Assembly (NCBI GenBank): GCA_963662795.1
Contig: OY759746.1
Span: forward strand, 2,432,001-2,496,000
Direction of reading: 5' to 3'
Source: Spirochaetia bacterium
Lineage (GTDB): Bacteria; Spirochaetota; Spirochaetia; CADAEX01
Length of the DNA: 64,000 nt
The position numbers and the translations under genes were made by a program. Below, one piece after another: positions 1 to 64,000 of this stretch. Within the stretch, counting starts at the first letter, position 1. Each line of letters opens with the position of its first letter. The notes below the pieces were generated by a model that saw nothing but the letters and a program-made list of their open reading frames with translations, was not told where the DNA came from and searched no databases.

Positions 1-7
1 GCTCTTG

Positions 8-655
8 ATGATTTGCGTATCGGTAGGTGAAAAAGACTACAGGGAAGCGATCAGGGCTGCTTCTGCATTTGATTTTGCGGAAATAAGACTTGATCTGCTG
101 GACTGTGTTGACTCTTTTGTCGCGAAAGAAATATTTTCGTCCCATAAAAAGCTTATAGCGACATACCGCAAAGGGACATCTGACGACGTGAAAAGAGTTG
201 CGGTTCTTGAGACGGCTGTCAATAGCGGAGCCGCTTTTGTTGATGTTGATATTTCTGAGAGCCCCTCTTTTATATCTGCTGTTAAATCTTTCTGCAGGAA
301 AAAGGTTTTTCTCATTATTTCGTATCACGATTTTAAGGAGACGCCCCCTTTGTCCGCTATTGACGGAATAATAGCCAGGGCTCTTGAAAACGGTGCTGAT
401 GCGGTTAAAATTGCATGTACAGCTGAAAATAGTACTCATGTCGAGAGACTTTTAAGCCTGCCTGATTATTACAGTGATACAAGAATAATAATCGCGGGTA
501 TGGGAAAAATGGGTAAAAGAGTGAGAATCCTGTCCGAAAGCGCCGGTAGCTGGTTTACCTATGCAAGTCTTCCCGGAAGAACAGCGACAGCGTCAGGGCA
601 GCTTGATTATAATGAGCTCCTCATTGAGCAGGGGAGGCTTGGAAGTGACTGGTAG
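8..655 (+). CDS. aroD: Type I 3-dehydroquinate dehydratase
   Basis: EIRLDLL, IATYR, SYHDFKETP and DAVKIA (Schiff-base Lys) motifs; heads the aro cluster. Confidence 0.92.
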   Translation: MICVSVGEKDYREAIRAASAFDFAEIRLDLLDCVDSFVAKEIFSSHKKLIATYRKGTSDDVKRVAVLETAVNSGAAFVDVDISESPSFISAVKSFCRKKVFLIISYHDFKETPPLSAIDGIIARALENGADAVKIACTAENSTHVERLLSLPDYYSDTRIIIAGMGKMGKRVRILSESAGSWFTYASLPGRTATASGQLDYNELLIEQGRLGSDW

Positions 656-1991
656 TATCCGCCTTGCCGTAACAGGAAATCCGTGCGCCCACAGTAAAAG
701 CCCTCAGATTTTCAGGAAATTTCTGGATTATAAGGGCCTTGACGGATTTTATTCCCGTATCGCGGCAGATACGCTTGATGAGGCAGTAAAGACCGCTCTC
801 ATAACCGGCATAACAGGCCTTAATGTTACATCCCCGTTCAAGGAAAAGGCGGCTGAAATATCTGATACTGCAGAAGAAGCTGTAGTAAACCTGAAGGCGG
901 CAAATACCCTTAAGCTGGTAAAAAAAGATTCCGGCTGGCCTGGCATATCTGCATTCAATACAGATTATTTGGGAGTATATGAATCTGTTAAAAAAGCTTC
1001 CGGCATTATAAATGGAAAAACAGCGTTTGTTCTGGGCGCGGGGGGCGCGGGCATTGCCGCGGCCTGGGGTTTAAGCCGTGCCGGTTTTAATGTAACGGTA
1101 TTTAACAGGACACTTGAGAAAGCAGAAGGGAGAACAGGATGGATTGCAAACTGCAGAGCGGAAAAACTTGATAATGTAAATGCCCTTGCCGGGGACGCCG
1201 ACATAATTGTCAACGCCCTTCCCCTGGATAAGCTCTTTATTGATGCGGGGAGAATAAAAAAAGGCGCTGTTTTGTTTGATGCCAATTACAGAAACAGCCC
1301 GCTCAGGTTATCTGCGGGCCCTTCTGCCCGAACCCAAACGGAAAAGGATATTTCTGTAATCTCAGGGCTTAAGTGGCTGGTTAATCAGGCTGGTTTTGCA
1401 TTTGAGATTTTTACCGGCAGCAAACTGCCTGAAAACTTCAGTGAGCTTGTGGCAGATGATGATCTTGAAACTGAAAAAATAAATAACATCTCTCTTGTCG
1501 GGTTTATGGGATCAGGCAAGAGTACAACAGGAAAGTATCTTGCTGAACGTTTATCCAGGGGTTTTATAGATATCGATTCTGAAATTGAAAAGAGAGAGAA
1601 AATGAGCATTTCTGAAATTTTCAAAAACAGGGGAGAGGCCTGTTTCAGGGATATTGAAAAGAACATGATCAGGGCTGTTTTTGAACAGGAAAAAGGGAAA
1701 GTTATCTCCTGCGGCGGCGGCGCTGTAGCGGATAGCGTAAACAGGGATGTAATCAAGAAGCGCAGTTTTCCTGTCTGGCTTGCATCCCCTCCTGAAATAT
1801 CTGCCGCCAGAATAACAGACAGGTCGAGGCCTCTTTTAAACAATGAGAGGAGAATGGAAGACGCGGTAAAACTCTACACCGAGAGAATGGATTATTACGG
1901 ATTTACATCGCAGCTTATAATTAATACGTCTGAAAGGGGGGCGCAAAGCGCAGCGGGAAAAATATATGAAGAAATCAGTCACATGTTCTGA
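645..1991 (+). CDS. aroE: Bifunctional shikimate dehydrogenase / shikimate kinase (AroE-AroK fusion); probable GTG start at 645
   Basis: N-terminal GNPCAHSKSP, NVTSPFK, AANT, NTD, GAGGA; C-terminal GFMGSGKST P-loop, FRDIE, GGG, RPLL. Confidence 0.92.
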   Translation: MTGSIRLAVTGNPCAHSKSPQIFRKFLDYKGLDGFYSRIAADTLDEAVKTALITGITGLNVTSPFKEKAAEISDTAEEAVVNLKAANTLKLVKKDSGWPGISAFNTDYLGVYESVKKASGIINGKTAFVLGAGGAGIAAAWGLSRAGFNVTVFNRTLEKAEGRTGWIANCRAEKLDNVNALAGDADIIVNALPLDKLFIDAGRIKKGAVLFDANYRNSPLRLSAGPSARTQTEKDISVISGLKWLVNQAGFAFEIFTGSKLPENFSELVADDDLETEKINNISLVGFMGSGKSTTGKYLAERLSRGFIDIDSEIEKREKMSISEIFKNRGEACFRDIEKNMIRAVFEQEKGKVISCGGGAVADSVNRDVIKKRSFPVWLASPPEISAARITDRSRPLLNNERRMEDAVKLYTERMDYYGFTSQLIINTSERGAQSAAGKIYEEISHMF

Positions 1992-3267
1992 AATCAGGGG
2001 ACATATCAGGGCCCCGTCATCAAAAAGCTCTCTCCAGAGACTTGTTGCTTTTTCATGGCTTGCAGCCGGAGAGACGGAAATACTTAATCCTGATTACTGC
2101 AGCGATGTGGTTTCAGCTATTGGAGTAATTGAAAAACTCGGTGCTTCTGTTTCAAGGGGGAGTTCTTCACTTATTATTAATAGCTCAAGGGAAGGGCATA
2201 CTGCCCCTTCCTTACAGAGTTCCGGAGATTCACAAAACATTATCAGGCTTGACTGCGGCGAGTCAGGCCTTGCCATAAGGATGTTTTCCCCTCTTGTCTC
2301 CCTTTTGGAAGGAACTTATGAACTTGCGGCTGGAGGCTCCCTGATGAGCCGGCCGACCGGAATGATAACAAAAACGCTGTCTGCGTTTGGTGTAAAGATA
2401 TCTGATAACGGCGGCTTTCCGCCTGTAAGGATCAGCGGCCCGCTTCCGGGCGGGAATGCGGTTATCGACGGATCTTTAAGCTCCCAGATACTGACAGGCC
2501 TTCTCGCAGCTCTTCCCGCCGCTGCCAATGATTCCGAGGTAAAGGTTTTAAACCTTAAAAGCAGGCCGTACATAGATATGACAATTGAACTTGCCTCAAG
2601 ATTCGGGTGCAGCATTGAAAACAGCAGTTATGAAGTTTTCAGAGTAAAAGGGAGACAGAAATACAAATCCCCGGGCAGAATCGAAGCTGAAGGAGACTGG
2701 TCATCAGCCGCGTTTCTCCTTGCCGCAGGAGCGCTTGCAGGCGAGGTAAGGGTGAAAAACTTAAGGCCGGACTCTAAACAGGCTGACAGGGCTGTTATGG
2801 AGGTTCTCAAGGTATGTGGAGCGGATATTATAACAGGAGACGGGTATATTGAAGCCAGAAACCCGGGAAAACCGCTTTCCGCTTTTGAGTTTGACGCAAC
2901 AGATTCGCCGGATCTTTTTCCCCCCCTCGCAGCTCTGGCCTCCCGGTGCCGCGGTACTTCTGTTATACATGGGGCAGAAAGGCTTAAACATAAGGAATCA
3001 GACCGCGAAACAAGCCTTATAACGGAATTCGCAAAAGGCGGAGTAAAGATAGAATCTGACGGCAGAACAATGAAAATAACCGGCGGCAGCGGAATAAGGG
3101 GTTTCAGCGGAGATTCCCATAACGACCACAGGATAGCAATGGCACTTGCTGTTTCCGCTCTTGCAGGCAGCGGAAAAGTTGAAATTGAGAATGCACAGGC
3201 GGTTTCCAAATCATGGCCCGGGTTTTTTGAAGATTTGAAAAGTATAGGGGGAAATATAGATGAATAG
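1966..3267 (+). CDS. aroA: EPSP synthase
   Basis: PSSKS, CGESG, SSQ, SRPYIDMT, EGDWSSA, KESDR, HNDHRIAMA motifs. Confidence 0.96.
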   Translation: MKKSVTCSEIRGHIRAPSSKSSLQRLVAFSWLAAGETEILNPDYCSDVVSAIGVIEKLGASVSRGSSSLIINSSREGHTAPSLQSSGDSQNIIRLDCGESGLAIRMFSPLVSLLEGTYELAAGGSLMSRPTGMITKTLSAFGVKISDNGGFPPVRISGPLPGGNAVIDGSLSSQILTGLLAALPAAANDSEVKVLNLKSRPYIDMTIELASRFGCSIENSSYEVFRVKGRQKYKSPGRIEAEGDWSSAAFLLAAGALAGEVRVKNLRPDSKQADRAVMEVLKVCGADIITGDGYIEARNPGKPLSAFEFDATDSPDLFPPLAALASRCRGTSVIHGAERLKHKESDRETSLITEFAKGGVKIESDGRTMKITGGSGIRGFSGDSHNDHRIAMALAVSALAGSGKVEIENAQAVSKSWPGFFEDLKSIGGNIDE

Positions 3268-4249
3268 TTTTGGACGGATATTCAGGGTTTCCATTTTCGG
3301 CGAATCTCATGGAGCAGGAGCAGGCATAGTTATTGACGGCTGCCCGCCGGGAATTCCCGTAACTGATGATGATTTTGAAAAGGACCTTGCACGCAGAAGG
3401 TCCGGGGCAGACGGCACGACTCCACGGAAAGAAAGCGATATTCCTGAGATTATATCAGGTTTTTTCAACGGCAGAACAACCGGTGCGCCTGTTACAATCC
3501 TCTTCCGCAACAGCGATACAAGATCTTCCGATTATTCACAATTCAGGACAATGCCCCGCCCGGGTCATGCCGACTTTACATCAAATCTAAAATATAAGGG
3601 CTACAATGACATGAGGGGGAGCGGTCACTTTTCCGGGCGTATTACTGTAGGCCTTGTGGCGGCAGGTGTAATAGCAAAAAAAATCATGAAAAATGTTGAT
3701 ATTTCAGCAGCGCTTGTCGAGGCCGGAGGGAGGCGGGATATCAAAAAAGCGGTCAGCGAAGCTGCTTCCGATAACGATTCTGTAGGAGGAATTATAGAAT
3801 GCAGAATTCGGAATATGACTCAAGGGTTGGGTGAGCCCTTTTTTGATTCCTTTGAATCAGTCCTGAGCCATATTATATTTGCAGTTCCGGGAGTAAGGGG
3901 CCTTGAGTTCGGGTCAGGTTTTAAGGCTGCCGCAATGAGGGGAAGCGAACATAATGATAATTTTATTTCTTTTAACGGAAAAACAGAAACAAACAATCAT
4001 GCAGGCATCAACGGCGGCATTACAAACGGGAATGAAATATTTTTCCGCCTTGCCATGAAACCTACTTCAAGCATAGCAAAGACGCAGATTACATTTAACA
4101 TGGAAAAAAAGGAAATGGGAGAACTTAGAGCGGAAGGACGGCATGATACCAGTTTTGCGCTCAGGGTTCCCCCTGTTATTGAGGCAGCAACAGCAATTGC
4201 GGCGGCCGATCTTTTTCTGATAAACAGGATTTATCAGGATATACAATAA
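3260..4249 (+). CDS. aroC: Chorismate synthase
   Basis: FGESHG, RPGHAD, SGR, KPTSSI, GRHD motifs. Confidence 0.96.
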   Translation: MNSFGRIFRVSIFGESHGAGAGIVIDGCPPGIPVTDDDFEKDLARRRSGADGTTPRKESDIPEIISGFFNGRTTGAPVTILFRNSDTRSSDYSQFRTMPRPGHADFTSNLKYKGYNDMRGSGHFSGRITVGLVAAGVIAKKIMKNVDISAALVEAGGRRDIKKAVSEAASDNDSVGGIIECRIRNMTQGLGEPFFDSFESVLSHIIFAVPGVRGLEFGSGFKAAAMRGSEHNDNFISFNGKTETNNHAGINGGITNGNEIFFRLAMKPTSSIAKTQITFNMEKKEMGELRAEGRHDTSFALRVPPVIEAATAIAAADLFLINRIYQDIQ

Positions 4250-4272
4250 AAAGAAAAAACGGAGGTATTGAT

Positions 4273-5328
4273 ATGAAACTCGAAATGCTTAGGGAAAACA
4301 TCGACAGAATTGACCAGCAGATATTGAAACTTCTTAATGACAGAATGGAACAGGCTGTGATGACAAGGAAATTCAAGAAAAACACAGAAGATGATGAACG
4401 GGAAAAAATTGTCCTTAAAAAAATATATGACAATTCACATGGCCTGCTTAAGGGAGATTTTACAGATAAAATCTATAAAATAATAATTGAGGAAAGCAAA
4501 AAACTTCAGAATATTCCCTGTACTGTTATAGGTTTTCAGGGGGAGCATGGCGCCTACAGTGAAGAGGCTGCGAAAAAATGGGATAAAAACGGCGTTACTG
4601 TCCCTTGCCTGGAATTCGAGGATGTATTTGAAGGGGTTGAGGCGGGGCTTTATGATTACGGTCTTGTCCCGGTAGAAAATAACCTTGGAGGAATAGTTGG
4701 AGAAGTAAATAGTCTGCTTCTGAAAAAAGATCTTAAAGTTGTGGCCGCGGTTGAAATGGCGGTTTTTCATTGCCTTATGATACTTCCCGGTTCAGATTAC
4801 AGGGAAGTGAGAAACGCATTTTCCCATAGCCAGGCGCTCTCCCAGTGCAGGGATTTTTTAAACAGGAACAAGCTTGAGCCTTCCCCTTACTACGATACTG
4901 CCGGGGCTGCGCGGATGATATCAAGAAAGCAGCTGAAAGGTTCTGCCGCGATTGCAAGCAGACTTGCGGCCAACCTCTACGGCCTTGAGATAATCAAGGA
5001 GAATATTCAGGACAGGGATGACAACAAAACAAGATTTTTTATAATCTCAAAGGCTGACGACAGAAAAACAAAGGGAAGCAAATGTTCAATAGTATTTTCT
5101 ACAGAGCATAAAACCGGCTCTCTTTTTAAAACCCTGAATATCTTTGCAGAAGCCGGGATTAACCTGACAAGGATAGAATCCGTTCCCTCAGCGCCTGGTG
5201 AGTTCGCTTTTTTCCTTGATTTTCAGATTAAGGAAGATGACCCGGCAGTAAAGGTTTTGTTTGATAAACTAAAAGAAGCCACAACAGGATTTAAAGTTCT
5301 TGGTTTTTACAATGAAAAGACAATATAG
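4273..5328 (+). CDS. pheA: Chorismate mutase / prephenate dehydratase (P-protein)
   Basis: N-terminal LRENIDRID CM domain, FQGEHGAYSEEA, PVEN, NKTRF, ACT domain INLTRIES. Confidence 0.94.
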   Translation: MKLEMLRENIDRIDQQILKLLNDRMEQAVMTRKFKKNTEDDEREKIVLKKIYDNSHGLLKGDFTDKIYKIIIEESKKLQNIPCTVIGFQGEHGAYSEEAAKKWDKNGVTVPCLEFEDVFEGVEAGLYDYGLVPVENNLGGIVGEVNSLLLKKDLKVVAAVEMAVFHCLMILPGSDYREVRNAFSHSQALSQCRDFLNRNKLEPSPYYDTAGAARMISRKQLKGSAAIASRLAANLYGLEIIKENIQDRDDNKTRFFIISKADDRKTKGSKCSIVFSTEHKTGSLFKTLNIFAEAGINLTRIESVPSAPGEFAFFLDFQIKEDDPAVKVLFDKLKEATTGFKVLGFYNEKTI

Positions 5329-5348
5329 GGAATAAAAGGAGAAATATT

Positions 5349-6125
5349 ATGAAAATATTAATAATCGGGACCGGGCATATCGGTTCCTGGCTTTGCGAGG
5401 AACTATGCCACGACCATGATGTTGCTGTTTATGACAGGGATCCCAGAAAGATGAAATATTTCATTAATGTAAAGCGGTTCATGGATCTGAAAGAGACAAA
5501 AGAATTTAATCCCGGTATTGTGATAAATTGTGTAAGCCTTAACGGAACAATTGAAGCCTTTGAATCTGTAATTCCTTTCCTTTCAAAAAAATGCATACTG
5601 GCAGACACCGCATCAGTAAAAACAGGGTTAGAGGAGTTTTACAAAAAAATAAAAATGCCGTTTGTCTCGACCCACCCGATGTTCGGCCCTACATTTGCCA
5701 ACATAAGGGATCTCAGCAATGAAAACGCGATTATTATAAGTGAGTCCGGCAAGGCGGGGACAACCTTTTTTGAAACGCTGTACAGGGAATTGAATCTCAA
5801 TATTTTCTATAACAGTTTTAAAGAGCATGACAGCACGATAGCATATTCACTTTCTATCCCTTTTGCCTCAACCATGGTTTTTGCAGCATGTATGGAAAAG
5901 CATGAGGCACCGGGAACAACTTTCCGTAAACATATGGATATTGCCAAAGGGCTCCTTAGCGAGGATGATCACCTGCTTACCGAAATAATGTTCAATAATT
6001 ATACAATAGACCAGTTGCGGAATATAAACTCACAGCTCACCTATCTTACCCACATTATCAGCGCAAGGGACCATGAAGAGATGGGCAAGTTTCTTAAAAA
6101 ACTAAGAAACAATATTTTTACTTGA
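5349..6125 (+). CDS. tyrA: Prephenate dehydrogenase
   Basis: GxGxxG, DTASVK, HPMFGP, EHD motifs; operon context. Confidence 0.9.
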   Translation: MKILIIGTGHIGSWLCEELCHDHDVAVYDRDPRKMKYFINVKRFMDLKETKEFNPGIVINCVSLNGTIEAFESVIPFLSKKCILADTASVKTGLEEFYKKIKMPFVSTHPMFGPTFANIRDLSNENAIIISESGKAGTTFFETLYRELNLNIFYNSFKEHDSTIAYSLSIPFASTMVFAACMEKHEAPGTTFRKHMDIAKGLLSEDDHLLTEIMFNNYTIDQLRNINSQLTYLTHIISARDHEEMGKFLKKLRNNIFT

Positions 6126-6150
6126 CCTCAAAGAGCCGGACGAATATGAT
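6122..6150 (+). promoter_or_regulatory. sigma70-like promoter TTGACC-N17-TATGAT, 6 nt upstream of ATG
   Basis: Direct consensus match; no Shine-Dalgarno before 6157. Confidence 0.6.
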
Positions 6151-6156
6151 TTATTT

Positions 6157-6846
6157 ATGCGTTCCCTGATCGTTTTTTTTGTTCTGTTGTTATCTCCTTA
6201 CGTTTCAGTTTCAGGGGAAAGCACGGAATATATAAGAAATATTCCCTCATTTTCAAGAATTGAACTGACCGGCAGATTCAATGCAGTTCTTGAGGAAACC
6301 CGGCAGTCAGGCAGTATTTCCATAACGGCAAGTTCAGGGAGCTCCGATGATATTGAAACTACAGTATCGGGAGATAAACTGATCGTTTCCAAAAGCAGCG
6401 GAATATACCAGCCCAGGAATATTACAGTTAAAATAACGCCGGCACAGTTGATTACAGAACTTTCAGCTTCATCCGGGGTTCTTGTAAAATCCTACAGAAA
6501 TGTTTTTTCCGTGAAATCGGAAATCAGGGCTGATTCAGGTTCTGCAATGGAATTATTTACTGAATCTTCTGATCTGCTGATAAACTGCGGAAGAAATTCG
6601 AAAATCAAAATCAGGGGAAAATCCGAAAATCTTGAAGCCCGTGCTTCAAATGGCGGGGAAATAGATGCATTTCTTCTTGAAGCTTCAAAATGCTTTGCGC
6701 ATTCATATACAGGCAGTATAATAAAAGTGAATGTTGACAGGCATCTTGAGGCCGGAGCAGGACTGGAGTCAGCTGTCTATTATAAGGGTGATCCTGTCTT
6801 CGTTTATCTGTCTGAAGCTTTGGGCGGAAAATATATTAAAGAATAG
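6157..6846 (+). CDS. Secreted GIN/DUF2807-like beta-helical protein
   Basis: Signal peptide; FSRIEL start and VYYKGDP C-terminal motif typical of DUF2807. Confidence 0.7.
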   Translation: MRSLIVFFVLLLSPYVSVSGESTEYIRNIPSFSRIELTGRFNAVLEETRQSGSISITASSGSSDDIETTVSGDKLIVSKSSGIYQPRNITVKITPAQLITELSASSGVLVKSYRNVFSVKSEIRADSGSAMELFTESSDLLINCGRNSKIKIRGKSENLEARASNGGEIDAFLLEASKCFAHSYTGSIIKVNVDRHLEAGAGLESAVYYKGDPVFVYLSEALGGKYIKE

Positions 6847-6867
6847 GTTTGTTGTCAGGAGGAAAAA

Positions 6868-7503
6868 ATGGACGCCAAAAAAATGTATTATGCGGCTGTA
6901 TCTGAAAAAGTCTTGAAACACTTTGAGAGAAGGGGGATTGAGGGGCACTATTTTGATAATTCAAAACTGCTTCTTGATTTTTTAAAAGAGCTTATTCCTG
7001 AGAATTCTGTTGTATCCTGGGGCGGTTCAATGACCCTGGAAGAGACCGGTACGATGGATTTATTAAAATCAGGAAAATATAAAGCTATAGACCGGGAAAC
7101 TGCTGATACTCCGGAAAAACTTATTCAGGCCTACAGGGATGCTCTTTCATCAGATTATTATTTTATGAGTTCCAGTGCAATAACAATGGACGGGAAGCTT
7201 TTGAATATAGATGGTACCGGCAACAGGGTAGCGGCTATTTGCTGCGGTCCCTCTTATGTCGTGGTTGTGGCGGGAATGAACAAAATCGCAACAGATGAAG
7301 AAGCCGCTATGGATAGAATTAAAAACTATGCCGCACCGCTTAATGTCATGAGACTCTCTAAAAATACACCCTGCGCATCAACCGGCAAATGCGAGCACTG
7401 CGTTTCACCTGCGTCTATCTGCAGCCACACAGTAATTACAAGACGCTCCGCGGTAATTGGAAGAATAAAGGTATTGCTTGTAGGAGAAGATCTGGGATTT
7501 TAA
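6868..7503 (+). CDS. LUD-domain (lactate utilization-like) protein with Cys cluster
   Basis: WGGSMTL, NIDGTGNRVAA, GMNKI, PCASTGKCEHC...IC, GEDLGF. Confidence 0.85.
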   Translation: MDAKKMYYAAVSEKVLKHFERRGIEGHYFDNSKLLLDFLKELIPENSVVSWGGSMTLEETGTMDLLKSGKYKAIDRETADTPEKLIQAYRDALSSDYYFMSSSAITMDGKLLNIDGTGNRVAAICCGPSYVVVVAGMNKIATDEEAAMDRIKNYAAPLNVMRLSKNTPCASTGKCEHCVSPASICSHTVITRRSAVIGRIKVLLVGEDLGF

Positions 7504-7551
7504 AAAATAATTGGCAGCAGCGGGACAGGATGACCTGAGCGATGCCCCTGT

Positions 7552-9105
7552 CTATTTACCGCCCTTTATTGTGTATCCGAAACTGCATGCAATATAGCTT
7601 GCGATAAAATCTTCTTCCGGGGCTGAAGACTCAAACCAGCTGTAAAAATCCCTGCTGTATCTAAAATCTAGAAAGAAAAGGCTGCTGTTAAGCGGGAACT
7701 CAAGAGAGCCTCCTGCAAGCCATGAGCTGTTTGCCATCCTGAGAAGTCCTTCATCATATTCTGAGCCGGATGAAGTTCCTGTTGCCTTATCTGTAATATC
7801 GACCTTCATCACAGTTGTCCTGTATTTAAGCGCGGCACCTGCATAAAATTTTAAAAGATGCGACGGTATTCTGTAATATACTATAAGGGGAAATTCAATA
7901 TACCAGGCGGAAGTTTCCATTTCTGAAGAATCGGCAAGCGGGTAGCCGCTGTCAAAGGATGCAGGTATCTTCTGATTGTAAAAATTAAACTCTCCCTGAA
8001 TACCTGAGGATTCAAATATATCGGCGGAACAGAAAAATCCTCCCCCGAAAGATGAACTGCTTTGTCCCTGCGGTTTACTGCCCGCCATGTCCCAGTCTGA
8101 GATATCGTATGTGCTTGTCAGAACCATTGTTTTTAATCCGGCAGAATAGGGCAGGTCAGCTGCTGTAAGACCTCTGCTCAGGCCCCATTCACTCATATTT
8201 TTCTTCCATATTTCATATTTGGCAGCAATATCATTCTTTTTATCGACTGCTGAAGAGCAGAAAGATGGATCTTCGAGCAGACTGAGCACTGAGTCAAAAG
8301 CAGCAGCTACTCTCCTGCTTTTAAATTTATCATCTGAGTAGAGGTCAATAGGTTTTTCATACCTGCTGATAAGCCTTTTTTCCTTTTCTGTTAAGGAAGG
8401 TATTTCAAATTCAATACTTACCCTGTCTTCAGGTTTAAGGATAATGGCTATATCTGCAAGAATTAACCCGCTTCCCATCCTGTTCTGGAGAATCCTGATA
8501 TTCCTGCTGCCGGAGACAAGATAATCAATATATTCAATATTTCTTCCAATATTGACACCGTCAATGAACAATGTGTAGGAACCGTCATCCTGACCTCTGT
8601 TGACAAATGAAATTGATGCAAAAGAGACATTTTCATGTGTAAAGAACCTGAAAACTTCCCTGAAAATATTATCCATGGAGGTCCGCAGTTTTGCCGGTGT
8701 TTCCGCAGTCTCCCTGACAGAAAGATGTCCGCCATTATGAGTTGCGTTGAATATGCTTACCTCAATAGTTATATCCCTGCCGGTTTTTGTAACATTCCCG
8801 TATATAAGATAGCTTAAATTGTTTTCGCCGCAGTATTCATACATTCCGCTTTCATCAGCAAACTGTTTCCCGTCATTGCTGATGAAAGTCCTGAATTTTC
8901 CTGTGAGATCAAGATTTCTGATTAATGTTTCCTCAATCAGTTCTGATGTCCTGTCTATTGAGGAAAGGCCTGTCATGTTTTTTATTCCGGACACTGCTAT
9001 TACAGGCAGGATTTCAGGTTTCCGGACCGTCTGCTGTGCGCTTGAATTACCTATTAAATAAACAAGATTCAGGAAAAATATTATAATTATACTGCTTTTT
9101 TTCAT
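7552..9105 (-). CDS. Secreted protein, TolB-N/FlgO-like N-terminus and probable C-terminal beta-barrel
   Basis: Signal peptide; YLIYGNV motif; C-terminal amphipathic strands (YIEFPLIV, FFLDFRY, SFGY). Confidence 0.55.
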   Translation of the reverse strand: MKKSSIIIIFFLNLVYLIGNSSAQQTVRKPEILPVIAVSGIKNMTGLSSIDRTSELIEETLIRNLDLTGKFRTFISNDGKQFADESGMYEYCGENNLSYLIYGNVTKTGRDITIEVSIFNATHNGGHLSVRETAETPAKLRTSMDNIFREVFRFFTHENVSFASISFVNRGQDDGSYTLFIDGVNIGRNIEYIDYLVSGSRNIRILQNRMGSGLILADIAIILKPEDRVSIEFEIPSLTEKEKRLISRYEKPIDLYSDDKFKSRRVAAAFDSVLSLLEDPSFCSSAVDKKNDIAAKYEIWKKNMSEWGLSRGLTAADLPYSAGLKTMVLTSTYDISDWDMAGSKPQGQSSSSFGGGFFCSADIFESSGIQGEFNFYNQKIPASFDSGYPLADSSEMETSAWYIEFPLIVYYRIPSHLLKFYAGAALKYRTTVMKVDITDKATGTSSGSEYDEGLLRMANSSWLAGGSLEFPLNSSLFFLDFRYSRDFYSWFESSAPEEDFIASYIACSFGYTIKGGK

Positions 9106-9274
9106 AACTAATTTAGATTATCGGTAATACTCATCCAGATGTCAATAACACTTATTTTAAGGAATAATATATAAACAGCATTGAAAAAAATGTTTATTTT
9201 TTACAGAACCTAATATATGATTGACAGCATCAAAACTTTTTTTATTACATTTCACATAACAAGGAATCCATTGT

Positions 9275-10540
9275 ATGATGTTCAAAAGCACTTATACCAG
9301 GTATAAAATTATTTTCTTTCTTGCCATTATTACAGGAACTGTCGCTCTTTATTATTTCCGGGAACTGTATCCCGGGAGAGAGGGGCTTTTTTTACCTTTA
9401 CTCCTCTTATATTCTGTTCTTCTGTTTGCCATCCAGATTTTCTCTTTGAGCAGGGCGGATGTACACTGCAGAAAATGCTCAGATACACTGTTTCTGGAAT
9501 TTGACAGTGAGGATGATGTTATCAATGACATTATTGAACCGTGTAACAGTCTTCTTATAAGAATAAAGGAGCAGAAAGAAGTTAACAGGGAATTGGAAAG
9601 AAGACTGTCGGAGTCCCTTGCCAGGGCCGAAAATTACAGCGGTGAACTTGCATCCATGCTGGAAAACATAAATAATAAAAAAAATATTTTGGAAAATATA
9701 AAAAAATATCACGCTGAAATCATCAATGCGGCCGGGATGCTCCAGAATTTTAAAAAAAGTCATCAGGATTTTGAAAGTTATATGAGCAGTGCCGCAGGAA
9801 GCCAGATTGATTCCATAACCGGACTCTCTGATGTAATAAAAATTCTGATTGACTCAATATCAAAGGAATCGCAGATTGCGCATCGTGCTGAACTGATATC
9901 ACACGAAATGTCAGAAACAGTAAAGTCGGGCGGTGAGGATATAACAAAAACCATATGCCTGATAACTGAGATTGAAAAAATATCCCATAAGATAAGAGAA
10001 ATTATAATAGTTATTGACAATATTTCAGAGCAGACAAATCTTCTTGCAATGAATGCAGCAATTGAAGCAGCCCATGCCGGAGATGCCGGTAAGGGGTTTT
10101 CTGTAGTTTCAGGAGAAATACAGAAGCTGTCCAAAGAAACAAACCAGAGTTCGAGAAAAATATCAGAACTGGTGAAAAATGTTTCTGAAACAATAAAGGT
10201 AATGATTTCAAATGCACAGAATGCGTCCGGCGGGCTGAAGGCAATAATGGATTCTGTGACAAGAACAGAAAGTATTGTCGCAGACATTACAGGAGCAATA
10301 AATGAGCAGTCTGAAGAAAGCAGTAAAATCATGAATGCGGCAGGCGGGCTTTATAAATCCGCAGAAAGCATGAAAAACAATGCAGCCATGAATGTTAATA
10401 ATAAAATGAATTTTTCCCAGGCACTTGAAACGCTGGATTCCTCGGGAAGAAATCTTGAAGCTGATATCAACGGGTTTCTGGAAAATTTTGATAATACTGA
10501 AAAGATGCTGCGGAATATTTTAAGTGCCGAAAAGCTTTAA
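9275..10540 (+). CDS. Methyl-accepting chemotaxis protein
   Basis: Two TM helices; [29 protein letters not shown] hairpin signature. Confidence 0.92.
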
Positions 10541-10585
10541 GCAAAAGTTGAATCTGCTTCAGCCGTATTTTTAAGGGGATTAATA

Positions 10586-10984
10586 ATGTCAGATGAAAAA
10601 GAGATGGAAAATTTAAAAGCAGAGCTTGATTCGTTCAGAAAGGAAAAGGAAAAGATAAGAAAGATCATGGAGTCTATTGGAGGGTCCCGGCAAAAAAGTG
10701 AAGACAAGTTCCTGAATATTTTTTTTATTATAACAATTTTCTTCCTTTTTGCAGCTGATATCTTAAGGCACCTTTTCCATTTAAATATTCCGTATCCTTC
10801 CCTGTTTTCAATTGAACTTGGTGTTCTTCTTGTTTCAGTGAAGATAATATGGATGATTCACAGGCAGACCAAGGTGGAACATTTTCAATTCTGGATACTC
10901 AATTCAATAGAGTTCCGTGTAAACGAGATATCAAAGCGGTTGTCCAAAATGGAGGAAATACTTAAAGGGAACCCTAAACAATAA
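10586..10984 (+). CDS. Hypothetical two-TM membrane protein with coiled-coil termini
   Basis: RBS AAGGGG, two hydrophobic segments, HFQFWILNSIEFR motif. Confidence 0.75.
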   Translation: MSDEKEMENLKAELDSFRKEKEKIRKIMESIGGSRQKSEDKFLNIFFIITIFFLFAADILRHLFHLNIPYPSLFSIELGVLLVSVKIIWMIHRQTKVEHFQFWILNSIEFRVNEISKRLSKMEEILKGNPKQ

Positions 10985-12080
10985 TTCTCGGCACCCTCTT
11001 GTTGATATTGCAGTATATTTCGTATGGTATTGTCCCGCAAAGCTGCGCGACAGAATCGCCGCTTACTGCTGAATTCCCGCCGAACAGTATAACCTTGTCA
11101 CCTGTTTCGATACTGCGGTTTTTCCCGATATCCACCATGAACTGATCCATGCAGACCCTTCCCGCCACCGGGTAGGCTGCGCCCTTTATTTCGACTTTTC
11201 CCCTGCTGCTTAAAAGCCTGTTATACCCGTCAGCGTAGCCTGCCGGAATAGTAGCTATAAAGGTATCTTCCTTTGCTTCCCAGGTAAGTCCGTAGGAAAT
11301 CCTGTCTCCTTTTTTAACCTTTTTAATAAAAAGTACTGAAGATTCAAAAGTCATTACCGGTTTTATGTCAAATGTTTTTTCTGTCTCTGTGTCAGGGTAT
11401 GAGCCGTAAAGTATTATCCCCGGCCTTACCATATCAAAAAAAGCATCAGGGTACTGCAGAATGGCACCTGAGTTTGCCGCATGGACAAGTCCTGTATCGA
11501 TTTTTTTCTCCCTGATCTTATCAACAGTATTTTTAAATAAAGCGATCTGGTTTTCCGTGAATTCCCTGTCCCTTGTGTCGGATACCGGGAAATGGGTACA
11601 TACGCCGCCGAGTTTAAGGTTTTTATTTTCCGCAATGAATTCCGCTATTGCCGGAGCCTCTTCAGGTCTGCATCCGATCCTTCTCATTCCGGTGTCAATC
11701 TTGAGATGGACAGTTTTCCTGACTCCTCTTTTTTGAGCTTCTTTTGCTATATCATTGAGGTAAGATGTGTCTGCGGTAAAAGGGGTAATATCAAAATCAA
11801 ATAGTTCACCTATTTCGCCGGATGACGCAAGACTGAAAAGAAGTATCGGCGCCTTGAGTCCTTTTTCCCTTAGGGATGCCCCCTCGCTTACAGCCGCAAC
11901 TCCAAGGTAATCCGCAGAAGCGGTATCAATGGCCCTGCCTGCTAACGCCGCGGCCCCGTGTCCATAGGCATCCGCTTTAACAGCAATGCATATTTTTCTG
12001 TTTTTCCCTGTTCTTTCCCTTATGTTCCTGAGATTGTAAAGGAAATTGCCTTCGCTTATTAATGCTTTTGTGACTCTCAT
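10974..12080 (-). CDS. alr: Alanine racemase (probable ATG at 12080)
   Basis: AVKADAYGHG PLP Lys, KIDTGM, GYADG, GRVCMDQ, GTIPYEI. Confidence 0.97.
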   Translation of the reverse strand: MRVTKALISEGNFLYNLRNIRERTGKNRKICIAVKADAYGHGAAALAGRAIDTASADYLGVAAVSEGASLREKGLKAPILLFSLASSGEIGELFDFDITPFTADTSYLNDIAKEAQKRGVRKTVHLKIDTGMRRIGCRPEEAPAIAEFIAENKNLKLGGVCTHFPVSDTRDREFTENQIALFKNTVDKIREKKIDTGLVHAANSGAILQYPDAFFDMVRPGIILYGSYPDTETEKTFDIKPVMTFESSVLFIKKVKKGDRISYGLTWEAKEDTFIATIPAGYADGYNRLLSSRGKVEIKGAAYPVAGRVCMDQFMVDIGKNRSIETGDKVILFGGNSAVSGDSVAQLCGTIPYEIYCNINKRVPRIIV

Positions 12081-12154
12081 GTTTACAATATTATCACCGC
12101 TAACTTCACAGTGCAAGGCTCGATTTTATAATAGTTCTGTATTAAATTTACTTT

Positions 12155-12799
12155 ATGGATTTATTTGAAAACAAAAGAAAGCAGATGGTTGAGTATCAGA
12201 TAAAGGCCAGGGGTATTTCTTCAGAAAAAGTCCTTGAAGCAATGATGAAAGTCAACCGGCACCTGTTTGTCCCGCCGGATAAGGAACTTTATGCCTATGA
12301 GGACAGGCCTCTTGCAATCGGGCATGGACAGACAATCTCCCAGCCCTATATAGTGGCGCTGATGACTGAAGCGGCATCCCTTGCAGGCAGCGAGAAAGTC
12401 CTTGAAGTCGGCACAGGGTCAGGCTATCAGTGCGCTGTGCTTTCATGCTTATCCGATTTTGTTTATACAATTGAAAGAATAAAACCTCTCGCAGTGCTTG
12501 CCGGTAAAACACTTACCGATAATGGATTTTTGAACTGTAAAATTATACACGGCGACGGCTACAATGGCCTTCCGGATCAGGCACCGTTTGATGTAATTAT
12601 GTTAACCGCATCTCCTCCAGCCATGCCGGAAAAACTGCTCAAACAGCTTAACGAAGACGGGGGCAGGATGATTCTCCCTTTAGGTTCTGTCAGCCAGACA
12701 CTTATTAAAGTTATCAGATACAGAAGCAGATTCATCCGCGAGGATCTTGCCGGTGTAATGTTTGTTCCAATGGTGTCTGGTGTGCCGGATTATACATGA
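12155..12799 (+). CDS. pcm: Protein-L-isoaspartate O-methyltransferase
   Basis: GQTISQPYIVA, VLEVGTGSGY, GDGY...APFD, FVPM. Confidence 0.96.
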   Translation: MDLFENKRKQMVEYQIKARGISSEKVLEAMMKVNRHLFVPPDKELYAYEDRPLAIGHGQTISQPYIVALMTEAASLAGSEKVLEVGTGSGYQCAVLSCLSDFVYTIERIKPLAVLAGKTLTDNGFLNCKIIHGDGYNGLPDQAPFDVIMLTASPPAMPEKLLKQLNEDGGRMILPLGSVSQTLIKVIRYRSRFIREDLAGVMFVPMVSGVPDYT

Positions 12800-12969
12800 A
12801 TCGGCAGGAAATGTTTACAAAAACGCAATTATATGAATTACTGTTTGCCATAAAGGTGCATTCGGATTTAGAATAAAAGAGGTAAAACTTCAAACTGAAT
12901 TATAATGAAGTTTTACTGCACCCAGAGTGTCCGGTTATTCATGCATATTTGAGCTGCAAGGAGCTGATT

Positions 12970-14394
12970 ATGGAAATTAATTTTTATTCAAGAGGGGCTG
13001 CCCAGGAAGTTACGGGATCACGCCACTATCTCGAAGTTAACGGATCTGTTGTACAGATTGACTGCGGGGCCTACCAGGGGAAAAGGCAGGAATCAGAGGA
13101 AAGAAACAGGGCTATAGCAAAGGATATAAAAGATGTGAATGCCGTCGTTCTAACCCATGCCCATTTTGACCACAGCGGAATGCTCCCGGTTCTTGCTAAA
13201 AACGGATATTCGGGAAATATTTACGCAACTCCTGCAACACGGGATCTTGCCTCACTGATCATGATGGACAGCGCCCATATTCAGGCGAGAGATATTGAAT
13301 ATCTCAGAAAAAAAGCATTGAAGAACGGAACCCAGTTCAGCGGAGAAGTTATTTATGATGAGGAAGATGTTATAAAAGCAGGAAACCAGTTTGTCACTGT
13401 TTCATATAAAAGACCTATACTTTTGACTCCTGAAGTTGAACTTACCTTTTATGATGCGGGTCATATCCTCGGTTCCTCAGTAGCTGTTTTCAGGATAAAG
13501 GATAAAGATGGAAAAGAGATAATATTTGCATCCTCAGGCGATCTCGGAAGAAACAACAAACCCATTATCAGGGATCCTGAAATAATACCGGATCCTGATT
13601 ATCTTGTTATTGAAAGCACCTACGGCGACCGGCTCCACGATAGTGATTTTGATGCGGAGAAAAAACTGGGTGAGATTATAAGGGAAACTGCGCAGAAAGG
13701 GGGCAAGATAGTTATTCCCGCGTTCGCGATTGAGAGGACACAGGAAATTATCTACCATCTTCACCTTCTTCTGGACAGAAAAGAAATCCCTGAAATGCCG
13801 ATTTTCGTGGATAGCCCTATGGCAACTAACGCTACTGCCATTTTCAGAATACATCCTGAATGCTATGATGCTGAAACCAATGAAGCTTTTATAAAGCATC
13901 ATCAGAATCCTTTCGGCTTCAACTCCCTCCGGTATACATCAAGCGTTGAGGAATCAAAAAGCATAAATGATGTAGCAGGGCCCGCAATAATAATTTCCGC
14001 AGACGGTATGTGCGAGGCAGGGCGGATCAGGCATCATCTGATACAGACAGTTGAAAAACCTGAAAACACAATTCTTATAGTCGGTTATATGGCACAGCAT
14101 ACACTGGGAAGAAGAATACAGGAAAAAAATAACAAAATAAAAATATTCGGCGATACACTTGTTTTAAGAGCCAGGGTCGAGTCGCTGAACGCATTCAGCG
14201 CGCATGCAGATTACAATGAAATCAGGGATTATGTATCGCGGCTTGATTTAAAGAAATTAAAAAAGGTTTTTCTTGTTCACGGTGAGCCTGATGCTCAGGA
14301 TAACCTTAAAAAGGAACTTGAAAAAGCAGGAATAAAAAGCGTGGAAATTGTTAAATATGGAGAAAATTACAAAATTACCCAGGACTCTGAATAA
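12970..14394 (+). CDS. Metallo-beta-lactamase / beta-CASP ribonuclease
   Basis: VTGS, LTHAHFDHSG, AGHILGS, SGDLG, ESTYGDR, FSAHAD, LVHGE. Confidence 0.92.
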   Translation: MEINFYSRGAAQEVTGSRHYLEVNGSVVQIDCGAYQGKRQESEERNRAIAKDIKDVNAVVLTHAHFDHSGMLPVLAKNGYSGNIYATPATRDLASLIMMDSAHIQARDIEYLRKKALKNGTQFSGEVIYDEEDVIKAGNQFVTVSYKRPILLTPEVELTFYDAGHILGSSVAVFRIKDKDGKEIIFASSGDLGRNNKPIIRDPEIIPDPDYLVIESTYGDRLHDSDFDAEKKLGEIIRETAQKGGKIVIPAFAIERTQEIIYHLHLLLDRKEIPEMPIFVDSPMATNATAIFRIHPECYDAETNEAFIKHHQNPFGFNSLRYTSSVEESKSINDVAGPAIIISADGMCEAGRIRHHLIQTVEKPENTILIVGYMAQHTLGRRIQEKNNKIKIFGDTLVLRARVESLNAFSAHADYNEIRDYVSRLDLKKLKKVFLVHGEPDAQDNLKKELEKAGIKSVEIVKYGENYKITQDSE

Positions 14395-14438
14395 TCAGGG
14401 CCTATAAATTTATTTTACTGAATTTAATAAAGTAACAT

Positions 14439-15794
14439 ATGAAAAGAAGATACATAATAGCTATCACAATATTGTTTTTATCCGCTTTGAGCCTGTTATC
14501 AGAATACTATGTGAGACTGATTATAAAAGAAAACAGGGCGGTCCTCAGGGTCCTGACTGCGGAAAAAGCTAATATTGTAAGAGTAAAGCTTGAAAGCATA
14601 ATTAACACAAATCTCAACCTCACATACGGTCTTATTGCCAGTATAGCAGTAAATCAGGATTTTAAAAAAAGTGAAATGGACCGGCTGGCTGAATTTGTTC
14701 TTCAGGAATCCAATTCAATCAGAAATATCGCGTTAGCGCCGGGAAATGTTATTGCCTATGTAAGTCCATATGAAGAAAATAAAAAGGCGATAGGTCTTGC
14801 ATATCTTGAAAACGCGGAACATCGGGATTCAGTTCTTAAAATGATGAAAGTAAAGCGCAAAGTAGTTGCCGGGCCAGTCAGCCTTGTGCAGGGCGGAACA
14901 GGCTTTATCGGAAGAATACCTGTCTACAGGGATACGGAAAAAACAGAATACTGGGGACTTGCAAGCATTGTAATTGACGCCGAATGTGTTTATGAGCGTT
15001 CAGGTTTGAAGGACAATGTTTCAGGGATTGAAATCGCCCTTAGCGGAAGAGACGGTTCAGGTGAATGCGGAGATGTTTTTTTCGGGAAGGAAGAAATATT
15101 CAACAATGATCCTGTAATACTTACTGTTCAGCTGGGAGATGATTCCTGGGTACTTGGGGCTGTTCCTGCAGGAGGGTGGAACGATCCTGAATCAAACAGG
15201 AAGATTCTGCTTGCCAGAATCGGCGGTATAACAATTGCCCTTTTTTTAACCCTTTCTTTTCTTATTCTGCTGCTGTCAAACAGGACAATGCAGTATTATG
15301 CACTTTATGATCCGCTTACCGGGCTTGCCAACAGGAGGCTGTTCAGGATTGTATCACAACAGCTTTTAAATCTTTCATACAGGAAAAACAGGATACTCGG
15401 CATACTTTTCCTCGATCTTGATGACTTCAAAAAGGTAAACGATACTTACGGGCACAAGACAGGAGACAAGGTACTTGTTGAAACATCTAACCGGATAAAG
15501 GACTCATTAAGAAAATCCGATATAGTCTGCAGACATGGAGGAGATGAGTTTGTTGTAATACTTCATGATGTGGACTCCAGGGATAACATAGAAAAAATTG
15601 CCGGGAAGATTTTAAACAGTATTTCACAGCCTCTGAATCTCCAGGGGCTTATAATCAACTTAGGGGTAAGTATCGGGATATCTATCTATCCTGAAGATGG
15701 TGTTTCAATTTCCGATCTCCTTAAAAAAGCAGATTCAGCAATGTATTGTGCAAAGCAACGCGGAAAAATGTCATTCCATTTTTATAAGCAATAA
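14439..15794 (+). CDS. CHASE-sensor diguanylate cyclase
   Basis: Two TMs flanking AGPVSLVQGG CHASE motif; DPLTGLANR, DLDDFK, RKSD I-site, GGDEF. Confidence 0.92.
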   Translation: MKRRYIIAITILFLSALSLLSEYYVRLIIKENRAVLRVLTAEKANIVRVKLESIINTNLNLTYGLIASIAVNQDFKKSEMDRLAEFVLQESNSIRNIALAPGNVIAYVSPYEENKKAIGLAYLENAEHRDSVLKMMKVKRKVVAGPVSLVQGGTGFIGRIPVYRDTEKTEYWGLASIVIDAECVYERSGLKDNVSGIEIALSGRDGSGECGDVFFGKEEIFNNDPVILTVQLGDDSWVLGAVPAGGWNDPESNRKILLARIGGITIALFLTLSFLILLLSNRTMQYYALYDPLTGLANRRLFRIVSQQLLNLSYRKNRILGILFLDLDDFKKVNDTYGHKTGDKVLVETSNRIKDSLRKSDIVCRHGGDEFVVILHDVDSRDNIEKIAGKILNSISQPLNLQGLIINLGVSIGISIYPEDGVSISDLLKKADSAMYCAKQRGKMSFHFYKQ

Positions 15795-15856
15795 ACTATT
15801 TTTCGTGCTGCCAATATCCTTTTGTAATATATTTTTTTAACGGAGGAATTCTTATC

Positions 15857-16383
15857 ATGAAAAAAATAATATTTTTCTTTTCTCATTATTATCTGTTTTC
15901 GGGGAAGTAGAATTCGACGGTAAAACATACTTTACGGATAAGGACCTCGAAAAGTATAACCGTGAAAGCAAGGCAGGTTTTTTTATAGCTGTTGACGGTG
16001 TGGTTTACGATGTATCAAAAGTCCCTGCCTGGAAAAGCGGCAGCCATAAGAGCGGCAGTGCGGGAGAAGACATCTCCGGCAAGATTACATCTGCTCCTCA
16101 CGGGAAAAAAGTTCTTGCAAGGCTGCCTGTCTCTGGTTATCTTGTAAAAGGATTTACACTGAAAGAACTTGAGGCTTACAACGGAAAAAACGGCATGCCG
16201 AAATATATTGCAGTCGACGGTGTTGTTTTTGATGTAGGAAATACCGCAGCCTGAAACTCAGGCATGCACAAAGTCGGAGCAGCAGGAGAAGATATCTCTG
16301 ACAAAATCGTAAAGGCCCCTCACGGCAAAGGGGTTCTTCAGAAGAGAAAAGTTGCAGGAATAATCTCTTCTGCTGTACAATAA
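15857..16383 (+). pseudogene. Tandem cytochrome b5-like heme/steroid-binding domain protein, disrupted by an N-terminal frameshift and an in-frame TGA
   Basis: Two repeats IAVDGVVYDV..W..G.H..G.AGEDIS..I..APHG; TGA at 16252 replaces the Trp of repeat 2; RBS GGAGG and ATG 15857 are out of frame with the domains. Confidence 0.8.
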
Positions 16384-16399
16384 ATAAAAATAGCTGATA

Positions 16400-17038
16400 T
16401 TGCGCCAGGCAGGTATAAAAGAATTGAATTATTTTTCAATAATTGATGTTGAAACGACAGGTTTTTCACCATTAAAAAACGACAGGATCGTTGAGATCGG
16501 TATAATAAAAATTGATGAAGAAGGTAAATTTCTCGGTTCGTTTGAGACACTTGTAAATCCTCAAAGGGAAGTAGGCCCAACCCATGTACACGGTATATCT
16601 GAAAGTATGGTTACAGGCGCCCCAAGTTTCTCGGAAATAGCATGCGATATCCTTGAATTTATTGACGGGACATATCTGGCTGCCCATAACTCCGAGTTTG
16701 ATATGAGTTTTCTAAGGAATGAGTTTTCTCCGTTTGGCGTGGATATATCCGCGTTTCCAGGTTTCTGTACATTGAAAATCGCGCGGGAAATACTTCCTTC
16801 ACTTCCGTCAAAAAGCCTTGATTATCTTACCCGCCATTTCGATATCAAAAATCCTCTCATGCATTCAGCATATTCGGATGCTGTTGCCGCATCGGAGCTG
16901 CTGCTGATTTTTTTGAAAAAATATAATTATCAGTTAAAATATGACCGGATGAAAATTGTTGAGAATGTAATGAAGGACAATCTCTTCTTTACCCCTTCCG
17001 GCAAAAAGCTTACAAGGGCAGACCTGCTTAAAATGTAA
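16400..17038 (+). CDS. DEDDh 3'-5' exonuclease (DnaQ-like)
   Basis: IDVETTG, VHGI, AAHNSEFD, HSAYSDA. Confidence 0.9.
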   Translation: MRQAGIKELNYFSIIDVETTGFSPLKNDRIVEIGIIKIDEEGKFLGSFETLVNPQREVGPTHVHGISESMVTGAPSFSEIACDILEFIDGTYLAAHNSEFDMSFLRNEFSPFGVDISAFPGFCTLKIAREILPSLPSKSLDYLTRHFDIKNPLMHSAYSDAVAASELLLIFLKKYNYQLKYDRMKIVENVMKDNLFFTPSGKKLTRADLLKM

Positions 17039-17081
17039 AAGATGTATTGATTTATACTTAACATGTGTATAGTATGTATCT

Positions 17082-17525
17082 GTGGACAGCATAAATCTTC
17101 AAAAAATATCAGTTTTACAGGATCAAAGCTCCGGGAATTCACCCCGTATATGGCTTTTTAACGATCTTATAAAATGCGGATTCCCGTCTCCCTCCGAAGG
17201 ATACGCTGATGCGGAAATTGATTTCAACACATATATTATTGACCGACCCTCCTCCTCATACTGCTTTTTTGTTAAAGGAGATTCCATGGAAGGGCTCCAT
17301 ATCCTCAGCGGGAGCTGTAACTGTTGTGTTTGAACCAGACAGGCACAGGGAAAGTGAAAAAAACTGCAGCAGGCAGTCAGCGAAATAAACTTCAGATATG
17401 GCAGAAATACTGTCTCAAGCCTTTCATGCGGAACCGGGAACCCTGAGTGGCAAATGAGGCAGCAGAAGCTTTCCCCCGGATATACTACAGAGATCAATGA
17501 TTTTCCGGTTGTTTCCGCGGGGTAG
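17082..17525 (+). pseudogene. umuDC-like remnant: UmuD/S24 N-terminus fused by deletion to the UmuC C-terminal tail
   Basis: CGFPSPSEGY...VKGDSM followed by EINFRYGRNTV...WQMRQQKLSPGYTT. Confidence 0.85.
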
Positions 17526-17618
17526 GCTGTGATGAAAAACTTCTCTCCCGGCTGCCCGGCAACGGATAAAAAAAAGTGATTGACCATTGGAAAAAAAGAA
17601 TATAACATAACCTGACCT

Positions 17619-17687
17619 GACCGATTAGTCGGCAACTCCCTGAAAACAGGGAGAATTTTTTTAAGCATATAACGACCGGTTGGTCGG
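17619..17687. promoter_or_regulatory. Pair of TetR-type operators (GACCGATTAGTCGG, GACCGGTTGGTCGG)
   Basis: Two 14-nt near-palindromic copies (12/14 identical) downstream of a TTGACC promoter; TetR gene follows the operon. Confidence 0.65.
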
Positions 17688-17712
17688 TATATTGTCAAAA
17701 AGGGGGTCTACA

Positions 17713-17910
17713 TTGGGCGGATTTGCAGATTTTTCAGTTTTTCTTGCTTATTCTCTGGTTTTTCTGTCAGCTGCTGTATGCATTATTTATGGCATAGTCA
17801 ACTGGAATAAAGAGGGGGATGTCAGCGCGGAAGAAAATGAGGAAGAAAAAAAATGGCTGAAAACCGAGATTGAAATTGATGAAGAAATATCAGGAGGAGG
17901 GGCCGTATGA
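17713..17910 (+). CDS. Symporter small accessory membrane protein (probable TTG start)
   Basis: AGGGGG RBS, single TM ending CIIYGIVNWN, acidic tail; overlaps SSS start. Confidence 0.8.
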   Translation: MGGFADFSVFLAYSLVFLSAAVCIIYGIVNWNKEGDVSAEENEEEKKWLKTEIEIDEEISGGGAV

Positions 17911-19484
17911 ATATGTTCTGGCTGATTACAATAATTGTAGTTTATCTTTCAGTTATTTCTTACCTTGGGTATCTGGGGTTTTCCCACACAAAAAACAGCC
18001 TTGACTATATGGTTGGCGGAAGAAATATTCATCCCTATATTATGGCAATGTCTTACGGCGCGACTTTTATATCAACTTCTGCAATTGTAGGATTCGGCGG
18101 AGCTGCTTCTTTTTTCGGGATGAGTATGCTGTGGCTGACTGTCTGCAATATAGGTGTCGGAATATTCATCGCTTTTGTTTTTTATGGCAAGAAAACAAGG
18201 CGGATGGGGCTTAATCTTGACGCCCACACCTTCCCTGAGTTACTGGGGAAACGTCTTGACAGTATTTTTATACAGAGATTCGCAGGTATAATAATTTTTA
18301 TCTTTATGCCCCTTTATGCCGCAGCCGTTCTTATCGGCGCTTCAAGACTGATTGAAGGGCTGCTTGGTATGCCTTACATTTATGCGCTTTCAATTTTTAC
18401 TATTCTTGTCGCAGCTTACGTAATTATGGGCGGACTTAAAGGAGTCATGTACACGGACGCGCTGCAGGGAAGTCTCATGTTTTTCGGGATGATATTTCTG
18501 CTGATTTTTGTTTACTTCAAACTCGGCGGTATTACAGAAGCCCATTCCTCTCTTACCGCGCTTGCATCAAAAATCCCTGAAGGATTTGCGAAAATAGGTC
18601 ATGCCGGATGGACTGCATCACCTGCCCTTAATACCCCTTTATGGTGGATAATATATTCATCTCTGGTTCTTGGCGTAGGTATCGGTGTACTGGCTCAGCC
18701 ACAGCTTGTTGTCAGGTATATGACTGTAAAGAGCAATAAAGAGCTTAACCGGGCTGTTGCAGTCGGAGGGCTGTTTATTCTTGCTACAACCGGTACTGCC
18801 TTTATAATCGGGTCACTTTCAAATGTCTATTTTATTGAAAATTTCGGAAAGCTTGCTGTCCAGATGGCTGAAGGCAATCAGGACAAGGTAATTCCCATAT
18901 TTGTAAAAGAAGCCATGCCGGTCTGGTTCGGTTACATGTTTATGCTTGTTATTCTTTCGGCAGGCATGTCAACATTAAGCTCACAGTTTCATACAATCGG
19001 AACAGCGGTTGGAAGAGACATTATCCCCAGGTTTAGGGATAATAAAAACAGGGAAATAGTTATTACAAAAATAGGTATTGCCATAAGCATTCTCGCGACA
19101 GTTTTTCTCGGTATTAAAATGGGCCCGGGGATAATAGCGCAGGCTACTGCAATCTTTTTCGGTCTTATGGCTTCAAGCTTTCTTGCCCCGTATACAGCTG
19201 CGCTTTACTGGAAACGGCTGACAAGAAAAGGGGCGATAGCAGGTATTGTCTCAGGTGTTTCCACTACTGTATTCTGTTTTCTTTTCCTGCATGGAAAAGA
19301 GGCTGCAGTCTTCGGCATTTCAAAACTTCTAACAGGCCGGAATACAATTCTGGGGGGTATGTGGCCTTTTGTGGACCCTCTGGTAATAGCACTTCCGGTT
19401 TCAATAATCTTTACGATAGGTGTCAGCCTGATTACAAAGGTTGAGAATCAGGAGACTGTTGAAAAATCTTTCAAAGGCTGCTGA
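17907..19484 (+). CDS. Sodium:solute symporter family protein
   Basis: YMVGGR, ATFISTSA, GGLKGVMYTD, QPQL.VRYM, SAGMSTLSS; many TMs. Confidence 0.92.
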   Translation: MNMFWLITIIVVYLSVISYLGYLGFSHTKNSLDYMVGGRNIHPYIMAMSYGATFISTSAIVGFGGAASFFGMSMLWLTVCNIGVGIFIAFVFYGKKTRRMGLNLDAHTFPELLGKRLDSIFIQRFAGIIIFIFMPLYAAAVLIGASRLIEGLLGMPYIYALSIFTILVAAYVIMGGLKGVMYTDALQGSLMFFGMIFLLIFVYFKLGGITEAHSSLTALASKIPEGFAKIGHAGWTASPALNTPLWWIIYSSLVLGVGIGVLAQPQLVVRYMTVKSNKELNRAVAVGGLFILATTGTAFIIGSLSNVYFIENFGKLAVQMAEGNQDKVIPIFVKEAMPVWFGYMFMLVILSAGMSTLSSQFHTIGTAVGRDIIPRFRDNKNREIVITKIGIAISILATVFLGIKMGPGIIAQATAIFFGLMASSFLAPYTAALYWKRLTRKGAIAGIVSGVSTTVFCFLFLHGKEAAVFGISKLLTGRNTILGGMWPFVDPLVIALPVSIIFTIGVSLITKVENQETVEKSFKGC

Positions 19485-19507
19485 ACAGCGTCATAAATGA
19501 AAAAACG

Positions 19508-19547
19508 GCAGGGCAGAAACATATCCAGGTACCTGGATCTGCCCTGC
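19508..19547 (+). terminator. GC-rich hairpin after the symporter
   Basis: GCAGGGCAGA...TCTGCCCTGC with inner palindrome TCCAGGTACCTGGA; weak U-tract. Confidence 0.55.
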
Positions 19548-19680
19548 TTGATAAACATGACGTATTTATTAAGTTTTTATTCTGTTAAAATAGAAAAATC
19601 AAATCTTTTCAAAAATCCAAAACAAAACTATTATAATAGCATGAATTTTCATTCAAAATAAAAAAGTAAGAGGCTGTGAC

Positions 19681-20298
19681 GTGAAAAAAACCTTTGAGAA
19701 TCTGCCGGAAGCAAAAAAAGAGAGGATTATATCTGCCTGTATAGAGGAATTCTGTGAAAACGGGTATGAAAAAAGCACTACCGACAATATTGTTAAAAAA
19801 GCCGGAATATCGAAGGGGGGACTTTATGAGTATACTGAATCAAAAAAAGAACTATATATTTTTATTGTCATGTACACCTATGAAAAACTTTATAACTATC
19901 TGAGGAACAAGGTTGATGGTATGCAGAAGGAACTGCCTGCCGATATCCTTGACCGGTTTAAAATAATTTCAGACTTTGCCATAAATTTTTACATCGATCA
20001 TCCTGAATATGTGAAAATGATTGTAAAAACATATAAAATACATGATGTAGAAATAGAAAAGGAAGTCAGAAATATTTTTAATTCGCAGTTTATGACTATT
20101 TTCGGCAATATTGACGGGTCAAATCTAAGATATGATAAAGACCGGATATTTGACCTTCTTATGTGGCTATTGCTTAAGACCAGATATGACTTTCTTGTAG
20201 AGCTTGATTATGTCAATGATTTAAATGCCCTTAAACAGGACTACATCGCAAACTGGGAGTTTTTCCTCAATGTCCTTAGAAACGGTATTTACAATTAG
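19681..20298 (+). CDS. TetR/AcrR family regulator
   Basis: TFENLPEAKKERII...IVKKAGISKGGLYEY HTH. Confidence 0.92.
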   Translation: MKKTFENLPEAKKERIISACIEEFCENGYEKSTTDNIVKKAGISKGGLYEYTESKKELYIFIVMYTYEKLYNYLRNKVDGMQKELPADILDRFKIISDFAINFYIDHPEYVKMIVKTYKIHDVEIEKEVRNIFNSQFMTIFGNIDGSNLRYDKDRIFDLLMWLLLKTRYDFLVELDYVNDLNALKQDYIANWEFFLNVLRNGIYN

Positions 20299-20451
20299 TG
20301 ATGTAGAAGAATTAAATATGACTATATTAACCGCTTGTTTTGACATTGAATTTGTCTGAAAGAAAAAAGTTATCGTTATCAATAAAATAATTGAATTGGA
20401 CAGGGGTTTTTCCACGGATATATTATCTTTGTATATAAAAGGAGAAATCTG

Positions 20452-21399
20452 ATGAAAAAGTTGTTTTTACTGCTGTTCTGCCTTACTTTCTTATTTGTGT
20501 TTTCATGTGCCACAAATCCGCCTGTAGCATCTGATTCTGCTGCGAAAATTGATAAGGAAATTGCAGAAGGGAAGATACCGACTATTGAATACAAAATTCT
20601 TTTAAATGAAAACCTCTTTAAGTTTAATTTTAACGAAGCAGGAGACCCTATTCTTACAGCTGATATAGCTAAGGTACTTAAAGAAGCTGGCGTTGTATTC
20701 CCTGCAGACAAGGGACCGGCTAAAAAAGGAGCTAACCTATATGCTGTTACAGAAAATGGGGAATTACAGAAACAGGAACTTATATACAGGATAAAAGAAG
20801 ATAGTCTGAATCCTGCAAAAAGTAAAATTACTCTGAAATCAAGAGGTGATAACTTTGAAAATCTTGATTTCAAAACAGTTGAAAAAGTAGCATATGAGTT
20901 TGATGCAGCAGCAAGCGGAAAACCGACTACAGACAGAAACAAACTTGTGCATAAATACAATACATCTCTTGATTTTAAATATGATTCGAGCAAAGATTTT
21001 GCAGTAAAAGATGGTAAACTTGATTTTCAGGATTCATGGAAGTGGCTGGATAAAAAATATTACTGGGTGCATCATATGCTCAGACAGAATTATCCCTCAA
21101 TAGTTAATGCAACATTCCCTGGTGTAGCCTACACATATTCATTTATCGGAGAACCGGCAGATACTGACCCGAAATATAAAGATCTTGAGTTTGCTTTTGA
21201 TTACTGGATTATGAAAAAAGATGGCAAAGAAAAAATAGTTACTGAGCTTTCCTGGGAAAATACGGTAGACCTTACACCTGAAAGAAAGGTTATACTGGAT
21301 AACTACTATTTTAATATGTATAAAAAATTGTATGATAAGGGTTATGTTAAAAAAGATCAGTTATTAAAAACTGACGAATATTTGAAGTTTTTTAAATAA
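20452..21399 (+). CDS. Lipoprotein, possibly CYTH/triphosphate-tunnel-like
   Basis: Lipobox FVFSC; IEYK, IYRIKE, KITLKSR, ELSW motifs. Confidence 0.55.
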   Translation: MKKLFLLLFCLTFLFVFSCATNPPVASDSAAKIDKEIAEGKIPTIEYKILLNENLFKFNFNEAGDPILTADIAKVLKEAGVVFPADKGPAKKGANLYAVTENGELQKQELIYRIKEDSLNPAKSKITLKSRGDNFENLDFKTVEKVAYEFDAAASGKPTTDRNKLVHKYNTSLDFKYDSSKDFAVKDGKLDFQDSWKWLDKKYYWVHHMLRQNYPSIVNATFPGVAYTYSFIGEPADTDPKYKDLEFAFDYWIMKKDGKEKIVTELSWENTVDLTPERKVILDNYYFNMYKKLYDKGYVKKDQLLKTDEYLKFFK

Positions 21400-21423
21400 A
21401 GCATTCACCTGTTATTTTATCCT

Positions 21424-21450
21424 GCAGCCGGGTAACCGATTCCCGGCTGC
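21424..21450 (+). terminator. Hairpin terminator
   Basis: GCAGCCGGG...CCCGGCTGC downstream of the stop codon. Confidence 0.6.
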
Positions 21451-21704
21451 CCATCTTTCTCCAGCGGTCATTGTTCCTGCTTAAAAGTGAATCAGTGAAA
21501 ATTTTACTGAGTAAAAAACTTCCCGTATTTACCGGGAAATCTGGCTAAAACCAATAATTACAAATATTTATTCTCATGGATGAGAAACGGACTCATGACC
21601 CGTTTTTCAGGTGGCGTCCATTACTGCAAACCATATTTAATAAGGCTGTTCATATCTTGTTTTTATTTGAAAAAATAATATAATTATAATAATTGGAGAT
21701 ATCA

Positions 21705-22157
21705 ATGAAAAAAATAGCCTTTTTAGTGCTGATTATTGGCATAATGACAATTTCTTCAGCATTATATGCGCAGACGGCTGAACAGGAAATAGTTATACAA
21801 TCTGTAACTGGAATTGTAAGTTGTGAAGTTTCCACAGGTAAATGGGAAACAGTCACTGCAGACAAAAAACTTACACAGGCTACACAAATAAATACCGGAC
21901 TCAACTCCTCTCTTACCCTTAAAATGGGCGAACGGGTAATAACTATACCGGCAATGCAGAAAGGAACAATAGAAAAGCTGATCGCTTCTTCTTCTGAAAG
22001 CAGGACCGGTATAAAATTAGGCGCAGGAATAACGGAAACGCCTGTAATTACTTCTACACAGGAGAGGACAAATATTTCAACCGCTTCAACACGGGCAGAA
22101 AAAATTAATGATGAAGTTAAATGGATAGAAGAAGAAAAAGAAGAAGAAAAAAAATAA
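21705..22157 (+). CDS. Secreted FecR-like protein
   Basis: GGAG RBS, signal peptide, VTGIV...W...INTGLNSSLTL. Confidence 0.55.
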   Translation: MKKIAFLVLIIGIMTISSALYAQTAEQEIVIQSVTGIVSCEVSTGKWETVTADKKLTQATQINTGLNSSLTLKMGERVITIPAMQKGTIEKLIASSSESRTGIKLGAGITETPVITSTQERTNISTASTRAEKINDEVKWIEEEKEEEKK

Positions 22158-22376
22158 AAGCATTTATATATATGCTGAGTAATTTCAGCGATATATAAGC
22201 CATGAATTTGTTATATTTTTCTCATAAATGACAAAAAAACCTCATTAAATCCAGGCATAATTAAAAAGAGTCTAAAATACACAAGTAATTTATTAACAAC
22301 AGGGTCAGGCGGATATTTGTTGATTTTACTGAACCATGATTTATAATAAATATTATTTTTTAATATTGGAGCAATT

Positions 22377-22789
22377 ATGAAAAAACAGCTGGTACTGATT
22401 TTAATTACAGCATTTATATTTGTGCTTTCTGCTGTGAGACAGACATGGGAACGCCCCCTGCTCTTGTCTTGAAATTCTCTGTTGATGGTTTTGTTTCGGA
22501 CGGTTCAGGCGTTCTGGTAGATTATACAATTATCAATGACGGGGAAGGGGACCTTGAAAACTGCAAGATACAACTTGCCATAGAGACTACAACTTCCAAT
22601 TATACGTACTGGACAGGCGGTGTTAATCTTTCCAAGGGTAAAAGCCATTCTGTCGATGAAGAACATATAAATGTAGGCGGTACTACTAATGCCGTATATG
22701 TCATTGCCGCCGGGTTTGATGATTATTCAAAATCATCAACCAGTCCTGGAAGAACAATAATTTACTATGACAAACAGATTAAACAATGA
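22377..22789 (+). pseudogene. Lipoprotein with a frameshift at the lipobox
   Basis: MKKQLVLILITAFIFVLS signal peptide; the Cys-Glu-Thr-Asp-Met-Gly continuation is in another frame (ORF 22445-22789). Confidence 0.65.
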
Positions 22790-22841
22790 TTTTTATGAAC
22801 AGTCTGACGTGATACAGCCAGTCCAGTAAAAGGGGAAAAAT

Positions 22842-23692
22842 ATGAAAATATGGTTTGATATGAGGACTGTTGCGCTGTTTTCAGGACTGATTATGTTTGT
22901 ACTCTTCTTTTGCATGCTTTTTATATTTATCCGGAGGAGAACCTATAATGGCTTTTTATTCTGGGTTATTGCCACATTCCTGAATGCTCCCGGCCTAATG
23001 CTGCTGAGTCTGAGGGGTTATCTCCCTGATTTTATCACGATCGTAACGGCAAACATGTTAATTACTCCTTCGGCCGGATTAAATGCTTACAGCCTTGAGG
23101 TCTTCTACGGCGGTAAAGGTAAAAAGCAGTATTATGTTTCTGCATCTTTTCTGATTTTATTTCTTTTATCTATTTTACTTATCGGGATCCAAATGTAAAT
23201 GCCAGGATAGTTATAATTTCTGCGGTATGGTCCTTTCTTTTCTCTTACTGTCTGTATGTAATTCATCGCAGAACATTATGGCAGCACAAAGAGAAAAATC
23301 TGCTTTTAACCGGGTCTTTGATTTTTCTGGTTATTTGCAATCTATACCGAATTTTTCCTACTGTTTATATTGAGGGACGAATCACGGATTTCATGGCTGC
23401 TTCAGCTATTCAGGGCATTTTACTGGAAATTAATTTATTGGCGCATGTACTAATTGTTATTGGACTCATCGTTCTTAACTTTGAGAGAGCGGAGGGCGAT
23501 CTTCATACTGCCGTATCTGAGATAAAAACACTTAGAGGCATTATTCCCATCTGTTCTAACTGCAAGAAAATCAGAAATGATGAAGGGGTCTGGAATCAGA
23601 TCGAATCCTACATCGAAGAACATTCTGAGGTTGAATTTTTTTCTCATGGTATCTGCCCGGAATGCACAAAAAAGCTTTACCCTGAATTATAG
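22842..23692 (+). pseudogene. Multi-TM sensor protein with C-terminal LRGIIPICxxCKKIR...SHGICPEC domain, split by a frameshift near 23150-23200
   Basis: ORFs 22842-23198 and 23318-23692 read as halves of one membrane protein. Confidence 0.7.
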
Positions 23693-24222
23693 AAGCCCCT
23701 GTCCGCTCTGCATTAAAAATCCTCATTCTCATGCATTTGTCACAGTTTTATCACAAATGGCAAAAAACCGCATAAAAAAAGCTTCCGCAATTAAGCTGGA
23801 AACTCCATAAAACATTGATGCACAACAAGTCGCCATTATCCCGAACGCAACGCTTCGCAAACACATGACCTGTTGCTCAGGAGGCGTTCGTATATAGCAA
23901 ATCATTGTTAAAATATTAAATATCGTATGAATTATAGACTATTTACCGTGTTTTTACTTAATAATACAGTCACTTTTTTTTGTTCTGCTATCTATTCTTT
24001 TTACATTTTATCAGAAGTAATTATTTAAAATAATAAGTTGATTAAGTAAAAGAAAAGCATTTTCTCATACTGTTGGTTTTCACTCTGAACTGACAGTATC
24101 AAGGGATGCCCATAAATGTTTTCCCGATTATATTGCCATGTAATAATTAGGTTCTGAATAATTGACAGAAATAAAAAAAAATAATATTGTTTATATACCA
24201 AATCGTAAGATAAGGATAAAGA

Positions 24223-24360
24223 GATTTTCGGGGCAAGGTGAGGAACTTCCGCAAGGGGGCTCCAATTCCTTACCGGCGGTAACAGCCCGCGACTTCCCCT
24301 TGGGGAATTGAGTCTGGTGAAATTCCAGCGCCGACGGTATAGTCCGGATGGAAGAAGATC
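24223..24360 (+). ncRNA. FMN riboswitch (RFN element)
   Basis: TTCGGGGCAAGGTGA...AATTCCTTACCGGCGGT...AGCCCGCGA...CTGGTGAAATTCCAGCGCCGACGGTATAGTCCGGATGGAAGAAG upstream of ribD. Confidence 0.96.
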
Positions 24361-24403
24361 ATATGTACCCTGCAATTCAGGGGCATATTTTTAATGGAAT
24401 TTC

Positions 24404-24443
24404 AGGCCCCGTGAAAGCTAATTGCTTTCCCGGGGCTTTTTTT
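24404..24443 (+). terminator. Riboswitch expression-platform terminator
   Basis: AGGCCCCGTGAAAGC/GCTTTCCCGGGGCT followed by a T run. Confidence 0.85.
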
Positions 24444-24505
24444 ATCTTCTAATCAAACCCTAAACCTCTCCTATCCTGAAGGAGAGCATTATTGACTACA
24501 ATGAA

Positions 24506-25597
24506 TTGATGGACAGAGCCCTGACTCTTGCAAGAATGGGCTGGCCTGCGCCGAATCCCTATGTCGGTGCTGTGATCATCCGGGAAGGCCGGATAATAGG
24601 AACTGGATACCACATCCGAAGGGGAGGAATGCACGCAGAAGCTGCAGCTTTGGCTGCTTGTAATGAGGACCCTGCCGGCGCGGTTTTAGTTGTCACAATG
24701 GAGCCTTGTTGTCACTCCGGAGAGGGCAAGCTTACTCCACCTTGTACCGAGACAATTATCGCAGCCGGCATCTCTACAGTGGTTGTGGGATCTCTGGATC
24801 CTAACCCAATTGTGGCAGGGAAGGGAATCGTTCGTCTCAGAGCTGCCGGAGTAAAAGTTATTACAGGAATTCGCGAACAGGAATGTCAACTCCTCAATAA
24901 AACTTATTTTTATCATCGCCGTACCGGTTTGCCATGGGTTCATTTGAAGATAGCCCAGACCAATGATGGTTTTGCCTCATTCCCTGAGGGTGGTGGAATT
25001 ATTACCGGAGAAGATGTCCGCAGGGAAGTACACCAACTGAGAGCGAAGCATCAGGCGATATTGGTTGGATCGGGTACCGTAAAAACTGATAATCCAAAAC
25101 TTAATGTCCGTTATGCAGAAGGGCCTGATCCGCTTAAGATCATTCTCAATACCAGCCTCGATCTGAATGTAAATATTCCTCTTTTTTATCCGCCTGGAAC
25201 GGCCTGGATTATAGGGGGGGAAGGAGCTTTGGAGAAGAACAGGAGAGAATGGGAATTAAAAAATGTTCCAGTCATTCTTGTTCCTGGAAATCCTCAGGGC
25301 TATATCCGACTTGGATCACTCATGGAGGAGCTGGGACGTCGGGGGATCATCAGTCTCATGGTCGAGGGGGGACCGAAAATTTCTGCGGCCCTTCTGGCAG
25401 ATAATCTTGTCCAGGAATTGAGTATTTACAGGTCTCCCCGAAATATTGGGAAAGGCATACCTTCATTTTCACCCGACCATCCTTTTTTACCTGCCCAAGT
25501 GGGACTTTTACAAGTGGAAAACAGGCGAATAGGATCTGATAGGCTGTTCCGATATGAAAAAACAGACAAGGCAGGTGAGTCGTGTTTACAGGGTTAA
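24506..25597 (+). CDS. ribD: Bifunctional diaminohydroxyphosphoribosylaminopyrimidine deaminase / reductase
   Basis: PNPYVGAV, HAE, EPCCH...PPC, DNPKLNVR, VEGG. Confidence 0.95.
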   Translation: MMDRALTLARMGWPAPNPYVGAVIIREGRIIGTGYHIRRGGMHAEAAALAACNEDPAGAVLVVTMEPCCHSGEGKLTPPCTETIIAAGISTVVVGSLDPNPIVAGKGIVRLRAAGVKVITGIREQECQLLNKTYFYHRRTGLPWVHLKIAQTNDGFASFPEGGGIITGEDVRREVHQLRAKHQAILVGSGTVKTDNPKLNVRYAEGPDPLKIILNTSLDLNVNIPLFYPPGTAWIIGGEGALEKNRREWELKNVPVILVPGNPQGYIRLGSLMEELGRRGIISLMVEGGPKISAALLADNLVQELSIYRSPRNIGKGIPSFSPDHPFLPAQVGLLQVENRRIGSDRLFRYEKTDKAGESCLQG

Positions 25598-26208
25598 TCC
25601 GCGAAATAGGGTGGATAGAAGCAATCCGGACAGGAAGGGGCATTAGACATATTACCTATTCAGCTCCGGCAATTGCAGGTTCACTGAAAACAGGCAGTTC
25701 GGTGGCGGTAGACGGCGTATGCCAGACTGTTACTGCACTGACACACAAGGGGTTTTCAGCCCAGGCTCTGGAAGCGAGTTTACTGAAGACTACTCTGGGA
25801 GATGTAAAAAAAGGATCTCCAGTCAATCTGGAACCGGCTCTAGTCGTTGGAGAGTCTCTGGACGGCCATATTGTCCAGGGGCATGTTTCAGGGACAGCCG
25901 TGATACTGGGGATGAAGAAACAGGGAATGAATAGATATTTACGGCTGAAACTTGCACCGGAACTTATTAAAAACTGTGTTTCCGAAGGTTCTCTTACCGT
26001 GAACGGCATCAGTCTTACAATAGCTGAATTAAGGTCCTGTGAAATAGTGATTAATATCATTCCGCTTACATGGGATACAACAACCCTGCAATTTAAACAT
26101 GCGGGGGATATGGTAAATATCGAAACTGACTTCTTCCTCCGCAGAGAGGAAGTGACTGCACGTAACAGTGCTCTAACCAAAGAGAGGATAATTAAATGGG
26201 GATACTAA
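25582..26208 (+). CDS. ribE: Riboflavin synthase
   Basis: MFTG, GVCQT, VNLE, GHIVQGHV, VNIETD. Confidence 0.95.
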   Translation: MFTGLIREIGWIEAIRTGRGIRHITYSAPAIAGSLKTGSSVAVDGVCQTVTALTHKGFSAQALEASLLKTTLGDVKKGSPVNLEPALVVGESLDGHIVQGHVSGTAVILGMKKQGMNRYLRLKLAPELIKNCVSEGSLTVNGISLTIAELRSCEIVINIIPLTWDTTTLQFKHAGDMVNIETDFFLRREEVTARNSALTKERIIKWGY

Positions 26209-27401
26209 CAAGAAAAGACATTGTGCAGAAAGTAGAAACTGCTATTAAAAAACTTCAAAATGGAGAGATTATCATTTTAACTGATGATAAAGATCGTGAG
26301 AATGAAGGTGATTTAGTATGTCTGGCAGAAAAAACTACAACTGCAATGGTTGATTTCATGACACGAAAGGGTCGGGGACTGATATGTACTCCTCTGGGCC
26401 CGGAACTTGTAAAACAATTGGGGCTGCAATCTTCAATTTTGGGAAATGACAGCCCATTCTTCACTCCTTTCACAGAATCGGTAGATGCGAAAGGAACCAC
26501 AACGGGAATTTCAGCAGGAGAAAGGGCTTTGACAATCAGGCTGTTGGCGGATCCGAAATCCACCCGCGGTGATTTTACACGACCCGGGCATATTTTCCCG
26601 CTGGCAGCCAATTCCAGGGGAGTGCTTGGCCGGGCCGGACATACCGAAGGAGCTGTAGATTTGGCAAGATTGGCTGGTACGGTACCGGCAGCTGTAATCT
26701 GTGAAATTCTTGGCGAAAATGGAGGTATGGCCCGGGGTGTTGAGCTGGATAATTATGCAAAAAGAGAAGAGCTTTTCTGTCTTTCTATGGAAGAACTTAC
26801 AACGTATCTATACCGGCCGCTTGAAACAGTTTGGTTACCTTTAAAACAAGGGAATTTTAATCTTTCGATATTTCCAAAACTCTCTGTCGAAACAGATTAT
26901 CCGGTTGTTCTTTCCTCTCATATAAATGAAACAGAACCGGTAATGGTCCGGATTCATTCCCAGTGTCTTACGGGAGATCTTTTTGGTTCTCAACGTTGTG
27001 ACTGCGGAGCTCAACTGGAACAATCTTTAAACCTCATATCCGGAGAGGGAGGTATACTGATTTATCTTTCCCAGGAGGGGCGGGGTATTGGACTTCTTGA
27101 TAAGATCCGGGCTTACAAGCTGCAGGAGAACGGGATGGATACATTGGAAGCTAACCTTGCACTGGGACACTCAGGAGACTCCCGGAATTACGATACAGCA
27201 GTCAGAATTCTGAAAGCTCTGGATTTAAAAAACCTGGTACTTCTTACCAATAATCCTGAAAAATTTGCAGCTCTGGAAAAAGAAGGATTTGCGGTAGAAA
27301 GAAGAGCTCTTGAAATACCTCCAGATAAATATAATTACCAGTATTTATTAACTAAAAAACAACGCATGGGACATTTTTTGTCTCTCAGGGAGAATGTATG
27401 A
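26196..27401 (+). CDS. ribBA: DHBP synthase / GTP cyclohydrolase II
   Basis: DRENEGD, PGHIFPL, GHTE; [29 protein letters not shown]. Confidence 0.95.
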
Positions 27402-27883
27402 ATAATTTAGGTCTTAAGGAATATGAAGGAAACTTTAATGCCAGTGAAGGACTTTGGGCATTGGTTGTCAGCCGGTTTAACAGTTTGATTACAGAAAAAC
27501 TTCTGGAGGGTGCTGTGGATGCACTGTGCCGTCATGGGGCATCTCTCAAATCTATTGAAATTATCCGTGTTCCTGGTGCCTTTGAGATTCCATGGGCTGC
27601 GCGGGAAGCTGCGGTTATGGGAAAATACAGGGGAATTATCTGTCTGGGTGCGATAATAAGGGGAGATACACCTCATTTTGATATGGTGGCTAATGAAACC
27701 TCTAAAGGTATCGCATCAATTGCCGTTGAGACAGGGGTCCCTGTCGGATTCGGTGTGTTAACAACCGAAAACCTTGAACAGGCATTGGAAAGGGCAGGTA
27801 CGAAAGCAGGAAACAAGGGATTTGATGCTGCTATGACTGTCATTGAAACAGCCCAGTTGAAAACAGTTTTAAGAGAAGAATAA
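27398..27883 (+). CDS. ribH: 6,7-dimethyl-8-ribityllumazine synthase
   Basis: [25 protein letters not shown]. Confidence 0.97.
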
Positions 27884-28145
27884 TTTTTCTTTAGGGCTAT
27901 TTTAAATGTCAAGCTTCTTTCGAATTGTCAATTTTTCGGAAGAAGCATTATTACCAGAAAAGAAAATCATATACCTTTCTTTCTAAATACAAATGGATCA
28001 ATTTATATTCATTCCAGACACTTTTAAATTGAATTTCAGGTATTTTCTCTTCATTTGTAATTTCTTACATGAGAAAAACAACTAAAAGGAAAATTAATTA
28101 ATGAAATATAATAAGCAATAATTTTTCTTATTAATGTTTTCGTTT

Positions 28146-28537
28146 TTACATATCTAAAAGTGTTTCTATTGGTAATCTTGTTTGAGACATAGTTTCATCT
28201 TTTCGATCACTTAATATCCTTAATATTTGGATGATATCCTGATTTTCAACAGCAATAATGAATTTTCCATTTTTCATACTGCCTTTGATATCACAATCAC
28301 TTAATTTAATATAAGGAGTAACAAGATCAGGCAAATTTACCGCCACACTACCATGCGGAGCTTCATCTGAATTGTTATACCATTTACGACAATGAGATCT
28401 ATAAGTATTTAAAAAGTTTGAAACTTCCTCATGAGATATTTCTTTTTTCCATAAATATTCGTAAAACTGATCCCGTACACCGCCATTAACATTATTTTGG
28501 GAACTAAGATTTATAAAAACAACTAACTTATAAAATA
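28146..28537 (-). pseudogene. 3' fragment of an unknown AT-rich gene
   Basis: Open frame of about 130 codons with no RBS or start at its 5' boundary. Confidence 0.35.
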
Positions 28538-28834
28538 TTTATGTTTAGATATAATCTTTTCTGGAATACGAAAAGTAACAAAAATAATAAGTCAAAATAC
28601 TTATAATATGGGATTAATTTTAAAATAGTTGACATTAGTATTTTCTTTATGTTGTTTTTCCTGAATTAGTTTTCAGGTGATTGATAAAAAGAATTTAAGG
28701 AATATAATTGTATTTCAGTAAAAAACAGATAGAGAAATAACCTTTTTGAAGGTATCATAGTTCTGTAAATCATGACTAAGGATCAACTCTTGATATTATG
28801 AATCATTTGAAAACGCACAGACAGGGGTAAATGA

Positions 28835-29254
28835 ATGATAGTTGCAGTGATAGACGGAATGGGCGGCGGAATTGGGGCTGAAATAATCAACCAAATTAAG
28901 AAAGATATCAAGGATAATGTTACTGTTATAGCGCTTGGTACAAATGCATCTGCGACAGAAAGGATGATGCAGGCAAAGGCAACCCGGGGTGCGTCAGGTG
29001 AGAATGCAATTCGTATATCAGTACGGGAAGCTGATTTCATTATCGGACCTATCGGGATTGCTTTTCCCAATGCGATGATGGGGGAAATTACACCCGCAAT
29101 TGCTGAAATAATATCTCTTTCCACTGCAAAAAAAATTCTTATCCCTATTAACCAGCCTCATTATATAATACCAGGGATTGAAGAGCGTTCGCTCAATGAT
29201 TCAATTAATCTTGCAATTAAATATATCAAAAAGATATTGACAGAAAACAAGTGA
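28835..29254 (+). CDS. DUF3842 family protein
   Basis: IAVIDGMGGGIG, ALGTNA.AT..M, GASGENA, GEITP. Confidence 0.85.
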   Translation: MIVAVIDGMGGGIGAEIINQIKKDIKDNVTVIALGTNASATERMMQAKATRGASGENAIRISVREADFIIGPIGIAFPNAMMGEITPAIAEIISLSTAKKILIPINQPHYIIPGIEERSLNDSINLAIKYIKKILTENK

Positions 29255-29401
29255 GCATAATAATATAAATTACCGGTATGAAACCGGTTTTTGCGGTAAA
29301 AGAATACCGTATTTCTGCTATTTACAAACTTATCAAAGATCCGGCAGTAACGGATACTGCACAACAGAAACGAACTTCTGAAATAATTACAGGAGAAAAA
29401 A

Positions 29402-30346
29402 ATGCATATTCCAACTCACATGATCCAGGGAACCATTCCCCAGATTTCAGCTGCAGGTTCTGCGGCAGGTATTGCGGCAGCCGCATGGTTTGCTGTAAAA
29501 ACAAATGAAAAACCTGCTTCCTTAAGGTTTGCTGCAGTTACAGCACTTATTTTTGCTGCACAGATGATGAACTTCCCTGTCCAGAGCGGTACATCTGGGC
29601 ACCTTATAGGAGCAACACTTGCTGTCATGCTTCTGGGCATCCCGCATGCAGTTCTATCCATGAGCATAGTACTTGTAGTACAGTGTCTTGCCTTCGCAGA
29701 TGGCGGTCTTGATGTTCTTGGTGTCAATGTTCTTAACATGGCTGTTATAGCTGTTATTCCAGGGGCTATTGCCAAATTGTATCTGCTTAAAGGGAAAGGA
29801 AAATCGGTTTCAATGAAATTCACAGTAATTGCTCTTTCATCCTGGTTTTCTGTTATTATTGCAGCTTTTGCATGCTCCCTTGAGCTTGCGTCTGCCGGTA
29901 CTATTTCTGCTTCTGCTGTAATCCCTGCAATGGCTGGTGTTCATGCAATCATCGGAATTGGTGAAGCACTTATAACGGCTGCTGCAGTATTTGCATTTGG
30001 AAGTATTTCAGATAGTGCAGAAGAAAAAACAAAAAATGATCTTTCAAAAAAGAATACATATAAAATACCTCTTGCAGCTGCAGCTGTTATTGCTCTGGTT
30101 TTAAGTCCTTTTGCCAGCAGCTACCCCGACGGGCTTGAATGGGTAGCACAAAAGTATGGTTTTCTGCATGAATCTATGCCACTTTTTGTAAGTCCTTTGC
30201 CGGATTATTCTATTCCTTTTATCAGTAATGAAATGCTTTCCACTTCTCTTGCCGGAATAACAGGGACTTTACTTGTATTTGTTGCTGCATACATTATGGG
30301 TGGAGTTCTGAATCAAAAACCCGCAAAATCCGGAGTTGCTGGGTGA
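29402..30346 (+). CDS. Ni/Co ECF transporter S-component CbiM/NikM fused to a PDGLE (NikN) domain
   Basis: MHI N-terminus, FAAQMMNFPV..GTSGH, FADGG, H..IGIGEA, PDGLE. Confidence 0.9.
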   Translation: MHIPTHMIQGTIPQISAAGSAAGIAAAAWFAVKTNEKPASLRFAAVTALIFAAQMMNFPVQSGTSGHLIGATLAVMLLGIPHAVLSMSIVLVVQCLAFADGGLDVLGVNVLNMAVIAVIPGAIAKLYLLKGKGKSVSMKFTVIALSSWFSVIIAAFACSLELASAGTISASAVIPAMAGVHAIIGIGEALITAAAVFAFGSISDSAEEKTKNDLSKKNTYKIPLAAAAVIALVLSPFASSYPDGLEWVAQKYGFLHESMPLFVSPLPDYSIPFISNEMLSTSLAGITGTLLVFVAAYIMGGVLNQKPAKSGVAG

Positions 30347-31626
30347 AGATTCTCATTTATAATCCTTTCGCCGGAATCAGCGGAGATATGAATATCGGCG
30401 CAATGGTATCACTCGGCGTTCCTGAATCATATTTTGACGAAACTATAAAACATCTTCACCTCCATGGTGTAGAAATTGAATTTGCAAAAGATCAACGAAA
30501 AGGTATCAGCGGAGTCAAAGTTTTGATAAGAGATAAAGAGTTGTTGACTGCTGATAACGGTTCAGGATTTCAGCACGAGCATGAGCACAAACATAAACAC
30601 GAACACGAACATGGCAGCAAAAAACAGAAATCACAAAATATTAATCCGCACCCGCATAGAAATCTTGAAGATATAAAAAAAATTATACAGGAGAGCAGTC
30701 TTTCTGATCCGATTAAAGAAAGAAGTCTTGCAATTTTTACTAATCTTGCAGAAGCGGAAGCCAGGGTCCATGGTACAAGTATAAGTGAAGTACATTTTCA
30801 TGAGGCAGGTGCCGTTGATTCAATTGCTGATATTGTGTGTGCCGCTTCCGCAATTGAATTTCTTAAACCTGACAAAATAATATCACTTCCGGTTGAACTT
30901 GGAAGCGGGTTTGTTAATTGTGCCCATGGTATTCTACCTGTCCCGGCACCTGCCGTTGCAGCACTTCTTGAAAACATTCCCGTAACATACGGCAGGATAA
31001 ATCACGAAGCAACTACTCCGACAGGAGCCGCAATACTTAAAACCGTGGTTGATGAATTTCAAACTGAATATTCATACAGGATTATTAAGACAGGATACGG
31101 ACTTGGCAGCAGGGATGTTGAAATCCCTAATATCCTGCGTATTATGTTTGCTGAACCCTTTGATTCAAACAATTCGGCTGATGATAACTTTTCCAACAGG
31201 CCGGATGATGATGCAGTTATGATGAACTGTAATATTGATGATATGAATCCTGAGTTTTACAGCAATGTAATGAATAAACTTTTTAATGCAGGTGCAAAGG
31301 AAGTTTATTTGACACCGGTTTATATGAAAAAAAACAGACCTGGCACACTTCTTTCAGTTATGACGACCCTTAAACTTGAAGAAATTATGACAGATATTAT
31401 TTTTCTTGAAACAACCACAGCCGGGATAAGGTCATATAATGTAAAACAGAAAATGCTTGAAAGGAAGGAGGGAGTATTTGAATCAAAATATGGAAAATTA
31501 CGGGTTAAAAAACTTTTCTATAAAGGTAACTGTATTTCCAAAAAACCTGAATACGATGACATGGTCCGACTTGCAGACGAAAATAAGATATCTATAAAAG
31601 AACTTTATAAAGAAGTAAAATTATGA
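30343..31626 (+). CDS. larC: Nickel-pincer cofactor nickel insertase
   Basis: GISGDM, His-rich HEHEHKHKHEHEH, VHFHE.GAVDS, PVPAPA, TPTGAA, NIDDM, MKKNRPG, KPEYDD. Confidence 0.95.
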   Translation: MKILIYNPFAGISGDMNIGAMVSLGVPESYFDETIKHLHLHGVEIEFAKDQRKGISGVKVLIRDKELLTADNGSGFQHEHEHKHKHEHEHGSKKQKSQNINPHPHRNLEDIKKIIQESSLSDPIKERSLAIFTNLAEAEARVHGTSISEVHFHEAGAVDSIADIVCAASAIEFLKPDKIISLPVELGSGFVNCAHGILPVPAPAVAALLENIPVTYGRINHEATTPTGAAILKTVVDEFQTEYSYRIIKTGYGLGSRDVEIPNILRIMFAEPFDSNNSADDNFSNRPDDDAVMMNCNIDDMNPEFYSNVMNKLFNAGAKEVYLTPVYMKKNRPGTLLSVMTTLKLEEIMTDIIFLETTTAGIRSYNVKQKMLERKEGVFESKYGKLRVKKLFYKGNCISKKPEYDDMVRLADENKISIKELYKEVKL

Positions 31627-32453
31627 AATTAAAAGAAAAATATCATAATTTGAAAAAATATCTTTCTGCAGTTGGTGATATGGCAGTTGCTTTTTCCGGG
31701 GGAACAGACAGCGTTTTTCTGCTTGCAGCTGCATTAAAATATTCATCAGGACGAGTTATTGCAGTAACTGTCAGCACTCCCTATATCCAGAATTCTATAA
31801 TGAATGATGCACGAAAAGCTGCAGATCAGCTCTTTAAGAACATAAAAAAAACACAGCATATTGTAGAGAATATTCCGGTTATCCCAAAATCTGTTTTGAA
31901 TAATCCACTGAACAGGTGTTATGAATGCAAGAAAGTGATGATGAAAAAAATTATTTTTGCGGCTGGTAAAAATAATTTTTTCAATATTGTTGATGGTTCA
32001 AATATTGATGATCTCAACGACTACAGGCCTGGATTAAAAGCACTGAAAGAATTAAAAATAAAAAGTCCTCTTGTTGAATGTGGTTTTACAAAAAAAGACG
32101 TCAGAATTGTTTCAAGAATGATGAATTTGCCGACCTGGAATAAAAAATCTTCAACATGTCTTCTTACCAGACTCCAATATAACAGCCGGATAGAGCTGCC
32201 GACTTTGAAAATGATCGAATCATCTGAGAAATATATTGAAGGTAAAGGATTTACCAATGTAAGGATTCGTACCATCGGCAGAAGTGGAGTAATCGAAATA
32301 TCAAAAGAAGAATTATCAAAACTGGCTGGGGATGAAATGATGCAGAAAATCTATGTTGTGCTTAAAAAAAATGGGTACGAGTATATAGTTGTTGATCCTG
32401 AGGGATATAGAAGCGGAAGCATGAATATATTTTATCAAAATGGAAATAAATAG
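31623..32453 (+). CDS. larE: Nickel-pincer cofactor ATP-dependent sulfur transferase
   Basis: AFSGGTDS PP-loop, RCYECK, DYRPG, CL.TR, GYRSGSMN. Confidence 0.93.
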   Translation: MKLKEKYHNLKKYLSAVGDMAVAFSGGTDSVFLLAAALKYSSGRVIAVTVSTPYIQNSIMNDARKAADQLFKNIKKTQHIVENIPVIPKSVLNNPLNRCYECKKVMMKKIIFAAGKNNFFNIVDGSNIDDLNDYRPGLKALKELKIKSPLVECGFTKKDVRIVSRMMNLPTWNKKSSTCLLTRLQYNSRIELPTLKMIESSEKYIEGKGFTNVRIRTIGRSGVIEISKEELSKLAGDEMMQKIYVVLKKNGYEYIVVDPEGYRSGSMNIFYQNGNK

Positions 32454-33196
32454 TGAAAAAACTTGAAGAGATTCTGGATAAATATAAACGCAATCAATTA
32501 TCAACTGAGGATGCATGCCGATTGATTGACAACGGTTATTACAGTGATATCGGTCATACAATTATTGATACAGGAAGAGTAATACGTACAGGGTATCCTG
32601 AAGCAATTTTTTGTAAGGGTAAAACAACTGAGCGGATTATTGAAATAATGAAATCCATGAAAGAAAATGGAATTAATATCCTTGCTACCAGAATGACCTC
32701 TGAAGTTTATCTGTCAATTTCCAATGAGTTTCCTCATGGAGTTTACAGCAGGGATGCCTCTATATTTACACTCTTATGTACTGAACAGGAAATATCAGGA
32801 AAAGGTTTTATAGCTGTAGTTTGTGCCGGCACTTCAGATATTTCTGTGGCCGAAGAGGCAGCAATAACAGCAGAATTTTATGGTCATAGTGTTAAAAGAT
32901 TTTATGATGTAGGTATAGCAGGTATACACAGATTGTTCAGATGTATTGATGAAATCAGAAATGCAAAAGTAATTATTGCTGTTGCAGGAATGGAAGGAGC
33001 GCTTGCGAGTGTGATTGCAGGTCTTGTAAAGACTCCAGTCATCGCAGTACCTGTCAGTACCGGGTATGGTGCTTCATTCAGCGGAGTCGCGGCCTTACTG
33101 TCAATGCTTACTAGTTGTTCATCAGGTATTTCTGTTGTAAATATTGATAATGGATTTGGGGCAGCACAGTTTGCCTCAAGAATCTGCAGTTTATAA
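32453..33196 (+). CDS. larB: Nickel-pincer cofactor carboxylase/hydrolase
   Basis: GYPEAIF..GKT, AGTSD, DVG.AGIHRL, AGMEGAL, VVNIDNGFGAA. Confidence 0.95.
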   Translation: MKKLEEILDKYKRNQLSTEDACRLIDNGYYSDIGHTIIDTGRVIRTGYPEAIFCKGKTTERIIEIMKSMKENGINILATRMTSEVYLSISNEFPHGVYSRDASIFTLLCTEQEISGKGFIAVVCAGTSDISVAEEAAITAEFYGHSVKRFYDVGIAGIHRLFRCIDEIRNAKVIIAVAGMEGALASVIAGLVKTPVIAVPVSTGYGASFSGVAALLSMLTSCSSGISVVNIDNGFGAAQFASRICSL

Positions 33197-33472
33197 AAAA
33201 TATCAATTAAAGCCGGTGATGATAAATTAAATTTCAATTACAGTACTGCCAGGACTATACCTTGGTTCGCCCCCGATATAATAGACAAATGATTAAGCCA
33301 TAATAAAAATGGAGCATGCCTCTCCGTGAGTGGAAACCAGCTTTGAACCGATTTTTATTGGAATATGGAGAGCGGTTTTCTGATGAATAAAAAGTCAGTT
33401 ACACGGAATTCTTTACAGGCTCTATTCCAACTCTACATGGCCGTAAAGTTGGAATATTCATCTTAAAGATTT

Positions 33473-35728
33473 TTACTGCCTAATTTCTAATGTAGCTTGA
33501 ACCATATTTGCTAATGCAGGTTTTACCTCTTCCCATTTTCTGGTTTTTAAACCGCAATCCGGATTGACCCACATCTTTGATTTATTAACAACTTGAAGTC
33601 TTTCTATTATCTGCTCTTTAAACTCATTAATTGAAGGAACCCGTGGAGAATGAATATCATATACTCCTGGCCCGATCTCATTTTTGTAATCCGTATCATG
33701 AAATATTTTTAATAGTCTATTACCACTTCTTGCTGTTTCAATCGTTATGACATCCGCATCCATCTCTTCAATTTTTTTTATAATGTCATTGAATTCACTA
33801 TAACACATATGAGTATGGATTTGTGTTTCTTTTTTTGCAGTAGAAACTGCTAATTTAAAACTAACGACAGCCCACTGCTCATATTTTTCAATTCTTTCTT
33901 TACGCAGGGGATACCCTTCTTTAAATGCTGCTTCATCAACCTGTATTATTTTTATACCGGCATTTTGTAAATCACTTATTTCATCAGACAAAGCAACAGC
34001 TATCTGCTTTGCAATCTCTGAACGGGGAATATCATTCCTTACAAATGACCAGTTAATTATTGTTACAGGTCCGGTTAGCATCCCTTTCATTTTTTTCTGA
34101 GTTTTACTCTGTGCATAGGAAATCCATTGTACAGTCATCGGTTCAGGGCGGCTTATGTCACCGTAAATTACCGGGGGCTTAACGCAGCGACTGCCATAAC
34201 TTTGCACCCATCCGTTTTTCGTAAAGTGAAACCCGTCTAAAAGCTCACCAAAGTATTCAACCATGTCATTTCTTTCAGGCTCGCCATGAACTAATACATC
34301 AAGACCAATGCTTTCTTGAAATGATATGCAATAATCAATGTATTTTTTTATTTCTGATTCATATTCCTTGTATGAAATTCGATTATTTTTAAAATCCAAT
34401 CGAATTTTACGTATTTCCGGTGTTTGTGGAAAACTGCCAATTGTTGTGGTGGGCAATGGAGGAAGATTCATTTCTTCTTTCTGGATTTTTATTCTCTCAT
34501 TGAAACTGCCTTCTCTTGATAAAACCGTAACATTTTTTAATCTGTCGCTTACTACTTGATTTGTGATTAATTTTGACGTTGCCTTTTCATTTAATACTTT
34601 CCTGTTTTGATCAATTTTACAGTTATCTTCATTTGATATAACGTTGTCATGAAAAATCCTTCCAAGAAAAGCCACTTCCTCAACTTTTTCAATAGCAAAG
34701 GCCATCCATTGTTTGATATCACTTTCCGGTTCTTTTTTTAAAGAATATGGCACATGAAGCAAAGAGCAACTTGTAGAAATTATTATCTGATCCTTTGAGA
34801 CTATCTCCGATATTTTATTAAGAAGTTCAAAAGATTTATTAAAATTATTCATCCAGATGTTTCGACCATCAACTATACCGGCAATAAGTTTTTTATTACC
34901 AATAAAGCTGAGACTATCCAGATTTTTATTTCCATGGATAAAATCAAGCCCAATACCCCAGATAGATGTATTTGCAAGCTCCTCTACAGCTTCGCAAGCA
35001 TGTTCAAAAAAGGTGTTAACAATAATTTTGATGTTTTTACTGACAAACGACAATTCTTCATAAGTATTTCTTACGAGAGAAAGTAGTTTTTCAGTTGGAT
35101 TTTTTACAAGAATTGGTTCATCAAACTGAATAAAAATTGAATTATCCAGTTTTTCAAGTATTAATAATAATTCTTTGTAAATCGAAAGCACATTATCAAA
35201 ATAAACAAAGGGGTCTTTTCCATTTGTAGTTTTTGATAAGCCAATAAAGGTGATTGGGCCAATAATATTGATTTTAGTTTTAATACCAATATCTTTTGCC
35301 TCCTGATATTCTTTAACAAGTTTTTCTGGATTTAGCTGAAATTTTATACTATCATCCAGTTCTGGAACGATATAATGATAGTTTGTATTAAACCATTTAG
35401 TCATTTCCATTGCGACGGTAGTAGCATTTCCCCTCGCCATAGCAAAATAGCGTTCAGCATAATCTTTAATATTGCGAAATCTTTCGGGGATAGCATTAAG
35501 CATCAGTGATGTATCCAGCATATTATCATAATAGCTGAAATCATTTGAACTTATAAAATCTATGCCCTTATTTTTTTGCTCAACCCAATGTTTTTTCCGT
35601 AATTCTCGTGCAACCTTTTCAAGTTCTTTTAATGTGGTTTTGTTGGACCAGTAATTTTCCAACGCATTCTTAAGTTCTCTGTTTTCCCCGATTCTGGGAA
35701 AACCAGTAATCATCGTTTTGTTTTTCAT
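33473..35728 (-). CDS. metE: Cobalamin-independent methionine synthase
   Basis: GFPRIG..RELK, EMTKWFNTNYHY, HGEPERNDMV, HTHMCY, VNPDCGLKTR. Confidence 0.98.
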   Translation of the reverse strand: MKNKTMITGFPRIGENRELKNALENYWSNKTTLKELEKVARELRKKHWVEQKNKGIDFISSNDFSYYDNMLDTSLMLNAIPERFRNIKDYAERYFAMARGNATTVAMEMTKWFNTNYHYIVPELDDSIKFQLNPEKLVKEYQEAKDIGIKTKINIIGPITFIGLSKTTNGKDPFVYFDNVLSIYKELLLILEKLDNSIFIQFDEPILVKNPTEKLLSLVRNTYEELSFVSKNIKIIVNTFFEHACEAVEELANTSIWGIGLDFIHGNKNLDSLSFIGNKKLIAGIVDGRNIWMNNFNKSFELLNKISEIVSKDQIIISTSCSLLHVPYSLKKEPESDIKQWMAFAIEKVEEVAFLGRIFHDNVISNEDNCKIDQNRKVLNEKATSKLITNQVVSDRLKNVTVLSREGSFNERIKIQKEEMNLPPLPTTTIGSFPQTPEIRKIRLDFKNNRISYKEYESEIKKYIDYCISFQESIGLDVLVHGEPERNDMVEYFGELLDGFHFTKNGWVQSYGSRCVKPPVIYGDISRPEPMTVQWISYAQSKTQKKMKGMLTGPVTIINWSFVRNDIPRSEIAKQIAVALSDEISDLQNAGIKIIQVDEAAFKEGYPLRKERIEKYEQWAVVSFKLAVSTAKKETQIHTHMCYSEFNDIIKKIEEMDADVITIETARSGNRLLKIFHDTDYKNEIGPGVYDIHSPRVPSINEFKEQIIERLQVVNKSKMWVNPDCGLKTRKWEEVKPALANMVQATLEIRQ

Positions 35729-35762
35729 TGTATCTCCTTTTGTTTACGCGACAAAATTTGGT

Positions 35763-35868
35763 TATTACTACCATGGCATTCGGACTTAGAGATTGTTTAA
35801 AAGCGTCTCAACACCGTAGCGCGACTGTGCCTGATTCTCACAGGTCTTCCCCATATAAGAAAGTAATG
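35763..35868 (-). ncRNA. Cobalamin riboswitch (short AdoCbl-variant / class II type)
   Basis: Minus strand TGGGGAAGACCTGTGAGAATCAGGCACAGTCGCGCTACGGT...AAGTCCGAATGCCA directly upstream of metE. Confidence 0.88.
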
Positions 35869-36112
35869 TTTATTCTTGTATTAAATCTATCGTGTTTTGT
35901 CAATTATTATGTCCTTTCATCCTCCATCTTTCTATTTTTTGAGGCTAAGGATAGCCGGGCCGTCTTATTATATCTTCTGCACCTATTGTGTAAAACTCTT
36001 ATCCTTCGCAATATTGTGTCTATCTTGCAATCATACACCCGGGATAGGGATATAAATAGCCTTATTTATATTGCAACTGAATCCGTAATAAGTAAAATAT
36101 AGAGAGGCAAAA

Positions 36113-36598
36113 TTAAATTTTATCCAGGGAAGACAGAAAAACGGTTTTTAAATCTATTACAAAATATTCTGCATTATTTAAATCCAATTCATTTGGCCTT
36201 TTCTTGTTTAACCCGCCAAAAAAATATTTAGTAAAACCGTAATTCATGAATCCCCTGCAGATAAATTCATCGATTACAATAAACCCTTTTGTAATTAAGG
36301 CAATTCTTAACGGTTCGTGCATTTTTTTATAGCAGATGGTTGCTGTTGAAAAAATAAATGATTTTAATTTATCTTGCTGTTTTATGGTATCAAGCAGATT
36401 AAACAGACTAATGTGATGTTTTCTGTTATAAATACCGGATCCAAAACCGATTAAATCATACTTGGTAAAATCATTTGAATCAACTTCAGAAGGCAATTTA
36501 ATATCAGCATTAAGTTCCCTGGCAATAGTTTTTGCAATTCTCATTGTATTGCCGTGGTGCATTGAATGGCATATTACTAATGTTTTTTTGGGGGGCAT
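36113..36598 (-). CDS. Flavodoxin family protein
   Basis: SMHHGNT..IA, YDLIGFGSGIY, FIFST, EF.CRG, GLNK.RP. Confidence 0.88.
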   Translation of the reverse strand: MPPKKTLVICHSMHHGNTMRIAKTIARELNADIKLPSEVDSNDFTKYDLIGFGSGIYNRKHHISLFNLLDTIKQQDKLKSFIFSTATICYKKMHEPLRIALITKGFIVIDEFICRGFMNYGFTKYFFGGLNKKRPNELDLNNAEYFVIDLKTVFLSSLDKI

Positions 36599-36662
36599 AA
36601 TAATCCTCTGTCTGGTATTTTACACCTGTTCCAGGAATCTGAAAAGTAGATTTTACCTTGGG

Positions 36663-37626
36663 GATGAACAGTTAAAAGAGAAGGTTCCCCCCCCGCTGCC
36701 CATAATCAAAGAAAATGAGTAGCATGGAATTACGACAAACCAAAAAAGGAGGAACCTATGCATACATATTACCAACTATACAAAAACTGTAAGAAAATGG
36801 CTTCGAAGATTTGAAGAAGAAAAAAAAGGAGACCTCAAAGACAGATCAAAACGCCCCAAAAAATTTCCAAATGAAATAAAGCTATTCTGGTATTTTAAAA
36901 TCGTAGATATCTGTAAAGAGGCCAAAAATAGTAACAAAAGAATAAATGCTGCCATGATAAAAAGAAAGCACAACATACCATACAGCAAGAATACAATTCT
37001 AAAAGTCATGAGAGAGATTGATTTCCTGCCCCCAGAAGAGAAAAAAACATCAGAGAAAGCGGGATTTAAGGGAAATAAAGGCTAAAATGAAACCTTTTGA
37101 AAAAGTGCAGGTTGATATCAAATATCTTGATGATATTCCTGAAATGTATGGTTCATATATTGTTCATAAGCTTTCCGGATATCAAATAACAGCCAGAGAC
37201 GTAAGTACAGGAGCATTGTTTTACTCATATGCCATAGAAAAGAACTCAACCAATACAACAATGTTTATTCTTGAGTTAAAAGAGCATCTGGAAAGAAATG
37301 GCAGAGAGATGTTGAAACATCTCACCGACTGATTGAGGATGAGCTTTATGCCTGTGAAATATTTTCATCAAAGAACAATTTCTTCGAAAAAGCAGTTGTT
37401 TACCAAAAGTTCTTTAATGCAGGACGCAATAATTCGTACAAAGGTGCGACTCCAAAAGAATTATTGCTCGAGAGAGCAGTTAACATTAACCCGGATGTAT
37501 TGATTTTTAAACCAGTTCTGATTGATACGTATTACAGAAAATATAAAGATATTTTTAAGAATTTAAGTGACGAGAATATTGCTTCATGATTTATTGGGGG
37601 GGGAACCTTCTCTTTTAATATCCCAG
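36663..37626 (+). mobile_element. Internally deleted IS481-like (HTH + rve) element
   Basis: Inverted repeats TAAAAGAGAAGGTTCCCCCCCC / GGGGGGGGAACCTTCTCTTTTA; flanking 12-bp direct repeat TTTTACCTTGGG (36651, 37627); VRKWLRRF..LKDRSKRP and QVDIKYL..YQITARD fragments. Confidence 0.8.
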
Positions 37627-37834
37627 TTTTACCTTGGGTAGATGATTGAGATTCCTTGACAATTTACTACTGTTTTGCGATAATATTTTTTATCTCATTT
37701 ACTAAATCGTTTTATCAGTAATTTCAGAATACCACTGGTAAAAATATTTTCTATATGATTCCCATGGTCATCAAGGATTTCTCTTGGATCGTCACTAAAA
37801 AATAGCCATGCCTTTGATTAACTATTTGGGATAT

Positions 37835-38629
37835 TCAGATGCTAGAAATCCCTTTTAGTTTTTTTGATGGATCAGTACTCGAGCATGGTAAGCCTACAAG
37901 ACATTTGCCACAAACATCTGCATATCCAAAGTCTTTGTAATATTCTGCATTTTCTAAACACATTTGATGACATCTATTTCTATCAAAATTAAGAGAATGG
38001 AAAGCATTGTTTACGCATCTATCAATACAAATTCTACAACTTCCATTTATTTTATACAAACATTTTTCATCACTTATTTTATTCTCGAAATCTATATCAT
38101 AATTTGTTACTATTGATCCTATTCTTCCACAACAACCATTTTCAGTAATTAACATATTGTTCAGTCCGAAACTCCCCAATCCAGAAAGAAATGCTATATG
38201 CCTATGAGACCAATTACTTACTAAAGTCTCCTTATTGAAATTATTTGTTGCAGGTATTTTTCCAGCTTTATAGCCATTCTTTATCATTAATTTTTCTATA
38301 ATTTCATTTATTTCTTTAATTAAATTATTAGTTTCAATATATGCAATTGTCCATTCTTTGGATGCCCTTTTGTTCCCAATATTACTTTTTACTATTTTTT
38401 CTGTAAACGGAATAAAGAAACATATAATGCTTTTTGCATCCGAGAGGATTTCGTTTGGTAATAAATGATCTATTGATACAATACCCTTTAAATTAATAAT
38501 TTGAGAATTATCACTTTTTAGAAAACTAATTAATGGCTTTTTCCATATTTGAGATTCTTTATTTCTGGCATTTGCAGATGCTACACAAGTATTAATCTCA
38601 TTGATTATATAATTTGTCATATTTTTCAT
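37835..38629 (-). CDS. QueG/epoxyqueuosine reductase-like Fe-S protein
   Basis: WSHRHIA..SGLG.FGLNN.LITE.GCCGR, C..CI.RC, VCGKCLVGLPC. Confidence 0.8.
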   Translation of the reverse strand: MKNMTNYIINEINTCVASANARNKESQIWKKPLISFLKSDNSQIINLKGIVSIDHLLPNEILSDAKSIICFFIPFTEKIVKSNIGNKRASKEWTIAYIETNNLIKEINEIIEKLMIKNGYKAGKIPATNNFNKETLVSNWSHRHIAFLSGLGSFGLNNMLITENGCCGRIGSIVTNYDIDFENKISDEKCLYKINGSCRICIDRCVNNAFHSLNFDRNRCHQMCLENAEYYKDFGYADVCGKCLVGLPCSSTDPSKKLKGISSI

Positions 38630-39174
38630 ACATTAAGCTCATTAATTTTATTTAAAATGAAATCAACTCTACCCTTAATAGAGATCAGTGGTACTGTTAT
38701 TATATTGTATCCTAGCTGTCTATATATTCTATAAATCTTTTCCCCAAATTCATTTGCTGATTGAAAATCCATTTTCCTTTCATCATCAGTTGTATATATT
38801 TCTTCCCAACCTTTAAGGCAAAATATATTTTTATTATATCTATATAATTCAGAAGATTTTTTATATATTTTTATATCAATACCAAATAATTCTCCGTATG
38901 CAATCATATCAGGAATTCCTCTATCAAAGATTATAAGTTTATTTTTATGTAAGAAATCAAGATAATTCTTGGTTGATCTTGAGAGCATCAATTGATTAAA
39001 TAAAGCTGAATTAATTTCAGGTACACCATCAGCTTGAATTGCTCTCTGTTCTTTTAATATCTGTCTTGCTGGTTCAGGGATGCATTTTATATCTTTTTTC
39101 ATAATTTCATTTATTATTGTAGATTTACCAGATCCCATAGCACCAGTAAGTATAATAAAATTATTTTTGAACAT
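38626..39174 (-). CDS. AAA_28-type P-loop ATPase
   Basis: LTGAMGSGKST, FDRGIPD, IYTTDDER. Confidence 0.85.
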   Translation of the reverse strand: MFKNNFIILTGAMGSGKSTIINEIMKKDIKCIPEPARQILKEQRAIQADGVPEINSALFNQLMLSRSTKNYLDFLHKNKLIIFDRGIPDMIAYGELFGIDIKIYKKSSELYRYNKNIFCLKGWEEIYTTDDERKMDFQSANEFGEKIYRIYRQLGYNIITVPLISIKGRVDFILNKINELNV

Positions 39175-39287
39175 TCTTCTTACCCCTTTGATTATTTTTG
39201 CTTAAGTTGAAAAAATGATAATATACTTTTCTGGAACAACTCAACAAATAATATTGCATAATTGACCTTGCCAGTTGGCTGGAGGTT

Positions 39288-40311
39288 TAAACTGCGCCCT
39301 TTTGTCAACACACTTTTGACAAGTGTTTAAGGTGTATCACGCCGCCTGTTCGCCAGGCTGACAGCCTGAAATGATTCATGTATTTCATCAGGAGTCCTGT
39401 ATTCAAGACTCTGGTGGAAACGCCTGGTGTTAGAAAAATTAAAATATTGCGTTACTCCTTCCTTAAGTTCTTTAACTGTTTCATAATGTTTTATATAAAT
39501 ATCTTCGTACTTGAGTGATCTCCAGAGCCTTTCGACAAAAATATTATCAGGCGCACGGTTTTTCCCGTCCATGCTTATTCTTATGCCATAATCATGCAGT
39601 ACTTCTGTCCAGCAGGGTGAATTAAATTGGCAGCCCTGATCAGTGTTGAAAATTGCAGCCACTCCATACTTTTCAATTGTTTCATGTAAGCAGTTTGCAA
39701 ATATTGGCGCATCAAGTGTATTGGTTATTATCCAGTTAAGCACTTTGCGTGAATAAAGATCTATTACCGCCATCAGGTACACAGGCCCTGATGGCAGTTT
39801 GATATAAGTCAAATCAGCAGCCCAGACCTGATTCGGGTATCTTATTATTTCCCCTTCAAGCAGATACGGATATTTCTTGCTTTCCTGCCTTGCTTTTGAA
39901 AGATTCTCTCCGGGGAATATTGCCATAAGCCCTGCTTTTCTCATGATTCTGCGTATCTGTTTCCGGGATACACTTAAGCCTTTACTATTGATCTCAAGAG
40001 CTATTTTTCTATAGCCATAAAATGGCAGGAGAATTAATGTTTCCCTTATCTTTTTAAGTATCTCAATATCTTTTTCCTCAACTTTCCTCCTGCTTTTTCC
40101 ATAGGCTGATCTGGTTTGGATGTACGTCATACTTTTTAGCAATTTCCTGTAAGGTTAGTTCCTCTCGAAGTGCATCAAGTGTTACTTTTACCTTGAATGC
40201 CTTGTCAAATCTTTGTCTTTTTTTCATTGTGTTTTCCGCTCCTTTAATTATAGCGGATTTTACACCTTAATCATACAGGTTTTTTCTGTCCTGTTTTCCG
40301 GGCTCATTATA
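39288..40311 (-). mobile_element. IS3-family element with deletion of the orfA 3' end / orfB 5' end
   Basis: orfA MKKRQRFDKAFK..VHPNQI from 40227; orfB YGYRK, W.ADLTYI, NTDQG.QF, DNIFVERLW; imperfect ends TATAATGAGCCC / TAAACTGCGCCC. Confidence 0.85.
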
Positions 40312-40354
40312 ATCTGCTGGTCGAAGGTCCGGGATGAATGTTTGCTATTAGGTG
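40312..40354 (-). repeat. Truncated attC-like half-site
   Basis: Minus strand ACCTAAT...CCCGGACCTTCGACC right after the GNAT stop, cut by the IS3 end; related to 56228-56263. Confidence 0.45.
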
Positions 40355-40367
40355 TATTCAGTTGTTA

Positions 40368-40889
40368 TTATTTAACTATTGCATATATTTTACAATCTCG
40401 TGGAATATTTGAAATGTTCGGATGCCGTGAATATCTACGAAGAATACCTTCATATTTCATACCCAGTTTCTCCATTACTCTTCCTGAAGCTGTATTTTCA
40501 AGATCATGTACAGCCTCAATTCTAAAAATATCATCTCTTAAAATAAGCGCATCTATGATTGCTTTTCCAGCTTCTGTCATTAATCCTTTATTCCAGAAAG
40601 ATTTTGCTAATACATATCCAATCTGGATCCTGAAATCATAAAATCTAAAATCGATCATTCCGATTGTTTGTTCTGATTCTTTATGCCATAGAACAAAAGG
40701 TAAACATACATTTTCATCCCAGGTATCGATACATTCTTTAATCCAGGATTTTGTAATATTAATGTTTTCATGGGGTTTCCAAACTAAATAGCGTGTAACC
40801 TCGGAATCTTGAGCATAATTATTAAAAATATCTGTAGCATCAGAAATAATAGGTTTCCTTAGAATTAATCTTGTTGTTTCAAATATCAT
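40368..40889 (-). CDS. RimJ/RimL-type GNAT acetyltransferase
   Basis: ETTRLILR, IGYVL..FWNKGLMTEA, N.ASGRVMEKLGM..EG. Confidence 0.9.
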   Translation of the reverse strand: MIFETTRLILRKPIISDATDIFNNYAQDSEVTRYLVWKPHENINITKSWIKECIDTWDENVCLPFVLWHKESEQTIGMIDFRFYDFRIQIGYVLAKSFWNKGLMTEAGKAIIDALILRDDIFRIEAVHDLENTASGRVMEKLGMKYEGILRRYSRHPNISNIPRDCKIYAIVK

Positions 40890-41344
40890 TATTGAACCTC
40901 TATACGATATTGCAAATAATTACTTTACTCCTACTCTTTGTAAGAATGTTATAATTATCCAATTCTACACCCTCGCCCGGGATATGAAAAGTGGAATTTC
41001 TGGAGGCTAGGTAATTGCTCTACCTGTACAACTTATTCTTATATTTCATCTTCTTGTTCAATACAGTTTTCTTCTGTTATAGATGGTTCATTTGATGAAG
41101 TGACTGATATTTTTCTGGATAGCCATTCATCAAGCTCTTCAAGTTGACTAAGTTCTTCAACCGACAAGGTAATAGCAGAAGATGCATGCGAAACAATTTT
41201 TCGTTTATTGTTGAGAAAATTCGTCTATTATTATTTTTAAAGTATGGAATAAACTGACTTTAAGCCAGTAAGGCCGGATATAGGAGTAAATGTATATTAA
41301 TATAACTTAACAGCTTGTCAGACTGTCATGCTTTTAAAAAGTAT

Positions 41345-42619
41345 CACAGCTGTCCAAAATAATCATAGCAATACTAACTGACCAGGAATTTCCCTTTGAA
41401 TTGAATCACGTTCAAAAGGTTCATTTAACCAAAGCCAAAGATCTTTCCTTGAAAATAGAACTGTCGGAAGCAGAGATGCTAAGCTGTATATTGTCCATCC
41501 TAATGTAGATAAAAATCTCATATAGCTCAGTAACAAGTGGGTAATGAGTGCAGATGCAATTTGGATCATTAGAGCATTTCTGGAAGTGCCCACAAAGCTT
41601 TTTATTTTCAGTTTTTGTTTCATTGCCTGAAAAAATATTTCAATCTGCCATCGATCTTTATAAATAGCACCAACGATATCAGGAGGCCATTCAAAATTAT
41701 TTGTCAAAATAACAATATATTTACCGGATTCCGAATCTTTTATCCTGATCCTTCGTAGTTTCAGAGAACACTTTTTAATTGAGTAAAAACCGGTAAAACT
41801 GATTATCTGATCAGATGCAACATCTTTAAAATCTTTCACTTTTTTTCTTTCAAGTATTCTATACTTTGCATTTTTCTTTAGTCTCGTGACAAAGTAAGTA
41901 CCTTTAGTACAAAGACTTGCAAAGAAGGAGTAATCATTGTAACCACGATCAAAGGTTACTACATCTCCTTTTTTGAAAGGTATTTCGGAAACTGCAGTTA
42001 GATCATTAGCCTTTGCATCAGAGAGAACAGCAAATACAGGAATATATCCTGTATGATCAAACTTCACATGTAATTTAATTCCACCTTTGGTCTTTCTAAA
42101 CTTTGCCCAGTTGAATACAGAAAGACATAAATCTATAGTTGTGGAATCAATACTGTAGAGTGGATTCTTGAACTTGAATTTATGCCTGGGTGCTGCGGGC
42201 AGTATTTTATTCAGGAGAAAATAGAAAATATCTCCGAACATTTTGGAGCTTCTGTTTTTATTAGCATAACTTAATGTTGATCTGCTAACATGCTGGATAC
42301 CAAGATGATAATGACTTTTTGCCTGAGAGTTTAATGCATTAGTAATACTCCGGAGATTATCCAACCCTGATAACTGGGCAAAAATCATTGCTACAAAATG
42401 GGTCCATGAAGAAAATCCCTTTGCTGATTTTTCTGCTTGATGACGATTTACAAAATTCTGAAATTCAAGTCTCGGTATTATTTGAAGAATTTGATTTAAT
42501 ATGGTAGATTTATAACTCACTGCCTGATCTCCTTTGTTTATAATGATTTAGCTGGCAAGGCTTGTTTCATTATAGACGGGATTTCAGGCAATTAATAGTA
42601 TTTGTTTTGGACAGCTATG
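41345..42619 (-). mobile_element. IS4-family element, transposase ORF 41363-42520 apparently intact
   Basis: 15-bp IRs CACAGCTGTCCAAAA / TTTTGGACAGCTATG; IDSTTI, KLH, FDRGY, YKDRWQIE motifs. Confidence 0.93.
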
Positions 42620-42651
42620 ATATGATATACTAAAAAACTAAGGAGTATTTA

Positions 42652-43575
<924 letters not shown>

Positions 43576-43641
43576 TTCGAATCCTTTATCCTACAATTAT
43601 TTTTCAGGTTTTCACACAATTTTTTCGGTTCATTTTTATTA

Positions 43642-44436
43642 TCATTCATTTACAGTAATTCTGCACTTCCCGTTTACCGAATGATGGTTAATAACTGCTT
43701 TTTCATTAGATTTATCAATTCTAAGTTTTTTGCTATAGGAATCATTGTTTATATAAAGCTTCCCATTTAATGATACCATATTAATATCATAATCATTTCG
43801 GGATCCAAAAAGTTGAAGTTCCGAACTGCCGTTTACTGTATTTATATCAGCATTGCAATAATCAAATGTATTCAAATAGATATCGCCATTTACAGTCTTG
43901 AGATCTATATCTGACTTAATAATTGTATTAATATCGATTTTGCCGTTAACAGTATCTGCGCTAACTGAATCAACGCATATATCCTTCATACTTATTATTC
44001 CGTTTACCGTTTTTAGTTTTAATTTTTGAAGAATTATATCATTTGGTATATAAACATTTACAGCAGTATTTCTAAAATTACGAATACCAAAATTCCACAT
44101 TTTGAATTTTGCTGATACTGATACTGAAATGTCCGGCCCGGCTAATGTTTCGTTATAGTAAAAATGTGGATTTTTTACATATTCAATTCTAATATTGTCA
44201 TCATCAGAAGTCTGGACGTCTATGTTTGAATTGATAAATTCCAGGGAAATAGAATTAATATTATCATTAATTATTATTTTCCTGTTTTCAGTTGTTTCTG
44301 TTTTGTTGAAATGAGTGATTTTATTCCAAAATGCTCTGATTCCATTATTGGCAACTATTGAATAACTTGTCATTGCGAAGCCAACTATGATAAATACAGC
44401 GGATATTATAATAATTGTAAAAGAACGCTTTTTCAT
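43642..44436 (-). CDS. DUF4097 beta-strand repeat protein
   Basis: N-terminal TM; repeated TVNG motifs. Confidence 0.8.
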   Translation of the reverse strand: MKKRSFTIIIISAVFIIVGFAMTSYSIVANNGIRAFWNKITHFNKTETTENRKIIINDNINSISLEFINSNIDVQTSDDDNIRIEYVKNPHFYYNETLAGPDISVSVSAKFKMWNFGIRNFRNTAVNVYIPNDIILQKLKLKTVNGIISMKDICVDSVSADTVNGKIDINTIIKSDIDLKTVNGDIYLNTFDYCNADINTVNGSSELQLFGSRNDYDINMVSLNGKLYINNDSYSKKLRIDKSNEKAVINHHSVNGKCRITVNE

Positions 44437-44437
44437 T

Positions 44438-45025
44438 TTATTTCTTTCCCCTTAGTCCTTCATTTATTTTTTTGATAAAGTTTGCAAGCAAGACAATGAT
44501 AAAGCTGCTTGCTCTCATTATTCCGTAGCCAGTTAGTATCAGCAATCCTGTTGCAATCAGGCATAGACCAAGTAAACCAATACCAGATACTGGATCAGTG
44601 ACTATCATTGTGATTGAAGTGCTGATTATCGAAAAAGCAACAATAAAAAATACAACGACAACAACTCCTATTGAAACTAGACTTGCGAAAATCGAAACAA
44701 TAATTGCGATAATAACTGCCAGTAAAACAATAGCAAGGGGCAATGCCGTTGGCAGTGCACAAAGGCTAAGCACAGCAATTAACAGCTTAACGGAATTTCT
44801 TAATGATGGTTTTTCCTTTGCTTTATTAATGCGATAGTCAGCTTGAATAATTGCTGCAACATCTTTTGGTGAGCCAAGGGATTTATATATTTCATCCCAG
44901 GACTTCCCTGAAGACTCTGCTTCAAAAACATACTCTTTGTAATAATTTATGGCTTCTTTTTTTTCTGCATTGTTCATGAAATGAAGCTTCTTTTCCAATT
45001 CATTAAAAAAATCATCTTGTGTCAT
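44438..45025 (-). CDS. DUF1700 / HAAS-domain membrane protein
   Basis: FFNELEKKL..EAINYY.EY..LGSPKDVA followed by TM helices. Confidence 0.85.
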   Translation of the reverse strand: MTQDDFFNELEKKLHFMNNAEKKEAINYYKEYVFEAESSGKSWDEIYKSLGSPKDVAAIIQADYRINKAKEKPSLRNSVKLLIAVLSLCALPTALPLAIVLLAVIIAIIVSIFASLVSIGVVVVVFFIVAFSIISTSITMIVTDPVSGIGLLGLCLIATGLLILTGYGIMRASSFIIVLLANFIKKINEGLRGKK

Positions 45026-45335
45026 TTGAGTTTCCTCCCACAATATAATCAATAGTTTTTTTTAATTCTTTTAATTCCTTTTTTGATTCATTCAGTTTTA
45101 AAATGCCCTCAGGAGTTATTGAGTAGTATTTTCTCAACCTTCCTCCATACTCACGAGAGTAGGTTTTTAAGTAACCAAGATTTTCAAGCCGCCTTAATAC
45201 CGGATAAAGTGATGACTCAGAAATATCCATTAAACTAAGAATATCCTGTGTAATCTTATATCCGTATGTATCTTCATTTAAAGCAGCGGTCAAAACACAA
45301 GAATTTAATAAACCCTTTTTCAATTGTATGTCCAT
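45012..45335 (-). CDS. PadR family regulator
   Basis: QLKKGLL, TYGY, ESSLYPVLRRLE, GRLRKYYSIT. Confidence 0.93.
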   Translation of the reverse strand: MDIQLKKGLLNSCVLTAALNEDTYGYKITQDILSLMDISESSLYPVLRRLENLGYLKTYSREYGGRLRKYYSITPEGILKLNESKKELKELKKTIDYIVGGNSNDTR

Positions 45336-45350
45336 TATAATGTCCTATTT

Positions 45351-45385
45351 ATAATACTATACGATATACAGTATTATATGTCAAG
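45351..45385 (-). promoter_or_regulatory. TTGACA-N17-TATAGT promoter overlapped by inverted repeat ATAATACT-N11-AGTATTAT (probable PadR operator)
   Basis: Direct sequence match upstream of padR. Confidence 0.75.
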
Positions 45386-45488
45386 TAGTATTTTAATTAC
45401 CATTAAAATGATTTATTGAGAAATATTATATTGTGTTTGGGATACTAAGGGGAAAGAATAAATAATTATATGTATTCATCATTAAATA

Positions 45489-46256
45489 TTATTGCCTATT
45501 GGCTTTATACAATTGCTCGATAAGTGGAATCAATTCAGGCAAGCTTGATATTGTGTGAGTTTGAATTTTCGGTTTTACCATCCTGTGACTTTGATTAGCT
45601 GCGAAATCCAAAGCATTAACATCAGTTCCACGGACTTTTCTTTGTATCAATACTGAATGCATATCTGCAGCCTTGGCCGCGGTTATGTCATCACTTGTAT
45701 CACCAATATATATCACTTCACTTGCTCGAATATTGGTATCTTTTAAAGCCTTGTCAAATATTTTCGGATCCGGTTTTTTTACACCAACTTCTGCCGATAC
45801 CACAATTGTATCTAAAAAATTATCAAGTTGATACTCAGATAAGCATTTTCGAACATGTCTGGGATGATCAAAATTACTTACAAGTCCGATAAAATAATTA
45901 CGGCTTAGATTTTCAAGAACCGGAATTGTATCAGGATCAAGTTCAATAAAATCTTGCCAACTGGTAACTATAATGTCGGCAATTTCTTTTATATCTCTCT
46001 TTGAAGCTAATAATCTGTAATTATGAACTAATTCATTAATTCGATTTTCCAGCAATGTCATTCCACTGTCAGGATTTTCAGGCTCCTCTCTTCCGAAGAA
46101 CTGGTCACATGCGCCTGAAAAATCTTCTATGGTAATTGAGAGCCCAAGATCTCGCATGCATTTGTAAAAAGTGCTCAACCAAACATTCCAGGCTTGTTTC
46201 ATGTCACCATATAGAAAAAGCGTTCCGTATAAGTCAAAAAATATGCCTCTAATCAT
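45489..46256 (-). CDS. HAD-family hydrolase
   Basis: FDLYGTL, VSN, KPDPKIF, IGD...DI. Confidence 0.9.
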   Translation of the reverse strand: MIRGIFFDLYGTLFLYGDMKQAWNVWLSTFYKCMRDLGLSITIEDFSGACDQFFGREEPENPDSGMTLLENRINELVHNYRLLASKRDIKEIADIIVTSWQDFIELDPDTIPVLENLSRNYFIGLVSNFDHPRHVRKCLSEYQLDNFLDTIVVSAEVGVKKPDPKIFDKALKDTNIRASEVIYIGDTSDDITAAKAADMHSVLIQRKVRGTDVNALDFAANQSHRMVKPKIQTHTISSLPELIPLIEQLYKANRQ

Positions 46257-46281
46257 TTCTTCCTCAACATTTTTTAGATTA

Positions 46282-46413
46282 TCATTACCTGGCCATGGCG
46301 ACTAGTCTTACATAGTCAATTATAAAAAATAGTGTCACGTTTTACGAATATGTAATGTTGGTCGATTGACAATTTAGATGTCGCAGAACGGGACCTCATA
46401 TCCGCTGTTATTG
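46282..46413 (-). repeat. Degenerate attC-like site between two minus-strand genes
   Basis: Minus strand CAATAAC-AGCGGATATG 11 nt after the upstream stop; GCGAC/GTCGC inner pairing; GTAATGA core just before the next RBS. Confidence 0.45.
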
Positions 46414-46424
46414 TGTTGTTCCAA

Positions 46425-46838
46425 TTATTCTTTGCGCTTCATAATTGCGCTCCAGGAATTGATTAATTCATCTCCATTATATAGAGCTCCATAAGCTTTA
46501 CATATATTGTTTTCACGAATTATTATTTCAAATCCATTCATGTCGCTATTTGCAATTTGAAATTTTGAAAAAATTGTATTTCTGTCTAATGTGAATATCC
46601 CTTTTAGCGTACCTAAACCTGGATTCTCAGATATAAATGAATATTTAGTCTCTGTAATTTTTGTTATTGAATAGAAATTTTCAATTTTTAAATCATTAAG
46701 CATCGCCCAGCTTTTATTTATTATTTTATTTTCATCAATAGTAATTCTTGTTTCTCCTGTTGCTTTCAATATATTTCCATCAGGAGTGACAAACTCAGAA
46801 AAAGATATCCATATAGCGTTTTCTGCTAAAAGATGCAT
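46425..46838 (-). CDS. Hypothetical protein
   Basis: AAGGAGG RBS; 137-aa ORF. Confidence 0.7.
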   Translation of the reverse strand: MHLLAENAIWISFSEFVTPDGNILKATGETRITIDENKIINKSWAMLNDLKIENFYSITKITETKYSFISENPGLGTLKGIFTLDRNTIFSKFQIANSDMNGFEIIIRENNICKAYGALYNGDELINSWSAIMKRKE

Positions 46839-46990
46839 GATTATTTCCTCCTTGTCATTATGGCATTAGTTATTTTATATCCATGCTACGAATGAGGGAA
46901 GATTAATATTTTGATAAAATTGACGATATACTTGGAGTTGGGCAATGGAAATCTTTCCTGCTTATTAGTAGAAAATAATGGTAAAACAAA

Positions 46991-47605
46991 TTAATCATCA
47001 CTTAATGCTAATTTAGCAGCTAGTCCAATAAATAACAGTCCAAATGACTGCTGAATTCTATTCGCAATTACTGCTGAATTGAGGATTAATTGCTTGAAGT
47101 AATTTGCAAGAAGTCCATAAAGTATAAATATAATGAGTGTCATAATCATGAAGAATGCTCCTAGTAATATTATCTGAGGAAGATAGCTTTTATATATACT
47201 GTCAATAAACTGAGGTAGAAAAGAAAAGAAAAAAAGAGATAATTTTGGGTTTAATAAATTAATTAAAATCCCCTTTAAAAAGATTTTTACTTTATTATTT
47301 TCTTTGATTCCTTCAGTAATCTGAATATTACTTTTATTTCTGATCATGCCTATACCAAGATAGAAAAGGTAAGCGACACCTATTATTTTGATTATTTTAA
47401 AAAGTATTGAGCTCGCATAAAATATTGCAGATAAGCCGATCATACTTGTAATTAAGTGAGGGATTATTCCTGCAGTACAACCAAATGCTGCAGTAATACT
47501 ATCTCTTTTATTTCCTGAGATAGCAATTGAAACAGTATAAATAACGCCAGTCCCTGGCGTTAAAATTACAATTAAGCTTGTTAATATGAATCCATAGCTT
47601 ATCAT
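46991..47605 (-). CDS. LysE/RhtB family translocator
   Basis: TPGTGV, GVAYL.YLG, GILINLLNPK, FLPQFI. Confidence 0.9.
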   Translation of the reverse strand: MISYGFILTSLIVILTPGTGVIYTVSIAISGNKRDSITAAFGCTAGIIPHLITSMIGLSAIFYASSILFKIIKIIGVAYLFYLGIGMIRNKSNIQITEGIKENNKVKIFLKGILINLLNPKLSLFFFSFLPQFIDSIYKSYLPQIILLGAFFMIMTLIIFILYGLLANYFKQLILNSAVIANRIQQSFGLLFIGLAAKLALSDD

Positions 47606-47950
47606 ATAACCCTCATTGAATAAAATTATTACTTATTCTACACCCGCGCGGAGAAAATGGAAAGGAAATATTATTTCAGGCTATGGAGAAGGGGATGTCA
47701 GGAAATTGTTCTATTTGTACAATTCATCTATTTTCACTTATATCCTGTTGTTTGTCATTTCTATAATTTTTGGAAAATGTTTCTATACAAATTCCTTTTT
47801 TCTTTATCTTATTTTGTAACATTTCATCTCTAGCATCATCTAATATTTCTACTAACACTAGAATTGTAGTTTCCATGTTTCAACTTTTATTAAATATTCT
47901 GTTTCAAGATTATTGACTAATAATCAAGACTTGTAATAATATGAGCTTAA

Positions 47951-48048
47951 TTTTTAAGGGGAGTTCGGAACATTGCCGGGCTGAGAGGAAGGCACAAAGG
48001 GCCTTCGACCCATTGAACCTGATCTGGGTAATGCCAGCGAAGGGAAGG
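47951..48048 (+). ncRNA. TPP riboswitch
   Basis: AGGGGAG...GCTGAGAG...GACCC.TTGAACCTGATCTGGGTAATGCCAGCGAAGGGA. Confidence 0.95.
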
Positions 48049-48150
48049 GTTTTCGCATTCAATGCGGAATTTCAGTGAAACTGCTTGCAACATGCGGTTG
48101 TTTGAATTCAGGTACATGTCTATCTCCCCCTAATTCAAGGGGGTACACAT

Positions 48151-48738
48151 TTGAAGTGTGGAAGTCAATTTTCATTATATCCTATGACAGCAAGATTTAC
48201 GGATGTCATTATGCCGGCAGTAAATCAGCTGAAGGCTGGCAAGGGAACAGGATTAACAGTACAGACCGATGATCTCAGTACCTTGGTACATGGCGGAGTA
48301 ACAGATGTTTTTACGGCGTTACGGGACTCCTTTGCAGCAGCCGCTGAGGAGGGGGAACATGTGGCGGCAAGCATACTTTTCAGCCGGGGATGCCCCGGTG
48401 AGACAGAATGTTGTTCTGCCGGTGACAAGTTGGATGATGCGTTTCCGGCTTTAGTTCTTCCCGATGGTAATGTTTCCGACAGAGAGATTTCTGCCCAGTT
48501 TTCTCTCTATCCATTGGGGACTCCAGACTATATGGACTGTATCTACGATGTTGTGGACATCACCAAACGAAAGGAAACATTTACCTGTTCTAAAAACTTT
48601 TGCACCCGCATAGACGGTACAGTTGCAGATGTTTTTCAGTCAATCTATGAAAGTTTTATAACTACTCAGATTTCGCATGTAGTAATTCATGTAACACTTT
48701 CAGCGAATAGTCCCAGTAAAAAAGGAGAAATACTGTAA
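48151..48738 (+). CDS. ykoF: YkoF thiamine/HMP-binding protein
   Basis: Two QFSLYP repeats, SRGCPGE, SANSPS; TPP-regulated. Confidence 0.85.
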   Translation: MKCGSQFSLYPMTARFTDVIMPAVNQLKAGKGTGLTVQTDDLSTLVHGGVTDVFTALRDSFAAAAEEGEHVAASILFSRGCPGETECCSAGDKLDDAFPALVLPDGNVSDREISAQFSLYPLGTPDYMDCIYDVVDITKRKETFTCSKNFCTRIDGTVADVFQSIYESFITTQISHVVIHVTLSANSPSKKGEIL

Positions 48739-49319
48739 TGAAAACTAATCAAAAATCACTTTCCTGGTCAACCAGAGATACTGTTGTAGTGGCTATATCC
48801 TCTGTTGTTTTCGGTGTATGTTATCTTGCCTGGGTTCAGATTTGGCTACTTGCCCAGGGCCTTATCGGTCCACTGGCAATGGATATCGTATTTGGATTCT
48901 GGTTTGCGGGATCAACCTTCACTGCTTATGTAGTTCGTAAACCCTGGGTTGCGTTTGCTACTGCAATTCTTGCTGTAGTCGCTGAGATCTTCTCAGGTAA
49001 CGCGGCAGGGGCAATTCTTCTTTTAACAGGTTTTATTCAGGGACTCGGCTCAGAGATGCCTTTTCTGTCTACACGCTGGAGACGTTATGGATGGCCTGTT
49101 CTACTTTTTTCTGGTGTCAGTGCAGCGTTGTTCAGTTTTGTTTATAACTGGGTGCGCTTTGATTATGAGAGTCTAAAGCCTGGGCTGCTTATAACCATGT
49201 TCAGTATCCGGATTTTAAGTGGCATGATACTGGGAGCAGTACTGCCGAAGATCGTTGCTGATCGATTGCTTAAAACTGGGGTATTAGATGGTTTGGCCAT
49301 CGAAACCGATGGTAAATAA
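48738..49319 (+). CDS. ykoE: YkoE-type thiamine ECF S-component
   Basis: WSTRD, G.WF, RKP, QGLGSE; hydrophobic. Confidence 0.85.
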   Translation: MKTNQKSLSWSTRDTVVVAISSVVFGVCYLAWVQIWLLAQGLIGPLAMDIVFGFWFAGSTFTAYVVRKPWVAFATAILAVVAEIFSGNAAGAILLLTGFIQGLGSEMPFLSTRWRRYGWPVLLFSGVSAALFSFVYNWVRFDYESLKPGLLITMFSIRILSGMILGAVLPKIVADRLLKTGVLDGLAIETDGK

Positions 49320-51591
49320 ATACGGAGATTCAGGAATATATAATTTGCCGGAGATCATCCCCGATGACATTGTCGAAGAAGTATTCCCTGCAGTCTCTGC
49401 GCGGGCGCTTTCAATAGGATATCCACGTTCCGTTTCTTGCGCTGTCAATGCCGCAGATTTTAGTATTCCGCGCGGAGGAGTCTGCTGGTTACTCGGACAC
49501 AATGGTTCCGGCAAGAGTTCTCTGGGACTTGCCTTAGCAGGCATGCTTCCGGGGATTGTTCCCGGCATCCGGAAGGGGTATTTGCGGGTTCATGGCCGTG
49601 ATCCGGCCATGCTGACGCCCCTCGAACGTATTGAACTAAGCGGATTTATTCTTCAGGATCCTTCATCACAACTTTGTACTCTGACTGTAGAAAGTGAGAT
49701 TGCTCTGCTTTTAGAAAATAAAAATGAATGTCGAGAGGAAATATCACGACGTACTTCTCTGATTTTGGATCAGTTTGGTATTTCGCACCTTGCGAATCGG
49801 GATATTCTAACCCTGAGTGGTGGCGAAAAACAACTTGTTGCCCTGGCTTCTACTGCACTTGCACCTCCTCAAGTACTAGTCCTCGACGAACCCTGCGCTT
49901 ATCTTGACGACAGAAATCGGAAGTTAGTTCTCCAGATAGTGTCTCGCATGAAGAATGAGATTCCCGGCATGACTTTGATTATAATTGAGCACCGAACCGA
50001 TGGACTGCCTGCTTCTGATTGCATCCTGTTGTTAAATAGTGAAGGGAAAGTAACCTCCGTAAATGAATCCGTGGAATGGGATAGGGATTTCCCCACCATA
50101 TCCGGCAGAAAAACAGATGGAAATCCAGTTGTGCTTCGGATAACTGATCTCCATTTCCGTTATTCCGGGAAGCCTTATTTGCCGTTGCTCCTGAATGGAC
50201 TTAACCTGACTGTTCACCGCGGGGAGATTACGGTATTAAAAGGGATAAACGGTAGCGGTAAATCAACACTATTGCACCTGATAGCAGGCGCACTTTGTGA
50301 GCGGGTTAAGTCTGGTCTCAAAGCAGAATCAGGCACAATAGAGTTTATTCCTTCAGCAGATCAGGATATCCATGAGACGCCAATTATGCTTGTCCCTCAG
50401 AATCCGGAACACCTATTTATAAGCAGTTCAGTTCAAGCTGAACTCTTTACAGCCTGCAAGGGAAATGAAGAGACAATATGTGAGGTTATGAAACGGTTTG
50501 ATCTTATGGAACTTAATGACAGAAATCCCTATACGCTGTCCACCGGGCAGAAGCGGCGGCTTAATTTGGCGGTGGCTTCTGTGATTCCAGCACAGATAGT
50601 TCTCATGGATGAGCCTACCTTCGGCCTGGATAGCCCGGGGGTATGCGAACTTATCCGGTTAATGGAACAGTTACGAGACCAAGGGAAAACCTTGTTGGTA
50701 GCAACTCACGATGACAGTTTTTCCCGTGCGGTAGCCGATACTATCTTAATACTTGATCGGGGGGTTCTCAGAAATAAAGAAGATAGTGTTGAAATGGATG
50801 AATCGGGGTCAAAGGGATTGGAAACCGGTACAGGAAAAAAAGGTATCACGGCATGCCGGAGCCCGTTTTCCCGGTTGAACCCCCTGGCTCGGGGAGCAGG
50901 AGTCATGATTTTTATTCTTGGAGTGAGTTTTAGCGGATCTCTTCAAATTACGCTGAGCTGGCTTGTTCCGGGGCTTCTATCGGCGCTTTGCTTTACATCT
51001 CTGCATCCTTCGGTATTACTACGCAAAATGTTCCCATTCGCTTTGATCGGGGCCGGATTTTTATGGGCAAACTTGCTTTTTCATCGTAACGGCGGTTTTG
51101 CTGACGGTTTTACCATCGGATTATTACTTTTTTTTCGCTCCCTGGTGTTCGGTGTCTTTTCTCTGCTTTTTGTTCAGGACATGGATCCTGAGGAGTTTGC
51201 GCACTCCCTGCTGCACTATCTCAAAGTCCCTCCTAAATTAGTTTACTCAACACTGATCGCCTTTCGGCTCGGACCGGAATTGAAATCCGAACTGAGTACT
51301 ATTCGTTTTGCTGTGGACCTGAGGGAGATCAATGTTAACAAGCGAAGGATATTAAACAAAATAGGCCGTACTTTTCATATATTTTTCGCAGTGTTTGTCT
51401 CAGCTTTTCGCAGGGCTGGTAGGATCGCAGTTGCCCTTGAAGGTCGGGGGCTCGACAACGGACCTCGCAGTATGCGCTCTGTTCCGGCATTCTCATGGAT
51501 GGACATTATGTTTCTGGTAGTTTGTATTCTGCTGTTTACGGCACCTCTGATTGTGCTGGGTACAAATATCTGGCAGGGTGGGTATTTTTAA
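49309..51591 (+). CDS. Fused ECF double ATPase plus T-component (YkoD-YkoC fusion)
   Basis: Two Walker A sites (GHNGSGKS, GINGSGKST), LSGGEKQ and LSTGQKRR, two DEP; C-terminal TMs with ALEGRG. Confidence 0.85.
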   Translation: MVNKYGDSGIYNLPEIIPDDIVEEVFPAVSARALSIGYPRSVSCAVNAADFSIPRGGVCWLLGHNGSGKSSLGLALAGMLPGIVPGIRKGYLRVHGRDPAMLTPLERIELSGFILQDPSSQLCTLTVESEIALLLENKNECREEISRRTSLILDQFGISHLANRDILTLSGGEKQLVALASTALAPPQVLVLDEPCAYLDDRNRKLVLQIVSRMKNEIPGMTLIIIEHRTDGLPASDCILLLNSEGKVTSVNESVEWDRDFPTISGRKTDGNPVVLRITDLHFRYSGKPYLPLLLNGLNLTVHRGEITVLKGINGSGKSTLLHLIAGALCERVKSGLKAESGTIEFIPSADQDIHETPIMLVPQNPEHLFISSSVQAELFTACKGNEETICEVMKRFDLMELNDRNPYTLSTGQKRRLNLAVASVIPAQIVLMDEPTFGLDSPGVCELIRLMEQLRDQGKTLLVATHDDSFSRAVADTILILDRGVLRNKEDSVEMDESGSKGLETGTGKKGITACRSPFSRLNPLARGAGVMIFILGVSFSGSLQITLSWLVPGLLSALCFTSLHPSVLLRKMFPFALIGAGFLWANLLFHRNGGFADGFTIGLLLFFRSLVFGVFSLLFVQDMDPEEFAHSLLHYLKVPPKLVYSTLIAFRLGPELKSELSTIRFAVDLREINVNKRRILNKIGRTFHIFFAVFVSAFRRAGRIAVALEGRGLDNGPRSMRSVPAFSWMDIMFLVVCILLFTAPLIVLGTNIWQGGYF

Positions 51592-51777
51592 ACATTTTTT
51601 TAAAATAAATTCGTGGTGCCTGAATTATTCAGTCATTTTCTTTAACCCGGAAAATGAGATTCTGACTCATCTTTTGGAAAATGATTTTCTTCAAGGGGAT
51701 CTAAGAAGTAAGAAGAAGATTTTCTCTGGAGGGGAGGGAGGACCCAAGGCTGAATTTCTTCTGTTTATTACCTCGTT

Positions 51778-52224
51778 TTAAGTATCTATCCTTTCTAATT
51801 CCTCTAAAGAAATTACTTTATCTCTATACACTAAATCTCTTCTTTCTTTAAAACCCAATTTGTCCCAAAAATTATTTCCATTATCATTATTCCTGAATAC
51901 TACAAAAGCTATCTTATTTATTCCTTCTTCTCTAAGTGCATTAATAGATCTATCGACTAAGGCTTTTCCAATTCCATTATATCTTTTTTCCTGCTTTACT
52001 GCTGTATGATGAATATACCCCCTTCTTCCATCATGGCCACTTAAAATAACACCTACAATTTCCCCATTTTCTTTTGCTGTGAAACAAGTCGTAGGATTTC
52101 GCCTTAAATATTTATCAATTCCTGCTTTTGAATCATCAAGTGCGTTCAACCCCATCCCAGGAGTATTTATCCATAAATTATATACATTTTCGTAATCTGC
52201 TATTGTCATTTCTACAATTTCCAT
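51778..52224 (-). CDS. GNAT acetyltransferase
   Basis: GHDGRRGYIHHTAV, R..GIG..L, N..GNNFW..LGF. Confidence 0.9.
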   Translation of the reverse strand: MEIVEMTIADYENVYNLWINTPGMGLNALDDSKAGIDKYLRRNPTTCFTAKENGEIVGVILSGHDGRRGYIHHTAVKQEKRYNGIGKALVDRSINALREEGINKIAFVVFRNNDNGNNFWDKLGFKERRDLVYRDKVISLEELERIDT

Positions 52225-52474
52225 TTTTATATTTTCCTTCTTCTCTACTATTACCTATACAGTCATGGCTATTTGATCTCTCTAATTCTTTTATTTTTTA
52301 TATTATTGCATATCCTCTCCCATTAATCGGAGCCCAGGCGCTTATTTTTGAAGCGAAAACAGTCTGTAAAACTTCTTAATCTTATAATCCTACATCAGGA
52401 TGGGGGATAAGGAAAGGAGAATTCTTAATGCCATGTGAGAATTGGAAATGAAGTATAGTTAAGTAATTTTTTCA

Positions 52475-52503
52475 TTGACAAATTACCGATAAAAATTAAT
52501 AAT
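52475..52503 (+). promoter_or_regulatory. sigma70-like promoter TTGACA-N17-AATAAT
   Basis: Consensus match upstream of the leader ORF. Confidence 0.65.
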
Positions 52504-52533
52504 AAACTATTCTAAATTTTCAGGAGGTCGTTA

Positions 52534-52581
52534 ATGTCTATTTTTGTAATTAAGGATGCTCCTGTTTTTGTCAGAATGTAA
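52534..52581 (+). CDS. Leader peptide MSIFVIKDAPVFVRM (ErmCL-like SIFVI)
   Basis: AGGAGGT RBS; 15 codons; overlaps attenuator segment 1. Confidence 0.75.
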   Translation: MSIFVIKDAPVFVRM

Positions 52582-52673
52582 AAAAATCCTATTATTTTTT
52601 GGTAATTTTTATTTTCTTAACATTACAGGACATCCAATCTCTTTTCCATTACGTCCGTAAGTTTTACGGTTTT
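52554..52673 (+). promoter_or_regulatory. Attenuator with mutually exclusive 1:2, 2:3 and 3:4 helices
   Basis: GGATGCTCCTGT/ACAGGACATCC; TTACAGGAC/GTCCGTAA; CCGTAA-GTT-TTACGG followed by TTTT. Confidence 0.7.
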
Positions 52674-52692
52674 ATCAACTCGGGAGAAGAGT

Positions 52693-53082
52693 ATGCACAA
52701 AAAATATATAAATACTATAAATACAAATGAAAATAATGCATTTATCTGCGAACATTGTGGAAGTGTTGTAACTGCTACCTTAAACGGGACATCAAACCGT
52801 AATCATTGTCCTCATTGCCTAAGAAGCTGTCATGCAGATATTTGCATTGGAGACCGCCGCTCATGGTGTAGAGGTATTATGGATCCAATTGGTATTTGGG
52901 TAAAATCAAATAATGAATGGGCATTAATTCATCGTTGCAGGAAGTGTGGAATTTTACGTACAAACAGAATCGCAGGTGATGATAATGAAGAATTACTTTT
53001 TGCACTAGCCGCGGTTCCTTTAACATCAATGCCATTTCCAGCTAATCATATTTTAGGAGAAAAAATTAATGCAAAAAAATAA
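52693..53082 (+). CDS. RNHCP domain protein
   Basis: FICEHCG...RNHCPHCL.S.H.D...GDR...C.G.M.PI, HRCRKCG, NRIAGDDN. Confidence 0.93.
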   Translation: MHKKYINTINTNENNAFICEHCGSVVTATLNGTSNRNHCPHCLRSCHADICIGDRRSWCRGIMDPIGIWVKSNNEWALIHRCRKCGILRTNRIAGDDNEELLFALAAVPLTSMPFPANHILGEKINAKK

Positions 53083-53109
53083 AAATATTTTAAATTGATT
53101 TTTATATTT

Positions 53110-53140
53110 TCGACTCCTTTCTCTTAAGGAGTCGATTTTT
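53110..53140 (+). terminator. Intrinsic terminator
   Basis: TCGACTCCTT/AAGGAGTCGA followed by TTTTT. Confidence 0.85.
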
Positions 53141-53289
53141 ATTTTTGTATCTGGTGAAAAGCTAATTATAAAATATCCACACATGCAAGGGTATATGGGA
53201 AAGGGATTTTGTTGTTGAAAGAAGAAAGAAGGGCTGCCAGTGTTAGTAGGTTCTGCAGGTGTAAAAGCTAACTAAGTATTATTTATAAG

Positions 53290-53751
53290 TTAGATGTTGA
53301 TCTCTCTATTATTATACTCAGAATGATCTTTTATTGCAGCTAAGTAATGCTTTTCCATTAACTCTGAAGATATCAAATAATCTGCTGTTGCTCTATTACT
53401 CGCTGTCGGGATATTATATAGAACTGCTATTCTTAAAAGCGCTTTCACATCTACATCATGTGGTTGGGGCTGCATTGGATCCCAGAAGAATATTAGTACG
53501 TCTATTTTTTCATCTGCTATCATTGCTCCAAGTTGCTGATCACCACCTATAGGTCCAGATTTTAATAAGATTATATTATGTTTTAAAGGATGATTTTCGT
53601 CTATTCTTTCATTTAAAGCTTCCTGTACTAATTTTCCTGTTGTTCCGGTACAGACAAGCTGATGGTTTAAAAGGATTTTCCAATTCCATTTAACCCATTC
53701 TACCATGTCTTTTTTTAAATTATCGTGTGCTACAAGTGCAATATGTTTCAT
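53290..53751 (-). CDS. mgsA: Methylglyoxal synthase
   Basis: IALVAHD, TGTTG, SGPIGGDQQ, DP..QPHDVDVKALLR. Confidence 0.97.
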   Translation of the reverse strand: MKHIALVAHDNLKKDMVEWVKWNWKILLNHQLVCTGTTGKLVQEALNERIDENHPLKHNIILLKSGPIGGDQQLGAMIADEKIDVLIFFWDPMQPQPHDVDVKALLRIAVLYNIPTASNRATADYLISSELMEKHYLAAIKDHSEYNNREINI

Positions 53752-54145
53752 TACATATAAGATACTAGAAATAATAAAATAAGTACATGATTTGTTTTAT
53801 ATTAATAATTAGCATTATTCTAAATCTGTGAAAAGCAGGTTTTTCTTCTAATGGTATATCACAAGAAATACCTAAAATCGTGATACTTTCATATAAAAGG
53901 ATTAAAAGTAATATATTCATTGCATTTATGGCATTTATAGTATCTCATTTTATAGCCTTAAAAATTATTCTTTGCTCGTCGGTCGGAATTCTATGTGATT
54001 ATTACTTCCCAACAGTAAGCTCCTCCGCAATCAGCTCCAATAATTTTATAGTACACCCACTCAAACGCGCAGAGAAGCGGTTTTTCCTCTTTGCCAGGGG
54101 TGGGGGGAGGTGAAGGCAGAGCCAAGGATGGACTTTCAAATATAA

Positions 54146-55012
54146 TTAATAGTATTTTTTTAGGAAATCTATGATTAGCTGATTAACTTTATAGGGCATT
54201 TCCATCATTAAAAAGTGACTTACATCGGGAATATAATAATATTCAATTATTGGAAATGTTTTGCTTAATTCATTTTTATAATCAACAGGTAGTTGATAAG
54301 CTGGAGAATATATAGCCAGAAATGGTTTGTTTATTGTTTTTTTTCTCCAATATTTTTGATCTTTTTCAACTCCTTCAATCATCGCTTTTCCTATTGATAA
54401 TGGCACTTTTCTGCTACCTGCAAACACTTCTTCTTTTAATAACATAGGTGAATCAGGCATAAAAAGCGCTTCTAAAAAAGCTTCCCGTCCTGATTCGTTA
54501 TTCATAGTATTTGCAAAGATTCGATTATATTCTATCCATTCCTTTACAGCTTTTTCATCATCTGATATCTCAAAATGTGCTCCATCCATACTACATATAC
54601 CTATGCATTTTTCCGGATATTTTTGTGCTATAACTTCGCAAACCGATAATCCCATACTATGACCTATGAAGAAGCTTTTGCTAATTTTTTCTTTTTCAAG
54701 TACTTTATAGACTGAATCAGCAAATATTTCCATTGTATAATCTACATTCTCTATCTTACTGCTTTTTCCATTACCAGGCAGGTCAATAGCAATAACTTTA
54801 TACTCGGGAAAAGCTTTTGTTTGGTATTTCCAGTTCTGTATATTACCAGTCCATCCATGAATTAAAATAATTGTTTTCGGTGAGTTCCCATATATTTCAT
54901 AGTAAATACTATGTTCATTATATTTAATATATTTTTCCTTAAAGTTGTCATTACTATTACAAGAAATTAACAGGAGTAATACAATTAGCAATAATACGAT
55001 ATTTTTATTCAT
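54146..55012 (-). CDS. Alpha/beta hydrolase lipoprotein
   Basis: LLISC lipobox; IHGW, DLPGNG.S, GHSMG, SHF. Confidence 0.9.
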   Translation of the reverse strand: MNKNIVLLLIVLLLLISCNSNDNFKEKYIKYNEHSIYYEIYGNSPKTIILIHGWTGNIQNWKYQTKAFPEYKVIAIDLPGNGKSSKIENVDYTMEIFADSVYKVLEKEKISKSFFIGHSMGLSVCEVIAQKYPEKCIGICSMDGAHFEISDDEKAVKEWIEYNRIFANTMNNESGREAFLEALFMPDSPMLLKEEVFAGSRKVPLSIGKAMIEGVEKDQKYWRKKTINKPFLAIYSPAYQLPVDYKNELSKTFPIIEYYYIPDVSHFLMMEMPYKVNQLIIDFLKKYY

Positions 55013-55094
55013 TCTAAATCCTTATATTATATATATGCTTCTATCATTTTTAATGAAGCTGTTAGAAAACTTTATACTTAACGACACCTTAATA

Positions 55095-56021
55095 TTATTT
55101 TATCTTTGATTTTCCTAAAGGACGGACTGGACGTGCCTCAATATATCCTCGCCAGCCTTGTGGTTCAAGTTGAAAACGGGGAGCTGAATCAAAGTCCCAG
55201 GCGAAACCATAAAGTGTCGGATCATATTTATCAATTTTTTTCATCATTGAATTAATTACATCCAGAAAATCCTCATCAGCAAATGGTTCTCCTTGGAAAA
55301 CCATCATCATTGCTGGTCCAAATTCTGCTAATTCAAATCCTTCAGGAATTATTCCTTGCCAATTAGGAGGTAATTCAACTCCTTGAACATATTCGGAAGT
55401 GTTTATTGGACGGAGCTTTGAGGGAAGCCAAAGCCCAATTGGCTCATACAAAGCTTCTTTAACGCTTGTCAGGATACCCCATATATCGCAACCAACTTCT
55501 TCACAGTAGGTAAAATAATCACTTGCTGTCTTAGCTCTTTTCATTAGCACTTTTCGAGCTGGTCTTTCAATTATCTGAACAAAAACAGTTTTCATTACAT
55601 TGTCATCCATTATTTCTTCTCCTCTTTTGTCTTTTTTGCACACAGTAAGAGGATAGGGCAAAAACAGCTTTACCGGACGTGGCTGATTACGATAACTTAA
55701 AGGAGTAATACCAAATTCTTTCGAAAAGGAACGGGTAAACCCCTCATGGGAATCGAACATAAAATCAAGAGCGACATCAATGATCTTAGATGGTGTGTCT
55801 CTCAATACAAGCGCAGCCTGCGAAAGTCTCAGTCTACGAATATAATCAAAAGGTGGTTGACCTATAAGTTCCTTAAATATTCGTTGTGCATGCCATGCTG
55901 AATAGCCAGCAGCGTATGCAAGATCATTCGCCGAGATTTTTTCATGCACATGTGATAGGATATAATCCTGCATTTTGCGTACAGCCAGGGTTATATCATT
56001 TCGTGTATATTCTCGTTCCAC
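55095..56021 (-). CDS. AraC family regulator with C-terminal GyrI-like effector domain
   Basis: YS.WH..RIFK, YIRRLRLS, FDSHEGFTRSF..EFG.TP. Confidence 0.9.
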   Translation of the reverse strand: MEREYTRNDITLAVRKMQDYILSHVHEKISANDLAYAAGYSAWHAQRIFKELIGQPPFDYIRRLRLSQAALVLRDTPSKIIDVALDFMFDSHEGFTRSFSKEFGITPLSYRNQPRPVKLFLPYPLTVCKKDKRGEEIMDDNVMKTVFVQIIERPARKVLMKRAKTASDYFTYCEEVGCDIWGILTSVKEALYEPIGLWLPSKLRPINTSEYVQGVELPPNWQGIIPEGFELAEFGPAMMMVFQGEPFADEDFLDVINSMMKKIDKYDPTLYGFAWDFDSAPRFQLEPQGWRGYIEARPVRPLGKSKIK

Positions 56022-56263
56022 AATCTCCTCCTGTGTACATACTGTATTTTACAGATTCAAAGATTTGGATTCTTGACTTGTATTGCTAAAATATAAATTA
56101 TTAGAATAATTTTAATAATTTATCAGTTTGTAATCCAAGTCAATTAAAAAAGTTTTACTACTTTCAATTATTTATTAATAGCTTATATACAAAAGGTATT
56201 AAAGTAATATTCACAATACTGCATCTCTCCGCCCGCCGGCCGAGGATCCGGACTATTTTATCT

Positions 56264-57612
56264 TGTCTGGTCCAGTTTCACGACATCGGTAACGGATTTG
56301 TGTCACGACATCGGTAACACTTTTCTTCTTTTTCTTTTCATAAGTGTATACTTCTTTTCCGGTACCAGCAACAAACTTTCCTGGTCAAAATACCCAAGAA
56401 GAGAGTCTGCGAACCACACATCCAGCTGCCCTGTTTCAGTGGGATGTATGCCTATGTTATAACCCCCAAAAGGATTCCCAACAAAATAGCGAACACCTTT
56501 AAAGCTGACAAATCCTCGGTTATTTACAAAACGTTTTCTGTAATTTATCGGATATGCAAACTCCACAAAGTCCCCATAATATTCCTGCTCTGATACTTTA
56601 TATACTGTAGAGGGTGTTTTCATATTCAGTGATTCATGCGGCCGCTCTTCATTATATTCTACACGCCACTTTTCAAACATCTTCTGATGATACCTGATAT
56701 CTCCATAAATCTGGCCTTCCAATTCATTCGCCATATCCAAATGCATCCGTTCATGTGCTCCGTTCTGATAAGGTGATGCTGGTTCTATTCTGTCCAACTT
56801 AATCCCTAATGATAGCCACCAAACTGATAATCTTGTCAGACCGAATAAACTTCGCATATTCGCAAAAGGAGGGCCATTATCTGATCTAATTACCTCTGGA
56901 AGACCGTATTCCCTGAATAATTGGTCGAATTCCTTGTAAACACTTGCTGTATCACCCTTATCCAGAGTTTTAATTGTTAAAATGTACTTGGAATGATCAT
57001 CTCGTACTATAAGCGGATTTACTCGTTCTCTGTTAGGGGTATACCACCATCCTTTAAAATCCACCGTCCATACATGATTTGGATGTGTTGCTTCTACACG
57101 ATTTTCAATTCTAATACCTTCAGCTGTTCTCTTCTTTCGACGCTTCTTGGCTAATCCAGCCTTCTGAAAAAATCGATTAAATGTACTCACTGAGGGCAGC
57201 CTCTTATCAGGATATTTATTAGCGTAAATCTCTCTGATCTTTTTAGCTCCCCAATTCTTCTTTTGATGTTTGATTTTAATTATAGAGAGTATCTCTTCTT
57301 CTGATAAACTCTCTGGGCTTGTTTTTGGTTTTCTTGATAATTCCTCAAGTCCTTCAAAGCCTTGCTCAAGAAACCTCTCTTTCCACTTGTAGCCAGTCTT
57401 TGGACTGATACAATATTTCGCACACAGACTGGTAAAATTCATTGTTCCCTTGAGTGCTTCCAGAACAAATTCTTTTTTCTGATCCATAACATTGGTCTCC
57501 TTCCATGGCATCTCTCAGTCCTCCTAAATAGGATTGTACTAAAAGATTTACATGTGTGGTGTTACCTATGTCGTGATAAAAAGTGTTACCTATGTCCTGA
57601 TTTGACCGGCTG
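56264..57612 (-). mobile_element. IS481-family element, transposase ORF 56303-57511 apparently intact
   Basis: TGT end at 56264; duplicated binding repeats TCACGACATCGGTAAC (56278, 56303) and GTTACCTATGTC.TGA (57561, 57585); MPWKE, WTVDFKG, SDNGPPF, QNGAHERMH. Confidence 0.92.
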
Positions 57613-57619
57613 GTATTGA

Positions 57620-57790
57620 GCATAACGTCTCGCGATTATTCGATGTTTTGCAGTTAACATTTAAAACACTTCTGACTTTTTTACGAAACCCGAGAAGTAT
57701 TAAATATTAATTGCTCTGTTTAAATGATAGCAAAATATGCCGCAGGCCAAGCGAGGTACTCCGAGCGCAACGAATTATCCTCTGTTATGA
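57620..57790 (-). repeat. attC-like integron cassette recombination site (171 bp)
   Basis: GCATAAC...GTTATGA cores; inner arms GATTATTCG/CGAATTATC and ATGTTTTGC/GCAAAATAT. Confidence 0.7.
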
Positions 57791-57875
57791 GCAGTGTTCC
57801 CGCTTCTTGTCCAAGCCACACGGCGGAGCCAAGGCTGGACTTCTACCATTGTCAGGTAATTACTATACCTGTACA

Positions 57876-57969
57876 TTTTTTTCATTGTGTTTTCCGCTCT
57901 TTTAATTATAGCGGGTTTTACACCTTAATCATACAGTTTTTTTATGTCTTGTTTTCTGGGCTCATTATA
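57876..57969 (-). repeat. Isolated copy of the IS3 left end seen at 40218-40311
   Basis: Near-identical stretch of about 94 bp, TTCATTGTGTTTTCCGCTC...GGGCTCATTATA. Confidence 0.9.
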
Positions 57970-58039
57970 GAGTGCCCACATCATATTTGAATCCCATCTA
58001 CTCGTTAAACAACACATAACAACATGATCACCCATTATA

Positions 58040-59117
58040 GGGCACCTCTAAAAACCCTTGGTTAAAACCAATTATTTTTTGACTTGTGCCAAATATTCGA
58101 TCCTTTTAATAAACCCATGATTTCCAGTATGCAGTCTGTCTGCAGTCAAGCCGTTATGCCCTGCATATCTGCAGGTATCTTATCATATTATAAGTCAGAT
58201 TTGTTAGTCCAATTATTGCATTGGCCCTGATAATCCCACTTCCTCTTATCATGTTACCTTTCAACGAATTCTTTATGCACCCAAATACATGCTCTATCCT
58301 GCAGCGGATTTTTGATTTCTTCCTGTTCCTTACCATTTGCTGCCTGCTTAAAGTTTTATACCTATACCCTTTTTCATGTATCCGGTTTTTTATATTATTT
58401 TCCTCCAATGTGCTTTTTTTAATTGTTTTTCCTGAATAAGCACTGTCTGCATACATTTCATGATGATAATCTTTTTCTGTAATAAGGTTTTCCATAACTT
58501 GACTGTCATGCACTGAAGCCGATGTTATACAATATTTTTTTATCAGTTTTGATTTACGGTCAATATTTATATGATTCTTGTAGCCATAATGTCTTTGCCC
58601 TGTCTTTGTAACCCAGCGGGCATCTACTATTTTCCCATTTTGCGCTATAATTCCTTTGTCATAGAGGTATAGTCCAAACTTTTCAAAAAGTACTTCTACT
58701 TTGCCTGATTTTGTAAGGGTTTCGCGAAATAGCCATATTGTTTTTTCATCCGGCACCTGATCCTGAAGCTCTAATCCCAAAAACCTCATAAAAGAAAAAC
58801 GATCCATTATTTGAAACTGAGTCTGTGCATCTGACAAGTTATAAAGTCTCTGAAGAATCAGTATTTTAAACATCAGCACATAGTCATAGGCAGATCTTCC
58901 TCCAGGACCCTTGGCCTGCTTTGTAAACACACGGTTTAAGGTATGACGAAAACTTTCCCATGGAATTATTTTATTCAAGGTTATCAGCGGGTCTCCCTGC
59001 TTTTGTCTTAATTCATCATCAAAAAATCCGCGTTGCTTTTTCATTTTATCCTCCCCCAGGGAGAGTATTACATTTATTCAAGATTATGAAAATTCCATTG
59101 AGTTTTTAGAGGTGCCC
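58040..59117 (-). mobile_element. IS5-family element; ORF 58154-59044 appears to carry in-frame deletions
   Basis: 16-bp IRs GGGCACCTCTAAAAAC / GTTTTTAGAGGTGCCC; IPWESFR, PDEKTIW.FRE, YGYK.H, ADSAY, R.RIEHVFG. Confidence 0.9.
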
Positions 59118-59802
59118 TAAAGCTGTAATCCTGATTCAGGAAACAATGGACAATGGCGTATGCAGTACAGCTGAAATATCGCTGCTAACTTATCAGCGCT
59201 GGAAGAAAGGGGAAACAAAAGATAAAAGGAAATACGCAGAAAAACATATACCGGGAAAGTTATCAGATAAAAAAAAGATATTATAGATGTTTGCTGCAGC
59301 GATGAATATGCCAAAGATCTTTTTGAAAGAACACTTCAGGAAGAAAAATATCCACAAGTAAGTGTTCATTCTGATAACGGTAATCCCATGAAAGGGATAA
59401 GCCTTCTCTCTCTTTTTGATGATCTTGGAATAAAAAACAGCTTCTCACGTCCCTGGGTAAGCAGTGACAATCCGTTTATTGAATCATCTTTCGGAATAAT
59501 GAAAACCAGCGTTAAATATCCTGGCAAGTTTGAAAATATCCATGAAGCAAGATTGTGGATGGCTGATTTTGTTAACTGGTATAATAATTATCACAGGAAT
59601 TCGGGCAATCAGTATTTCACTCCAGCTTAAATGAGGGATGGAAGTTTTATTGAGCTTGCAAAATCAAGAAGCAATACAATTTCTGAAGCATATAAAAACA
59701 ACCACCAGAGATGGAGCGGGAAGGGTAAGCAATGGAAAGGCAGGCAAACCGTAATTTTAAATCCTTCTCTAAAAACACGGCAGAAAAACAAAAATGCCGC
59801 AT
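59118..59802 (+). mobile_element. IS3-family transposase remnant
   Basis: VHSDNGNPMKG, SRPWVSSDNPFIESSF, FVNWYN fragments with stops. Confidence 0.75.
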
Positions 59803-60000
59803 AATTTTTTTCAAAAATCATACGTCATATATGTTGACATAAAAAGGTACACATTGGCCTTATGGTCGTAATACTCTCTCACTATGATCCGGATGATTTC
59901 TCACCAGTTTTTTGTGTAAAAAAGGTTAAGGAGTATCGAGGTTTTGAATGATAATAAAGACTTCTGTTTGAAGCATATTCTGAAATGATATTGATATTTA

Positions 60001-60897
60001 TTATATTTGTGTTGAGCTGTTTAATAAAAAATCAACAAAATATTTTATATTGTTATTCTCTGCTTTAATTTTAGGTAAAACTAGAAGGAATTTTCTATTG
60101 ATTCGAACATTATTAATATTAATTTTTTTAAATTGATTTTTTTCAGTATCATTATTTAAAGCTAGCTCTGACACTATTCCATATCCAACTCCGCTTAATA
60201 CAGCTGATTTTACTGATTCAGCATTTCCCATAACTAAAGCTATTTTAAGATTGTCAGTATTTATATTATTCTGTTTTAAATATCTTTCAAATATTTCTCT
60301 TGTTCCGGATCCTTTTTCTCTTATTACTATTGGTTCTGAAAGTAAGTCATCAATTTCAATAAAAGGTTTAGTACACCATACATGATGTAAATTTACTATA
60401 ACAATAATTTCATCATCGAAAAATGGAATAGTAACATGATTGTTAAAATCAATTGGTTCGCTAATAATTGCAATATCCATGCTCAACTCTTTAAGTGATT
60501 TTACAAGGAAAGCATTATCTCCAGCAAGCATGGTAATATTAACGTTTGGATACTTAATTTTAAAATTACCAAGTATTTTTGGAAGAAGATATTTCCCAAG
60601 AACGGTTGATACTCCAATTGTGATTGCGCCTTTTATATTTATACTTACATTGCAAACCGCATTTTTAGCTAATTCGTATTGTTTTAAAATATTTTCAGCA
60701 TGTTCATACAATACTTTACCTGGTTCTGTTAGCTTTATTATTGATCCATTTCTATCAAAAAGCCTTATGCCGTATTCTTCTTCAAGTTTTTTAATTTGTA
60801 TTGTAACAGCTGGTTGTGTCATAAATAGTATGCTTGCCGCTTTTGAAAAGCTATTTTCTCTCGCAACAGTAACAAATGTCTTTAATTTATAATCCAT
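60001..60897 (-). CDS. LysR family regulator (CysL-like substrate-binding domain)
   Basis: SFSKAA..L..TQPAVT.QIK.LE HTH; REKGSGTR. Confidence 0.93.
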   Translation of the reverse strand: MDYKLKTFVTVARENSFSKAASILFMTQPAVTIQIKKLEEEYGIRLFDRNGSIIKLTEPGKVLYEHAENILKQYELAKNAVCNVSINIKGAITIGVSTVLGKYLLPKILGNFKIKYPNVNITMLAGDNAFLVKSLKELSMDIAIISEPIDFNNHVTIPFFDDEIIVIVNLHHVWCTKPFIEIDDLLSEPIVIREKGSGTREIFERYLKQNNINTDNLKIALVMGNAESVKSAVLSGVGYGIVSELALNNDTEKNQFKKININNVRINRKFLLVLPKIKAENNNIKYFVDFLLNSSTQI

Positions 60898-60900
60898 AAC

Positions 60901-61060
60901 TATAAATATATTTTATACCAAAATTGCAAATAGTCAAATTAAATTTAATTTAATTAGACTTAAAATAGATATTTATAAATAAAAATCAATTTATATCAAC
61001 AAAAACATATAAATATAACAATGATATAAATATTTATTATACCTATATAAATATTTATAA
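60901..61060. promoter_or_regulatory. Divergent control region with LysR-type ATAA-N7-TTAT box
   Basis: ATAAATATATTTTAT at 60902-60916 and palindrome TATAAATATTTATA at 61046-61059; very AT-rich so low specificity. Confidence 0.45.
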
Positions 61061-61124
61061 TTTGATTTATTTTTACTTTCATATAAATAATTAGTCACCA
61101 ACAAGAAAATTGAAAGAGGAACAA

Positions 61125-62000
61125 ATGTATAGTAAATCAGTTTTATTAAGAGAAAAAATTAATTCGAATAAACTAATTATTGGGATAGGAGCCAGAGATG
61201 CTCTTGAAGCAAAATTAATTGAAGAAGCTAATTTTGATTTCGTGTGGTCAAGTAGTTTAGGTGTTTCGGCTTCTTATTGTATTCCTGATGCTAGTTTAAT
61301 ATCCATGAGCCAATATCTATCAGCAGCCAGGTCAATGAATGAAGTAATATCAATACCTGTAATTGCTGATTGTGATACAGGGTATGGTAATATTAATAAT
61401 TTAATTTATGCTGTTAAACTATTTGAAGATTCTGATATCGCAGGAATTTGTATTGAAGATAAAAAATTCCCCAAAGATAATAGTCTTCTTGAAGGGGGAA
61501 GACAAGAACTTCTAGATATAAATGAATTTTCTTCTAAAATAAGAGCTGCTAAAGATACTCAGAAAAGTGACTCTTTTTGTGTTATTGCAAGATTAGAGTC
61601 ATTTATTGCTGGCTGGGGAATAGAAGATGCACTTGAAAGAGCATATAGTTATGAAAAAGCTGGTGCGGATTTGATTCTTGTGCATTCAAAATTAAATGTT
61701 CCGGATGAAATTATAAATTTTACAAATAATTGGAAAGGTAAAATACCTATAGTTATTGTTCCTACCAATTATTACAGTTTTACTGAAGAACAGGTACAGG
61801 CATTTAAAAAAATAAAAATAGTTATATATGCTAATCAGATACTTAGAAAATCTATTTTAGCGACACAAGTGATTCTCAAAGAAATAAAAAATAGTAAAGG
61901 GATAAATAGTGTTCAAAATAAAATATCACCTGTATCAGAAATATTCCGATTACAAGGTGTACCTGAAATGAAAGCTCAAGAAAAAAAATATAAAACTTGA
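61125..62000 (+). CDS. pepM: PEP mutase / phosphonopyruvate hydrolase family enzyme
   Basis: DCDTGYGN, EDKKFPKDNS (EDKX5NS PepM signature), IARLES, VIYANQ; AGAGGA RBS before ATG 61125. Confidence 0.75.
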   Translation: MYSKSVLLREKINSNKLIIGIGARDALEAKLIEEANFDFVWSSSLGVSASYCIPDASLISMSQYLSAARSMNEVISIPVIADCDTGYGNINNLIYAVKLFEDSDIAGICIEDKKFPKDNSLLEGGRQELLDINEFSSKIRAAKDTQKSDSFCVIARLESFIAGWGIEDALERAYSYEKAGADLILVHSKLNVPDEIINFTNNWKGKIPIVIVPTNYYSFTEEQVQAFKKIKIVIYANQILRKSILATQVILKEIKNSKGINSVQNKISPVSEIFRLQGVPEMKAQEKKYKT

Positions 62001-62061
62001 TGATAAATTATAAGAATGTAAAATAAATGTTTTGAAGAATCTCGACTAAATGGAGTATTAA

Positions 62062-63390
62062 ATGATAAGCGAATTGGCAATTGAACTTAATGAGAAAATA
62101 GATGGAACAGCTCTTTATCATCAGCTTTCAGACTTTGGGAAAAGAATATATTTCCCAAAGGGAACAAAAAAACAATCTGAAGAAGCTAAAAAATATGCAT
62201 ACAAATATAATGCAACAGAGGGTATGGCTTTTGCAGAGGATCACCCATTTGTATTGAAAAACATCAGAAATTATTTACAGGAATTAAATATTGAAGATGT
62301 TGTTACTTATGCCCCTATCCTGGGTCTTCCTTCCTTAAGGGAATTATGGAAAAAGGAGCTTTACAGAAAAAACAACTCACTTGAAAATAAAAATATTTCA
62401 AAGCCAATTGTAACAGGTGGACTTACCCATGGCCTATCTATTGCTGGCGATCTTTTTACTGACGAAAATACAGTTTTAGTAATTCCTGATCTTTTCTGGC
62501 CTAATTATGAAATTATATATAAGGAAAGAAGAAACTGCTTAATTAAAACATATAATTTCTTTGAAAAGGGGAAAATTGATTTTGAAAGTTTTAAAAAAAC
62601 AATAAGAGAAATTGAAAAGAATAAAAAAATATTTACAATTTTCAACTTTCCCCATAATCCGACTGGATATTCTCTGACCCATAGAGAAGTATCTGAAATA
62701 AAAGAGATTATGAAAGCTTTTGCTGATGATGGTTATAAAATTACAGTCCTTCTTGATGATGCATATTTTGGACTTGTATATGAGGATAACATATCAAGTG
62801 AATCACTCTTTTCCATATTTGCTGATCTTCATAAGAATATTATAGCCATAAAGGTTGATGGTGCAAGTAAAGAATACTATGGGTGGGGTTTACGGGTTGG
62901 TTTTATAACATTTTCTTCTAAAGGATTTGGAAATGAACACTATGCTGCACTTGAAAATAAACTATCAGGATTAATTAGATCATCAATTTCAAACTCATCT
63001 AAGATTTCACAACTTATTCTTGAAAAAATGATTATGGACAAAGAGACAGAGAAAGAAAAGAAAAAATATTTTGCAGATCTTAAAAACCGGTATAAAGCAG
63101 TAAAAAAAATTATTAGCGTATACAGCGAAAGTATACTCTCTCCATTCCCTTTTAATTCAGGTTATTTTATGTGTTTTACTGTTAAAACAGGAAAAGCAGA
63201 AATCTTAAGAAAATATCTTCTTGAACATTATGGTATCGGTACAACATCAATGCAGAATAAATATCTGAGAGTTGCATTCGCTTGTGTTGATGAAAAAAAT
63301 ATAAAAAATCTTTATGAAATAATTTATAAAGCATCCATGGAGTACCTGGATGAAAATATTGCAATAAAAAATACGGAGGTACAAAAATGA
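62062..63390 (+). CDS. Class I/II PLP aminotransferase, paralog 1
   Basis: NFPHNPTGY, DDAYFG, DGASKE (PLP Lys), GLRVGF. Confidence 0.9.
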   Translation: MISELAIELNEKIDGTALYHQLSDFGKRIYFPKGTKKQSEEAKKYAYKYNATEGMAFAEDHPFVLKNIRNYLQELNIEDVVTYAPILGLPSLRELWKKELYRKNNSLENKNISKPIVTGGLTHGLSIAGDLFTDENTVLVIPDLFWPNYEIIYKERRNCLIKTYNFFEKGKIDFESFKKTIREIEKNKKIFTIFNFPHNPTGYSLTHREVSEIKEIMKAFADDGYKITVLLDDAYFGLVYEDNISSESLFSIFADLHKNIIAIKVDGASKEYYGWGLRVGFITFSSKGFGNEHYAALENKLSGLIRSSISNSSKISQLILEKMIMDKETEKEKKKYFADLKNRYKAVKKIISVYSESILSPFPFNSGYFMCFTVKTGKAEILRKYLLEHYGIGTTSMQNKYLRVAFACVDEKNIKNLYEIIYKASMEYLDENIAIKNTEVQK

Positions 63391-64000
63391 ACAATCTGGC
63401 AATTGAACTTAATAAAAAAATTGAAGGGACAGCTCTTTATAACCAACTTTCAGACTTCGGGAAAAGAATTTACTTCCCTAAAGATACTAAGATACAGTCA
63501 GCAGAAGCGAAAGAACTGGCCACTAAATATAATGCAACAGAGGGTATGGCATTTAAAGACCATAAACTAATTTCAATTTCTTCAATTACACAATTCTTTT
63601 CTGATCTTGATCTTGAAGAATCAATAAGTTATGCAGGATCTGCAGGAGATGCTGAACTGAGGGATTTATGGGAAAAAGATCTTAAAAGGAAAAATCCTTC
63701 TTTAAATAAAATTGAATTTTCAAAACCGATAGTTGTTGCTGGACTTACACACGGTCTTTCTGTTGTTGGAGATTTGTTTATTGATAACTCAACAACAATA
63801 TTACTTCCTTCTGTTTACTGGCCCAATTATGACCTTATATTCGGGGAAAAATATCGTGCTGAAATAAAAACATATAATATCCACTCTGAAGGACATCTTG
63901 ATATTGAAAGCCTGGTTAAAGCGATTAGGGCAGAAAGGAAAGATAAAAAAATTGCTATCATTTTAAATTTTCCTCAAAATCCGACTGGATATTCACCTCT
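63387..64000 (+). CDS. Class I/II PLP aminotransferase, paralog 2 (runs off the window)
   Basis: GGAGG RBS, ATGA overlap; MNNLAIELNKKIEGTALYNQLSDFGKRIYFPK...NFPQNPTGYS, collinear with paralog 1. Confidence 0.88.
   Translation, partial: MNNLAIELNKKIEGTALYNQLSDFGKRIYFPKDTKIQSAEAKELATKYNATEGMAFKDHKLISISSITQFFSDLDLEESISYAGSAGDAELRDLWEKDLKRKNPSLNKIEFSKPIVVAGLTHGLSVVGDLFIDNSTTILLPSVYWPNYDLIFGEKYRAEIKTYNIHSEGHLDIESLVKAIRAERKDKKIAIILNFPQNPTGYSP

Follow-up and report, generated by a model that had tools for sequence, protein, structure and literature searches.

The closest described counterparts of the locus analysed here are the leaders of erm(C) and erm(T), in which a short upstream open reading frame (uORF) with a strong ribosome-binding site encodes a hydrophobic motif just 5' of a helix strand, and a ribosome held at this motif prevents pairing of that strand with a second one. 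In erm(T)L, the stall site is IFVI (PMC11721399). The hexapeptide MsrDL, which leads msrD, stalls at termination with erythromycin and obstructs a Rho-independent terminator ahead of a gene whose product is a ribosome-acting factor (bioRxiv 10.1101/2021.11.29.470318). In Streptomyces coelicolor, an RsgA/EngC paralog is activated by WblC and tetracycline (PMC7157823), so that a second RsgA copy is on under translation stress beside the housekeeping copy; control in this WblC/WhiB7 system is by a transcription factor. The leader described here resembles those of erm(C) and erm(T) in its short, strongly initiated uORF and in the hydrophobic motif next to a helix strand, whereas the genes behind it are RNHCP and a paralog of RsgA, and not an rRNA methyltransferase or a known resistance gene.

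The window, by which we mean the whole stretch of 64,000 nucleotides that was analysed, contains this leader on the plus strand, as do all features given below with coordinates in the 52 and 53 kb range. A first-pass annotation made from the letters alone had delimited a promoter, a ribosome-binding site, a uORF, a helix between segments 1 and 2, an RNHCP gene and a terminator, and the coordinates of all of these were verified. The sigma-70-type promoter (52475..52503) consists of TTGACA at 52475-52480, a 17-nt spacer and AATAAT at 52498-52503, and matches the consensus at 11 of 12 positions. The Shine-Dalgarno sequence AGGAGG (52522..52527), recognised by sequence, is located 6 nt 5' of the ATG at 52534, from which the leader peptide uORF (52534..52581) extends over 15 codons and a stop and encodes MSIFVIKDAPVFVRM. 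The RNHCP gene (52693..53082, 129 aa, identified by its match to the PF12647 profile) begins behind a Shine-Dalgarno sequence that was assigned by sequence and pairing energies (GGAGAAGAG with the ATG, 52683..52695), and the unit is closed by an intrinsic terminator with a 10-bp stem, 5 G-C pairs and a T-tract (53110..53145, with the terminator call itself at 53110-53135).

In the minimum-energy fold of positions 52510-52700, segment 1 (52554..52565), inside the uORF from codon 7, pairs with segment 2 (52625..52635), and these form the 5' and 3' strands at the base of a helix that we refer to as P1. Segment 2 reads ACAGGACATCC, of which the GAACAGGACATC block is conserved. In the same fold CUCUUUUCC pairs with the RNHCP Shine-Dalgarno sequence; the predicted anti-Shine-Dalgarno CTCTTTTCC (52639..52647) would form 9 pairs with 52683-52691 at -9.3 kcal/mol and falls in the predicted mask region TCTCTTTTCC (52638-52647). 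Further 3' is a weak terminator-like hairpin (52655..52675, -4.9 kcal/mol), CCGTAA/TTACGG followed by TTTTAT, the hairpin sequence CCGTAAGTTTTACGG occupying 52655-52669. The fold has an energy of -41.6 kcal/mol with z = -3.08, and an equally good fold was obtained for 1 of 200 shuffles. A search with the Rfam covariance models found nothing at E <= 1 over positions 51500-54000 of the window. In 10 related loci it gave no match to a leader; three sub-threshold hits (2875-2985 and 3068-3152 in L001, 1870-1970 in L022) were all located 3' of the RNHCP coding ranges (1471-1863 in L001 and 1519-1872 in L022).

The uORF was found to be one of a family, with 57 distinct members located before RNHCP genes in Spirochaetota and in two Maridesulfovibrio genomes, plus before a second gene of the source genome. 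They share the motif M-[L/S]-x-[L/F/I]-[V/A], which in the window corresponds to codons 1-5 (52534-52548) and reads MSIFV. At position 2, L was found in 32 and S in 15 of the uORFs; position 4 is mostly L (25), F (15) or I (12), and position 5 mostly V (28) or A (26). Family-type uORFs were present in 28 leader-bearing loci among L001-L065 and in eleven additional loci of the phylum, and all 21 genomes fetched for the genus g125 have M-[L/F]-x-L-A-I-V-stop. Leaders were taken as members on a permissive peptide pattern together with a helix, and L009 and L014 are doubtful members; since only ATG starts were allowed in the algorithmic uORF search, the invariance of the ATG is partly by construction. 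The Ser codons vary among TCA, TCG, TCT and TCC and the Val codons among GTA (11), GTT (10), GTG (6) and GTC (1), and this synonymous variation within so many distinct uORFs supports the proposal that the frame is a real, conserved leader peptide. Most leaders outside g125 have a GGAGG-type Shine-Dalgarno sequence at the same spacing as in the window; none is visible before the uORF in the g125 leaders.

Some lineages have uORFs of only 6-7 codons, which indicates that selection on the peptide would act on the first residues only. In two of them with 6 codons, L031 (MTAIVR-stop) and L059 (MVAIVL-stop), segment 1 is placed after the stop, so the second half of the longer uORFs is constrained as RNA and not as peptide. 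As judged from these comparisons, the conserved leader peptide is only five to seven residues long. The very short hydrophobic peptide is a feature in common with MsrDL, and uORFs that stop a short way 5' of the helix strand, or where it starts, are what one would expect of a ribosome held at termination. The two sequences are otherwise unrelated, there is no ABC-F gene here, and a length of 5-7 codons is seen in L031 and L059 (6) and in all 21 g125 leaders (7), unlike the window uORF with its 15 codons. The 12-mer GATGYTCCTGTT occurs 20 more times in two related genomes; no segment-2-like match accompanied these copies and 12 of the 20 were in open frames of at least 169 aa, and therefore none was taken for a leader.

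The pairing of segment 1 with segment 2, proposed from the single sequence in the first-pass annotation, was borne out by compensatory changes across clades. In a sequence-only MAFFT alignment of 32 leaders, 79.2% of the cells in the 13 pairs of P1 were paired, as compared to 35.6-47.0% with the partner slid. Changes on both sides were seen in 10 of the 13 pairs, counts in which many sequences are related and the events hence not independent, and the observed pairing was reached by 0 of 500 shuffles. RNAalifold identified compensatory changes in 17 of 49 pairs for six high-GC leaders, and segment 1 bound the downstream region of its own leader better than swapped ones (mean -21.9 vs -17.4 kcal/mol, n=34). 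No U-tract directly follows P1. Conservation upstream of RNHCP genes extends to the 1:2 helix, to the uORF and to the ribosome-binding site of the latter, and this conservation in relatives is the strongest argument against chance. Across the family rows, segment 1 starts at codon 6.0-7.7, and the register between peptide and helix is fixed. Since the helix begins just 3' of the residues conserved at the N-terminus, it would be covered by a ribosome halted around codons 5-7, and as in erm(C) and erm(T) a ribosome held at the motif would prevent the 1:2 pairing.

To our knowledge, no function has been described for the RNHCP domain. The first-pass annotation had suggested a link to the ribosome, and this link was strongly reinforced by operons and fusions with a paralog of the 30S-assembly GTPase RsgA, here called RsgA2. 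A same-strand RsgA-like gene adjoins RNHCP in 34 of 65 loci and is the neighbour in 24 of the 25 loci that have a leader and sufficient sequence downstream, the exception being the window. The adjacency was also found in 5/5 further genomes checked, and 26 of 28 longer RNHCP homologs are RsgA-RNHCP fusions. From gene order and domain content, RNHCP is thus normally co-transcribed with, or fused to, an RsgA paralog, a link that is new here.

The pair is split in the source genome, and each gene has its own copy of the leader. The second leader (minus strand, G000:C1:582529) has the uORF MSVFVRGMGF and the promoter TTGACT-17-AATAAT, and precedes a paralog of 372 aa with an RsgA_GTPase domain. 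The two leaders have MS[I/V]FV in common and differ in the sequence of their helices, P1 of the second leader being self-complementary. A scan of the source genome for similar uORFs gave 35 candidates, the RsgA2 leader being the sole convincing one; another two hits of the scan are located in a CRISPR array. The partner gene L108:578-1693(-), outside the window, matched PF03193 (E 6.6e-48) and the NCBIfam equivalog TIGR00157 with 161.5 bits against a cut-off of 100. Of the two RsgA genes in the source genome, one encodes 372 and the other 314 aa, and the products are 31% identical. A second RsgA gene beside the first is reminiscent of the WblC/WhiB7 system, with the difference that a cis-acting leader is located directly before the genes here. 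By operon, fusion and duplicated leader, the genomes compared thus show RNHCP and RsgA2 to be linked.

The RNHCP protein matched PF12647 over residues 15-102 (E 2.5e-33, 114.3 bits, cut-off 24). It has an N-terminal Cys/His part, with Cys and His residues that are invariant in the alignment, a strand-rich middle and two C-terminal helices, and was modelled by AlphaFold2 with a pLDDT of 84.1. When the PDB sequences were searched with the RNHCP profile, the best E was 0.084. With the model, Foldseek gave no match in the PDB at E <= 0.001 (best E 0.18) and the best match of a wide VIA-align search was to small barrels of the chromo/SH3-like type (Z 3.3), matches too weak for a fold to be assigned. 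A prediction of the complex of RsgA2 and RNHCP scored 0.01 and returned no answer, which says nothing either way. Most likely, RNHCP works jointly with RsgA2, either on the small ribosomal subunit or in association with it.

The step by which the leader would control expression was addressed by thermodynamic folding with uORF bases +3 to +34 blocked, as a model of a ribosome masking segment 1. In the window, the predicted accessibility of the RNHCP start site was the same with and without the block (0.43 in both cases), and the anti-Shine-Dalgarno mask and the hairpin persisted. For 28 leaders, accessibility went up in 5, down in 7 and stayed within 0.05 in 16, with no consistent direction. 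In four relatives (L005, L055, L056 and L060), segment 2, once freed, was predicted to bind the region of the RNHCP start codon, and this is as compatible with repression by arrest as with induction.

The same results bear on an alternative in which ribosomes on the uORF keep P1 open and the 3' strand of P1 then blocks the starts of RNHCP and RsgA2; with a shortage of functional 30S or 70S particles, the uORF would be empty, P1 closed and the starts clear, and the 30S-maturation module would be made. We consider this unlikely, though by no means negligible. The four relatives in which segment 2 reaches the start codon region are as expected under it, as is the drop in accessibility by more than 0.05 in 7 of the 28 leaders against a rise in 5, and a paralog of a 30S-assembly GTPase suits a homeostatic loop. 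For 29 of 33 leaders, the sequence that pairs best with the start region fell within P1, and for 10 it fell in segment 2; P1 spans most of each leader, and therefore 29 of 33 is close to the chance expectation. The complementarities are moreover just 5-7 bp in differing registers, the mask of the start site in the window is outside P1 and independent of it, and the conserved N-terminal pentapeptide is left unexplained. Known sensors with short leaders are also inducers, which speaks against a scheme of this kind.

The reading given in the first-pass annotation was that of an ErmC-like macrolide attenuator, where erythromycin would stall the ribosome at the last Ile of IFVI and segment 2 would pair with segment 3, with loss of a 3:4 terminator and of the mask on the ribosome-binding site and with induction of RNHCP. 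IFVI is indeed encoded by residues 3-6 of the window uORF, it is the stall motif of an erm leader (PMC11721399), the 1:2 helix is real, and MsrDL is a precedent for short hydrophobic leaders that sense macrolides. Against this, IFVI is absent from all 56 other distinct uORFs and the family has M-[L/S]-x-[L/F/I]-[V/A] at residues 1-5 instead, and therefore the likeness to ErmCL is a family-level resemblance and not homology. A literature search on a five-letter resistance-peptide motif gave nothing relevant. The genes controlled are an RsgA paralog and its partner domain, which are not erm-like, and ErmCL stalls with a longer nascent chain.

Terminator-like sites were found in 4 of 33 leaders, close to the gene only in the window, and were missing from the leader of the RsgA paralog of the source genome and from L056; the output step does not consist in a conserved intrinsic terminator, which also sets these leaders apart from that of msrD. 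Nor does the family have a conserved 3:4 sequestering hairpin as in erm(C) and erm(T). In the window, no other sequence pairs better with the start region than the anti-Shine-Dalgarno that is predicted to mask the ribosome-binding site; it is not conserved as such. The 2:3 antiterminator helix (-5.4 kcal/mol) is specific to the window, and the best window fold that contains it has -10.0 kcal/mol as compared to -15.8 kcal/mol for mask plus hairpin, so that it loses by 5.8 kcal/mol at equilibrium and the mask stays; release of segment 2 for segment 3 by a stall, the erm-type unmasking, was not seen in the equilibrium folding of the window. Since 2:3 is made before the hairpin and is about equally stable, it could win kinetically, and such a competition could add attenuation in the window leader alone. 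On the whole, we hold the ErmC-like mechanism to be improbable.

Classical amino-acid attenuation, by which a shortage of branched-chain aminoacyl-tRNA would be sensed through uORF codons for Ile, Val, Leu and Phe, is very improbable: positions 4-5 are hydrophobic in most uORFs (L/F/I, then V/A) and a whiB7 uORF was reported to respond to alanine starvation (PMC10274678), but the residues at each position vary among I, F, L, V and A, and, unlike the trp, his, leu and ilv attenuators, the leaders have no tandem runs of a single codon, no conserved terminator and no biosynthetic operon downstream. An element acting purely as RNA, such as a riboswitch or a protein-binding leader with an incidental and untranslated uORF, would account for the conservation of P1 and other blocks as RNA and for the g125 leaders with no visible Shine-Dalgarno, yet it is hardly credible given the fixed spacing of Shine-Dalgarno and ATG in most clades, the amino-acid classes kept despite synonymous changes, a frame that is open up to or past the helix in every member, the MS[I/V]FV shared by the two leaders of the source genome despite their different helices and the lack of matches to Rfam families.

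We therefore think it probable that the stretch is a leader that senses ribosome arrest, one member of a conserved family heading an RNHCP/RsgA2 module. The strongly initiated uORF would give rise to a short nascent peptide, M-[L/S]-x-[L/F/I]-[V/A], and a ribosome held at about codon 5-7 would cover segment 1; in the relatives with uORFs of 6-7 codons, the hold point would be at the stop or within two codons of it. With segment 1 covered, P1 could not form, the remaining leader would refold and the expression of RNHCP would change. That arrest is the signal is what we infer from this arrangement. Arrest would rather be expected to induce the gene, and repression is a real possibility. It may be that a ribosome-targeting drug brings about the arrest, as opposed to a translation defect of intrinsic or physiological origin, but this we put forward with some doubt. 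A search of the literature on RNHCP, PF12647 and RsgA in combination with leader, paralog or uORF found nothing on such a drug response or on a feedback loop on ribosome maturation.

These results place RNHCP, either as a separate protein or as a fused domain, beside a second RsgA GTPase and in this way point to the 30S subunit. As peptide and helix keep a fixed register, the position of the stall can be predicted. More speculatively, and with a low likelihood in our view, the 5-7-residue peptide M-[L/S]-x-[L/F/I]-[V/A] may define a new class of arrest sensors for drug-bound or defective ribosomes that induce a module of an RsgA-paralog GTPase and an RNHCP zinc domain, by which small subunits are repaired, split or protected; this would be an unrecognised ribosome-protection system, present throughout Spirochaetota and also in Maridesulfovibrio. 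If the trigger is a drug, the leaders would represent a new inducible response to translation inhibitors with a logic like that of the attenuator-controlled ABC-F factor MsrD, and if it is physiological, they would form a feedback loop on ribosome maturation.

The transcription unit around the gene for RNHCP, a protein of the Cys/His domain family PF12647, was confirmed in each of its parts at the coordinates proposed in the first-pass annotation. A promoter matching the consensus at 11 of 12 positions (TTGACA-N17-AATAAT, 52475-52503) is followed by an AGGAGG Shine-Dalgarno sequence 6 bases 5' of the ATG at 52534, a uORF of 15 codons (MSIFVIKDAPVFVRM, 52534-52581), the RNHCP gene (52693-53082; PF12647, E = 2.5e-33) and a terminator graded as good (53110-53135). 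The minimum-energy fold of positions 52510-52700 (-41.6 kcal/mol, z = -3.08) was as stable in only 1 of 200 shuffles. Segment 1 (52554-52565) is here paired with segment 2 (52625-52635) at the base of a helix, P1, and the RNHCP Shine-Dalgarno sequence is paired with an anti-Shine-Dalgarno mask, CUCUUUUCC. No Rfam family matched the leader region. Directly upstream of the leader is a divergent gene for a GNAT acetyltransferase (51778-52224, minus strand), and a GNAT gene is also located about 385 nt upstream of the leader, on the same strand, in a genome of genus g125 (L088:3-437, plus strand), which may represent a kept neighbourhood or chance. An ORF of 767 aa at 49288-51591 (plus strand), higher in GC than the RNHCP region, contains two ATPase motifs of the Walker type (GxxGxGKS) and, C-terminal to them, a hydrophobic region that looks membrane-like, as judged from the translation alone.

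To collect upstream regions, we used species-representative genomes (50 loci), relatives of the window's genome (PF12647 in 17 of 61) and the phylum (PF12647 in 53 of 401, 40 of the 53 being fetched). Detection of uORFs was rule-based (ATG, 5-22 codons), and most scripts demanded a Shine-Dalgarno sequence. The expected conservation of the uORF was found: of the first 65 loci, 28 have a related uORF ahead of RNHCP, and so do further loci from the phylum and all 21 fetched genomes of g125 (L087-L107), giving 57 distinct sequences across all family leaders. With positions numbered from the ATG (two 9-codon uORFs, L076 and L081, were instead aligned on their I-V / I-A pair), 32 of the 57 have L and 15 have S at position 2, 52 have L, F or I at position 4, and position 5 is occupied by V in 28 and by A in 26. 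Serine codons interchange synonymously (TCA/TCG/TCT/TCC), as do those for valine (GTA 11, GTT 10, GTG 6, GTC 1), the pattern expected of selection on the peptide. The IFVI stalling motif noted in the window is indeed present there, but it is not a family feature, being absent in its literal form from all the other distinct uORF sequences.

Some uORFs are short, with six codons (MTAIVR in L031, MVAIVL in L059) or, in g125, seven (M-[L/F]-x-L-A-I-V). In the family rows compared for register, the 5' strand of the helix starts at codon 6.0-7.7. In the short forms it sits on or 3' of the stop codon, which limits the peptide constraint to the first 5-7 residues; the remainder of the longer uORFs, including KDAPVF in the window, is constrained as RNA. 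In the g125 alignment, a TTGAC box is kept whose end lies some 31 nt 5' of the start codon of the uORF, and no Shine-Dalgarno sequence is visible before the uORF, so that its mRNA may be leaderless. The g125 leader also contains three GTTTTG repeats.

The pairing of segments 1 and 2 was borne out by covariation. In a trimmed MAFFT alignment of 32 leaders, made without the use of structure, 79.2% of the cells in the 13-pair base of P1 were paired, as compared to 35.6-47.0% with the partner slid by 1-3 columns, and 10 of the 13 pairs had changed on both sides; these figures are conservative since several rows are visibly misaligned. None of 500 shuffles reached the observed pairing and 3 of 500 equalled the covariation score (0.240 versus 0.195), a significance that is overstated because the sequences are related. 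The partners differ by clade: GGATGTTCCTGTTC with GAACAGGACATC, GGCGCTTCTGTTC with GAACAGACGCGTC, GGTGGTCC with GGACCACC and TAGACCGCC with GGCGGTCTA. RNAalifold identified compensatory changes in 17 of 49 pairs in six high-GC leaders, and a leader's downstream region paired more stably with the segment 1 of that leader (mean -21.9 kcal/mol) than with swapped segments 1 (-17.4 kcal/mol; n = 34). The g125 leader can form two mutually exclusive helices, TAGACCGCC/GGCGGTCTA and GCCAAAACGGTG/CACTGTTTTGGT.

Beyond the observed conservation, covariation, peptide-helix register and gene link, we infer a ribosome arrest, together with its cause and its sign. In the mechanism that we favour, the uORF undergoes translation, and a ribosome arrested with one of roughly codons 5-7 in its P site would cover segment 1 and block P1; in relatives with 6-7 codons the held position would be the stop codon or lie within two codons of it. 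The refolded leader would then alter RNHCP output and, at a second locus, that of RsgA2, a paralog of the 30S-assembly GTPase RsgA.

The output step originally proposed, in which segment 2 is freed to form an antiterminator with segment 3 in competition with a 3:4 terminator hairpin, did not hold for the family. The hairpin with its U-tract close to the gene is confined to the window, and terminator-like sites, judged by the criteria of the scan tool, occurred in 4 of 33 leaders; both L056 and the paralogous leader in the window's genome lack them. Without segment 1, the window leader folds at -15.8 kcal/mol and retains both mask (-9.3) and hairpin (-4.9), whereas the best fold holding the 2:3 helix (itself -5.4) reaches -10.0 kcal/mol; the antiterminator therefore loses at equilibrium. 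The 2:3 helix is made earlier than the hairpin and is about equally stable, and kinetic competition between them may provide attenuation specific to the window.

Nor did masking consistently open the RNHCP start. With uORF bases +3 to +34 forced single-stranded, and changes above 0.05 in unpaired probability counted, access to the start region increased in 5 and decreased in 7 of 28 leaders, and stayed at 0.43 in the window. Freed segment 2 is predicted to pair with the RNHCP start codon in L005, L055, L056 and L060. Of 33 leaders, 10 have the best partner for the start region in segment 2, 19 have it in another part of P1, and 4, the window among them, have it 3' of segment 2; these counts are weak evidence because P1 takes up most of each leader. 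The sign of the response could therefore go either way. The leaders that lose access, the four start-codon pairings and the ten with segment 2 as best partner would fit repression by ribosome occupancy of the uORF, which we consider a realistic, if somewhat less probable, outcome. Induction of the module by arrest seems rather more probable, by analogy with known sensors and with a Streptomyces RsgA paralog reported to be activated by tetracycline and WblC (PMC7157823).

The module itself is defined by a link to RsgA. Of 12 next-downstream ORFs scanned, 9 encode an RsgA_GTPase (PF03193, E = 1e-37 to 1e-51), the exceptions being L031 (a frame problem resolved by tblastn) and L034 and L042, which have other genes; RsgA was on the upstream side in L062, L064, L065 and L083. 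Using tblastn, 34 of 65 loci were seen to have an RsgA-like gene beside RNHCP and in the same orientation, and 5 of the remaining 31 have <320 bases of downstream DNA. Among leader-bearing loci with enough downstream DNA the proportion was 24 of 25, the exception being the window. Further genomes had the two genes adjacent in 5 of 5 cases, 4 of them with a second, shorter RsgA elsewhere. A search of a large protein collection with the window's protein gave 28 longer homologs, 26 of which combine PF12647 with PF03193, and the three fusions read have RsgA N-terminal and RNHCP C-terminal. In another longer homolog, P0028 (618 aa), major-facilitator domains (PF07690, PF05977, PF13347) replace RsgA. 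The gene right after RNHCP in one Saccharibacteria locus (L034:1802-2869, plus strand) encodes a CobW/HypB/UreG-type GTPase (PF02492, PF07683), a putative further GTPase partner for the Cys-rich protein. Seven loci from Ruminococcaceae and relatives (L020-L024, L030, L049) have no RsgA neighbour; here RNHCP is preceded by a carboxylase gene and a different, conserved upstream stretch, and the script found no plausible in-frame RNHCP start in four of them.

The window's genome has two RsgA genes (372 and 314 aa, 31% identical), both passing TIGR00157, with the longer located 1.9 Mb from RNHCP. When the complete genome was scanned by rule for uORFs resembling the family, 35 candidates emerged, one directly before the 372-aa gene, with a promoter (TTGACT-17-AATAAT), a Shine-Dalgarno sequence, the uORF MSVFVRGMGF and a P1 that differs in sequence. 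Since the separated genes both carry a leader, we conclude that the operon was split in this genome, each half keeping a copy. In L062, L064, L065 and L067, where rsgA2 comes first, uORF and helix precede rsgA2. The scan also gave a false match in a CRISPR array (contig G000:C1, about 2,331,700-2,332,250, minus strand; repeat GTTTCAATCCACGCTCCCGCGTGGGGAGCGAC), in which two neighbouring spacers are identical.

An AlphaFold2 model of RNHCP (pLDDT 84.1, 45 aligned sequences) has short N-terminal strands, three longer strands and two helices, with the invariant Cys and His residues in the N-terminal part. We read it as a zinc-ribbon-like fold with a small barrel and putative metal sites. Neither Foldseek (E <= 0.001) nor VIA-align (best Z 3.3) matched it to a solved structure.

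As for the cause, the arrest is probably intrinsic or physiological; it could stem, for example, from subunits that are immature or defective, and the RNHCP/RsgA2 module itself might relieve it. A ribosome-targeting drug is the more tentative candidate, raised to that level by the same Streptomyces paralog and by two parallels: MsrDL, a short hydrophobic macrolide sensor whose stalling occurs at termination and depends critically on residues 3 and 4 (bioRxiv 10.1101/2021.11.29.470318), and IFVI as a stall site of erm leaders (PMC11721399). The RNHCP leader would share its mode of action with the leader-peptide sensors of erm and msrD, but it lies outside both families since it lacks their testable defining features. 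The literature outside subscription journals yielded no paper on RNHCP, PF12647 or a leader before an RsgA paralog. We rate the leader as a regulator of a known kind, placed here before an uncharacterised module linked to the ribosome.
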